DNA of 64,000 nucleotides from Carcharhinus longimanus (Eukaryota): NCBI GenBank assembly GCA_030264375.1, contig JASCQW010000137.1, positions 25,749,264 through 25,813,263 on the forward strand. Direction: 5' to 3'. This document shows positions 1 to 64,000 of the stretch, piece after piece. The notes under the pieces were generated by a model. It was not told the origin of the DNA, made no database searches, and was given only the letters and a program-made list of their open reading frames with translations. The position numbers were made by a program, and so were the translations under genes. How positions within the stretch are numbered: position 1 is the stretch's first letter; every line of letters begins with the position of its first letter.

Positions 1-52
1 GAAGGCAAGAAGTTGCCCCAATGACTCCGGGGTTACTGGTGCTTTGGATCAG
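1..52 (+). CDS. Putative internal coding exon (5'-truncated by window edge) of an unidentified + strand gene
   Basis: Frame from nt 3 is open (RQEVAPMTPGLLVLWI). It ends at CAG|GTATCA in phase 2, compatible with the next exon at 253. Confidence 0.5.
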
Positions 53-252
53 GTATCACATGTGAAGGATGGGTTGATTCACGAAGAGGGCACAATTTTC
101 AGCTTCAATAAATTTGTTTGAGGATTAGAGAGGTTTTATGCAGAGTTTTCCATCAAAAGATTAAATAGGTGTGAAATGGAGTCCATAATGAGGCAAACTA
201 TGCAAGGAGTGGATCTTAACGATTCTTCTTTTGTGCCATCTTGTGTTTGTAG

Positions 253-336
253 GTCCCACACTGCAGGCAATATAGAGTTAAGATATATTTCTGTCATCTC
301 AGGAGACAGAGAAGTATATAGAACAAAAATCGAGAA
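253..336 (+). CDS. Putative penultimate coding exon (84 nt, phase 2-2)
   Basis: Strong acceptor ttcttcttttgtgccatcttgtgtttgtag; donor AA|GTAATA; reads (R)SHTAGNIELRYISVISGDREVYRTKIE(K), in frame with both neighbouring exons. Confidence 0.55.
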
Positions 337-490
337 GTAATAAGTTCCATCATGTTGGCAGCTTTGGACTACATTAAAACTAACTCAATATACAATTTCT
401 GATCAGAGTTCAAATAAGCTGAGATATTGAAGAAATTCACTTGCGGAGACTTTTTCCATCTTTGGAAAAGTTGCTCATTGTTTTATACAG

Positions 491-746
491 GCTATACAAT
501 TGCCTCATTCCAACCACAAAGAGAAAAGCTGCTGAACCAGCAGAGTCTGAGCCCCTGGCGCCTGCTGGAACCTTCCCTGATAAATCGATTCAGTGTGTGG
601 AGAGTAAACAGGGAGCTACACTTGACAAGGAAGATAAAGGGCAGTTACAACATGCAATTTGTATGATTGAGGCAATCAGACCACAGGAAAAAAAGATTGC
701 AAAGCATGTCAGCACAGTCGGTGTATTGAATGTAACAGAGCAATAG
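491..746 (+). CDS. Putative terminal coding exon of the + strand gene
   Basis: Acceptor ctcattgttttatacag; phase 2 joins into the ORF 441..746 frame: LYNCLIPTTKRKAAEPAESEP...GVLNVTEQ*, with a protein-like charged composition. Confidence 0.55.
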
Positions 747-1469
747 GAGCAAATGAAATTCACCAGATCACTGCCACCTGCTTAATTAGGCCTGTCCATC
801 AAACCTAACAGGCAAATGTTGTAAAAGCACAATCTGATTGCGATCTGTGCTCATGTCGAGATGCACAGCCTGTTGTATTAGCCTTTTATACATCCTTCCC
901 AATATCTGGGAATTTCCCAGATTTATCTGGATTTTTCACATTACCTCGCAACCCTTAGAAGTCTCACAATGAAAATTGCTAGTTGCAGGATTTGTGATAA
1001 AAGCAAGTCATATGCCAGCCAGTGATTCTACGATGGAGCTATGATGCTAAATGTACCGTCTGAGATTTCTCATTGAGCGCGACCATTCAAAGAGGTTCCA
1101 TACTGAAGCCCAGATGTGTGTGAATCTCTCATTACTCAAAGCGTTTCTTCCTTAGCCAAGGACAGGTCTTTTAGATCAACATCGGGTATTTCACAATGAA
1201 GTGCAATCTTGTTATTTAGAAGTGATAAGGAAAAAACCCCGAGTACAAAAAAAATCGCACCGATTCCTGTTGCATATGTGACAATGGCACAATGGTTCTC
1301 TGTTTGATGCTGAATAAGCCTTGAATTACACGTATGAACTCCTTACATACATGTTGTAAGGCAAGAAGGGAGATGCTGCAGCCAGCAGTCAGCAATTTTT
1401 CAATGACAGAAGGTAGGGTTTTATTTACATAAGCAAAATTAAAGACAGGCATTTTTAAGTTTAAACTTA

Positions 1470-1751
1470 AAGTTTATTTATTAGTGTCACATTGCATTAA
1501 CACGGCAACAAAGTTACTGTGAAAAACCCCTATTCGCCACACTCAAGCGCCTGTTCGGGTACACTGAGGGAGAATTAAGCATGGACAATGCACCTAACCA
1601 ATATATCTTTCAAACTGTGGGATGAAACTGGAGCACCTGGAAGAAACCCCCACAGACATGGGGAGGATGCGCAGACTCCTCACCAACATTGACCTAAGCT
1701 GGGAATCAAACCCGGCGCTGTGAGGCAACGGTGCTAACCATTGTGCTGCCC
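1470..1751 (-). mobile_element. tRNA-derived V-SINE (HE1-like head, variant tail)
   Basis: Reverse complement has a tggttagcac...gggtttgattccc A/B-box head, the V-domain, and the tail ttttcacagtaact...gtgacactaataaataaacttt. Confidence 0.85.
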
Positions 1752-3586
1752 TATTGTGCTGGTTCCTAGCACATTTTGTCCCTAGCCTGACTATTCCAAG
1801 CTTGCACTTGTGTTTTAAAGCGTACTCTGGTATTACCAGATTTGCAACACCAGAAAACTAGCAAAAACTGACCAACAGCTGCAAAAGGCTGAAAAATTGC
1901 CAATAATGCTTACAACTCAACCCTGGATTAATCTTGCGTCATGTGAGTTGCAGAGAGTTAGACAAAGTGCTCAAAGAAACCTACTTGAAAGGTGTACCCG
2001 ACACTTCACCATTGCTATTGCAATCCACAAAAGCAGCAGTGGTGATTTTGAAATTACTGAAAGAGGATGTATAAATGATGAAGGCTATATTTTCTGTGGG
2101 TGTATGCCCTTTGCCTTCCCAGAACAGTTTGACCTTTTTCATATCTAATTTACTGCTACTAGTTTGCTTAAAGAAAAAGTCAGTTAAGTTATTCACATAA
2201 TGCCCGCCAATGCTAACTGTCCTCGATTAATTCCTGCCTGGGCAAGTCTTCAGCAATTTGATTCCACATTAGAAATTCTAATCATGGATCCACAATGAAC
2301 ATCCTACTAATTTAATCTATAGCTTTCCGTCCTTGCCTAGCCCTTTTTTTGACAGTCAAGGGGGATTCTGGGATGTATGCCATCTGAGCATAGTGATTTG
2401 ACTAAATTTTAGTTGCATTCACAGGTGGAAATTTTACAGCCCTGTCCATTATGGCTGTAAAATGAGGCTCTAAAATGTGGCGTGCCATTTAAAAAGCCCA
2501 CTGGTTTTGGCAGGACTGGAAAATCCTGCCAGCAGGAGGTACCATAAAATTCCTGCCCACTTCTTGTAATAATTACCTTTGATGATCTCTGGGGTAGAAT
2601 GCCCTAGTATGCTCTGGCAGGCCCTGCTGTATAGAAGGTAAGCTGAAATTCCCACCCATTCCAGCAATCAGACGGCCCTCCACGCTTCTAAGATGTAGGA
2701 CCCTCCCTTAACAATCATTTCATTTCTCTTGCATAGAATTTCTTTTACACTTCCACCTGTCTGCTACAAGTTTAATTAGGAGGTTTGACACTGGCTTGTC
2801 AAGGGAGTGACATATAGGGCTGTGCTGATAACACCCCAGAGGAAAAGAGCTGAACAACTGTGAAAACTGATCTTAAATCTGACTGGAAGAAAGGAAAGAA
2901 AGGCAGACAGACAGTGAAAAGAGGGAAAGACAGTGAAAAGAGGGAAAGACAGTGAAAGGAGGAAGGAAAGGAGGGAGGAAAAATAAAGAACTGGATTTTT
3001 GTGCATGACCTTTCTCATACTCAGTAGGCTTCACAGAAAAATAACTTTGTTGAGGAAATATTGTTACTTAGAAGCTATGTGCATTGGCACCCTCTGATAC
3101 ACTTCCAGGATCATCAATTTGTACAGAATATGCACAGTAAGCATATTTAGTAATTCCAAAACTGCCTTGTTCCCCCCATAACAAATTATCTGCGGGCATA
3201 CTTGCATTAAATCTGCTCCTACTATTAAGTTCATTATTGTGAATACATCCACAACTTCTCAGCCTGCAACGAATTGGAAGTGGAGCTTGTGTTTGCAGTT
3301 AATTCAGGATTATGATTGTCTGCACAACTGCAGCCTCAGCCGTTTCTGCCAGTTTGCGATTGTGGCCATGTCATAGCTACTTTTCTCAGCTGTGCCATTT
3401 AAGGTTGAGAGGGCTTGCTAAGGTAAAGCAAGACTTGTATTTAAGTGTCATCTTTCATGACCTCAAGGTGTGCTAAGGAACTTCAACAGCAATGCAGTTT
3501 CTTTTAAGGGTAGCAATTGTTAGAAAATAAGAAACATGGCAGCTAATTTGTGCTCAGCAAGGTGTGTCGAAAGTAATGGTGGGATC

Positions 3587-3900
3587 CGGTAGCACAGTGG
3601 TCAGCACTGCTGCCTCACAGCGCCAGGGATCTAGGTTCAATTCCCAGCTTGGATCAATGTCTGTGGGGGTTTATACATTCTCCCCATGTCTGTCTAGGTT
3701 TCGTCCGGGTGCTCTGGTTTCCTCCCACACTCCAAAGATGTGCAGGTTAGGTGAATTGGCCATGCTAAATTGCCTCTTAGTGTCAGGAGAATAGCTAAGG
3801 TAAAACCCTGTGGTTATGGGGATAGGGCCTGGGTGGGATTGTGATGGGTGCAGATTTGATGGGCCGAATGGCCTCCTTTTGTACTGCAGGATGCTATGAT
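3587..3900 (+). mobile_element. HE1-type V-SINE with CR1-like tail
   Basis: cacagtggtcagcactgctgcctcacagcgccaggg head; tail gatgggccgaatggcctcct...ctatga shared with CR1 3' ends in this window. Confidence 0.85.
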
Positions 3901-4098
3901 CCGGATGTAGATGCCCCATTCCCATTTCCATTTCCAACAGATCCTTTTTTTAGGTAGGAGTAGGGGTGGGGTGTGACTCACATTTGAGAGAATCCTGAAC
4001 TAAAACGGCCATTAAATCCAGTGCTGAGTTCAAAGAGACCCCATTTTCACTCTGGCAAGAGCCTAAGCCTGCAGTGTGGGAATCACAATTTTTCAACT

Positions 4099-4228
4099 GG
4101 GGGCAGCTTTTCTGGCCGCGCTTGCCCCAAGGTCAGAAAGTCCTGCCCAAGGTCGATGGACCTTTCCATGGTCCGTGTTCCACCTGTTAAGATTTCCGTG
4201 GTGGGTGAGACAGGAAAATTTGGCCCCA
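4099..4228. mobile_element. Short MITE, PIF/Harbinger-like
   Basis: Imperfect TIRs ggggcagcttttc / gaaaatttggcccc; internal similarity to copies near 46080 and 51135. Confidence 0.5.
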
Positions 4229-7200
4229 GATGTAAATGCTCTTGAAGGGTGGATAAGGTTAGTAAAATTGTCAGGATGTGACATTATTTAAATCCTCAAC
4301 CCTTTAAAAATTTGTGCTAGTGAGGGTTAAAAATACTGTGTTCCAGCAATTGCCATTTCTTGTTGTTAACATTTCCCCAAGGGCTCGGGGAATGAGCTTG
4401 GCTGCTTTCCATAAGATATAATTATTTCTGCAGGGGGATCCTAAATCAATTTGATTGACAGCTCAAAGTGATTGTTAAAGGATTAGTTATCGTTGATGAA
4501 ATGTTACGAATAGAAATTTTATAAGGGATTAAGCATATGAGGAGATTAAGAAGTTTCAAATAGGCTTTCATGAATGGGAGGCTTTTTAATATAGTGAAAG
4601 CTGTTAAGAGCTATTTAGCCCTTTATTTTATAGCATCTCAACATGCTTCTTGATGTATACACTGGGTGAGTTCCTGTGGAAGATATGAGGCCCAAAACAT
4701 GGAGGCACCTCAAAACATACTTCCCTCCTCTGGAGCAAGGATTGCACCATTTGGGTGAACCTCTCCCAAGGTGGGTGTGGCAAGCCAGGAAACTCCCCAA
4801 CTCACTGCACCTGGTTTAGGAGCAAAACATCCGGGTCCAAATCTCTAGAGTGGGAACTTAGAAGTGAGTTTGGGCCACAGCTGAACGGCAATATTAAGAA
4901 GCAATAATGCAAGACAACCACAGTGAGTAGGCTCGGAATTATTCTTTCCCCCAGTCTGCACTCCACCCTGCATTATCTTGGCTGGATCCATAATCACATA
5001 CATCAATGCCTGCTTTCCCTCCCAAATTCTCAGTCATTTTTTAGTATCCTCAAGTGTTACTGGGATGGATTCCCAAAGCCCTTGTGCTTTATTTCCTAAT
5101 TGTTGACAGCTTTAAAAGATTTAATTTTTAAAGTTGTACAAATTCCTTTTTGATCCCACTGTGCAACATCTAGCCTCATCACTCTGATTATATGAAAAAT
5201 CATCATCGCTCTTATAGCGCAGCATCATTGGAAATTATTCACATAGCCATTAGTAGGAGGCTGCACAGCTAGATAGACCTTTAGCCAGTGTACTGCTCTG
5301 TTCTAGCTAATTAGGTTCTGTACTCGAAATCATGTTGCATCCTGTCTAGCTGGTGGCTACATGACATCCTCCTAGACAGTTGATCTTGTTCCTTTGAGAA
5401 TCTGTGCTGCATTATAAATGCTTTTTCAAGCACTGATGATTCCAACAGTATTAGATACAGGCTGTTCGATCACAAACAATAGAGTAATCTATTATGTCAT
5501 TGCAATACAACTTTAATAGAAACATTATCAATAGGTCCACATGGGCTTGCAGCAAGCACAGCTTATAAATCAGTTAAATTTGGTGGCTCGTGACATTATC
5601 AGTGTGCTTCAATTAACCCATTCACTAACATAAACATAGGGTAAGATTTTAATCGGAAACGTGCAGGCGAGCTATTCATTCACAGTCCTATCTCCCAACT
5701 TGATCTGAATTTAGGGAGGCCTCTATAATTGAATATATAACTGAGACAAAATTGCAAGAGAATAAAACACCGTGCTGGACTAGCTATTCATCAAAAGCTC
5801 ATCAATGGCAGTTAGATACGACTGTTACCATTGACACAAACACGCATGCACAATTACAACGTAGTAGTGCAATGGGAAACTTCCAGGATGTTATTTATTT
5901 AGTACTTTAATGTAAAACTCAAATAACTTCAACTTTAGCTCCTATTTTCTTGACTTGCACAATTTACAATACAACATATTGCGGTAGATAATGAGTCTGC
6001 TTTGCTATTATTTTTCGACATGAGAAAAATGGCGATACATGAAAGCAAGCACAATTTCCTGATAATTTAAAATCGTTTCTGCACTCCAAAAAAATTAAAG
6101 TATCCAGTTCTGCAATTCAAATTAAGTAACATAAATAACAGAGCAAAGTGGAATTCGATGCCAAGAATACCTGAATTAGCAAATAAATTGAATTAAGGGA
6201 ATTTGGAGAATGGGTTGTACTTTTCTCCTCCATTTATAAAATTATGAATATTTTTCTTAAAACAAAGCACAAAGGTAGATTAGATTTGTATCATTATTAG
6301 GAATGATGCTGAACAGTAATTATTTTCAAGGATAAGATGGAAAAGATTCCAATCTACAATCAGAAACAGCCCCACTTTTGGTAGGTTAGTGAACACTGAT
6401 AGTGGAATTAGTTGATGATTGGCTATCTGAGTTCAGTTCTCTCCTCCTTCAGTCCATAAACAATCTACTTTGTGTTGTTATTAAGTGAAGTGGATGCAAC
6501 AATTTGAAATCATCTGCTGGAGGTACCGTCTTGCTCAACATTATACCACCATACGTGTACAAAGGGAAAAATTGCCACTGCGTTTTCTGGAAGGGACTTA
6601 TTAAAGAGAGATCGCATTGGCAAAAATAGTGAATTCTGAGACTTGTGACGTTGCTTAATGGAATTAAAAAGATATGCATTACCCAGAGGGTTAATCATAT
6701 ACTCAGACTTCTTGTGGTTTTTTTTCTAATTGCCATTAGTTACAGTTTGATAAAACAAGTCATTTTATTGATGAGGGATTTTAGGTATGTGAGAAAGAAA
6801 CACTCATTTTTTTCCTCATATTGTATAAACGCATGACATTTTTCTTGAAAAAGAATGACCTTACCTTTCTTTATTTTCAAACATACCTCAGTTAGCTTTT
6901 TATTGTCTAGTTCAAACTGTCAAGGATTGAAACAAGAAGTGCAGCGAGACCTTTGTCTTAGCATCCCTGAGTTTTTTGTTTCTTAATACTTTCACTTAAC
7001 AGTTGATTTGTGCCTGTTGTGCTTTTGTAACCAAGCGTGCAAGGAAATTAAATTTATTTCTTCCATTGACTCTTCTGAATGAGTTGCCAGCCATTGAAGT
7101 AATCAGAGCACAAGTTACAAAGAAAGTGTGCGGCAGCAAATTCCTGCTTTCAGTGTGCTGCACCACAGAACATGGATATTGGCTTAGTGGTTGACAAGAT

Positions 7201-7441
7201 TTTGAATGGCATCCTAAAATAGAGAGAGGTGAATTACTCTTGTACCTAGGCAGGTACTCACTTTTTGATTGAGCTCAGCGTTGACATTATCTGAGCAACT
7301 TGCTAGACCTGAGCATTTTTAATTCTACAGGGTGAAAGCAAGCACTGCAAATTTATTAATAACTGTTTTGGCAACTAATTAGGAGACACAAGGGAAGAGA
7401 CTTTGCTCTGAGACTTGCTTTCACCTGCCTGCCCAGATTTT

Positions 7442-7733
7442 GGGGTGGCACAGTGGTTAGCACTGCTGCCTCACAGCACCAGGGACCCGGGTTCAATTCC
7501 GACCTTGGGTGACTGTCTGTGCGGAGTCTCCCCTTGTCTGCATGGGTTTCCTCCGCATGCTGCGGTTTCCTCTCATAGTCTGAAAGACGTGCTGGTTAGG
7601 TGCATTGGCCATGCTAAATTCTCCCTCGGTGTATCTGAACAGGTGCCGGAGTATGGCAACTAGGGGATTTTCACAGTAGTTTCATTGCAGTGTTAATATA
7701 AGATTACTTGCGACACTAATAAATAAAGTTTAA
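7442..7733 (+). mobile_element. V-SINE, variant tail
   Basis: Full head gtggcacagtggttagcactgctgcctcacagc; tail ggcaactaggggattttcacagt...taataaataaa. Confidence 0.85.
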
Positions 7734-9039
7734 ACTATTTTCTTTTGAAACACTTATTCAAGTTCAGCGATATGAATCCTCTTCTAGTAATGTGAATTCA
7801 GCTTGTTTGAAAAGAACAAAATTCACGACATACTTCAAAACTTGAGAAATGAGCAAGATCTGACTATAAATGGTTCCATTGTGCAAGCAAATCGCTGACA
7901 CGAATATCTTTACCAATTTCCATTTTGTTCCTGAGTTGGTCCATGTGAAAGTTTGGCTTAATGCACCGTGTTTATCTATCTTAGTTTGCTGTTCTCACTA
8001 TATCCCAGATTTTCATTTAATAGCAATCTTCAATACACAGCATAGCTCTCAATGGGACCCTTTCTCTTTCTTGCCCAAGGACAGACTGGTTGCAAACTTG
8101 AGCAGAATGTTTCTGCAGTTTTGTGATAAGTTCATTCTCTGCTCCCAATCTCTTGGCCAGGATATACTGAAAGGACCAAAAGGGATGACATAGGATGATA
8201 GCGTGGGAGGATAAAAGCTGAATTATATGAGTGGCAGGCAATGAAATTCATGAATTGGAGAGCAGGAACTGCAAAGTAAGTCCAAGAGAAAATTGTGAAT
8301 TTGAATGAAAATAGGGAAAAGAAAATCCAGGTTTTGGACTATTCCAAACAGATCTGAAAGGATGGGACGGTACAGAATAAACATTTCCTGGAACCCACTG
8401 AAAAGGTTGGAGATGGCGTAAGCTTGCCTTCTTTTCAATTCTACCAAATTAAAGTTTAATATCCATGCTTCCTGAGCCCAGGTAGAATGTTTTGTATAAA
8501 GCCACCCAGTCAAAAACCATCCACGTTCGATCAACCTGGTTTGAAGTTAAGTGGTAGAGCAATGGTTCTTTTATCCACATGATGTGAATGAGATGGCAGC
8601 CTTGAAACCAGTTCCCCTTATCATACCATGGGTGCGATTTTCCTCCAAAAAACTTAAGTGTCTAACGGGCGCGAAAACAGGAAATTTTCTTGCTTTTTGT
8701 TTGGAAGAGCTGAGTAAAGTGAATTTCCAGCACTCTGAGCAGCACATGGGCCATCCGGAGATTTACGCCAGTAAGGATGGTGGGATTGAGGGGGGGTGGG
8801 GTTTATCCCGTCCGAGAAGGCGGCATCAGAGTGCTGAGGGGACCAGTGCGCATGTGCCGATCTCCCAGTACACTTGCATCGCGAGCCTGCTAATTAGATG
8901 CAAATAAGAATTTGCATAGTGTTAATAACCACACGCTGATCCCCAGTGTAAGGCTGGTTAAGTCAAAAACAAATGGCCTGGGACGATTGGTCACAATCCC
9001 TGCTTTTGGCCACCTGCTGATATTTCCTGGACCGCCACG

Positions 9040-9144
9040 TTACTTGAGCAGCACAGCAGGCTGGGAAACAGCGCCCTCTGTTTCTGTGCCATTCACCTTC
9101 ACCTTCTCCATGTCAGTAGATGTGATCACAACTGTAGGTTGTAC
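9040..9144 (-). CDS. Putative terminal coding exon of an unidentified - strand gene (open in two frames)
   Basis: Strong minus-strand acceptor cccctcatccctttgcag. Phase 0 gives VQPTVVITSTDMEKVKVNGTETEGAVSQPAVLLK* (stop 9040-9042); phase 1 gives GTTYSCDHIY* (stop 9113-9115). Confidence 0.6.
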   Translation of the reverse strand, partial: VQPTVVITSTDMEKVKVNGTETEGAVSQPAVLLK

Positions 9145-10166
9145 CTGCAAAGGGATGAGGGGATCTAACACGCAACCGACGAGCATTGCGCTTCTGGAAT
9201 GCTAAAACCCTGGCTGAGCAATCTGACAAACTTGTCTCTTTAACAAAAAAAATCATCTTTTTTTTATGTTACTAAAACTTACACATCTGTAAAGATACGA
9301 TCCAACTAGTCCCCACTGGCAATGAGGCAGAAGCTGCATTCAGGCTGGCTGATGCCCAGACTCTTATTAAACGCAACCCTGAAAAATTAGCACAGAGACT
9401 CAGAGGTTTCGCGAAAACACCTGCCAATTTCAAGGGTTAGTGGTGTCAGCAATTTATGAAAACAAACAACATGTGGGACAGAATAAAATCCCAAACCATT
9501 CAGCCTTACAAATGCATCGCAAAGTTTTAATTGGAAAAATAACCAGGAACAGAGCCTCTAATCCTATTTTGTAAGCGGTTTAAAATTATATTAGTATGAA
9601 AAATTTTCCAAATCCATTTCTGAGATTAGCTCATTAGGAAAGCTATTTGTGATGCTAAAGCAATCTGAAAGTTGCGGGTAATTGTGAGATTTTTCATCCG
9701 TCTGTGTTGATACAAATGAAAATGAGTTGTAAAACCCTTAATATGAATCACATTAGAAAAGGTTGGTTCATTGGATAACGCACCAGGCCTTGCGCAGTTA
9801 ATACGAGTGGAAAGCAGGTATAGATACAACAGCAAGCCACCTCATAGTATAAGAAAAGCAGTCTGGAAATGGTAGATGTTACTTTAGTTAAACATTTCAA
9901 TTTACCACAGCAACTGCAACACTCAAATATGCCAGTCTACAGAATATCAAGCATTGGTATCTGGTTAAAACCAAATTACCCAACATGGCAATTTATAAGC
10001 AAAGCTAAACAGGGTCATCCTCAGAAGAATGAGATCAGTTGAAAACAAAAATGTGGAAATTGTCTTTTTAAAAGTTTACCTTTCTCCCAAGGAAGAATTG
10101 TCAGAACTTATAAAATAAAAGTAGCTCTAGTACAGAGGATTGCAAAGCGAGCTATCTTGAAGACAT

Positions 10167-11118
10167 GGGCAGGATTCTCATTGGTAGGTGCTGATCCTGC
10201 CCTCAGGATGAAAACCATGATGTGAAGATGTCGGCATTGAACTAAGGTAAACACAGTAAGAAGTCTCACAATACCAGGTTAAAGTCCAACAGGTTTATTT
10301 GGTAGCGAAAGCCGCAAAGGGGACCGCTTTTGGACCGCTTGCTGCTCCTTCGTCAGGTGAGTGGGATTTCAGTTCACTTGATTTCAGGTAATCAGGTCTT
10401 AATTAAGCAGAGTTGCTGAGCAGAGACTGATAGCCAAGTTCCGCACACACAAGGATGGCTTCAACCAGGATCTTGGGTTCATGTCGCACTATCTGTAACC
10501 GCCACGACTTGTCTGGGCTTGCAAAATCTCACTAACTGTCCTGGCTGGGGACAATATACATCTCTTTAACCTGTGTTTAACCCTCTCTCCACTCACATTG
10601 TCTGTACCTTTAAGACTTGATTGCCTGTAAAGATTCGCATTCCAACCATTATTTTGTAAATTGAGTTTGTGTCTTTATATGCCCTGTATGTGAACTGAAA
10701 TCCCACTTACCTGATGAAGATGCAGCGAGCACTCCAAAAGCTAGTGGCTTTTGCTACCAAATAAACCTGTTGGACTTCAACCTGATGTTCTTACTTCGGA
10801 TGAAATGCAGGCTGGGAACACAAAATGCTCGCAGCAGCACCCTGAGGGAGAGTTTGAAGGAGATGGCAGAGGGTGGGCTCTGGAGGCCAGACGGCCAATC
10901 GGAGTCCATCCAACACAGAAAGACCAGCAGCCCCCATTGTCAGAGGTGGTCACAGCTGGAGTAGGCAAGGCACTGTCACGGTTGTGAATGTTTATTGGCG
11001 TAATGCCTTCCCAACTGAATGGAGTCACCAGGTCGGGTGGCTGTTCGGCCTATTGCCAAGAGCCACCACAGTCTCATGGCTCGACAAGTAACCCAGTCGC
11101 CTTCTGGAAAATCCAGCC
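10167..11118. mobile_element. Harbinger-like MITE interrupted by a Penelope-like insertion
   Basis: TIR-like ends gggcaggattctc / gaaaatccagcc; the sequence is continuous across the duplicated ggatgaaa site. Confidence 0.45.
10218..10797 (+). mobile_element. 5'-truncated Penelope-like element (PLE) with inverted pseudo-LTRs
   Basis: 10409-10498 encodes RVAEQRLIAKFRTHKDGFNQDLGFMSHYL*, typical of the end of a PLE GIY-YIG ORF. Flanked by inverted arms with degenerate hammerhead cores; TSD-like ggatgaaaacca/ggatgaaatgca. Confidence 0.8.
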
Positions 11119-11261
11119 GGCAGTGGAATAGGTAAAAGAGCCCACTGGTCTCTTTTAATTTNNNNNNNNNNNNNNNNNNNNNNNNNNNNNNNNNNNNNNN
11201 NNNNNNNNNNNNNNNNNNNNNNNNNNNNNNNNNNNNNNNNATGCCGTTCATAGAGTACATA

Positions 11262-11640
11262 AGGGAGAAGGAAAGGAGAGGGCGCAGAATATAATGTTGT
11301 AGTCATAGAAAGATAAACTTGATATAAGGTAGGTCCATTCAAAAGTCTGATAGCAGCAGGGAAGAAGCTGTTCTTGAGTAGGTTGGGACGTGATTGCAGA
11401 CTTTTGTATCTTTTTCCCGACGGAAGAAGGTGGAAGAGAGAATGTCCAGGCTACATGGGGTCCCTGATTATGCTGGCTGCTTTTACCTGACAGCGGAAAG
11501 TGTAGACGGGATTAATAGATGGCAGGTTAGTTCGCATGATGGACTGGGCTACATTCACAAACATTTGCAGTTTCTTGTGGTCTTGGTCAGGGCAAGAGCC
11601 ATACCAAGCTGTGAAACATCCAGGAAGGATGCTTTCTGTG
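11262..11640 (-). mobile_element. Rex1/Babar-type LINE 3' fragment
   Basis: Minus strand translates PGHSLFHLLPSGKRYKSLQSRPNLLKNSFFPAAIRLLNGP, the characteristic Rex1 C-terminus. Confidence 0.8.
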
Positions 11641-12719
11641 GTCAGGTAGTGTCTGCCAGCCCAGTGCCGCCTCCCTCAAAATGGACCAGAGAGGGGAACA
11701 TTTTGACAGGCCAGCATGCTCGCCAGTAGTGCGTCCACCACACTATGAATATTTGGTCCATGTTTTCAGTGTGCCTAAGTGGGTTTGGTATAATCTTTGC
11801 TATTCCGTAGGCCTAGCTATGTGAATCTTAGCTGTATGCAATTTAGCTGGTGTAGGAATAGTTCCAAGATGTTCCACGCAGGGATTGTATGTGCAGAGAG
11901 GTGTGACAGGAAGGATGTAATACCAAAATATTTCTTGATGAGTTTATTAGGAAGTGTTACCAAAACAACCCCCCTCCCCTGACCTCCCCCCCCCACCCCA
12001 ACTAATTTCAAACACATTTTGTGGNNNNNNNNNNNNNNNNNNNNNNNNNNNNNNNNNNNNNNNNNNNNNNNNNNNNNNNNNNNNNNNNNNNNNNNNNNNN
12101 NNNNNNNNNNNNNNNNNNNNNNNNTGTAAAATTTTGTTTGGAACTGTAGAATTCATTTAATTTTAAATTGCACAAAATAAATGAATCAGAAATAAGCTGC
12201 TCTGTGTGTGTCCAGATCATAAAAAAACACATTGTTTTCTTACTAAGAGGGATTAAAAATGTTTAATCTCGGGCTGTTAATAAGGCAAAAACTGGTAACC
12301 ATACCGGTTAATAAGACCCAGCCACAGATGTGCTAGTTTCTGCTTTCCCGGAGAAATTTATATGGGATTAGAAAGAGCACTTTGGTGTCATGGGCTGAAT
12401 GGCTGGTATTATATTTATCCATGGTATTATATTTATCCATCAAACCACAATTTCAACAGTCTCCCAGGAGCTTAACTCGCCAAATATTAGGCACTTGACC
12501 CTCACAAGCTACTTTGTCATAACAGCACTGGTATGACGTTGTATACATTATCATGTTCACCCAACTGGTTCAGGAAATCCAGAGTGACAGAACAGGTTAT
12601 GAGGGTCATCAAGCAGTCGCTGAAGAATTCCACATGAATTAACAGGCCCCTGAGATAATGGCATAGCCGAGGTGCAGGTTTCCAAGCAGAAAGGTGCATT
12701 TTTCCGCAATAACCTTCTC

Positions 12720-12893
12720 CCCAGGTCTACATGGGTTTCCTCCCAAAGTCCAAAAGTTATATTGGTTAGACGGCATGCTAAATTCTCCCTCACTGTACCC
12801 GAACAGGCCCTGGAGTGTAGCAACTAGGGTATTTTCACAGTAACTTCACTCCAGTGTTAATGTAAGCCTACTTGTGACTAATAAATAAACTTA
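12720..12893 (+). mobile_element. V-SINE 3' half, variant tail
   Basis: tgggtttcctcccaaagtcc...ttcacagtaacttcactccagtgttaatgtaagcctacttgtgactaataaataaac. Confidence 0.8.
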
Positions 12894-13084
12894 AAAATGT
12901 TTTTCACGTCAATATTATTTCAGAATAGAAGACTGCATTTGACTGTCAGATTTCTGGAGGATGACACCTTAAAAGGAGTCCATATATTAAGGCTAAAGAG
13001 CTATAACATTGGCTTGAATTTTTAGGATGGCGGAGGTGCAGTCCCCATCATCCAAAGAGTCGATAAGGAAATTATCCATATAAC

Positions 13085-13410
13085 CACAGAAAAGTTAGAG
13101 AACAGAATGAGGCCATTCAGCCCATGACACCAAAGTGCTCTTTCTAATCCCATCTCCCTGCACCAGATCCATAGTCCTGCAGCTTAAACCACATAAGCTG
13201 CAGATCCAGGTACTTTTAAAAGAGTTTAGGGTCTCTGCCTCCACCACCAACTTGAGCAGCAAATTCCAGACAGCCACCACCCTCTGTGTAAAAAAGCTCT
13301 TCCTCATATCCTCTCTACACTTTCTGCAACTTACCTTGAATCTATTCTATAATTCTCTGCTAAGAGAAACAATTTTATCCTGCCCACTCTACCTCATCCC
13401 CTCATAATTC
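13085..13410 (-). mobile_element. CR1 LINE 3' fragment
   Basis: ORF track RKSFFTQRVVAVWNLL...VVEAETLNSFK is the CR1 ORF2 C-terminus. Confidence 0.85.
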
Positions 13411-14119
13411 TTTCGACTCTGTCAACACTGGTATCTCAATGCTATTTTACGCTCCAACAAACATTGATTGGCATAAGGTAGTATATATATCCACTCCTCA
13501 CTTGGAAGGAAGTCCATCCTTAAAGAGCTACTGGCCAACACATCAGTTCCTCCAGCAACAACGCTGCAGTAGTTGGAAGAGGAATTGCACCAACCAGCCT
13601 GAGACCGAGTCCCGGGAACAGGAGAAGGGGAAGGTAGGAAAGGCCTGGGAGGTAGGCAGAGGAGTGATCAGATTCTCAGGGAAAATGCCAGTGGGAGGGA
13701 GATCCGAAGATCACTAGGTCTTAGGAAGGTGGGTGGTGACCCTAACCAAAAGGGGGCTTCTGATTGAAGAGCTCCCCCACCCACTCCACTTCACCCCATG
13801 ATGTTGCAATCCATCTGTCAGCCTAAAGATTGAGGAAAATGACTCTCAAGCGATCAATAATTGATTTGGACATTAATAATATTGCTGCAGAAATGTGGTG
13901 GGCAGGAAACCAGAATGAATCCTGTCCAAGCAATTTCACATCCCCCACCCCCACAACAATCACTGTGCCTCAAAACCTGTCAGGGAAGAGCATAAAATTC
14001 TGACCTCTTCAACCAAAAACATGCTAACTTGGTTATTTATCTCATTGCTGACTGTTGCTGGTATCAGAACTAGCTGTAACATTTGTTTACAGAACAATTG
14101 TCACTGCCCTTAAAGTAAG

Positions 14120-14900
14120 TGTTGAAATTGAAGGGGCCCTGGCAGAAATATTAAAAAGTTGGTATCCACAGGTGAGGTGCTGGATGATTGGAGGATAGCT
14201 CATGTTCCATTGTTTGAAAAAGGTTCAAAAAGTAATCCAGGAAATTATAGGCCGGTAAGTTTGACGTCAGTAGTAGGTAAATTATTGGAAGGAGTACTAA
14301 GAGATAGGATCTACAANNNNNNNNNNNNNNNNNNNNNNNNNNNNNNNNNNNNNNNNNNNNNNNNNNNNNNNNNNNNNNNNNNNNNNNNNNNNNNNNNNNN
14401 NNNNNNNNNNNNNNNNNNNNNNNNNNNNNNNNNNNNNNNNNNNNNNNNNNNNNNNNNNNNNNNNNNNNNNNNNNNNNNNNNNNNNNNNNNNNNNNNNNNN
14501 NNNNNNNNNNNNNNNNNNNNNNNNNNNNNNNNNNNNNNNNNNNNNNNNNNNNNNNNNNNNNNNNNNNNNNNNNNNNNNNNNNNNNNNNNNNNNNNNNNNN
14601 NNNNNNNNNNNNNNNNNNNNNNNNNNNNNNNNNNNNNNNNNNNNNNNNNNNNNNNNNNNNNNNNNNNNNNNNNNNNNNNNNNNNNNNNNNNNNNNNNNNN
14701 NNNNNNNNNNNNNNNNNNNNNNNNNNNNNNNNNNNNNNNNNNNNNNNNNNNNNNNNNNNNNNNNNNNNNNNNNNNNNNNNNNNGGTACATGGATGAGAGG
14801 GGTGTGGAGGGATATGGTCCAGGTGCAGGTCAGTGGGACTAGGCAGAAAAATGGTTCGACTCAGCCAAAAAGGGCCAAAGGGCCTGCTTCTATGGTTCTA
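14120..14900 (+). mobile_element. CR1 LINE fragment spanning an assembly gap
   Basis: GEVLDDWRIAHVPLFEKGSKSNPGNYRPVSLTSVVGKLLE before the gap; YMDERGVEGYGPGAGQWD and 3' tail after it. Confidence 0.9.
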
Positions 14901-15556
14901 ATTCATTGTCTGAAATGCTTTGTCCAAACGTAAGTATAATTATTTGTTCTTTATGTAGACTAACTCCAAGTTGACATTCTATGAACCATAAATGTAAATC
15001 CTTCTTTTCACCAAGAAGGTAAATGACATTATTGATGCCAAAGTCAACAGCAATGTGTCACATATCTGCCCAATTCACAGAATCTCAATGGGAAAGCTGT
15101 TTATGCTTCCTCCACTAGGTTTAGTGCAAGCAGTACTCAATACAGGGAACAAACAGAATCCTAGTTGCCACTCAAATCTGATTTTGATTGGTATCCATGA
15201 TAGTGTGGGATGTGATTGGTTTTGTTCCTTCCCTTCAGTAATGAAGCACAGTGGAAGCGATTGTGATTCCTGTAACACTCGACAACCACAATGATTTTGC
15301 AACTGCAGCAGGCTACACCTGATCTAGATCAGATCTTAAAGAAATGGAAGATTCAGTGATTTCAGGACTTGGATCTTAAATCACTAATAGCCGCCTTAGA
15401 CTGTAGACAGCCAAACGCAGTACAGAGCAAAGGATGCCCAAAAGCTAGAATTGAACATTGGAAAGTTCTAGCTCACTTCCGCCTGTGATATCAACACCTA
15501 TCTTGATGTATCAGCACTCAAGGTACAAACAAACAAATGTTTTCTCTCACACATAC

Positions 15557-16140
15557 AGGGTGGAATTATGTTAAACAGGTGAGAAAATCGAAGGTTTTCT
15601 CACCCGTTTTTTCAGCAAGCACTCATTGCAATACAGAGGCTGTCAGAAGATTCATGTCAGTAGGGGGCTGGGCGAGTCTAATTCTGCAAAGAGGCCGGCT
15701 GCAGATTGCTCAGGGCACCTGTGTGCAAGCGCCTGATCTCCCAAAATACCAGATCTCCTGTTTATCTTTGCCCCAAGGAAATGGCTGCACTGCCCCCTCT
15801 GCAGACATTGCCACGGCCTCTCACTGTCTCCCCCCCATTCCCCAACATCGCCAACCTCCGGCCTCTCACCACCCTGATTGCTGATTCTCTCTGGCCGCCT
15901 GATCGCCAACTCCCCAGTCACCAGCCCCTGATCACTGGCCCCATCACCGCCCCCTCCCCCCCAATGCAGAGCTTCCCCCTTCCCTCCCCTTTTGGGCGCG
16001 AGGCTGATTGTGCTGGCAGAACGGTGCAGGCAATATCAGGACAGGTGAGAAATTGGGTGCAAGATCTATTTTTCGCCTCTCGTTCATATTTCCCACTACG
16101 CCACTCAATTCATGCAGCAGGGTTGAAAACTCCCACCCAC
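15557..16140. mobile_element. Harbinger-like non-autonomous DNA transposon
   Basis: TIRs gggtggaatt / aactcccaccc, with a GC/C-rich interior like the other copies at 49.6-50.6 kb, 53.4-54.1 kb and 54.1-54.9 kb. Confidence 0.5.
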
Positions 16141-17261
16141 AATGTAGGGGAACAAGAAGCTTCAATGTATAAGTCTGTAAAAAGCTGGATAAAAAATTAA
16201 AAGTTAGGCTGATGGTTTGATTCCCATAAGGAAAACACATTCTGCCATTTTATATCTCATTTTCCTTTGATGTTATTTCAGGTAAAAAAAAGCTCCAGAT
16301 AAGGCTTCCCTTTCAAAATGTAATCTGTGCACCCAGCACCACTTCTAACTCGGGAATTCTGGGTTCATCAGAAACTGTGTTGCTTCATGAATTCAGGAAC
16401 TTGCTGAATCTGAAAGCTCTCATTAGTCGTGTATCCATGTCCTCCAGGGCACAGTTGGATATGGTAAACTGTGAAGGACTTGAAAAATCACCCCCTGGCG
16501 TCTGGGGAGATCCCCCATGAAAATCTCATAGTTGGACTGACCTTTGTAGCTACAGGTAGTACAATGACAATCAAAGGGAATTATTCCAGATCCAAATACT
16601 ATTGATGGCATAGGTCAGATAGCAAATTCTTGCTGAGCTGAAAGCAATACAAATATTTGCTGCTCATTCAATTGCAAATGATGTAATTCTTCATAAAGAT
16701 AATGCTTCATTCATCCTTCAGACTATCTTTCAAGTCTTTGCTAACATGGAACTATATTGTATACTATTAGCTCACAAAAAACCTAATTGCTTACCACTGA
16801 TGGAATTATAAAAGCCAATATGTACAAGTGGCATCAAACCTTCATCTTTGGCTTATCAGATGGTAGAATTTAAAGCAGAAAATGGTTGCAGTTGAGTGAC
16901 AATAGTTTTAACCAGTCTGTTATTTTATTGTGTGCTAATGCATTGCAGCCATATTTATTTTACTGCAGAAAATATGAGTGCATGGTAATTATGCCAATAG
17001 AATTATCACCTTTTGGTCAAGTTATCAAATATCTAACCCATGGGCTTGGTTCAGTCCACTGAGTTGCTTTTCAATTAATAATAATTGCTTGAGCTGATTA
17101 GCTAGAAGCTTGAGTTCATGTCAAAAACTTTGTGTGACATAATTTTATTGACACTGATGCTGGCATTGTGAATACCAGGAGACATAGTGGTAGAAACTCT
17201 AGATAAGAAGGCAGTACTTGACTGAGGATGGCATCTAAGACCTTAAAGTTAGTTTTTTTAA

Positions 17262-17582
17262 CAGGGACATGGGTGTCGCTGACCGGCCAGCATTTATTAC
17301 CCATTCCTTGGCGGGCAGTTGAGAGTCAAACACATTGCTGTGGCTCTGGAGTCACAGGTAGGTCAGACAAAGTAAGGAAAGTGCATTTCCTTCCCAAAAG
17401 TACATTAATGAATCAGGCGGGTTTTTCCAACAATTGACAATGGCTTCATGGTCATCAGTAGATTCTTAATTTCAGATATTTTTTATTGAATGCAAATTCC
17501 ACCAGCTGTTATGGTCATATTTGTACCCGGGTCCCCAGAATATTAGCTGAGTTTCTGGATTAATAGTATGTCGATAATACCC
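17262..17582 (-). mobile_element. Second tRNA-derived SINE family
   Basis: Reverse complement matches the copy at 33855-34212 (tctggggacccgggt...gactccagagccacagcaatgtg...taaatgctggcc). Confidence 0.75.
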
Positions 17583-17679
17583 ATAGTGAAGGTGAAAACT
17601 CTCCAGCGGTCATAGTCATCCCTAATACGCAGAAAAATGACTGAGTTGTCAGAGACAAAATCATTGCAGTTCATGTAGG

Positions 17680-18190
17680 CTTCCCAGGGCAGGTCCAACC
17701 ATCTTCAGCTGCTTTCAGTAATGATTTCCCTTTGTTCTATGCCAGGAATAAGGCTGCTTGCTGACAATTGTATAGTACTCCGTTCCAAACACAAGTCTTC
17801 TGGTAATAACACAGCCGATGCCAGCCTTCAACAGAGATGGACAACATCCAGATTTTGGCTGACAANNNNNNNNNNNNNNNNNNNNNNNNNNNNNNNNNNN
17901 NNNNNNNNNNNNNNNNNNNNNNNNNNNNNNNNNNNNNNNNNNNNNNNNNNNNNNNNNNNNNNNNNNNNNNNNNNNNNNNNNNNNNNNNNNNNNNNNNNNN
18001 NNNNNNNNNNNNNNNNNNNNNNNNNNNNNNNNNNNNNNNNNNNNNNNNNNNNCTCAATTCCCGACTCCTCAAGGATTTAACTCAAGAGTTTGATCAAATG
18101 GGTAGCACTGGGCTGGGTGGCTGCAGTTGCATGGACACTCAAAAGAAGATTGATACCATCCAGAATAAAGCCAACCACCGCTTTCTCAGT
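17680..18190 (+). mobile_element. Old CR1-group LINE RT fragment
   Basis: Degenerate GPTIFSCF..ND, RLLADNC (FADD-like), DNIQILAD, and KKIDTIQNKA motifs; spans a gap. Confidence 0.65.
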
Positions 18191-18502
18191 GAACCTGGAG
18201 GTGAACAATAAATGAAGCCTTGATATTATTCCAGGAATAAATTTAACAAATGTGGAGAACTGGAAATAGTGGCAACCACCCGACAAAGATACCATTGACA
18301 GAGAGTGGACAAGTGGGGCTTTTAATCAGTGGGGAGGCATAGTCAGCACAAAGACTCAATCAGCCCTCTTTGAAGCAGACATTTGCAAAAGCAAAGTGGA
18401 CCAGGGACACCTGACATTGAAACACAGAAAAAATGTACAACCCCAAAGTAGTAGAGTGGACAGTGACTTATGTGGGTTGCTGTTGTGCGTGGATCACTTA
18501 GG

Positions 18503-18803
18503 AGTGGCATGGTGGCACGGTGGTTAGCATTGCTGCTGCACAGTACTGGGCACCTGGGTTCGATTCCCAAATTGGGTCACTGTCTGTGTGAAGTCAGCAC
18601 ATTCTCCCCATTTCTGCATGGGTTTCCTCCGGGTGTTCTGGTTTTCTCCCACTGCCCAAAAGACGTGCTGGTTTGGTGTATTGGTCACAGTAAATTCTCC
18701 CTCAGTGTACCCGCACAGGTGCCGGAGTGTGACAATGAGCGGATTTTCGCAGTAACTTCATTGCAATGTTAATGTAAGCCTTACTTGTGACTAATAAATA
18801 AAG
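18503..18803 (+). mobile_element. V-SINE, variant tail
   Basis: Same head and tail as 7442-7733. Confidence 0.85.
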
Positions 18804-19961
18804 CAGGTAGAAGGAATCAATCTGAGATAGAATTGGTCAAAAGTAGATGAGACGGGTTTAAGAAAGAAAGATTACTCAAGCCAAATGAAGACAAAGCGAG
18901 GTTTAGAGAAAATGTCATTTAAAGACTCAGCCGAGATTGCCCGGGCTGGGACATGTACAGGGAGAGAGCAAGGGAAGAAAGAATAAGAGAAGAGAAATGA
19001 ATAAAAGGGATACAGAATGAACAAAAGAATAAATAACTAAAAACAAAAGAAAGGATTAATAAGATGAATCAAATATCAAGAAAGATCAGTCATGCTTGTA
19101 AGCTCATTCAAAAGTAAAATATATCTAGCTTCTCTTGGTTACAGAGCACGTAGGAGAGGTAGAAACACAAATGTGAGAAAGGGGAAGGAAAAAAGAAAAC
19201 GCAAAGATTGAGACTGAAGGAGGAACAGAAAGAGGCAGATAGAAGTAGAGAGAGACCACAACAGAAGAGGAGGGAAAGATAAACAGGAATGAAGGAGGAG
19301 AATGTCAGTACAGCAATGAAAGAGTGAACACCACCAAATGGAAAATAAATTGGGAGTTAGATATGCTTAATTAATACAATGTGTTAAAAAGATAAGAGTT
19401 ATGGTGACTCTGATGTATAAATGAAAATCATGTAAGAAGATAATGGTTAAAATAACAGGTACTGATATAATGCTGCTGTGCATTTTCTGATACAATAGTA
19501 TCTGCAGTGGTAAACCACAGAGACAGACATGAGCTTTGGGGTCTAACCACATCAATGTCTGGACCATGAATCAGGCACCACGTGGTTTGCTAGATGACTT
19601 AAATGAGGATTGGACAGGCAGCCAGCCAAATAACCGTTCACAAACCAAAAAAGAACAATACCTATAGTGACAGTGAAAGGCCATTTGTGCAATTTAAAAA
19701 AGGAATCTGAAATATCTGAGGGGGAGAGTTGAAGGGTAGAAGACAAGTGAAACAATTAGGGAGAAATCCAAGATTATTGTAAATTTTGCCTCTTTTTCTT
19801 TTTTTTTTGGAGGCTTTTTGAAACTATGATTAACCTCTGAAAGTCTGTACTGCAACAAAAATCCAATAAAAACATTCAATCCTGTAACTGAATTGCTTCG
19901 CAAAAATGTAGTTCATTAAAAGACTGAATAGATATTAAACACAATGTCCACATATACAACT

Positions 19962-20242
19962 GATGGCACAGTGGTTAGCACTGCTGTCTCACAGCGCCAG
20001 GGACCTCGGTTCAATTCCCAATTGGTTACTGTGGAGTTTGCACATTCTCCCTGTGTCTGCATGGGTTTCCTCTGGGTGCTCTGGTTTCCAGTCCAAAGAT
20101 GTGCAGGTTAGGTGGATTGGCCATACTAAATTCTCCCTCAGTGTACTTGAACAGGCACCTGAATGTGGCCACCAGGGGATTTCCACAGTGACTTCATTTC
20201 AATGTGAATAGAAGCCTACTTGTGACTAATAAATAAACTTTA
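19962..20242 (+). mobile_element. V-SINE, variant tail
   Basis: Same head and tail as 7442-7733; runs into a gap. Confidence 0.85.
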
Positions 20243-21522
20243 NNNNNNNNNNNNNNNNNNNNNNNNNNNNNNNNNNNNNNNNNNNNNNNNNNNNNNNNNN
20301 NNNNNNNNNNNNNNNNNNNNNNNNNNNNNNNNNNNNNNNNNNAACTTTAAGTTCAATCAAGCAGAGAGACATAGATTAGCACATAGAATGCCTCATGAGA
20401 CTCCAATCCCAGCTAATCATTAGGCAAACATGACCCACACAGGGAGGAGAGTTACCCCAATACCAGCCCATGCATTCCACCTGGTGAACAACTGCCCACC
20501 ATCTTGCTCGCAGATGCTTAAAATGATGACAAAACTATCATAAGCAGACTTGCATTCTTGCATAGCGCTTTCTCATGTCCTCATGAGTGCCAACGAATGA
20601 CAATGACATAGCACTAACAGGACATACGAAGGTGAACATTGATCAGGAGAAGGCAGAAATATAGAAAGAGTCTGGTGCTTTAATCAACAGCATCCTCATG
20701 AAGGATCTGGCATGTTTGTTCAGTGTGACATTGTTGTGACTCTAAGGTCAATTTCAAATCCCAGGATAGCCACAACAATAGTCAAACCCCAGACTTTTAG
20801 GGGCCAATAAACAACCAATGAGCCAATATGCAAATGAACAAGATTCTACATACTCTTTCTATATGTCATTGGCAACATGATTCTAATGTCTGACTTATCG
20901 GATGGTGTGAGGAGAGTGGCTAAAGACTTGTAGAAAATATTAGCAGAGGAAATGGCCAATCCCTTCAGATGTCTGCCATCTGAAAGAGAAACCATTCTTC
21001 AGCCCTTGGCTGTAGCCCTGTATTTCTTGGAACTTCTAATGGTTAAGGGTGCCTTGCATGCTTAATAAGCTTTCTGCCTCTAAACCTTACAACCAGTCCC
21101 CCCACCCACCACCACTCTCAGTTTAAAGTTTTTTTTCCTTAACTCTGTTTTATTCCTTCAGCCAATCTCTTTTAATCTATGCCCCTTGGTGACTCCTCCA
21201 GTATTAGAAACAGGTCCTTCCATATCCCCTCATTATTTTATGCAGTTAAACTAAATCTTCCCTTAGTCTCCTGCATCCCAAAGATAAAAACCCCTGCCTA
21301 TCCAACCTAGAAGTTGGCAGAGTTAAAAAAAAATACAGTAAGTGAAAAATAAAGAAAAATGATGGTTCAGTGAGAAGTTTTGCAGACAAGACAAAAAAAA
21401 TGTTCTTACTAATTCAAACTGAAGAAAACTCAGTCGTGGTTCTCAAGGGAATAATCTGATGCATCCTTTTAAACTGAAAAAAACTCTGCGGCATCTTTCA
21501 GTAAGAGGAAAAAGGTTCCCAC

Positions 21523-21558
21523 CTGCTCCTGGATTGAAAGGATTGACATATGGTACAG
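21523..21558 (-). CDS. Putative 36-nt internal exon of the - strand gene
   Basis: Acceptor gtcttttttcccctaag, donor CAG|GTGGGA; open in all frames (phase 1: VPYVNPFNPGA; phase 0: LYHMSILSIQEQ). Confidence 0.55.
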
Positions 21559-22774
21559 CTTAGGGGAAAAAAGACTATCTGGTTATTCACTTTCAATGGA
21601 TTGCAGTGTTTATATTTCTCGGGACTGTTGGTATTATAGCTTAGCCTGTTATGATTGTTCGGCTGAGTTTCAAAGCCCTGAACCACTTATCTTAGCAGGA
21701 GACTATGTTTGCATTTTGGTTGAAAACTTTAATAAGTTATTAAAGGATTATCTGTATTTGATATGGTTAGCAGAAATAACTGTTTAGTTGCTTTTATAAG
21801 AGATTGATCTATTGGAGGAAGTTACATTTTTAATGGGTTTTATGACATCGAGAGAGTGAGNNNNNNNNNNNNNNNNNNNNNNNNNNNNNNNNNNNNNNNN
21901 NNNNNNNNNNNNNNNNNNNNNNNNNNNNNNNNNNNNNNNNNNNNNNNNCATAAGATTGGGGGGGAATGGGGGGGGGGGGCGGCGGGGGAGGGTTGTTGGA
22001 GTGAACATGAAAGGAACATGGGGACAACTTTTGGGGGGGAAGACTTTTATATAACCGTGTATTACATCCATGAAACATTACAAAGAACTTTACAATCACT
22101 GGATTACTTTGAAGTACAGTCAGTAATTTAATTAAACATGACAGCTAGATTATGCAATATATAATCTCCAAAAGATGATGTTAGCAGGACATTGCCCTCG
22201 CTCCTTTTTTCAATAGTGCAGTCTAATACTGACAATCTGCTAAATCAAAAGAGCCCCATTTTAATATTTCATTAGAAAAACAAGGAGTTAACCTCTGGCC
22301 TCTCATACTCTCTCATCTTTTCACAAACCCCTTTTCCTTCTCCGTAACCTAATACACACATTTTTGAGATGTGTAATTCCTTAATTTAGTTAGCATTAAA
22401 GAAACCAAGTCTAGTGAGTCAAGTAATACCCTCTCTCTAGCACATCTCAAGCAACTAATGATCCACTTAACCAATATAAATTTACCAAAATTTGTTAATT
22501 AGTTATGGAATATGCAAATTTTGTGGTAAGTAGTTCAGAATAAAAGAAGGAATTCACTTGCATGTGTTCCTGCTTTAAAACACTTTGAGTTCAATAAACC
22601 AGTTTGAGAGTTGGTTAAACATTTCATGTAAAAAGGGGCATAATGTAGCTGAGAATTATGTTTTAAATAATCTGCAAATTCCACTCTAACATCTCATCAG
22701 AGCACCAAGCTTGTTCCATTGTCTGGATTTCAGTGTTTGCCGCTTCTTCTCGCCTGATAAAATGCAATGAAATA

Positions 22775-23126
22775 AATCATAGGAATCATCATAGAAACCT
22801 TACTGTGCAGAAAGAGGCCATTCGGCCCATCGAGTCTGCACAGACCACAATCCCACCCAGGCCCTACCCCCATATCCCTACGTATTTTACCCACTAATCC
22901 CTCTAACCTATGCATCCCAGGACACTAAGGGGCACTTTTTAAGCATAGCCAATCAACCTAACCCACACGCCTTTGGACTGTCGGAGGAAACTGGGGTACC
23001 CAGAGGAAACCCATGCAGACATAGGGAGAAAGTGCAAACTTCACACAGACAGTGACCCACGCCAGGAATCGAACCCAGGTCCTGGAGCTGTGAAGCAGCA
23101 ACGCTAATCACAATGCAACTGTGCCA
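22775..23126 (-). mobile_element. HE1-type V-SINE with CR1-like tail
   Basis: tcatagaaacct...ggccattcggcccatcgag...ggaatcgaacccaggtcc on + is the reverse of the canonical SINE. Confidence 0.85.
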
Positions 23127-23699
23127 ATGGATTTCTTCAGAAATCAAAAAAGGGTCTGTGATCCATTCTGCCATATAGTCAGTGTTCCACACACAGATAT
23201 AACTGCACACTAACAGGTAGGGGTGTACATCTTTAACTTTGTGAGTGAACAGATTTGTTTGGGTTATGTTAGACTGTGTGCAGGGAATTCCATGACACAC
23301 ACATCATGAGGTAGAATGTCGTCACTCTGTTTTGCTATTAGCAAGGTTGGAAAAGTTTGCGTCTACCGATTATCAGCCAAAGGCAACACTCAAGCTAACT
23401 TCTGAAATTATCCTCATTGTTGCGGAAGAAAAACTTTGTACCAAGATGTCCTGTGTCACATTATTCTTAAATATCACATTATTGATGATCTTTGCTACAT
23501 ACAGGCAGACAGTGGACTATTCAAGAGCAATTTCCACGCGTTGAGAGTTGGGCAGAAGGTGAGACTGCTGAATAATCTTGTAGGATCACCTCCATAATGA
23601 AAACTGGCTCTGAATAGAATGGGGAGGATTAATAAATACTTCAGCTGAAATTTTTCACGAAGGCTGTGCCGGTTGAAAAGACGTGGGCAAGTCCATTGC

Positions 23700-24040
23700 T
23701 AGGGCTGGGAAGGTATGATCTGGACAGAACAGATAGGAAAAAATTGTTCTCATTGGTGGGAGGGTCAAGAACAAGAGGGCACAGATTTAAAGAACTGCCA
23801 AAAAATGCAATGGCAACATGGGGGCAAACCTTTTGATACAGCAAGTGTTTCGGAGCTAGTATGCCCTTCCCAGAAGTGTGGTAGAGGTAGGGTCAACGGA
23901 GGCTTTCAAAAGTGAATTGGATCATAATCAGAAAAGAAAACACTTTCAAGGCTACGGGGAGAAAACAGGGGTAAATTGAACCTTCAGAGGGCCAGCACAC
24001 AGACATGGATGGGTTGAATGGCCTCCTTATGTGCTATAAC
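23700..24040 (+). mobile_element. Degenerate CR1 3' fragment
   Basis: gggtcaagaacaagagggcacagatttaaa (SRTRGHRFK-like) and tail gatgggttgaatggcctcct. Confidence 0.7.
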
Positions 24041-24744
24041 CAGTTATTTTACGCTCATGGCCACTGCAAAGAGACTTCATATTTCTATTTAATAAATGTA
24101 CTTAAAATTGATTCCATATGTTGAATAAAGACTCATTTGACCAAAAACATGAAATTCTGTAGAAGTGAAAATAAAGGTAATATTAAAAGTTCATACAGAA
24201 TTGTTGAGTACACGTGCTGAACATATGAAAGTACATGAAGGATAGCAATCCAAGATCAGAGCTAAACTATATCTCCTTCCACTGATATTGAGTAAATCAA
24301 CAAGATCCAGGGAACATTTATATAAAGACAGTCATTAAAGTCTCCAATTGGTATATAAGCCAAGTTTATGGAACATATTTTTCATTTCACTCTTGTGTTT
24401 TGGGAAATAAAATGTAAACCCAAGGAATAAAGTTTTTAAGTACATGTACAATGATGGAGATACAATAAGTCAAGGTGGTAAACTTGTAAGTAACTGATGA
24501 TCATTAACTGAAACACACATGGATTCTGCATGCACGCTACACAATTACAACCAAAGAGAGTGTCAGGTGTTTTTCACAAGAAAACGGTTACAAATGTGGA
24601 ATCCGATCCTCAAATTAATAGTAAGTAATAAGTTATGGAATCCCACGAAATGTAAAACGGAATTGGGATTACTTGTCAGTATAAACTAGTCATATTAATT
24701 GTAGCCATTCAACTGTAGAATTATAGAACTGTATATATTGGTCG

Positions 24745-25078
24745 TCACGGCAGCATAGTGGTTAGCACTGCTGACTTACAGCACCAGGGACCCGGATTCA
24801 ATTCCAGCCTTGGGTTACTATCTGTGTCGAGTGTATACATTCTCACTATGTTGGCACGGGTTTCCTCCAGGTGCTCTGTTTTCTTCCCAGTCGAAAGATG
24901 TGTGGGTCAGGTGGCTTGGCCATGCTAAATTGCCCCTTAGCGTCCCAAGGTGTGTTGGCTAGGGGAATTAGTGAGGCAAATACATGGGATTATGAAAAAA
25001 GGGTCTGGGAGGGATAGAGAGTTGGTGCAGACTCAGTGGACAGAATGTCCTGTTTCTGCACTATAGGGATTCTATGAC
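24745..25078 (+). mobile_element. HE1-type V-SINE
   Basis: Canonical head and ctatagggattctatga tail. Confidence 0.85.
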
Positions 25079-26329
25079 TTTATATATATTTCTAACATGG
25101 GTAAAAACTTTGGAATTTTTAAATAAAAACAGTCTGAGGCTTGTTCAGCCATGTTAATTTGACTCTAGTCATAGTTTCACATATCTTACGATTGATTTGT
25201 AATCTTGAAGTGTGAATGAATTACATTGTTGATCCTGACTTCATTGAATCAAATAATATAACCATTAAAGCTGTATAAAATGGTATCACAGCAAAACATT
25301 AGGGTTTAGTTTATTTCTGATGTATAGAATTGAATAACATTAACTGCTGGCTTTTGGAATTCAAACTATTTAGCACATTCAATCTAACCACCTACCTCAC
25401 CCATCATGATCGTCTGCACTGTGTGAGCTTTTATATGATGTGGTGACACTTCAAAAATTTTCCCACTCATTAAACACAATAATGCCAGGTCTGACCAGGC
25501 ACAAAACACTTTTTTTGGTTCAACTGTGTGACTGAAGAAAGCTGCATGAATTCACCATTAATGAAAATTGGCTCTTTCTCATTTTTCACTAATGTCTATT
25601 GATCCGTATTTGGAAGGTTAGGAATGCTCAATGCAATGCTAAGCAAGGACAAAGGATATCCCAGCAGTCCTTCCTGCATCTCCTTATTTGTGAAAATTAA
25701 CAAAGGCAAGTGTTTTTCACCTAAGAAGCCCAAGGGAAGAAGGCACAAAAAAAATAATTGCCTCATTGTCAATCGAGTATCCCAACCACAAAGAGTGAAT
25801 AAAAAGTGTTGACAGAATTAATGTTCTGCGCAATAATATTTTTTTTTAAAAATTGGCCCATGCAGATTTGAATGTTCTCAACAGATTAAAAATTCAGATC
25901 ATTTCAAATGAATCCAGCCCCACTCTGAGGAATTCAAAGCTGAAATTCAGTTCTGATTTCTCTTTGAAAAATATGTTCAAATCTCTAAATCATTTGTAGT
26001 GAAGGTGGTGTTCACTGCACAGTAAAAACATCACTGTATGTTCCTCCCTGTTGTTAATGTTTAGCCCATGTGAGATGAGATATTTGATTGCAGAGTTACA
26101 ATCAATTCAGAATGACCAAATGGTTTTCATATTCATACCCTTAACTTTTTCATAATAGTACAATTTGAAAGTTATAGGTGACCTATTTACAATAGGCTCT
26201 CCAAAGCCATAGAAAAAGTTTCCCATGAGTGGGTTTTCCCCTACCTACTGGAAGCATGGAGGAACAAGGCTTCGACCTTCCATGAAACAGATTTTGTGGA
26301 ACTGTCCCATTTTATATAAAGATTTTAGC

Positions 26330-26720
26330 GCAAAAACAGGTCATTTGGCCCAACTGGTCTATGCCACAATTTATGATTCACATGAGCTTCCTCCCCTTTA
26401 CTTCATTCTAACCCTTTCAGTCTTTCTTTATATTCCTTTGTCCCTAAAGTACTTAGCTAGCTGCACCTTAGATGCATCTATGCTATCCACCTTAACTATT
26501 TCATGTGGTACCAAGTTCTGGGTTCTAACAGATCTCTGGGGAAAGAGGTTTCTCCTGAATTTCTTACAGGATTTATTTGTGATCCTCTTACATTTATAAC
26601 CCCTAGTCTGATTTCCCCCGCAAGTGAAAAAAAACCTTTTGTTCACATTTATCCTATTAAACATCTTCATAATTTTGAATATCTCTACTCGGTCACCTCG
26701 CTCCCTTTTCTTTTCAAGGT
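26330..26720 (-). mobile_element. CR1 3' fragment
   Basis: ORF track QTRGYKCK...FRRNLFPQRSVRTQNLVPHEIVKVDSIDASK. Confidence 0.8.
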
Positions 26721-26805
26721 CACCTCACTCTTTGATATTTCAGCAGAAATCACTCAGCTACCCATCACACAGGAAGTGAAAGAGATTAGGAGTATGTGTT
26801 CATAA

Positions 26806-27040
26806 AAGTAAAATACTACAGATGCTGAAAATCTGAAATAAAAATAGAAAATACTAGAAATAGTCAGCAGATCTGGCAACATTGGTTTATGACTCGCCTG
26901 ATGAAGGAGCAGTGCTCTGAAAGCTTGTGATTTCAAATAAACCTTCTGGACTTTGGTCTGATGTTGTGAGACTTCTAACATTGACTCACTTTCTCTCTAA
27001 ACCAATGTTTTGAGTCTGGGTGACTCTTCTTCAGAGCTTC
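26806..27040. mobile_element. Two nested PLE-derived terminal-repeat fragments with hammerhead cores
   Basis: + strand CTGATGA-aggagcagtgctct-GAAAGCTT at 26898-26926, inside a different repeat whose - strand reads CTGAAGA-agagtcacccagactc-AAAAC. Confidence 0.65.
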
Positions 27041-28105
27041 AAGCATTTACTTTCAAACTGCAGGCACAATGCAAATCTAGCCACTATTTCTTATTATTCC
27101 TTACAGAATGTAATGTGCATGATGTGCTAATACTATACTGCCATTATTTTGAGGGATCTTATTCTGGCTGATTACAATAACTTTGATGAAAGATTCCCCC
27201 AGAGCAAAAGCCAATGATGTAAATGCCATTGATCAATGGTTAGATAGGTAAATGTGATCGGCACAGGCTTGGAGGGTTGAAGGGTCTGTTCCTGTGCTGT
27301 GCTGTTCTTTGTTCTATGACTCAGAATTACTTCTACCAAAGTTGCGGGTTGGGATTCCTCCCCAACATCCCCCACCCCGCTGCCCCCATACGGCCAATGG
27401 CAGACTGTTCCTGCCGCTGCAAAACACGCTGTTTTGAAAAGGCGGAGGTGGTCCACCATTGGCCAGTGGCGGGTTTTTCCCACCAGTCAATGAATTTTCC
27501 CATTGTTCACACCTTCTGTCGCTGGGGAATCCGTGATAGGGGATCATCATTGGAGGGATCTTCCAATCCCGCCAATGGGAATGGCGGGAATACTTTGGCC
27601 ATGGTGTTAATTGAGAGATCCCTGTAAATCTAATCTGCTATATGCCTTGGCTGCAACATGTGGTTATATGTTGCCACAGGATTGTATGGTCAGAGCGTGA
27701 TTTCTTCCCAAAGGAAACACAGTTTGATAAGCCCAGGGAATAATGTTCATAACTGGATCATGTTCCTGGGTATTTACACATGTTAGCTCTATCGTAGCTT
27801 CTGGCAAAAATTTCTCAGCATTTCATCTGAGCTACTGACTATGGGCTTTTTTGAATGCCTTCTTTGCTCTCCTCGGCAACCACAACACGACCTGACCACT
27901 TTGGGACTGTTTCTTTTTCCTACTCCGAACTCTCAATCACACCTGAATTGCACGGTAGCGCAATACACAGAAGGCTATAATTCAAGAAAAATCTTGAGTT
28001 TCATGTTTCTCAACATACTTGTTATTCCTTGCTGAATCTTGTAATCCAGAGCTCCTGTGGCATCACTAGTCTCCAATGAATCATCGGAGTAGTGCTTTGA
28101 CTCAC

Positions 28106-28136
28106 CGATGTAAGCGTGCCACCTCAGTAACTGGCA
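28106..28136 (-). CDS. Candidate 31-nt frame-shifting cassette exon
   Basis: Poly-T tract then aacaccag acceptor, near-consensus donor CG|GTGAGT; phase 1 reads (L)PVTEVARLH(R). Confidence 0.35.
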
Positions 28137-29490
28137 CTGGTGTTAAAAAAAAATTTTGGCATCATTTATCAGCTGCACATTCTGTGATTGAAGCTCTTCC
28201 TTGCTTAGAAAACGGAAGGAGTTGTAGTAAATGTTGCAGATGACCACAAGGGCATCCTGCACCTCAGGAAATCCTGCTTGTTAATAAAAGCTGATGTTTT
28301 GCTCTCCTCACTATTTAGGATCCAATAAGAACGTAAATAATTAAGAAACCTATCTGATCGGAATAGGAACCTTCTTAATGTTGGAGTGAAAACTTCTGAC
28401 TAAGTTCAGATGAGGCTCCCTGGAAAGATGCAGTTGTGTAAAAACTCAAGGCTGTTGGGCAATATAGCAGCCATTATTTAATACTGTGTTACAGGCAGGC
28501 AGGGAAATGATTTAAACAGCCACGGTTTCTCCTCTCACTACTACTCCAGAAAAGTGTTTTGTTTTAATTTCCCCCTTTGTCAGCACTGGCATATTTTCCC
28601 CAGCCCTTCAATTTTGAGTGATCCAATCTTCTATTACTCGCCCCTCAAACTCAAATAAGATAAAATTTAACACAGATACAAAAGGCGAGAAGGGGTTTCA
28701 CAACAAGTGCTCCTTTTGCATTCCTACAATAGAAGAGGGATAAGGGAAAGAAATGGGTACAGAGTAAAGACATAATAAGTATGAGAGTTCATGTGAATTC
28801 AGAGCCCAGAATCAAAAGTCTAATGTGTGTTCTTTCAGAGGTTAGCAGGCTGAAACTGTTGCTGTGTGATCCATCTTTCCAGAAGTGAGGGATTCCCCGT
28901 TGGAAAAGGCACACAGAGATGATCTTATAGGCATCGACACAGAAGTCCCAGTGTTTCCAATAGTACACAGTGTAGGTGGCAATTTACCTGAACAGAACCC
29001 TTTCTGCTGCTACCTATTGGGTGATAAAACGATCGACTGTCTAGGTTCAGTTCCACATGGCAATATTACAGGTTCTAACAGCTCAGGGGAGGTCATGTGG
29101 TGTACCTCCCACTTCCTCTCCTGAGTTTTGGGACAAGGGATTTATTTTTCCGAGTCTGGAATCCTGAGGTTTTTAATGGAGAAGTCAGAGTCCCTTTTGT
29201 CCTTTTGCAAGCACAACATCTCTGTGGCCAGAGCTCTGCCTTAGAAATTATAAAGGAAGTTGGTGCATTCTTTCGGAATTTGATTTTCTGTAGCCAAAGG
29301 GGGCATAAAAGCATCTTTAAAGATAACAAGGTCCCTGCTAGTTTTCTGAAAGTTAGATATTCCTCTGGTATGAGTCATAGTTTGTCAGGTATGTCAGGGT
29401 AAAACCTTTGTCCATTTTTAAAATCAAATAATAATTTAATAAAGTAGCCTGGTTGACGTAGGTACATATTTTCTTTCCAGATGGGGCACA

Positions 29491-30578
29491 TGTTACAAAC
29501 CATTACCATCATGTGAGGAGGGTTAGGATGGTTCCCCACTTTCCCATTCCTCATTTGACAACAACAATGTTTTTTAAAGAAGAATATGCTTGCTTAGTCA
29601 TTGAGTGCTTAACTGTTTCAGTGCTGTGATTATGTAAGACACAACCAGCCAGGCTTCCTCAAGTTCTTTGAAAAGAGAACAGTATTTATTGCACATGACC
29701 CGGTCCAAGAAAAAAAAAGTTTCAATTGTCACACACACACAAACTCAAAATTCACAAACACACATCCATGCATCCACGCAATCACACATATACATGCACA
29801 CACCAATAAGTCACACAGCAGAAGGGTAGATTAATTGATACCTTAAAGTCCAATATGAATCAACATGATATGGTTCTCATAGGATGATAACTTGAGTGAA
29901 TGCAGGCTGGGCTCCATTATCCTGCTGATTTCAGCATTGGAGCCATTTAAAAAGTAGTCAGAAAATGTATCTATTCTTTGGAGGCAGAATGGGTTGAGTT
30001 GCTGGGTTGAGTTCTTTTTAACATCTGTCTGCGGCATATGGATAGTGAGACAGCAGTAAGAATTCAAGCTTGCAAGATAGGTGGAGAAAGTCCACACTGG
30101 TGTCTTGTCATTTTGGCATTATTTTCTGCTTCTGTCTCTGGGCTGGAGTTGCTTAAAACACAAACCAAGTTAGTTAGCTGGCTTGTCACATGACTCTCTC
30201 CCTCTCCCCCAGTTGACCAGTGACCCAAATGTGATCATGGCTAGCACATCCAGGTGAATGATTGTGACGTAATTAGATTATGGCTGGTGTGGATTCCTTT
30301 CTCAGAGGTGGTTACATCTAATGCATCTGGGCCCCACCCAGGTGATTGATAGGGTTAGGAGATGATCCTACTCATGCTCCTTCAAAGTAACTGTCTGCTG
30401 GAAAGGTTGGCTCCACTTAATGGTTTTGGAATGATCATATACAGTGATGCAAATTTTTAGCCATTTTAGAAGCTACAGTCTCAACTCAATAGAATTTGGT
30501 TTCACTATTTTTAAAATCCAATTAGTGGCTTCCAGCCAGTAAATTCATATTATTTTTTGAAAGCATGGCTTCATAACC
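29491..30578. mobile_element. Possible solo LTR
   Basis: Starts tgttac and ends cataac; no ORF, internal CA-rich tract; no TSD confirmed. Confidence 0.3.
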
Positions 30579-30589
30579 TCACTTGGCAA

Positions 30590-31165
30590 ATCATGTTGCA
30601 GCTATATAAATTCTTAGTTAGGCTGCATTTGGAGTATTGCATGCAGTCCTGGTTGCCACACCACCAGAAGAACTTGAAAATTTTGGACAGAGGGCAAAGA
30701 ACGTTCACTAGGATGTTGCCTGGTCCCGAGGGCATTGGTAATGAGCAGAGGTTGAATAAACTAGGATTGTTTTCACTGGAAATACAGAGGCTGAAGAGAG
30801 ACTGGTAGAGGTCTACAAAATTATGAGAGGCATAGATGGTGTGGACGGTCAGAGGCTTTTTCCCAGGGTGAAAGTGTCAATTACAAGGGCACACAGGTTC
30901 AAAGTAAGAGAGGGAAAGTTTAAGGGAGATGCGCAAGGGAAGCTTTTCACACAGAGAGTGACTGGTGCCTGGAACAGGCTGACAGAGGAGGTGATGGAAG
31001 CAGGCACATTAGCAATGTTTAAGAGGCACTTGGTTGTGTACATGAACAGGGAAGGAATCAGGGATACAGACCAAGTAAGGGCAGAAGGTTTTTTTTAAGA
31101 TTGTTAGGGCATCATGATATGCGGGGACTTGGAGGGATGAAGGGCCTGTTCCTGTGCTGTACTTT
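30590..31165 (+). mobile_element. CR1 LINE 3' fragment
   Basis: LQLYKFLVRLHLEYCMQSW...GLFSLE...RLFPRV...FTQRV.GAWN motifs plus tail. Confidence 0.9.
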
Positions 31166-31753
31166 AGTCTATAACAAAACACATTATAATAGAACATTAT
31201 CAGCATAGAAAGTCCTGTTGAGTGTCTATCTGTTCATTGTTTTGTGGAACCGCAACCAGGGGAACCTGCAAATATTTTAAAGTGTTGTCCATAACTTTGT
31301 TTCTAACTGTCATGCCTTTCCCAAAGACTTACAAAGCCCTTCAGAGAACAATGAGCAGAAGAACACATCATTGTCTTCTAAGGGTAAATCAGGTAGATGT
31401 GGGAACTAATGGCTAATAAAGGTTGCCTGTACCTTCCATTTATATCTGTTTTGACGTTTACCTTGTCACTGAAGATGCCAATGCCTCTGGAGCTGGCATG
31501 AAAACCATATTTATGAAGGGACACTGGATCCTCAGGGGTAGCAATGCCACTCTGTTTACTTCACTACAGCCATCTTGAGGTCAAGATTACTCTGTAATCC
31601 TGGAAGGACATCAGCCTGAGACACTGGGTGGAATTTATGTTCCCTGGGGGTTCCTGTGCACCAGCTGGAAAGCTGTTGGGAATGTTTCATTGTTCATTTT
31701 TGTGAGGCCTGACAAAGATTTTTAAACATCAGGCACTTTTCTGTGCAACCTAA

Positions 31754-32065
31754 GGGCAGTACAATGGCATAGTAGTTAGCACTTCTGCCTCATAGCGCCA
31801 GGGACCCAGGTTCAATTCCAATCTTGGGTTTCTGTCGTGTGGAGTTTGCACAACCTCCTTGTGTTTGCATGGGTTTCCTCCATCTACTCCAGTTTCCTCC
31901 CACAGTCAAAAGATGTGTGGGTTAAATTGATTTGCTATGCTAAATTGTAAGGAGGACTAGCAGGGTAAATATGTGGGGTTACGGGGATGGGGTTTGGGTG
32001 GGATTGTTGTCGGTGTAGGTTCGATGGGCTGAATGGCCTTCTTCTGCACTGTAGGGATTCTATGA
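31754..32065 (+). mobile_element. HE1-type V-SINE
   Basis: Canonical head; tail gatgggctgaatggccttcttctgcactgtagggattctatga. Confidence 0.85.
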
Positions 32066-32254
32066 ACCTCAGTCCACCCATTGACTTAAACCGAGTGCTG
32101 GATGGAAATGCCATTCCTGAGAGCATCCACCCAGAGGCCAGCAGCTGGCAGCTATCCACGTCCGACAGTGCCACCAGGAGCCGTGGCCACTGCCAATACT
32201 CCCCATGGCCCTTCAGCAGGGGTTGAAGATAGGATTCTGGACAGAGGTAAGTTT

Positions 32255-32660
32255 AGGAGGCTGAGGGGGGATCTTATAGAGATTTACAAGATAATGAAGG
32301 GGCTAGATAGGGTTGAGGTAGAAAGATTCTTTTCGCTTAGAAAGGAAACCAGAACTAGAGGCCACAGCCTCAAAATAAGGAGGGGCAGTTTAGAACAAAG
32401 TTGAAGAGGAACTTCTTCACTCAAAGGCTGGTGAATCTCTGGAATTTTCTGTCCATTGAAGTGGTGGAGGCTACCTCATTGAATATGTTTAAGTCATGAG
32501 CAGATAGATTTCTGATAGATAAGGGAATTAAGGGTTTATGGGGAGCAGGCAGGAAAGTGGAACTGATCCACTTCAGATCAGCCATGATCTTATTGAATGG
32601 CCGGGCAGGCTCGAAGGGCTAGACGGCCTACTCCTGCTCCTATTTCTTATGTTCTTATAT
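32255..32660 (+). mobile_element. CR1 LINE 3' fragment
   Basis: RRLRGDLIEIYKIMKGLDRV...TRGHSLKI; tail cctactcctgctcctatttcttatgttctta. Confidence 0.9.
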
Positions 32661-33854
32661 AAGTGGGCCTTCTAACAAGCCCACCCCTGTACTTGGCAAT
32701 ACTGTGGTTTCCACTGTTCTGTATCCAAGTGCAGTGGGCTCGACTCCATTCCATACCCACCCTCCAACATGAAGCACATAAACCTAATATGAAAATCTCA
32801 GGTGAAAATCCTATTCTTGAGAGGGTTGCACTGAGCAGGGAAATTTCCTGTCTTGAGCTAGCATCCTTGATGGTGAAATCATGGCTCAAAGTGCCCAAGT
32901 ATGAGGGAACCCCGAGTAGGCCACATCCAAAACCTACAGGTTTTACTGGGATGTTGTCTCTGCATGGCAAGCTCCCTGCCAGCCACTGGTAGAATCCAGC
33001 AGTGGCATTAGCCAATTAAGGGCCTCAACTGACCTCTGGGCAGGAAGGATGTCCCCCACTCTTCCTGCCCAGAGACTTATGGGGGGTAGCTAGAAGTGGC
33101 AGGATGTTCACTCCGCACCCTCTCACCTCAATCAAATGGTCACCCAATCTCTCAAACCTGCCTCCAAGGATGTGGCCTGGACATTAACTCTCTTTCTCTG
33201 CTTCTCCTTCCACAGATGATACCAGACCTGTTGCTTATTTCCAGGTTTTTCTGTTTTTATTTGAGTTCTTGAAAGTAATTCAAAACTAACCCTAGTGGTA
33301 ACTTGTGTTAAGGTGTGAAATAAGTTGTTATGCTATTCTCAGTGAATCAACAGAGATTGTAAAGTGGAAATCATTTATTATTGATGAGATACTGCAGAAT
33401 TACTTTGGAAAACAGTGCCATACTACTTGCTCAAGTCCAAGGTATGTCATAGGAACTGCCTCTTTTATATTGGTCTATGGCGTCTCCAGCAGTGAGGTCG
33501 TGTGCAATTATTTCTTACTCATGCTATCCAGCTATGTGCCAAACCCAAACACCTTCTTCAATTACTGAGAAACAGATGGACAGGCCAGTTCAGAAGAAAG
33601 CATTTTGCTCTTCAGCAAGGAATGAACAAGAAAATAGAAAAAAGAAAGGCTTTCAATTATATATAGCGTTGTTCATGACCACAAAATGTCCCCAAAAGCT
33701 TCATAGACAAGTAGTTTGGAAGTTCAGCCACTGTTGTCATGTAGGACAGTACAAATGGGTCAAGGTTGTAGCTTTCATATGCAAATTCACAAAGCATCAG
33801 AAATAAAGCTGGGTAATCAGAGACATTAGTTATGATATTAGAAGATTATGAGGG

Positions 33855-34212
33855 GAGATGGTGGCACAGTGGTATGTCACAAGTCCAGGTTAGTGTTCTG
33901 GGGACATGGGTCCAAATCACACCATGGCAATCAGCAGAAATTATATTTCTTAATAAAAATTTGGAATATGAAGCTTATCTCCATGGTGGTGATCACGGTA
34001 CTATTGATATTGTTGTTAAGACAAAAGTAAACCTTGCTCACTAATGTCTTTTTGGGAAGGAAATCTGCTATTTTTATCTGACCTGGTCTACATGCAACCC
34101 CAGATCCATAGTAATGTGGTTGACTCTGAAATTCCTCCCTGAAATAGCCTAACATGCCACTCAGGCGATTAGGGGGCAACAACAAATGCTGGCCTCGTAC
34201 ATCCCATGGACA
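33855..34212 (+). mobile_element. Second tRNA-derived SINE family
   Basis: Homologous to 17262-17582. Confidence 0.75.
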
Positions 34213-34254
34213 AATAACTCAATGTAATTGCCGCAACAGAAGCTACAACCAGAT

Positions 34255-34392
34255 TGGGCCAGAATCTTATCACCGTTCACACCGGCGGGATTCTCCCGTC
34301 TCGCTGCGGTGAATGGACGTTTGGCTGGCAGCCAAATTCTCCTGCTTTGCTGCAGCAATAGCATGGCATGGACAGTAGGCAAGATCGCACCC
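34255..34392. mobile_element. Short Harbinger-like MITE
   Basis: Similar to 42165-42290 (ttcacacc..cgggatt...gtttggctg); GGGC..GAAT-type termini. Confidence 0.5.
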
Positions 34393-35289
34393 CAGATGTT
34401 TCTGACTGTTAAAAAGCTTCAGCAGTAATGGATCGAGAAAAGAGGGCAGAGGAATGGCTCTCTAATTCGGGCCATGCCACACAAAAAGATTTTATGAAAT
34501 TGAAGAGAGGGGTCAGACTCTGTCCTGTGCGAGTTAATCAATGGCAAGTGATAACTTCCTGTACTGGGAATCCACTTTGATTAGCAAACATTTGGGAAGA
34601 AATCACAGATGAGATTTGCAGGCAATTTAGAGAATTGCAGGAGCAATTGCCACAGTAATGGGGTTAAATGTCTTAAGTTAGAGCAGGGATAAGAAATGTT
34701 TGCGTTCAGAGAACACACCAAGAGTGTTTGCTTAATCAGTATGTTCCATGCTGACTATGAAGAAAGATTAATGTAGCAAATGATAAAAAAAAAACTACCC
34801 AGCAGCATACTGGTGATAAAATCAGGAAGGAAAATGGTGTTGGGGCAATGTTTTATGCTGGCCATCTATCTGTAAAATTAATGATATGTACCTTTCACTG
34901 TAGGGTGTTCTTTCATTAATTAATGTACCAGTTTAACAAAAAACCTCTGATTTCATGAATAATGTTGGAATTGATATTAATCGCTGCCTTTCTGTTCAAT
35001 TTCCTTTTACCCACCACAGTGACTCAGAGAGGAATACGAACAAATCTATGGCTCATATTCCACGGGGCATTTCTAATTACCTGGTATGCTGTTCAACAGG
35101 GACCTCCCCCCTGTGTTTCAGCGGATCTATTGCTGCTGGGGTTGTGGAACCATTCTGATACCAAGACTCATTTAGAGTGAGAACACTTTTCACAACCCAG
35201 TCAGGTGCAATATCCCACTGACATTCCCCTCTCATTACAACAAAACCTTTATTGTTGGCGCCTCACGCCTGCCGCATTATTTTACATAC

Positions 35290-35343
35290 AGTCAGCAGGG
35301 CCGCTTTGAGCTTTTCTAGTCCTAAGAGCATTAGCTGGAGAAC
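35290..35343 (-). CDS. Putative 54-nt internal exon of the - strand gene
   Basis: Acceptor gttctttatgatgtacag, donor CT|GTATGT; phase 1 GSPANALRTRKAQSGPAD, phase 0 VLQLMLLGLEKLKAALLT; lies in TE-free, CpG-retaining sequence. Confidence 0.5.
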
Positions 35344-36844
35344 CTGTACATCATAAAGAACATCCGCATGGGTAACGTACGTGGCTCTCGCACGGTAAAG
35401 ATGAAAAGTAGTATGATGAACTAGACCGGCAGAACAAGACAAAGGGCAGGAATGCAGTGCATTCAATTCTCACCGGACTTACAACTGTTTCTCAATTTGA
35501 AGAATGAAGTGCAGGTATTAGGGTAAATGCTTGTTGAACATTCTCAGCCATGCCTCCTAGACAGATACGCACTAAGAATGACTGAATACTTTAGCTTTGA
35601 CTTATCCCGTAAAGGCCTCTGCTTCAGTTGCTGGCTTTTAGCTCTCTATTCATTTATTTTCCAACACACACCTTGAACAATATATGAAAGCAGCACAGCT
35701 TCAGGATTGAATGATAACGAACAAGCAGGTTTGAATCCAATTAATTGCAAAGAGTCACACCAATTCTATGTGCATTAAGTGTGTCTAAATAGGCATCCTT
35801 CCTTTCCAAAGTAGGAATCTATTTTTGAAGGATTTTGCTGTTTTTGGTTAACATTGCCTGAATGATGTTTCACGCACTGTTTGGAAACGAACACTGCAAT
35901 AAGCTGGAAGATGAACAAGGCTTTCTGGTGTTAAGAAATTGCCCCATACATATTAAAGCTGAGACCAGAATCAGCTACAGCTGAGATTTGGATTGAAGCA
36001 GGTTGCTAAAATGACTGGTGGATATGGTAAACCTGTTGCTTGTTGCTTATTAGTGGTGTTTACTATACAGGAAATCCCATCCTGGCTTAAAAAATAGTTT
36101 TTGATAAGCTGCAACCCAAAAGATGTCTTACAAAGCGAGGACAAATTGAGTGCGGCACAGCTCGATTCAGTGCTCCCTTTTGATGTTTGCCTGTAAGTTA
36201 AGAAAGTTATTTCTTTTGACGTTCTTGCATTTTTGATTGCAATATATAATGTTTTTTGTTCTAGGGCCAACATCAAAATCAAGATGAAACAGCATTAGTG
36301 TTGAATTATATATTCCAACTGCTGCTTGCCAGTGTAAAATTGGTGCTGAGACCTCATTATAATTTGGCATATGCGCAGGCAGCATTATCTGTGCTATTCA
36401 ACAGCTACAGTTTTATTTGAGAGGCCATATGTTGGGTTTGACTGATGTCACCTCAAATGCAGCCAGTCCATTTTAAAGGTGAGGTGCACCCTGTACAGAG
36501 AAAGATGGAAATAAAGAATGGAATTCCTGGAGGATACATTAAAAATGACAAGCAGATTCTGGGACACAACCTTTTAGTTCTTGATACAGACAATTGTCAA
36601 CAGTAGAGGGATCCCCTTCCAACAGTGGGGGATCTTCAGTTGCAAGGAATAAAATAACTGACTTCACAAAGTAAATCCAAGAAAAGGGTTTAATAGAAGA
36701 AACTTCATTACACCAACACACGTCATGCCCTGGGCCACACAAGCTCCCCACAATCCCCATCTGCTTTCTACTTATACCAGGTCATTACTTTTGGTTATAG
36801 TGTAACAGATTCCAGTGTTATCATTGGTTACATTATAATGAGGG

Positions 36845-37700
36845 AGGGAGATGAGGGCAAGGTAGTTGAGCTAGTGAATGCCAAAAAGCTTAGCTCTTGT
36901 GATGTGGCTGTAATACAGAAATAAGTTTAATGATCTCAACACAGAGTTGTCAAGGTAAGAATCGTACGTTGCCACTCAAACTGTCTCTCCTCACACTCTT
37001 CATAATACACCCTTCCCATGCCATCCTCTATACTTCAATAATCACTGTGCCACTCTTCATTACATGTCCCACTGACAAACTGTGCACATTCTCTGACTCT
37101 CACTATTGTTGCAATATTCACTTCCGCACACCTCACATTTGGCATACTGCAGACAAGCAGTAGGGGTATCATAGCAGTATTCTCCAACCACCTCATAAAG
37201 ATATCACCAACAATATCTTCTTTTTAGAGGGAAAACGTTGCCTACAATCTGAGACAAGAAGTCGCAACTGGAAGAGGCAGAAGCTGATGCTGCATACCTT
37301 TCCCCTCTAGAGGAAAACCTGCTGGCTATCACAGGTTGGTGCACAGTCATTGATGACTGATGCTTTCATAAGCCTCATTTATTTTCTCTTCTTTTGTACT
37401 ACGTCTCTCCCTTTCGTTTCAGGTGCAGATAATGTGGAAATCCTTGTACCACTTCAGGAAGAAGAGGCCAGTCTTTTCAATAACGTGTCCGACTCTGACT
37501 AGAACCAGCTCAGAAACTGCCAGCACACTGACTTTGGAATGTATGATGCTGGAGAAGCCTTTGTGCAGTGAATCAACAGGCATAGCTGTGCGGGAGTGTG
37601 GGAAGAGACAGGCATAAAAACGTTTGGTTGCTGATATGGACAGCTAAAGTTCCAATGGAGGCAAATGATGGCTACAGTGGTCAACCTGCCAGTGTTCTTG
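36845..37700 (+). pseudogene. Decayed intron-containing Myb/SANT-like gene of a PIF/Harbinger transposon
   Basis: ELVNAK..MWL*YRNKFNDL (cf. W.QC.KK..DL), then AAG|GTAAGA; next block ENVAYNLRQEVATGRGR..SPLEENLLAITG; stops and frameshifts present. Confidence 0.65.
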
Positions 37701-37778
37701 TTCAGACCATGTTAGACAATGGTGAATGGGTCCCCATTGAACTCCTATTGTATTATGTTGGTCTCTCATCTGAGCACA

Positions 37779-38020
37779 TGATGTGGAGGTGCCAGCGTTG
37801 GACTGAGGTGAGCATAGTAAGAAGTCTCACAACACTAGGTTAAAGTCCAACAGGTTTATTTGGTAGCACAAGCTTTTGGGGTGCTGCCCCTTCATCAGGT
37901 GAGTAAATACTTCACACATAGTGAATACCTCACTCACCTGATGAAGGAGCAGTGCTCTGAAAGCTCATGCTACCAAATAAACTGTTTGCACTTTCACCTG
38001 GTGTGAAACTTCTTACTGCA
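37779..38020. mobile_element. Palindromic PLE-derived element with hammerhead cores
   Basis: Inverted arms of ~100 bp around a ~25 bp spacer; + core CTGATGA...GAAA at 37938-37962. Confidence 0.8.
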
Positions 38021-39872
38021 TAAATTTCAAAATGTCAACTAACATTCAAACATATGGACTAGGAGCAGGAGTAGACCATTTGGTCCCTCGAGCCTGTTCC
38101 ACCTTTCAATAAGATCACAGTTGATTTGAATGTGGCCTCAAGTCCACATTTCACCTACCTAGATAGATCCTTGACTAATAAGGGAGTCAAAGGTTATCTA
38201 CCTCTGCCTTAAAAATATTTAATGACCCTGTCCATTACTTTCTGCGGAATAGAGTTCTGAAGATTCACAGCTAACAGGAAGTCATTGAACCAACTGCAGT
38301 CAATTCTGCAGCTAAAGTAATAAACAGCAACACTTGAGAATGGGAGAAGGGTTCCGACCTGTCCCAAATTTGTGTAAAACCAAGAACCAACCTCTTGAGA
38401 ATTCACGTACAAGAAGCCTCACAGCTTACAGTGAAACCTCTGCTTCACCTCAAGTAAAAGCGCCACTTAATCCAAGATTCTACAGGCCTACATGAAAGGA
38501 AGACTTGGACAATTACACAGTGTAATCGTTTTGTTACTTTTTCATCTGCATTTAGTCTGTGTGTGAACGATAGTGTGTGCGAACGATAGTGTGTGCGAAA
38601 CGAGTGAGTGAGATATCACATTGTTTAAACCTCCAGGGCAAGTCTGGGATAATAAATAGCTACTTTTTTTTAAAACTCATGGAAAACCTTGCTGTTGGAA
38701 TTGCTTAGATTGAAAAAGTACTTCTGAGGGAAGAAAATATACTCACCTCACATACAAAATCACATTGAAAACAGATAGAAAGAAAATCTGTGCATCATAC
38801 AACGTGTTCCTTGACTGAGGCGGTCTTTTACACCATTTAATCATTTTTATCTTTACTTTTAAACAGGTAGGTTAATGATACTTCCTCTCTGTGCTTAGGG
38901 TAATTATTTCCCCCTCCCTTTTCACTATTGTGGGTGTGTTAGAATAGATACTCATCTTTCATTCCTAACCATGAATAAGGCCCTCACTGCTGACTCACTG
39001 CAAATTCTAGCTGATCTGCTGTGTCTCTCCAGAATTTTCTGGTTTGTTTTGTTTAATTACAGGTCCCCAGTCCTTTTCTTGTAAACTCTTTTAAGACAAA
39101 ATTTTGCAGTAATAGGAAGATTCTCTTTTTCTTAAAATTTTGATGCCCAGTATCTTGGAGTTTTATGCTGTTATGTTACATCAATATAATCATTGCCCAT
39201 GTCAAGAGAATCTCTAAGGCACATTGGGAAAGTTTCTGAAGCATGTCTGAAGGGTGGAACCTGCATTCAGAATCATTTCTCTGGTATCTATGTGATTTGT
39301 GAAATTATGCCAACTTTGACCTCAGGTATAAATCTCAGATGTTTTAGTGCAATATTCAATTTACTGGTACATTGTGAATGATACACTTTCAATCAATTAT
39401 CATTACAGTTATGCACCAGAGAATAAAACCTAAAAGGTTTGTTTGTTTCACACTATCTTTACAATACAATTCCCTGATGTCTATCAAATCAGTACAACAA
39501 TGTTGTACTTCCCTGTGGTTTAAGGCTCTGGGTGTAATTTTCATCTTCACCGTTGGGCAATGATCTTGTTGCTGTCCAGCCCTGCCCCACACACATGCCA
39601 TCAGAGAGAAAATCTCTTCTCAGCACTTTTCCTGGACGGATACGGGTGTCTTAGCCACTAGGTGGAGAGGTGATGTAGGCTGCTGCTTGGGCTGGGTCGA
39701 ACCTCCCTTTCTTCTATCACATTCTCAGGTCACAATAATCCTCTCCACCTTGCAGCATTGTTCATGCTTCCCTTTCGCTGCTCTTGTTCTTCAGTAAGCA
39801 TTTTGTTTCCTCTTTTGGACCCAACTTTTGTCTCTGAACTGGTGACAGTAGCACCCCTTATTGCAGTCGGTG

Positions 39873-40762
39873 ATGGCTCAGATGATAGCGCCTTTCAGTC
39901 ACAAGGTTCTGGGTTCAAGTCCAATTTCAGGGCTTGTGCTCAGAATCGAGGCAGATGCTCCAGGTCTGCTGCATGGTTGGAGGTGCTGACTTTTGGATGC
40001 AACATTAAACTGAGGCCCCAACTGCGTGCTGGGGTGGAGATACAAGATCCTATGGCGCTGTTTTGAAAAACATCAGGGGAGTTATCTCTGGTGTCTAGGC
40101 CAATATTTAGGGGTGGCACAGTGGTTAGCACAGCTGCTTCACAGTTCGAGGGACCTGGGTTCGATTCCCGGCTTGGGTCACTGTCTGTGTGGAGTTAGCA
40201 CATTCTCCTTGTGTCTGTGTGGGTTTCCTCCAGGTGCTCCGATTTCGTCCCACAGTCCAAAGGTATGCAGGTTAGGTTGATTGGCCGNNNNNNNNNNNNN
40301 NNNNNNNNNNNNNNNNNNNNNNNNNNNNNNNNNNNNNNNNNNNNNNNNNNNNNNNNNNNNNNNNNNNNNNNNNNNNNNNNNNNNNNNAGGTTGATTGGCC
40401 GTGCTAAAATTGCCCCTTAGTGTCCTGAGATGCATAGGTTAGAGGGATTAGTGGGTAAATGTGTAGGGTTATGGGGGTAGGGCCTGGGTGGGATTGTTGT
40501 CGGTGCAGACTCAATGGGGCAAATAGCCTCTCTCTACACTATAGGGTTTCTATCCTATGATTCTATGATTTATCCCTCAACCGACATCACATAAAAGTAG
40601 ACTGCAAGTTCATTATCACATTGCTATTTGTGGGACTTTGCTGTGTGCAACTTGGCTGCCACATTTCTGACATTACAGATGGACTACAGTTCAAAGTTAC
40701 TTCATTGGTTGTAAAGAACTTTGAGATATCTTGAAGATGTGAAAGGTGCTATACAAATGAAG
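39873..40762 (+). mobile_element. Deu-domain SINE (SacSINE1/AmnSINE1-like) interrupted by a V-SINE
   Basis: ttaaactgaggcccc...agatcctatggc...ggtgtctaggccaatattta|tccctcaacc Deu-domain; tail gtgaaaggtgctatacaaatg. Confidence 0.75.
40110..40567 (+). mobile_element. HE1-type V-SINE nested in the Deu-domain SINE
   Basis: Canonical head and tail; attta duplicated at 40105-40109 and 40568-40572. Confidence 0.85.
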
Positions 40763-41177
40763 GATTTTCTTTTTTTTTCTGCTTCACCTTGCAACGTCAT
40801 CCCTTTTATCATTTAATTTCTCACCCTCCCCATTCAATCCACAGACACACTCAGGCTACAATCTCTCCCTTTTGGCCTTTCTCTACTTGCCTCTTCCCTG
40901 ACCCCTTTCTTTGTCAAGTAGAGAAGCACCCCGATTCCCAGCCAAAAGTGAGATAATGAGCTAATTCCCCTGTTAATCAGTGTCTGCATTGCTCTAAGAG
41001 GCAGGGATTTATTTAATGGATTATTTTGTGCCAACTGGGGAAGACTCTCCCAGAATAGGTATTTTTGTAATGAAATCTATTTGTTGCTTTCTGAAAAATT
41101 TGCTGTTTAACCGGAGGTCCTGCCCTTGTTGAATGCATTGGGTGTATCAAGACTGATCTTTCCGGAATTTTCTTCAG

Positions 41178-41484
41178 TTTAAAGTTGATTTGTTAATGTC
41201 ACGGTAGGTTTACATTAACACTGCAATGAAGTTACTGGGAAAAGCTCCTAGACGCCAAACTTCGGCACCTGTTTGGGTACACTGAGGTTGAATTTAGCAT
41301 AGCCAGTGCACCTAATCAGCACATCTTTCAGTCAGTGGGAGGAAACCAGACCACACAGAGGAAACTCACGCAGACATGGGGAGAATGTGCAGACTCCACA
41401 CAGATAGTGACCCAAGCCAGGAATCGAACCTGAGTTCCTAGCACTGTGAGGCTGCAGTGTTAAACACTGTGCTACACGGTGCCC
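41178..41484 (-). mobile_element. V-SINE, variant tail
   Basis: Reverse of the 7442-7733 type. Confidence 0.85.
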
Positions 41485-42313
41485 TGGCAATTGCAATGCT
41501 TGAAAATCTCAACTTGGTACTGGCAAATTCCATCTCTTTCTGACAAATGCTGTGTATGTGAAGGAGGGCTGGACCGTAGGAGTCATACTTTTCACTTCAT
41601 TCCTGAGGTGCATTCATTTTTAATCAAGAGTGCACCATGGTAACATAGGTCCCGTACAGCTTGCCAGGGAATGTATAAATACCCAAAGCTTAAAAGTGAA
41701 AAATCAAAGATAAAAGTGTTTTTTTTTCTCCCAGTGTATGATACAGTTTAAGTTCTTTTAAAAACAAAACTGAGTCAGTGATATTCATGAGACAATTTAT
41801 AGCTATCAGAGTCGGTGAGGCAGGTGTAGAGGATGGTGAGCGTCCATGTATTAAAATAGATGGGCACTAGAGACTTGAGGGTCCAATGTACGTCAGCCAA
41901 TGACAGTTTCAGCAAAAACTACAAGTCCCACATGAGAAGGAGAAGAAACAATTATCTTTTATAATTGTGTCAATACGAGGGCAAATAGTTCTTGGCGAAA
42001 GAGGAAAGAAGTTCTACTGTTGGACGTTCAAGTGCAAAGTGCAGAATTTGTTTTCAAAATTGCGCAAGCTTAATGGTGCTCGCTTTTTAATCATTTCTTG
42101 TCTCCAAAGCTTTCATGGGGCCGTTGGTCACTGCCTTGCTTTTTTCAAGCCTCCCTCAGTCCACGGCTGGGATTCTCTGGTCATTCACACCAACGGGATT
42201 CATTTGGTCCCACTGCAGTGAGCGGAGGTTTGGCTGAGCGCCACATTCTACATCTTCGCTGGCAGCGAACGGCTGGAGAATTCCAAGCCAGATCTCAATC
42301 CACCTGTCCGATT

Positions 42314-42578
42314 TTTATTTATTAGTGTCACAAGTAGGCTTACATTAACACTGCAATAAAGTTATTGTGAAAATTCCCTAGTCGCCATACTCTGGCACCT
42401 GCTTGGGTACACTCAGGGAGAATTTGGCCTGGCCAATGCACCTAACCAGCATGTCTTTCAGACTGTGGAAGGAAACCAGAGCATGGGGAGAACGCAGACA
42501 GTGACCCAAGTAGAGAATCGAACCTGGATCCCTGGCACTGTGAGGCAGCAGTGCTAACCACTGTGCTACAGTAGTGCC
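42314..42578 (-). mobile_element. V-SINE, variant tail
   Basis: Reverse of the 7442-7733 type. Confidence 0.85.
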
Positions 42579-42869
42579 CTCTTCTTTCTTTAATCTCAAT
42601 TTCTTCTTCAGTTGTTGCTGGATTGTAAAGATGCTCATTCATCAGTTTGGGGAAAACATAACTCGTTTGTTTAGAGGCTAAAATTATACAGAGGCTTGCT
42701 GCCTCATGACTGCGATCAGCTACTGAGATGACTCTCGAGTATAGAAGCCTGTGCTTATTAAGGTGACCTTCTACCCTGCTCCAGGATTGGTTCCTGGGTG
42801 ATATGACCTTTATTGTGCAGATTGATCCTCAAAGAGACAATCACCAGATGGGTAAAGGTTGAAGGGTTT

Positions 42870-43330
42870 ACGTTTCCAATGTCCGTACTTGGCTAACTTT
42901 CTCTTTCTAACTGTACGTAACAACCCTTTTGATTCCTGAATTCCTACACGATTTAACTCATTTATCTTTCTATCCGTCCTAACTGATTCTGAGCAATCTC
43001 CAGCATATTCACATTTCCAAAGCAATTATCCTCCTCACATCCTCTTTATTCAGCGTCCAGCTCTCACACCCACAGTGTAGCACTTCAAACTAATGATTAT
43101 GTTAGATTTTTTTTCTGTTTGAGTCACCAATCATGCTTCTTGCCATAGCTAATCCAACCTAAACTTCATTGTTCAACCATTGTGCCAAGATAGTTNNNNN
43201 NNNNNTTGAATTTATCACGGCTTCAACCTAGGTACTTTCAATTTATGCCTCGTTTATGTTCAGTCTCGTGCTCTTCCTTTGTTCTGGCTATGAATGTGCA
43301 TACCTGAGATTCCACATGCTACAACCTCCT
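42870..43330 (-). mobile_element. RTE-clade LINE fragment
   Basis: TDRKINELNRVGIQESKGLLRTVRKRKLAKYGHWKR resembles the RTE ORF C-terminal region. Confidence 0.65.
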
Positions 43331-43734
43331 ATGATACAGCCACATATCTCTGGTAACTTTCTGCATACATGCCCTCTTCTTTCTCTCTTTGAGTATTCTA
43401 AAGCTTATAAGTATATTCCATGGAGCACACCATTATTTAAGTGTAAATGCCACAGCAACTTCAGGCAATTACACGCAGAAATGGAAACACTGTGGTAGAA
43501 AAATGCTGCTCTACGGTGAGCTTCTCGAAAATGGCACCTTGCTTCTGACACACCATTCAAATACGCTGAATGACTGAAACTCCTGCACCTGTTCAAAGCC
43601 AAGTAAATTTGACATAAGTTAATTCAATTCACTTAGAGGCCAACAGCTCTCTTTAATGAGTGTTACTTGTCACCAGTCAATGTATCTGCCACCGCAGGTT
43701 AAAAAGTGTGGAGCTTCAGTCCTTCAATTTTAAC

Positions 43735-44235
43735 TGATATTACTAAACTAGAAAGAGTGCAGAAAAGATTTACTAGATGCTACCAGGACTTAATGGTTTG
43801 AGTTATAAGGAGAGGCTGGATANNNNNNNNNNNNNNNNNNNNNNGCCTAGGAGGCTTTGGGTGATCTTGTAGAGGTCTATAAAATAATGAGGGGCATAGA
43901 TAAGGTAGATAGTCAACAAATTTTCCTAAAGGTAGGGGAGTCTATATCTAGAGGGCATAGGTTTAAGGTGAGAGGGGAGAGTTATAAAAGGGTCCAGAGA
44001 GGCATTTTTTCACACAGAGGGTGGCGAGTGTCTGGAACAAGCTGCCAGAGGTAGTAGTAGAGGTGGGTTCAATTTTGTCTTTTAAAAAGCATTTAGACAG
44101 TTACATGGGTAAGATGTTATAGAGGGATATGGGTCAAATGCAGGCAATCGGGACTAACTTAGAGGTTTAAAAAAAAAGGCAGCATGGACATGTTGGGCCG
44201 CAGGGCCTGTTTCCATGCTGTAAATCTCTATGACT
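43735..44235 (+). mobile_element. CR1 LINE 3' fragment
   Basis: KLERVQKRFTR..GDLVEVYKIMRGIDKVD..SRGHRFKVRG; tail tctctatgactcta. Confidence 0.9.
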
Positions 44236-45287
44236 CTATAACTGTTGCTGGAGATTTTCTTCAAAACGTTCTTTCTGGCTCTTTCTCCTCTCTCACTGAA
44301 TCTATTTTTTCTTTCTTCCCTTTCCATATCTAGTACAATAATGAATTCACCCACTCTAATTTGCACTTCTTTCTCAGTCCTGGCTCTGTTAATCTGATTG
44401 GAATTGGGAGATACACTGTTCCCTCAGGTCCCAGCTACCCTTCAGAGGGAATTATGCCATTTTTATGGCAACTTAAGTCAAAATCTCACTGACATTAAAT
44501 GAGCAAGGGCAATGCCTAATTAATAACAAATTTTAGATCAAAGTTCTTCACGTTACAACAGGTTCGAAAGTGGAAGTCTGCAAAAGAAAACATTCATGAC
44601 CTTTTTACATTGTGGTGCAAGGGGCCATCAATGTGCGTTCCTTCAGATATTTTTATGTTCCAATCTCGTTTTACACTATGGTAACTTTTATTAAACCAGG
44701 ATAATTTAAAACTAAACATCCATGTGACATCTTATTTTAGTAAAGGCCACGCATGAAGGACATACTGAGGCTAAGTATTAAAATTTAAACAATAGGTAAA
44801 GTCTAAATTTTAATCACATTTCAGTGAGATTAAAATGTTCTGCAATGTATTTCCTTGGGCCAAATGCTGATTGTTGCTTATCAACCATGAACAGATAATC
44901 CATAAATGTCTAAATTAAAACTAAAATTAAGTTCTGAAATTAAAAAAAAACAGTAAATACTGTTGAAACAAAAAGCATGGTTGAATGTTCAGGTCACAAG
45001 CAAGCGCTCAGTGCAATATGCAGTGTTTGTTATTTGCTTCATATTAGGACTTACACTGTTTCTTGTCAGCCTTTATATTGACTGCCTTGTTCATATACAC
45101 TATTGCACAGCTTCCATACGCTACCTATACACTACATGTCACAAGTGTTGATTCTTTCTTGGCCCCTCTTCTGATAATGCAAGATCACACCACACAATCA
45201 CAGTCAGCATGGTGTTTTAGCCTTTGACAGTGTGCTTGCAGACAGGGTTGCATCACATCTGAAAAGGAAAGCCAAAAAATATATGCA

Positions 45288-45318
45288 CGTGTGTGTGTGT
45301 GTGTGTGCCTGTGTGTGT
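45288..45318. repeat. (GT)n microsatellite
   Basis: gtgtgtgtgtgtgtgtgtgcctgtgtgtg. Confidence 0.9.
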
Positions 45319-46224
45319 TTTGTAGATGTATATGTTCACTCAATTAAATCAACCACTCATGCCATCCATGAGTTATGTGTCCAATACTTTAAATCTCAAG
45401 TGGCTAATTTTACGTAAAGCACCGGTCCCTGATGTGTATCCCGTATTGATCTTGGAGGGGGCATGTATTGGAACTTTCTCGATTAAAAACGGTGGAAGCA
45501 CTGATGTATTTATAAACATCATCTTGAGTGAGTGAAGATGCATTTCTTCTGCCCTCTAGTGTTCTCATTGTTTACTAATTGGAAGGCTGATCCAGTTCTA
45601 CAGCAACAATGATAGAGCAAACGTAACAGACACCTGAAAATAATTCTTTTCATGTCATTACAAATGACCTAAGCCAGTCTGGAAAAAAATGTTGATTCAA
45701 TGTGGTAGAATCTTGCAGCAATAATGTTAAAGTTATAATAAATTCAGAGATTTTTGAAAATGTAAGATTCTGTTGTAATTAACTACAGGAGATCGAATGT
45801 ACACTGAGAGACATTCATGCAAGTGTCACCTAATAAGGGTTTGGTCCATCTCGTCTATTCTGCCAAATGACATATTTGTCTTCTGATCATGATGCTGGAA
45901 CTAACAGCTTTGTGTCCCCTTTTCCTAACATTAATTCATCCAGTCCTTTTCAAAAACGTGCCATGATTTCCTACGATAGCATCTCTTGTTAATTGGTTGC
46001 ACAATGTCCACATTCCCTCCATGTTCCCTACTTTCTTCTGAACCATTAACATGTCTGGTATCCTCAAATCAGAGATACTGGATAGGATTTTACAGCCTCG
46101 CTAATCTAGAAACCATAAAATCCCACCGAAGGTCAACTCCTGGTCTGCTCCTCACCCAGTAAAATTCCAGCCACTATTTCCCGTGGAGAGATATGTCAAG
46201 AGTTAATCTGGGGCCCCCTACATG

Positions 46225-46535
46225 GACGCCACGGTGATACAGTGGTTAGCACTGCTGCTTCGCAGCACCAGGGACCCAGATTCAATTCTGGCCTCGAGCG
46301 ACCGTGTGGAGTTTGCACGTTCTCTCCGTGTCTGCGTGGGTTTCCTCAGGGTGCATCAGTTTCCTTCCACAGTCCAAAGTTAGGTTGATTGGCCACGCTT
46401 AATTGTCCCTTCATGTCAGAGCAATTAGTAGGGTAAATAGGGGGGGGTGGGGTTACAGGGATAGGGACTGGGTGGGATTGTTGTCGATGCAGCTTGATGA
46501 GCTAAATGACCTCCTTCTGAATCGTAGGAATTTTA
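46225..46535 (+). mobile_element. HE1-type V-SINE
   Basis: Canonical head and decayed CR1-like tail. Confidence 0.8.
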
Positions 46536-47862
46536 TAATCTTGCTCTATGATAATCCCAAAAGCTACTTAATCCAGTGTCATGTCATAAGAACACACAAA
46601 TTAAGAGGAGTAGGCCACCCGGCCCCTCATGCCTGCTCTGCCATTCAATAAGATTATGGCTGGTCTGCTTGCAACTTGAACTCTACATTCGTGCCTGTCC
46701 CCAAAAACATTTCGCCCTCTTGTTAATCAAGAATCTATCTAGTTCTGACTTACAAAAATGTCAGCTTTTTGAGGTTTGCCATCCATTTACTTGCTACCCT
46801 TTCCGTCAGATAGGACCTTTAGGACCTGTCTCTGCAATGGGATTGGTTGAATTTGAATTTCGATGCGCTGCACACTCATTTTCCTTTAATATTTATATTC
46901 CACTGTTAAACTTTAGGGGCCTTTACTTCGCAATCTTATTCAGCCCTTGGGAAGTGAAACTGTCAGCTTCCAGTATGCAGAATCACCTGGACACTTTATG
47001 TGGCAGTATTCGTTAATGGGTTGGAGCAGTCAGCAAGGACAATGACATAACCGGTTGCACTTGTACTGTCGTGAGGACTGTTTGAAAATAATGAAATGTA
47101 ATTGGGAATAGGTGTTTGCTTGTGAATGTTTCCTTTGGGTGAGACATGGGATCAGAGAAGGGATCCTCTATATCCAAAGGGGCGAGTTGAAAAACCTGAA
47201 CTAATGATATTCAGATCAGAAGTGTGGTTAGGTCATAGATCGTCTTTGATGAAGAATCAGGTGGAAATGCAGAGGGAGCTGAAAAGCTCTTGTCCATTCA
47301 CTCTCCTACGCTTTCGGGATACTGAATTTCTGAAATCCCAGCAGAAATTTAAAGCATTTGAGGACGGTAGTCAGGAGCGGTTAGCAATTCTGACATACAT
47401 ACCAAACTCAAAGAAAATTTTGTGTGTTTGGGAAATAATGTAGACATCAGCCTCTGCTATTATTAGATAACATGGGGCTAGTGTCTGCTTTACTATGGTT
47501 CTGTCATATTCTACTTCATGAGATGCAAAGTTCTTTTACTGATTTTCAAAAACCTGTTCACATTTGAAAATGGAATGGAGTTGGAAAAAGAGGTTGTTTG
47601 TACATATTCATTAACATTAGGATCTTGGGGTAGGGGGCAAGGCGGTGACCACTAACTTTTAAAAAAGAAAATCAAACTCCCAGTTATTGACTGAAAGAAT
47701 TACGCAGAGTTCCATGCTTAAAACAAAAAGTTTTACTGCACAAGAATTAAACAAAGCAAGTACTTGTGACAACACAATATTTCATAAATACTTGAAGCCT
47801 GAAATTCTCAATTAGTCTCTGCCCTGTTGTACTTTTTTTTCATCTAAGAGTTCCCTTATATT

Positions 47863-48059
47863 TTCATAGTATCATAGAAGCCCTGCAGCATAGATGAAGG
47901 TCATTTGGTCCANNNNNNNNNNAACTGGAGCACCTGGAGGAAACCAATGCAGGAACAGGGAGAACGTGCAAACTCCACATACAGTCACCTGAGACCAGAA
48001 TTGAACCGGGCGCCCGGCGCTGTGAGGCAGCAGTGCTAAACATTGTGCCACCGTACCAC
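47863..48059 (-). mobile_element. HE1-type V-SINE (collapsed across a gap)
   Basis: Tail before the gap and head after it, both on the minus strand. Confidence 0.8.
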
Positions 48060-48284
48060 CTAGAACTTGGGGATTCCTTCTCTGAACCTTGGAGCAAAAT
48101 GTGCCACCACTGTCAGAGATTCACTTTAATTCTCCTCAGTGTTTCCGCTGTTCTCTCAGATATCAGATTTCTTGGAGTCCTTGCACTAGCATTCAGCTAG
48201 GTGATCATGTTACGAATATCTCAAGTGTTGGAGAGTGAATGGACAAGAACTCTAACTCCTGTCAGACATCAGAGTTTCCACATG

Positions 48285-48350
48285 TGCCCAGTCCAGCAGC
48301 AGGCTGCACATGCCCAGTCCAGCAGCAGGCTGCACATGCCCAGTCCAGCA
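48285..48350. repeat. 26-bp tandem repeat, ~2.5 copies
   Basis: tgcccagtccagcagcaggctgcaca repeated exactly. Confidence 0.9.
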
Positions 48351-49626
48351 TTTTTATGTTCTTTGAGCCCTATGCAAGAAGAAGCAAAGGCACAAAAACC
48401 TGGGTTGTGTGTCCTGGGAATAGAATGCCAAGGAAGGTGAATGTCCCAGTAAGGGTACAGGGCTAGAGGGCAGGGAGAGGTCCAGAAAGGAGGATTGCAG
48501 ATAGGGACAGGGACATGAGAGGTCCCAGTTAAGTTAAAAACAGGAAGAGGGCGTGGATAGCAGAGTTTAAGTGAAGACAACTCATGAGACATGCTCATGA
48601 GAGGGCTCAAGAGAAGGCCAGACAATTGAAAAAGGTTCGGGGAAAGCTGGAAGGCCAAGGAGACAGTAGAAGATTTCTGGCTCCATGCTGCAGGCTACTG
48701 GATCAAACGTATGCCTTTGGAGCAGGCCAAAGAGCAGGAATTGTGCTCATGAGCTGACGTTTGAGTTGATACATGGGAATCTCGGCGAATGGAATCCTGC
48801 GAGGAGGGCTGTCATTGACACTATCTGAGTTGCAGCGACATTTGGTAAGGATTTGAAAGTGGTGGCAGGACTCCCTTGTGAAAGGGATTAAGGGTAGAAT
48901 TCCCCCACCTTGAGACTTATCCTGTGGTGGAGGCGGGAGTGTAGAGTGCTGCCTCTTGGGACAGCCAACAGTAAAACCCGCCAATTCCTACAGTCCCAAA
49001 CTTCATTACTTATACAGCTTGATGTTTTACTCCATCTTCAATGTGGGGGCAGGTCTGGATGGCGTGTTGACTTTATCAAATCAGCATGGACTGCTTTCTC
49101 AAATTGTAATCACTTCAAGTCTGTTCACTGACATCTTAAGCGAAATGCTTTTATTCTCTTATTTTTCAAACGTCAATCCCCAAACTAAGGATTATATTCC
49201 TAAAACGTATGAATCATGAAATTGAACATTTTGACAGCATGAATTATACATTCTTCTTAAACCCTACAGGATGCATGTTATAGAATAAAATAATTGAAAT
49301 TACAATATGTATTTAAAGATGTGACTCAAATAGTAATGAATGTTGTGTATTTTTATATTTATTAATAAGCAAACTTGTTGCAATGTGGGCCGAGGAATTG
49401 CAAATCAAGCACAATCCTAATGTTGCCTCAGCCTCTCATCCTTGAGCCCGGCTCTTCACGGATGAACTTTATGGATCCAAATGGTTCATGACTGTCAAAA
49501 TTGGAGAATTCAATAAAATCTCCCTTCCCTACCTCTTCTCCAAAAACCAAAGGCCAAGAAATATAATCTTTCATCCTATCTCAGGCCTCAAGTTTAGAAA
49601 TCAACCTCTTCTCAACTCTCATTACG

Positions 49627-50570
49627 GACAGAATTTTACAAGAATGATTCTAAGTGTCCAGCTAGCGTGAAAGTGGGACACTTCCTGATCTATTTTTTGG
49701 GCAAGATCTCACTCCCAATCCTACGGATTTAGAAATTGAGAATATGGGCTGGATGGACCATTTCCAGCTGCTGCAGCCAGCCTGCAGGGGGAGCTACTAT
49801 GCATGTGCAGACCTATGATTCTGCACATGCCCAATAGCAACTGCAGGGACCTGACAGACAGAGCACCTGCTGCTGCAGACAGTCTGATCAAACTCCACCT
49901 TCCCAGGCATTATGGGAGCCCGTGACCAATCACGAGCCCCACACCACCCAAAACGCAGCCTCTGCTGCTCCCCCACCATCCAGACTGATCATGCCATCTA
50001 CCCCACAGAGTGGCAGCCACCCCCTTCACCCAAGACCAAACACAGAAAGAGTATGCAGCAGTCCCCCTTCCTCCCTGATCAGGCAGCCTCTTCAGGGCCC
50101 TCCCCATAAGCCCCATCCCCAGTAAGTTTGCCTTCCACTGGCCCCACCCCTCCATAGTCTCCATCCCCTGGCACTGCCCAGTGGATATTGCCAAGGTGCC
50201 AGACTGGCAGTGCCCAATTTTCACCCCCCTTGCCCTTGACCTCCCCAAGAGGCCATTTTTACCAGCGAGGCCAACATGACTGTTCCCCGTTGATGAGGAG
50301 CAGGTGTTTTCCTCGCCGGAGAGAACCTCCCCCGGCGAGGCCACAAAGGCAAGTCCATCCAGATGATTGAGTGATGGGCTCGCCCAAGACACGTAAATAA
50401 AGATTTAAATATATTAGCATCAGCTATTCAGCCTACTGCTCATTTCCCGTGAGCGGCTGACCTTGCCGGGATTCCAGCTCTCGTAAGATTGTGAGAGTTG
50501 AGAAATTGGGCGTGATCCTGGTTTCTCAGCTCTTGTGCGATTTTACCGGCTCGCTCTGCCCATCAGTGGC
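49627..50570. mobile_element. Harbinger-like non-autonomous element
   Basis: Starts ggacagaattttac; the interior resembles 54126-54890 (gcatg.gcaga, cactgccca, gtaagat). Confidence 0.45.
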
Positions 50571-53366
50571 ACCTCTCTGACAATAAGGAGACTAAAATTG
50601 AATACAGTATCACAGATGTGGCCTCACAAAGGAGGGATACCTTAACAGCAGCCCTTTGTATTAAAAGTGATATCCATTCTTTTTATTTGCTGGAAATGTT
50701 CACCCAAATCCCAGATTGCTTCTGTGTGCTGTTACCTCGATCGCTTTACCTTTTAATAAATGTTGCTCATTTTCACTTTGACTGCCTAATCTCATGACTG
50801 CACTTATCGGTATTAAACACCATCTGCCACCTCTTTTCCCATTGACCTGGGCATCACATGCTCTCAGTTATTTTTAGCAACGTTTGGCCACTGCACTCAA
50901 TCTGGTGTCAGGCAAAAGCCGAGAGACATTGAACAATAGAGCTCTCTAAATGACTTATAGCAGCCCCAACATTCATTTCTTTGGAAATCTACTGGCAACA
51001 AGTATCTATTCTGGCACCAGTCTATGCATCAACACACTTCGCTGTTCAATTTTCAGCCATGCATCAGTCCAGCCTGACACTTTGTCAATCATCCGATATC
51101 AGTGCCACATACCTTCCTGCAACTTGGGTGCATTGGGAGGGATTTTCTGGCTTCGCTCAATCCGAGACCGGAAAATTCTGCCTGAGGTCAAACGGACTTT
51201 CTCATTGTCTGCCCCTCGCCTGCATTGATTGTTGTGGTGGGTGGGGCAGTAGATTTCCAGCAATTGGGTGGGAACTCCCACCTCCTGCCACCCCTGGTTT
51301 TCCAGTGGTGGGATATCCTGGTCCCGCAGATGTCTACAGCGTATTGTGTGGCCCACCTATCCCAGTGCCAGGGAACCTGCATGGAGGGGTCACCTTCAGC
51401 AGGATCACCCAGGTTGCTTTTCTGTTCTGTTACCTCAAACATTTTATCTTTTAATAAGTATTTCTCCTTTTCAACTTTGGCTACCGAATCTCATGACTGC
51501 ACTTATCCATTCTAAACACCATCTGCCACCCCCTTCCCATCTCCACCAGCAGTAATAGCCTGCCAATGAGGATATTTTCACCCACTGTCTACACATATGT
51601 GTGCGTGATTACAAAGCATCCTTTGTGATTTCAGAACTGCCATTCTCTCTATGTATGTGTCTTCTCATAATCATACTTGATAAGGAAAATCCAGTGGCGA
51701 GAGAGAATGGTGAAAAAGTGGCTAAATTGTACTTTGTCACCTTGCTTTATCCCCTGTACCAAATGCAGCCCATAATATCTACCAAAATCCAGACTTGCCA
51801 GATGACAACTCGTTCACTTGCATAGTTTCAAGTGTACATTTGGAATGACCTTAAAAGCAGGCTGGTGATGGGAGCAGTAACATGGGGAATTTAAAAAGAT
51901 TGAAACTATTAAAAGGGGCCGAGTCATAATAAAGAGACAAACATTCTGAAGCCATTTGCAGAATCATAAGATACATTAATCCGTGATCCTCCTTTATTAA
52001 GGCGATAGAGGAATCCCCAGGTACAGGTATGACTCAGAAGACAAGCAATGGGACACAACAAGATCTGGTCCCCCAGTTGATGATTACTATAGCCGATGTT
52101 ACAAAAGATGATTGTGTGGTGGGTTGCCCTCCTCTCCCATTTTGGAATCATGTCCACAGCACAGCAATGGGGGTGCGTTTCAGATCACGGTTGACCATTA
52201 CTGTCACTGGCTCTGCCAACTCTTTGCTGTGTGGCAGGTGCAGGTATCCGTGCAGCAGATGGAATAGTACGCCATCTACTCCTTTACTCATCCGGACCGT
52301 GAGTGGCCATTTCCTTGTGCCCATTGCTATACATGTATACACGTATGCCAGGCCATTCAGAAAAGAACTAGTAGGAACTTGGTTGGTAGAGTTAAGTAGG
52401 TGAGACTTGCTACTTAGCACCTTGCCTTTTCTCCTTTTAACCAGTGCTACTGAACATATTTCATACTATGTTTGGGAGTGATTTCAAGGAAGCTCTACAT
52501 CACAATTTCCCTTAGGGAGAGAGACCTCCACCAGCAGCAGTTGCCCTGCCAATGCAGGATATCTTCAACCACTGACTGCAAATGTGGGTGCGCAGTTACA
52601 AAACATCTCTTGTGATTTCAGATCTGCCATCCTCTCTCTATGCTTGATAAAGAAAATCCAGTGGCAAGAGAGAATGGTGAAGAAGTAGCCAACATACACT
52701 TTGTTGCCTTTCTTCGTCCTTTTCACAACCTCCAGAATATTTACAGCAGGAAAACCCTGAATATCCATTTCAAATTAATGGTCTGTGTGCCAGATCAGTG
52801 AGAAATGGCAGGCCTGACGCATGCATGCCAAGTTAATATTAAAGTGAAGCAGCCACTCATTTGGAGAGGGAGCTTCGATTGCCGCTGATTCCGCCTCCCC
52901 CCCCCCCACCCAAAATGTGCAGGGGCATCGAGCCAGCACATTTCCAAGGGGGAGCAGAGGATGGAGCAGATGGGGAGCTTTTATTGATGTTGGGCAACCA
53001 ACTGACATAATAGTGGTTGATAGTTGGTTGTGATAAATAGAGAAATCCAGGCTGTACAGTGTGAACCTTCACTTCTGATATTCAGAACAGATTTCCTGAG
53101 CTGTCAGCATTGATGTACAATGTGTATTGCTATAAATATTTTGAAAGCCTGCTTTAAGCAATGGCAACTTGTCTAATGGAGCTGATGTTATAATTTCATA
53201 TACATCAAACAGATCCAACTAATCTCTCTGCTGTGTGAGATGGCAGACTGTGTTTAGAAAGGGAGTCATTTACCCATATCATGTTTAGTGGTTTGTACTG
53301 ATTTGAAGGGTAAAAAGCATCCTTTTTTCTGTAGTTGGTAAAGAATGACTAACATGAAAAAGATAG

Positions 53367-54100
53367 TGGGGTGATTCTCCTAGCCCACTGCTCTAGCAAT
53401 TTCCAGCACGGAGCCGAATTCAATATTATAATCCTCACCTGAATATGATTAGTGGACTGGGACTGAAGTCTCCAGGCCCATTAGCATGTCGCCACCCCGA
53501 GGAGCCGCTCCCCAGTGGTGTTTACAATAGGCCCCACTAAACGGGAACTGGTGGCTGAAGAGAGGCCTTGGAGATACCCCTCCCCCCAGGAGGTCAGGGG
53601 GAACCCTTGGGCAATGCCAGCTTGGTACCAAGGCATTCCCCAAAGGGCACCTTGGCACTTCCCATTGGGCATTTGGCAATTGGGGTGGGGGGGGGGGAAC
53701 TTGGGAGGTGTTGCAGTCAGTGGACGTGGTGGGGTCCCGTTACCACTGTGCAAAAGGATTGCGGCCAGGGATGTGGGTGGTGATCAGGGCTCGCCAACTG
53801 GGTGGGAGGAGGGGTTTGAGGCTGGCCAACGACCAGGAGGCCAGCAGTGTGGGGCCACTGTGCGCACGCTAATCTCTGCTCTGACTGATCGGTGCACGCG
53901 CAGTGGTCCACTCAGAGCCATGCTGCCAGCGCCTCCAGTAGGAATAGGCCCCAGCCCCAGATTTTCAGAGTAAAGCCTGCTAGGGCACTTGGCAATGCTC
54001 AGAGTGTGGTAAATTCAACCTGAAAATCACGCAAAAAGAAAGCAACGTGAGTTACTCCCATTTTCATGTGAACTTTAAATTTTTTTGGGAGAATCCCAGT
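53367..54100. mobile_element. Harbinger-like non-autonomous element
   Basis: TIRs gggtgattctcc / ggagaatccc; GC-rich interior. Confidence 0.5.
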
Positions 54101-54125
54101 CAGTGTTTGAGAGAGTCTACAGACA

Positions 54126-54891
54126 TGATCTTACCTAAGTAATTTTAGGTGCTGAATGAACATGAAAACTGGAGTTTCAGATCCAATTTTTTCAACAAGA
54201 TCATAAGTGAAATCTTATCGCGCTTCATGAAAAAATAAGGCTCAATCAGATTTCTGCTAGTAGAGGGACTGGACAGTCTTTTATTGCTGGAAAGCCAGCT
54301 GCTCACACTAGAGTGCGTGACTGCACATGCGCAGATATCTGTGCAATAGAGCACAGAGATATCTGTCAGTCATTACCCCCCCCTCAACCCCCGTCAAGAC
54401 CCTGCTCCTAGGCACTGTCCAGTGACTGATAGGCTGTGACAAGGTGCTTAGAGGGGCAATGCTAAGATGCCCAGTGAGCACTGCTAGACTCGCAGCCAGA
54501 GTGCCAGGCTGCCACTGCCCAATGGGTATTGCCCACTCCTGCCCCTGACCACCAGGGTGACCTCAATGGTTTCTGGTCCTACCAGCAAGGCCACCACGAC
54601 AAGTCTCCGATGATGGGGATCATATCTGAGCCTCGCCGGTGAGGGCCTTAACCAGTGAGGCTGTTAAGACAAGTGAGCCTGGACAATTCTGTCCTGGGCT
54701 AATTCTATTTAAATTCTAATTTAAATATTAAAATCAGCGCTTCCTGGGTGCAAGGGTGATCATGTCAGAAATCCAGGGCCAGTAAGATCATAAGAGACAA
54801 GAAACCTGGCGCAAACCAATTTTTTCATATTTTGTGCCATCTTATCGACTTGCCCCATCAACCAGCATGGTAGGCCAGTAAGATCGCCCCC
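54126..54891. mobile_element. Harbinger-like non-autonomous element
   Basis: TIRs gatcttac / gtaagatc. Confidence 0.5.
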
Positions 54892-54956
54892 TATATTTCT
54901 GTCTGTATTTTTATTAGTCAGCAGCTTTCGGAGTGACCTTTTGTTAACTGAAGATT

Positions 54957-55159
54957 GTAAGAAGTCTCACAACACCAGGTTAAAGTCCAACAGGTTTATT
55001 TGGAATCACAAGCTTTCAGAGCGCTGTTCCTTCATCAGGTGAGTGAGGGAGCAGTGCTCCGAAAGCTCGTGATTCCAAATAAATCAGTTGGACTTTAACC
55101 TGGTGTTGTGAAACTTCTGACTGTGCACACCCCAGTCCAAAGCCAGCATCTCCACATCA
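54957..55159. mobile_element. Palindromic PLE-derived element with a perfect 12-bp TSD
   Basis: taactgaagatt at 54945-54956 and 55160-55171; - strand hammerhead core CTGATGA-aggaacagcgctct-GAAAGCTT. Confidence 0.85.
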
Positions 55160-55839
55160 TAACTGAAGATTATAACATTTAAGGTTACAAAACATACCAA
55201 GGGTTGATACATTCGATCCTGCCTTAGGCCAATGGCAAAACTCTATTGGGAGAATGTAAACACTGGTCAGTTCAATGGGCAGAGTGAACACAGCCCATCG
55301 GGAGCAGACATCAAGGGTTAGATCCACGAAGCTGAAATTCTTCATTGGCTTCAAAGGGAAAGGGTCCCAGGAGCCCTGGTTAGCTCTGTCCTGCTGGGAT
55401 CAAAGAGGCTGGGAGCATCATTTCCTTGGTGCAGTTGGGGAGATTGGGGCGAGGGGAAGGCCAGAAGCAGCTATTGGAAGGAATTTGGCTAAGAAGCTGG
55501 GACCATGCCTGTATTTAGATGCTGGAATTTAGCCTGGTCAACACAGTGGGGTATAATCTTGGTAGGAAGTCCAGTTGGAAAAGGAGACCAAGAAGGCTGG
55601 ATCTGGGAGCAGATTTCAGTGAGATCTAGCATTATGTGTCTTTTAGGGAAATGTACCCAAAGAATTTGGATGGAGTAGAACTTCTGTCGGCCAAGGATCA
55701 GACTAGCTCTTTGAAAGAGAGGAACAGCAACACTTTGTGAGCAAGAGAGAATATATATATAGAATTTATAGAATATTTGTAAGTCATGGTGATTGTTAAG
55801 GTCTTTGATTTGACTTATTATTGTTACATATATTAGTAT

Positions 55840-56005
55840 GCAGTGAAAAGTATTGCTTTTTGTGCACTACACAGACAAATCATACAGTTCATTGAGAAGG
55901 AAAGGAGAGTGCGCAGAATATGGTGTTACAGTCATACTAGGGTGTAGAAAAAGATCAGCTTGGTGAAAAGAGGTCCATTCAAATGTTTGATGGCAGCAGA
56001 GAAGA
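55840..56005 (-). mobile_element. Rex1-type LINE 3' fragment
   Basis: Matches 11262-11370 (gaaggaaaggagag...aggtccattcaaa). Confidence 0.65.
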
Positions 56006-56163
56006 GAAATTTGGAGGATTTATCTTGGACGATTTTGCCACATAATGTGCAGTTTGTGGTGTGTTTGACCATAGTTTGCCTGCTAATTCATGTTTATGTC
56101 ATGTTAATTCCGTACATTAGAGTCTAAGGTAGATAATACTGACTGCTTTGCTGGCTCTTGTGT

Positions 56164-56310
56164 AAGAACATAAGAACATAAGAAATAGGAGCAGGAGTAG
56201 GCCATCTAGCCCTTCGAGCCTGTCCCGCCATTTGATAAGATCATGGCTGATCTGAAGTGGATCAGTTCCACTTTTCTGCTTTCTCCCCATAACCCTTAAT
56301 TCCCTTGTCT
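56164..56310 (-). mobile_element. CR1 3' tail
   Basis: Reverse of the 32520-32660 tail, with (taagaaca)n. Confidence 0.85.
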
Positions 56311-58019
56311 NNNNNNNNNNNNNNNNNNNNNNNNNNNNNNNNNNNNNNNNNNNNNNNNNNNNNNNNNNNNNNNNNNNNNNNNNNNNNNNNNNNNNNNNNN
56401 NNNNNNNNNNTTGCGGCTTTATTCTTAGTATATAACTGGGATTTCTAATTTGATCTACTTTAAAATAAAAGTTACTGGTCCCTAACCAGATTATAACAAA
56501 ATGTGGGGCCCTGGTCTGCAACTGTAACAGGTGAGTATTGCCTTTAAAGTGCACTGTGGACACTGGTAATCCTAAGTACTGCCAAAATGATACAGGATTC
56601 CTACTTTTTCACCATGAGCTCTACAAGTATCTTCATTGTTTTTGTCATAGAATGGATGAAATGTGGAGGTGCTAAGTCAAGGAATTGACAATTGCAATGC
56701 AAAAGAATTTGCTGACCGTGTAGAATAGAGGTGAGTAGAAAGCATCATAATCAATATCACAGTCAAGAAACGATGACTTGTTCTTCTCGGATTTGATGTT
56801 TCAACACTTTCTGTTGTTTGTCCAATTCTATTTATATTTAACTGCAGTGACTTGCTTGCTGTTTGTCCTATATTTCAGGAGTTATCCATTCATTTCACGG
56901 TGTCACAGTTGAGAACAATGACAGTTCTGACAAAAGTACGAGGCAGAAAGGGGCCAAGCACACTTCCTGGGTAAAGCTCTGCCTACGTGACATAGCACGA
57001 TCTGTTCGTGATCCAATATTTGGATCCCTTAAGAAAACCTGCTTTAGGGAATTCTGCTTTGTAGCTGAACTCATTTACAAAGTTTAAGTTCATATGGGCT
57101 GGAATTCCTCAGCCACTCACGCCTGCGAGATTCTCCAGTCCTGCCAAGATTCTCCGATCCCGCCAGCATGCATCTCAGCCCATGGGTTTGCTGCCAACAT
57201 GGGATCACGTCAATGGGAATTCCCACTGACAGTGACGGGACCAGAGAATCCCGCTGTCAGCAAACAACGTTCCACCTCCCGAGGATGGGAAACACTCGGC
57301 TGAGAGGCTCACCCATGGGGTGTCTAAAATGTTGTGCTGTTTGCTCAAACGATGCAATGACTTTCTGCTCAAGACAATTACAATTGGTCTTATCGTGCAC
57401 CTAAACTGCCAAGATCGGAATAAAAGGCTGTTCGGTTGCAGGACACATGTGCGAACTGCAACATTTTCAAATGATTTGAGAAAGGAAAATCCAGAATATG
57501 AAAAGAAGCAGGAAAAGATAAATTGGATTATAACTATGAGATACACCACACTAAAGGATTAATGCTCTTCCTATACCTGCAACTCATTGCCACCAATGCT
57601 AGCAGTGGTATCTTGCCATTTCTGTAATTCTGCATCATTCATCATCATCTCTATGATATTGTGATAGAAAAAAAATGAGGTGTCTCATTCGCATTCTCAT
57701 TATCAAATTAGCTCTTTGACTCTCCTAATTGTTTTACACTTTAACAGACACTTTCACTGTCATTTGGGGATAGTGTCAAGTAACTGCACATTACGGTTTT
57801 TAAAAAAATGGAAACAGTTTAGTGGAAATTATTGAAAAGAAGACACCAGGGACCTTCCTACAAATTTGTTGTTCCCTTCCTTCCCAGACAGTATATCTCC
57901 TCTGAGTCCTAGTCTGAAGAAAAAAAGCAACATCTATTTAATAGTGAAAAGATGATGGACAGTATAAAAGGGTTTGTGAATATTCTTCATCGTGATGGAG
58001 GCAGTACTGTCAGCATTCC

Positions 58020-58517
58020 TGAAAAGTTGCGTATCCTGGCAAAACAATGTCACAAATGTGGCCGTCCTCTCACAGGCAGAGTTCTCAACTTTGTTGGCAC
58101 TCATCAGAGGTGGTTTCATTGGCCAAGACGCGCCCACAGACTGGAAGATGGCCACATACCCAAGGACTTTGTGTCTGGTGAGGTAGCTGGATCTAGGCAA
58201 CCAGCATGACCCAAAGGCCCCAAGCATTGATTAATGTAACTGGGAGTCATTAGCTGAAGGCAGAGGAAAATAGCGACACCTCATGTGGTCTGGCACGCAC
58301 TGCCAGATTAACAAGTGACGACAGTGGCTTGGCAACTGTCACCAATGATGAAAACAACAATCCAAATGACATTTGGTAACTTCATGTGTGGCACTTGCCT
58401 CTCAAAGATTCGCCTCTTTAGCCATCAGCAGAGAGTGCCATATGAAGACACTCCATCTAAAAAGGATTGTATGCTGCCTATCCATCATCTTCTCAGGGAG
58501 AAGGATGCCGACGACTG
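58020..58517 (+). mobile_element. RTE-clade LINE 3' fragment
   Basis: SWQNNVTNVAVLSQAEF, HRLEDGHIPKDFVSGEVAG, and a terminal C..C..RLFSHQQR finger remnant. Confidence 0.8.
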
Positions 58518-59235
58518 AAAGATTGTGCCTCAGGATACTTTGAAGAACTTTCTGACAGATTACCTGTCTGCTTTCTCTAAAGCTTATGCTGAAGTGCGAA
58601 CATAACTGTTATTCTCATTCTAAACATATTGGAAAAATAATTATGGATAGCAGATTTCGACTTCTGAATCCTTGCAAGAGGTATCTAACCCTATACAGCT
58701 GGACAGCACAGTGGTGGCTTGAACTGACATATAATGGATAATACTGAGAGCTATGTGAAATCTCTTAACAGAAAATAGCAAAATGGGTGCAATAAGATCA
58801 CCATTTAATTGTAGTGATAGGATTTTGTTCCAGACCCTCAACTCTGACTATTTTTATGTATAATAAGAATGCTGGTTTGCATAGAACAGCTGAAATGGAT
58901 CACATGGAACAGTTAGCAAATGACTACCTCTTTAAAAGAGTTGCATTTATATAGCACCTATATGTTCAAATGTCTCAAATTGCTTCACACAATGAATTGC
59001 TACTGACACAAGATGACTGCTGTGCAGTCAAACACCACAGCCATTTTGCAAAACACAAGACCGCACATAGAATGAGATGATTACCTACCTGCCTGGGGCA
59101 GCAGATTAGACACCTCAATGTGCATAATATTGTCTTTCATAACTTTCTGACCCAATTTCTTGCTGATGTTGGTTACAGATTCATTAATGCTAATCTGAAA
59201 TATCACATGGGTAGAGGGGATTTCAGTTAGGGACT

Positions 59236-59795
59236 CATAGAAACAGAATCCCTACAGAGCAGAAGGAGACTATTTGGACCATTGGGTCTGCACTGGCCAC
59301 AGTTCTACCCAGGCCCTATCCCTGTGACCCCATGTATTTACCCTGCTCGTCACCCTGACATTAAGGGGCAATTTAGGAAGGCCAATCAACCTAACCCGCA
59401 CATCTTTGGACTGTGGGAGGAAATCCATACAGACATGAAGACAATATGCAAACGCCACAAAGATAGTCAGCCGAGGCTGGATTTGAACCCAGAGTCATAG
59501 AACATAGAACACAGAACATAGAACATTACAGCGCAGAACAGGCCCTTCGGCCCACGATGTTGCGCCGACCAGTTAAAAAACNNNNNNNNNNNNNNNNNNN
59601 NNNNNNNNNNNNNNNNNNNNNNNNNNNNNNNNNNNNNNNNNNNNNNNNNNNNNNNNNNNNNNNNNNNNNNNNNNNNNNNNNTCATCCAGATCATTAATAA
59701 AAATTACAAACAGCAGTGGCCCCAAAACAGATCCCTGAGGCACACCACTCGTAACTGAGTCCTGGCATCATGAGGCAGCAATGCCACCATGCTGC
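59236..59795 (-). mobile_element. HE1-type V-SINE split by a CR1 insertion (59497-59756)
   Basis: The SINE resumes at 59757; gagtc is duplicated; the insert encodes VTSGVPQGSVLGPLLFVIFINDLD on - and has a (catagaa)n tail. Confidence 0.8.
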
Positions 59796-60671
59796 TCACA
59801 TCATATCTGATGGGGGCAGCCCGATTCTTTCAACAGTACAGGGAGCTACGCTGAGGCATCTTCTCCCATTGAGAATGACGTTTGTGAAAATATGTCATCA
59901 TTTCACCTCTCTAAACTGTATTATTATGTGAGAAGTAAGGATTGCTGATCCGTTATTGAGGAGTTGCAATTTTGCCTTGGTTTTGTGAGAGTTGTATAGG
60001 TGCAGAGGATATGAGTGTTGCGTAGTATTTTCCAATAAATAAAATCTATCATTTGTTTCATAATCAATTATATCATAGGAAATCAGCAAGAGTGAGAGAG
60101 AGAACACGCATAAACGGGATTTTTCAAATGACATTTTCAAAGCTTGTTCTTCATTGCAATTCATCTGTCCATCTAAACAATGATCATTATCTTCTATATT
60201 TAAAATAAAATGTTAATTTACAAATCTAGACTACAGTTAAAGGTGAGCATCTGTAAAATGTTATACATGAAGTGCAAGCGTAAAGACACAGCCAAAACTC
60301 AGGTGCAATTAGCTGACAAGTGTAAAAGTAGTTCTGGTTGTGCTCACATAGTGTAACAGGGGGTAATTCTAACCTAACCTGTCTGGCAGGGAACTAATAG
60401 GCATGAGTTGCCCCCCACCCCCCTTATTTCATCCAACCCAATTATTATTTTGATTGAAGGCAATGGAAAGCTTAATCAGGCAACGTGTAAATCTGACCCC
60501 ATCAGACTCCTGCTGGGTGTGGATTAGACTAAAATCTCCTCACAGCTGCCGTTTTCAGCAGAGAATAGTGGCCCTAGAACTAGCGAGCAGCAATTTGTCA
60601 GAAATCTTGCCATGCTGGAATCGATACCAGAGTCAAAGTAACCGGTAATGTTAGGCAAGTTATTTGCATTA

Positions 60672-60888
60672 TGATGTGGAGAAGCCGGTGTTGGACTGGG
60701 GTGGGCACAGTAAGAAGTCTCACATTATCAGGTTAAAGCCCAACAGGTTTATTTGGGATCACAAGCTTTCAGAGCGCTCCTCCTTCATCAGGTGAGTGAA
60801 GGAGCAGTGATGAAAGAGCAGCATTCTGAAAGCTCTTGATTCCTAATAAACCTGTTGGACTTTAACCTGGTGTTGTGAGACCTCTCGC
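60672..60888. mobile_element. Palindromic PLE-derived element
   Basis: Same tgatgtggag..ttggactggggt extension and inverted arms; TSD-like tatttgcatt/tattttcatt. Confidence 0.8.
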
Positions 60889-61499
60889 TATTTTCATTGT
60901 ATAGCTGACTTAAATAACTTACCAATTGCCTCGCAATAAGTTTTATTTTCTGTGTTTCTTTTCCATCTTTATAATCAGATCTGCTGTCCACGCTTAGTAA
61001 CCTTTACATAGTGGGCGGAATCCCACCCGAGGCCAACAGAGAATGCCGTTCTCCAAGCCAAGCCCACTTCCCGAATCGGGGCTGGCATGCCGATAAAGTT
61101 CCAGCCAGTGACTTAAATTATCTTTTAGACTTTTTTTTCATTCTTTTATTCATTCCGATACAAAGCTCGACCATTTGCCATTCTCAAATGATTTTGCCTC
61201 CTTCAACTGAGCTATTACCTCGAGACTGAATATGGAACATGTGCAAGTAGGTCAGGAACTGAAAATCGATTTCATTAATGCAGCCTGCACTAATCAACTG
61301 GCCCTCCAGCATTCATTTCCTTTAATTCAGCGATGCACTTTGTAAAGTTAATATTCCTGGATGATTGCTCAGGTTTTTCTGGTTGATGCTACTGCAAAAT
61401 TGCCTGAGATGATTTTTCAATACTGCATCATAGATGGCAAGAATGTAGGCATTAAAAGCTTTGGTGATCTGGACAAGTCTATCGGAATATGTTGACAAT

Positions 61500-62795
61500 T
61501 GCAGGGTTTGATCAGCAGTAGTCAGCATGGCTTTGTGCGTAGGAGATCATGCCTTACAAATTTGTGAGAGTTCTTTGATGAAGTGACCAGGAAGGTTGAT
61601 GAGGGCAGGGCAGTAGCCTATATGCACTTCAGTAAGGCCTTTGACAAGGTTCCACATGGTAGGCTGCTCTAGAAGGTCAGATCACATGGAATCCAAAGAG
61701 AGCTGGCAAATTGGACATACAATTGTTTGATGGTAGGAAGCAGAAGGTAATGGTGGAAGGATACTTGTCAGACTGGAGGCCTGTGACTAGTGATGTGCCT
61801 CAGGGTTCAGTAGTGCTGGGTCCATTGCTGTTTGTTATCTATATCAACAATTTGGATGAGAATGTACAAGGCATGATCCGTAAGTTTGCAGATGACACTA
61901 AAATGGGTGGCATTATAGACAGTGAGGAAGGTTATCAAAAATTGCAGCAGGATCTTGATCAGCTGGGGAAGTAGGCCAAGAAATGGCAAATGGAATTCAA
62001 TCCAGATAAGTGTGAGGTGTTGCATTTTGAAAAATCAAATCAAGGTAGGACTTACACGGTGAATAGTAGGACATTAGGGAATGTGGTGGAACAGGGGGAT
62101 CTTGGGATTCAGGTGCATGGTTCTCTAAAGGTGGAATTACAGGTAGATAGGGCAGTGAAGGAGGTTTTTAGCATGCTGGCCTTTATCAGTCAGAGCACTG
62201 AGTATAGAAGTTGGGAAGTTATGTTGCAGCTGTACAGGTAGTTAGTGAGGCTGTATCTGGAGCATTGTGTTCAGTTTGGTCGCTTTGCTAGAGGAATGAC
62301 GTTATTGAACTGGAGAGAGTGGGGAAGAGATTTACAAGGATGTTGCCACGGCTCAAAGCACTGGGTTATAGGGAGAGACTGGACAACTAGGATATTTTTC
62401 TTTGGAGCGTAGGAGACTGAGGACTGATCTTATAGAAGTGTTTAAGATCACAAGAGGCACGAATAGGGTGAATACACTCAGTCTTTTTCCCAGGGTTGGG
62501 GAATCGAGAACTAGAGGGTATAGGTTTAAGTTAAATTAATGGGAACCTGAGGAGCAACCTTTTTTTTTTGCCTAGAGGATGATACGTGTGTGGAGTGAAC
62601 TCCTGGAGGAACTGATTGAGGCAGGGACATTGACAACATTTAAAAGGGATTTGGACAGATACATGGATAGGAAAGGTTCAGAGGGATAAAGGCCAAATAC
62701 AGGCAAATGAAGTTAACTTAGATGGGCATTTTGGTCAGTATGGACCTGCTTGGTCCGAAGGGCCTGTCTCCATGCTGCAGATTCTGATTCTATGA
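61500..62795 (+). mobile_element. CR1 LINE RT and 3' end, decayed
   Basis: SQHGF, FSKAFDKVPH, VPQGSVVLGPLLF..YIN, KFADDTK, MEFNPDKCEVLHF motifs with stops. Confidence 0.95.
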
Positions 62796-64000
62796 ACATG
62801 AATAAATCTAAAAAGATCACCCATACTGTAGCAGTATGACAGAAGACTGACACCTCCCTTCTGCTGAAGTAGCNNNNNNNNNNNNNNNNNNNNNNNNNNN
62901 NNNNNNNNNNNNNNNNNNNNNNNNNNNNNNNNNNNNNNNNNNNNNNNNNNNNNNNNNNNNNNNNNNNNNNNNNGAAGTAGCAGTAGAGAATGTCAAAGGT
63001 ATTTTTTCTCAAATTATGTCAGACTATTAGTGAAATTCTGAGTGTATCTTACATGATTCAATTAGGGCAGTGATGTTGATGCCAGATTCACTCACTTTTG
63101 GTGGTGTCATGTAAATCCCCTGAATCAGCTGCCTAAAATGCACTATTGTAAATACACCATCCAGAAGCAGGCAGTCAGACTTGAAGTGCTTTCTTCACAC
63201 AGCGTTCCTCAGATTGCTTTCAGATGCAATCAATTGTCTTGAAATAAAACTTCAGCATTTTGTTTGTGCACCTTAAGCTACAAACACCACACTTGCATTG
63301 TTATTTCCCCTCACTCCCTTTACATTCACTGTCCTAAAGCTGATCCGTAAGTGGGTTACAGGAGCAAGATGAATCCAAAGACCAAATTTAAATCTGCCTG
63401 AAAGAAAACCAGAAAAAAGCAATTTGGATTCACGTTAATTGACAGTTACGAAATTCATAATCCAAACAAGGACTTCCAGAGAAAATGTTGTTCTGTAAAC
63501 AAGTGCTGGTATTTTCTGTGACACCAAGAATCACTGGGAGACGACATCTGGGACTTTCTGCTGCGGAAAAGGTGACTCTGACTTTTTGACATTCAATCAC
63601 TGATTTTTAGGTAAATTCTGCTTGTGCAAGTCTTTTTTTATTCTCAGATCCAGCACATTATTGGTCTTGAGAATGATGTGTTTGCTTAGCGAGGCCTACA
63701 AATTAGTTCATTCTGTTTATGGGTTTAGTCCCATAATGGCTGTCGCGCTGTTTCCAGTCAGGCCTGGGGCCTCCTAACTGCCTGCTGCTCATTATAATAT
63801 ATGCAAATTATCAGGCAACTTTCAACGGGCTGAGTCGGTTCAAACAAAATAAATGAGGTGTTTCTCGTGCCAGGCGGAAATGCTTCGAATTTGTAGCCTG
63901 GAGACATATTAAACAGTGATTGCTCGTGTCAGAAGAAATCTTTTGGACTCATTTTATTCATTTTTTCATCTACACAGAGCTGGCCTTCCTCTGACAGCCT

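Follow-up and report, generated by a model that had tools for sequence, protein, structure and literature searches.

What kind of element leaves behind a palindrome of some two hundred base pairs that holds a ribozyme motif in one arm and sits between two exact copies of its target? The insert at positions 54957–55159 of the window (the whole 64,000-nucleotide stretch of Carcharhinus longimanus DNA analysed here) could itself be a mobile unit, MITE-like or retrozyme-like, or the by-product of another element's insertion. We consider it probable that two hammerhead-bearing ends of a Penelope-like element (PLE) were joined head to head in a single insertion, leaving a dead-end product built from short cDNAs that are likely to have run off near the 5′ start of the RNA. 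The insert is 203 bp long and is flanked by an exact 12-bp target-site duplication (TSD), TAACTGAAGATT, with its left copy at 54945–54956 and its right copy at 55160–55171 on the plus strand. The likeness continues past these bases (15 of 16 positions match), and a 12-mer match at the insert ends has a chance probability of about 4e-5 with 21 × 21 offsets allowed. Two inverted arms of 78 nt each (54957–55034 and 55044–55121) are 88% complementary, a 38-nt extension (55122–55159) follows on the right side only, and the insert is overlapped by no ORF of at least 120 aa. A previous sequence-only reading had described just this arrangement of two inverted arms, a one-sided extension, no ORF and an exact 12-bp TSD, and all of it stands. 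As RNA the palindrome is predicted to fold into a single hairpin at −127 kcal/mol (z −17), which 0 of 200 shuffles equalled.

Family positions are given below in a 426-column profile of the element's end, in which the hammerhead core lies at 300, the predicted ribozyme cut after 328 or 335, AATAAA at 345–350, and sites 1 and 2, where the outer ends fall, at 388 and 426. The tail-less arm (54957–55050, minus strand) runs inward from site 1 to about 288–293, spanning family positions 288–388, and reaches the 5′-end hot spot just before the hammerhead; its AATAAA, presumably a polyadenylation signal, is at 54995–55000 (minus strand). The tailed arm, which extends to site 1 at 55043–55121 (plus strand) and has its own AATAAA at 55078–55083 (plus strand), starts within the hammerhead core at about family position 304, and therefore keeps stem II, GAAA and AGCU but has no CUGANGA. 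The arms meet head to head at 55043–55050, where about 8 nt fit either of them as microhomology (overlap 8). Beyond site 1 the tailed arm continues into the 38-nt PLE ‘tail’ (55122–55159, plus strand), whose last base, at site 2, coincides with the A that opens the start codon of the parent ORF. Site 1 lies between the halves of a short inverted repeat (family 354–361 with 403–410; window 55087–55094 with 55134–55140), a candidate protein-binding stem that pairs in predicted folds, with a z of −1.8 that is not significant. The antisense strand of the element carries splice-donor-like motifs exactly at site 1 (A|GTAAGA, window 54957–54962, plus strand) and at the hammerhead edge (CAG|GTGAGT, window 55039–55044, plus strand); these may be chance, or cryptic donors in antisense intronic copies.

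The ribozyme motif occupies 55006–55042 on the minus strand, where CUGAUGA (55038–55032) and GAAA (55017–55014) form the core and U at 55010 takes position H17, so that the predicted cut falls between 55010 and 55009. An Rfam scan of the whole window, which is uninformative for minimal hammerheads, gave 0 matches at E ≤ 1, and the assignment as a minimal type I hammerhead therefore relies on reading the motif against the account in PMC4209133, its activity being a prediction. The core motifs proposed earlier for this strand were found at 55042–55006, but stem I comprises 4 bp (UCAC/GUGA) instead of the 3 bp (cac:gtg) then suggested, and the palindrome that stands in place of stem III is AGCU (A15.1 to U16.1) instead of AAGCTT. 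Present besides the core are an extra A after A9, between positions 9 and 10.1, a palindromic 15.2–16.2 and an H17 other than G. The metazoan PLE hammerheads, as PMC4209133 describes them, share the core, the extra base between 9 and 10.1 and the palindromic 15.2–16.2 with the shark family, and also G10.1–C11.1, a short stem I and pairs on opposite strands. Unlike those, the 55006–55042 motif shows damage and is trapped within a hairpin: its stem II has G10.1–U11.1 and one A–C mismatch where G10.1–C11.1 and an intact stem belong. Among 54 arms with a core, H17 is T in 22, C in 18, A in 14 and G in 0 (the C/T division partly reflects CpG decay), and 12 of the 144 family arms spanning the motif have an intact hammerhead by our own criteria. 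Forming the hammerhead within the palindrome would cost about 38 kcal/mol, as the hairpin must open. The ribozyme is best viewed as a passenger, predicted not to fold in the 54957–55159 copy. Two forms of it occur, one longer by 7 nt immediately past the cut site (family 328–334); in the longer form a small hairpin could arise at this point, in competition with stem I.

To trace the parent of the arms, the window and 40 unselected stretches of 10 kb each were examined. The longer copies there extend past the 5′ side of the arm, first through a 3′ UTR and then into an ORF for reverse transcriptase (RT) and endonuclease (EN). Pfam RVT_1 falls on all three ORF pieces (3/3), above the cut-off in one (locus L127, E 8e-8) and just below it in two, and the ORF is 51% identical over 95% to an RT protein of 881 aa. 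Among 24 relatives, 22 have RT or PLE-type Pfam sets and three have GIY-YIG; two carry shark names. The family's own decayed ORF pieces gave no Pfam GIY-YIG match; a NVVYLI...YIGET motif, together with conserved C/H residues, can be aligned with one relative (P0004) that bears PF01541, and this alignment covers the EN motifs. At locus L121 the last base of the tail is seen to be the A that begins the ORF's ATG, in 32 exact genomic matches the tail runs on into the ATG and ORF, and a 2.4-kb insertion (L055) has the layout of the 54957–55159 copy with RT/EN sequence inside. No intact full-length ORF was present in 20 stretches fetched from 150 scored matches, where the longest gap-free frame is 498 aa; apparent longer open frames were runs of N and were rejected. 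A PDB search returned four weak matches (E 0.7–0.9). Judged by these alignments the parent is an endonuclease-positive (EN+) PLE of the same genome, with RT and GIY-YIG-type functions in one ORF, and a CX4CxxC linker at residue 290 of the L127 frame makes it Neptune-like, since PMC8557442 assigns a CX2-5CxxC linker before GIY-YIG to Neptune, shared with Nematis. The insertions accordingly combine a PLE-type RT and GIY-YIG-type motifs in the same ORF with a hammerhead-bearing pLTR, an inverted 5′-truncated copy, a one-sided tail and a TSD. The suspected Penelope-like origin is borne out.

The family is very large, as had also been surmised: a 28-nt tail pattern has 14,504 exact matches genome-wide, and 50 clusters in 80 unselected stretches (800 kb) extrapolate to about 1.7e5 loci of all shapes per genome. 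Contigs of three other organisms contain both of these outer ends as well, in the form of loose ends. The window itself holds five family loci, four inverted and one solo, where at least four copies had been counted. Apart from the insert described above they are a longer inverted copy at 10218–10789, one arm of which includes the 3′ UTR together with the final part of the endonuclease region; a solo tail-less arm at 26892–26979 (plus strand) that starts at the hot-spot A with a non-templated G before it; an inverted copy at 37779–38018 with both arms reaching the hot spot and 23 unassigned nt at its centre; and an inverted copy at 60672–60885 with a different centre. A decayed 31-nt piece just left of the TSD (54903–54933) resembles the antisense hammerhead/AATAAA region, is 71% complementary to the right arm and is possibly an older family fragment.

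With such numbers the layout can be counted. The 30 best BLAST copies were excluded from all counts, having been chosen by likeness to the 54957–55159 copy. The 90 tail-anchored loci comprise 39 clean inverted copies, 6 inverted with a gap, 14 solo, 29 beside gaps and 2 unscored, and 14 of the 53 gap-free copies have no inverted partner. Inverted copies keep one layout across sizes of 77 bp to 2.4 kb, the long ones holding RT/EN sequence; those in the tail-anchored set measure 77–541 bp, with one further at 1,181 bp, and 28 of 47 unselected inverted copies fall within 150–260 bp. Comparison of the arm junctions, which the sequence-only reading had put forward as a check, finds that the pairs forming the centres differ in 65 of 67 inverted copies (8 of 75 pooled were dropped as unresolved) and repeat in 2. 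The two outer ends are fixed, 38 nt apart, and one tailed end is paired with one tail-less end in 32 of 36 copies, three having no tail and one having two (p 9e-7 against independent ends); these 36 classifiable pairs are the 53 listed minus 17 with gaps or eroded ends, from sets not selected by tail. A TSD is present in 36 of the 67 inverted copies, as against 0 of 268 shuffled pairs, and none lies above threshold in the other 31. The table of TSD lengths that had been called for shows a mode of 13 bp and 12–14 bp in 22 of 36, although these lengths may include 1–3 bases that also fit the element ends; all 36 differ in sequence. Arms within one insertion are 86.0% alike (permuted pairs: mean 82.6%, maximum 84.7% of 500), and a subfamily base is common to both arms (20 C/C, 15 A/A, 0 C/A). 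The differing centres, fixed outer ends and shared arm bases mean that the palindrome is rebuilt at each insertion rather than spreading as a unit, and that it is neither a MITE nor a retrozyme.

This layout is in miniature the published arrangement of inverted pLTR, tail and TSD in EN+ PLEs, given for Pen2a_Av in PMC3846280 and as a general scheme in PMC8557442, and the ribozyme is likewise published. With those insertions the family shares the head-to-head inverted end, a one-sided tail of 30–40 bp, a short TSD, TATA- and Inr-like pLTR motifs and assembly gaps at its loci. It differs from Pen2a_Av, as described, in that the halves of the shark stub are cut to about 90–120 nt and have no ORF, and in a copy number near 1e5, which permits counting; its TSDs of 12–14 bp compare with 8–10 bp in the rotifer examples and with lengths called ‘variable’ in PMC8557442.

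Formation of such an insertion can be pictured as follows. A staggered cut of about 12 nt would free two 3′ ends. One of them would use site 1 for priming and its counterpart would use site 2, the AUG; both sites would lie within the 5′ leader of a capped transcript, about 90–95 and 125–135 nt from its start. Both cDNAs would soon run off the 5′ end of the RNA and, given these short distances, yield a run-off stub of 200–230 bp, or less after trimming. Their ends would be joined by microhomology (8 nt in the 54957–55159 copy) or by short patched-in sequence, and long ORF-bearing copies would result from priming at the same sites in a downstream repeat of a tandem or read-through RNA. In LINE-1 twin priming each of the two cDNAs is copied from a separate part of the RNA; unlike these, the cDNAs of the shark family overlap, which gives a palindrome. 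Inversion from two primers at one target and an untemplated G are shared with LINE-1 as reported in PMC4859970. Directly after the tail, 51 of 67 copies have T and 32 have TG, matching the rest of AUG, and site 2 thus spreads over a few bases. Most copies that reach the ATG (L281–L310) stop 35–121 nt into the ORF, 24 of 30 having an ORF match of at most 121 nt, which suggests rare further start sites beyond site 2.

The closest biochemical precedent is the lizard PLE Poseidon PAc of Anolis carolinensis, for which PMC11167929 reports that RT starts at two internal sites, that both strands are cut and that a dimer is predicted. Shared with the shark family are the two start sites, which lie just 3′ of the hammerhead and delimit the tail, the cutting and extension of both DNA strands, and the lack of reads at the ribozyme cut site in that report. 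The PAc ORF, in contrast, starts in hammerhead stem II and its sites lie inside the ORF, whereas the shark site 2 is the start codon; and in vitro no strand difference in start site was reported for PAc, whereas the shark genomic copies pair the two sites (32 of 36). We would give an even chance to the fuller proposal that a ‘double strong-stop’ is the commonest product, in which a dimer would cut with a 12–13 nt stagger, each end would use one site, and both cDNAs would run off the cap and leave a G. Were it true, some 1e5 fossils would map the promoter, reveal that in vivo each end primes at one site, and identify the template as RNA that the hammerhead has left uncleaved rather than its cleavage product.

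The inner ends of the arms bear on this template. In a survey of 233 arms not chosen by 5′ extent, 51 of them censored by gaps, 49 of the 109 arms at risk end at 290–299 (0.45), with the mode at A294, and the rate is about 0.06 per 10 nt at 310–369, ribozyme cut site included. Truncation at that cut site was rejected because no excess of ends occurs there among the 109 arms, and a cluster of arm starts at 353–362 was rejected as mostly assembly gaps. About 30 nt upstream of the hot spot, at 262–268, lies a TATA-like T(T/A)TATAT; this is the usual spacing between a TATA box and its start, and the context of the hot spot is initiator-like. Two of five copies with more than 1 kb of ORF sequence begin at 294 and 296, and the 30 hot-spot arms that lack a partner have mostly unrelated DNA upstream. 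Immediately before A294 the templated C stands in 8,389 genomic matches; among 2,065 with another base there, 1,239 have G, as do 10 of 13 solo arms, against a background of 27%; read-through copies have no G there (35 C, 2 T), and the 54957–55159 copy has the templated C. The excess of G is not unique to A294: among 100 listed starts at T296 there are 35 G, 15 A and 50 T, many of the G copied from the partner arm, and G is found in solos at 296 (3 of 9) and 298 (4 of 5) and at some starts at 297–299. One count of spaced partners gave G in only 2 of 7, and control rows at 304 and 308, swamped by subfamily variants, were left unused. Folding of the 5′ leader gives z −0.6 to −1.8, no significant structure. 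Together the pile-up at the hammerhead edge, the TATA-like spacing and the G suggest run-off at a capped RNA start, although the control for the G is not clean. An untemplated 5′ G is read as a cap in LINE-1 and SVA (PMC4859970), and the rotifer pLTR carries TATA and Inr-like motifs (PMC3846280); since the D. virilis Penelope is described as having a TATA-less internal promoter (PMC2377424), a TATA-driven start would not be general to PLEs.

The alternative that survives best is a possible, though doubtful, fold-back in which the site-1 cDNA stops, folds and is copied back as the mirror arm while a short cDNA from site 2 anneals and supplies the tail; self-priming has been proposed for PLE palindromes (PMC3846280). 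It would account for the subfamily bases common to both arms and for the near-symmetry of centres off the hot spot, where the arms end within 21 nt of each other in 17 of 28 pairs (null 6.6) and the longer arm is the tail-less one in 15 of the 17. It also fits the higher share of G before A294 on tail-less arms, 16 of 24 non-C, compared with 5 of 10 on tailed ones. Those five tailed arms starting at G-A294 nevertheless speak against it, as do the 11 of 67 copies in which the tailed arm outreaches its partner on the 5′ side by more than 20 nt, which would need an RNA-templated cDNA of its own. Many centres, moreover, hold 8–40 extra nt and are not a plain loop, and an arm-length difference of the same sign would result if two polymerases followed one another along a single RNA. 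The extra nucleotides seem to be copied from nearby (L223, L239, L271; window 37905–37935). Patches of this kind resemble polymerase-theta-type repair.

We regard it as unlikely that longer palindromes lost their tips after insertion, by cruciform or hairpin repair, in which case the junctions would say little about the insertion step. Near-symmetric centres would follow, long palindromes are unstable, and arms about 14% diverged indicate that the copies are old. Erosion, however, cannot explain the solo arms, which show the hot spot and the G with no palindrome at all, and a 15-to-1 one-sided bias is unexpected from symmetric trimming. Shorter copies, furthermore, have the more alike arms (rho −0.48, n = 37), a correlation confounded by the arm region covered.

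Priming off a capped start, as we favour it, would not be needed to explain the 5′-end pile-up if a 3′ splice site lay at the hammerhead edge, as in the Drosophila Penelope, or if structure stopped the RT there, both of which we judge quite improbable. According to PMC4209133 a D. virilis intron does end at the 5′ end of helix I, and the G before the arm end could be the last base of an exon. Against this, the 30 partner-less hot-spot arms share no short upstream exon, save for one local tandem and a few pairs, and the read-through copies have C before A294 and no conserved AG. A structural stall would be expected at the other edge, as the RT meets the hammerhead from its 3′ side.

That the palindrome is a non-autonomous unit, retrozyme-like or MITE-like, which is transcribed, cleaves itself and is re-inserted whole, we hold to be highly improbable: the modal size and the two repeated junction pairs favour it, but the hot spot gives the modal size without any such unit, and the 65 distinct centres, the RT/EN sequence in long copies, the absence of any hammerhead core from 14 of 38 tail-anchored palindromes, the 38 kcal/mol needed to form the ribozyme, the occurrence of the one variant tested on both arm types and the tandem direct repeats of true retrozymes (bioRxiv 10.64898/2026.07.22.740005) all stand against it. 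The variant, present in the left arm of the 54957–55159 copy and seemingly confined to left arms among the 30 best BLAST copies, was rejected as an arm-specific marker: of 30 cases 15 were tail-less, 13 tailed and 2 unclassified (1,013 vs 10,778 genome-wide). Non-LTR retrozymes as portrayed in that preprint are likewise non-coding, carry a type I hammerhead and derive from PLE pLTRs; they are a repeated unit of tandem direct repeats, whereas the shark stub is a one-off, single inverted pair with a variable centre. Nor do the stubs have the fixed unit, the TIRs flush to a superfamily TSD or the transposase kin of a MITE, and the earlier doubt about a DNA transposon proves justified by the asymmetric tail, the variable centre and size and the RT/EN parent. 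One locus (L085:651–1130) holds three tandem direct units of hammerhead-region sequence with related upstream DNA, the nearest to a retrozyme-like array among the copies examined.

Searches of a library of mostly open-access main texts turned up no paper that treats this family, counts how its ends pair or describes a cap-like G in PLEs. The origin of the inverted ends and one-sided tail of PLEs is called undefined in PMC8557442, and the in vitro PAc system as presented in PMC11167929 shows two start sites, not finished insertions. Finished insertions supply countable rules, namely one start site per end, a near-fixed stagger of 12–13 bp, 5′ ends at the hammerhead edge with none in excess at the cut site, and a possible cap signature. 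Repeat libraries should file such palindromes as PLE stubs, not as MITEs. Young family copies coincide with assembly gaps: gap contact occurs at 29 of the 90 tail loci, young copies are under-sampled, and near-identical, apparently young tail ends (L060, L066, L068, L069, L073, L083, L098) almost always abut an N gap on their inner side. Young palindromes likely break the assembly and hide recent activity. Finally, two annotated shark proteins (P0020 and P0023) contain a piece of the family ORF at 70–82% identity and are probably exonised or mis-annotated PLE sequence.
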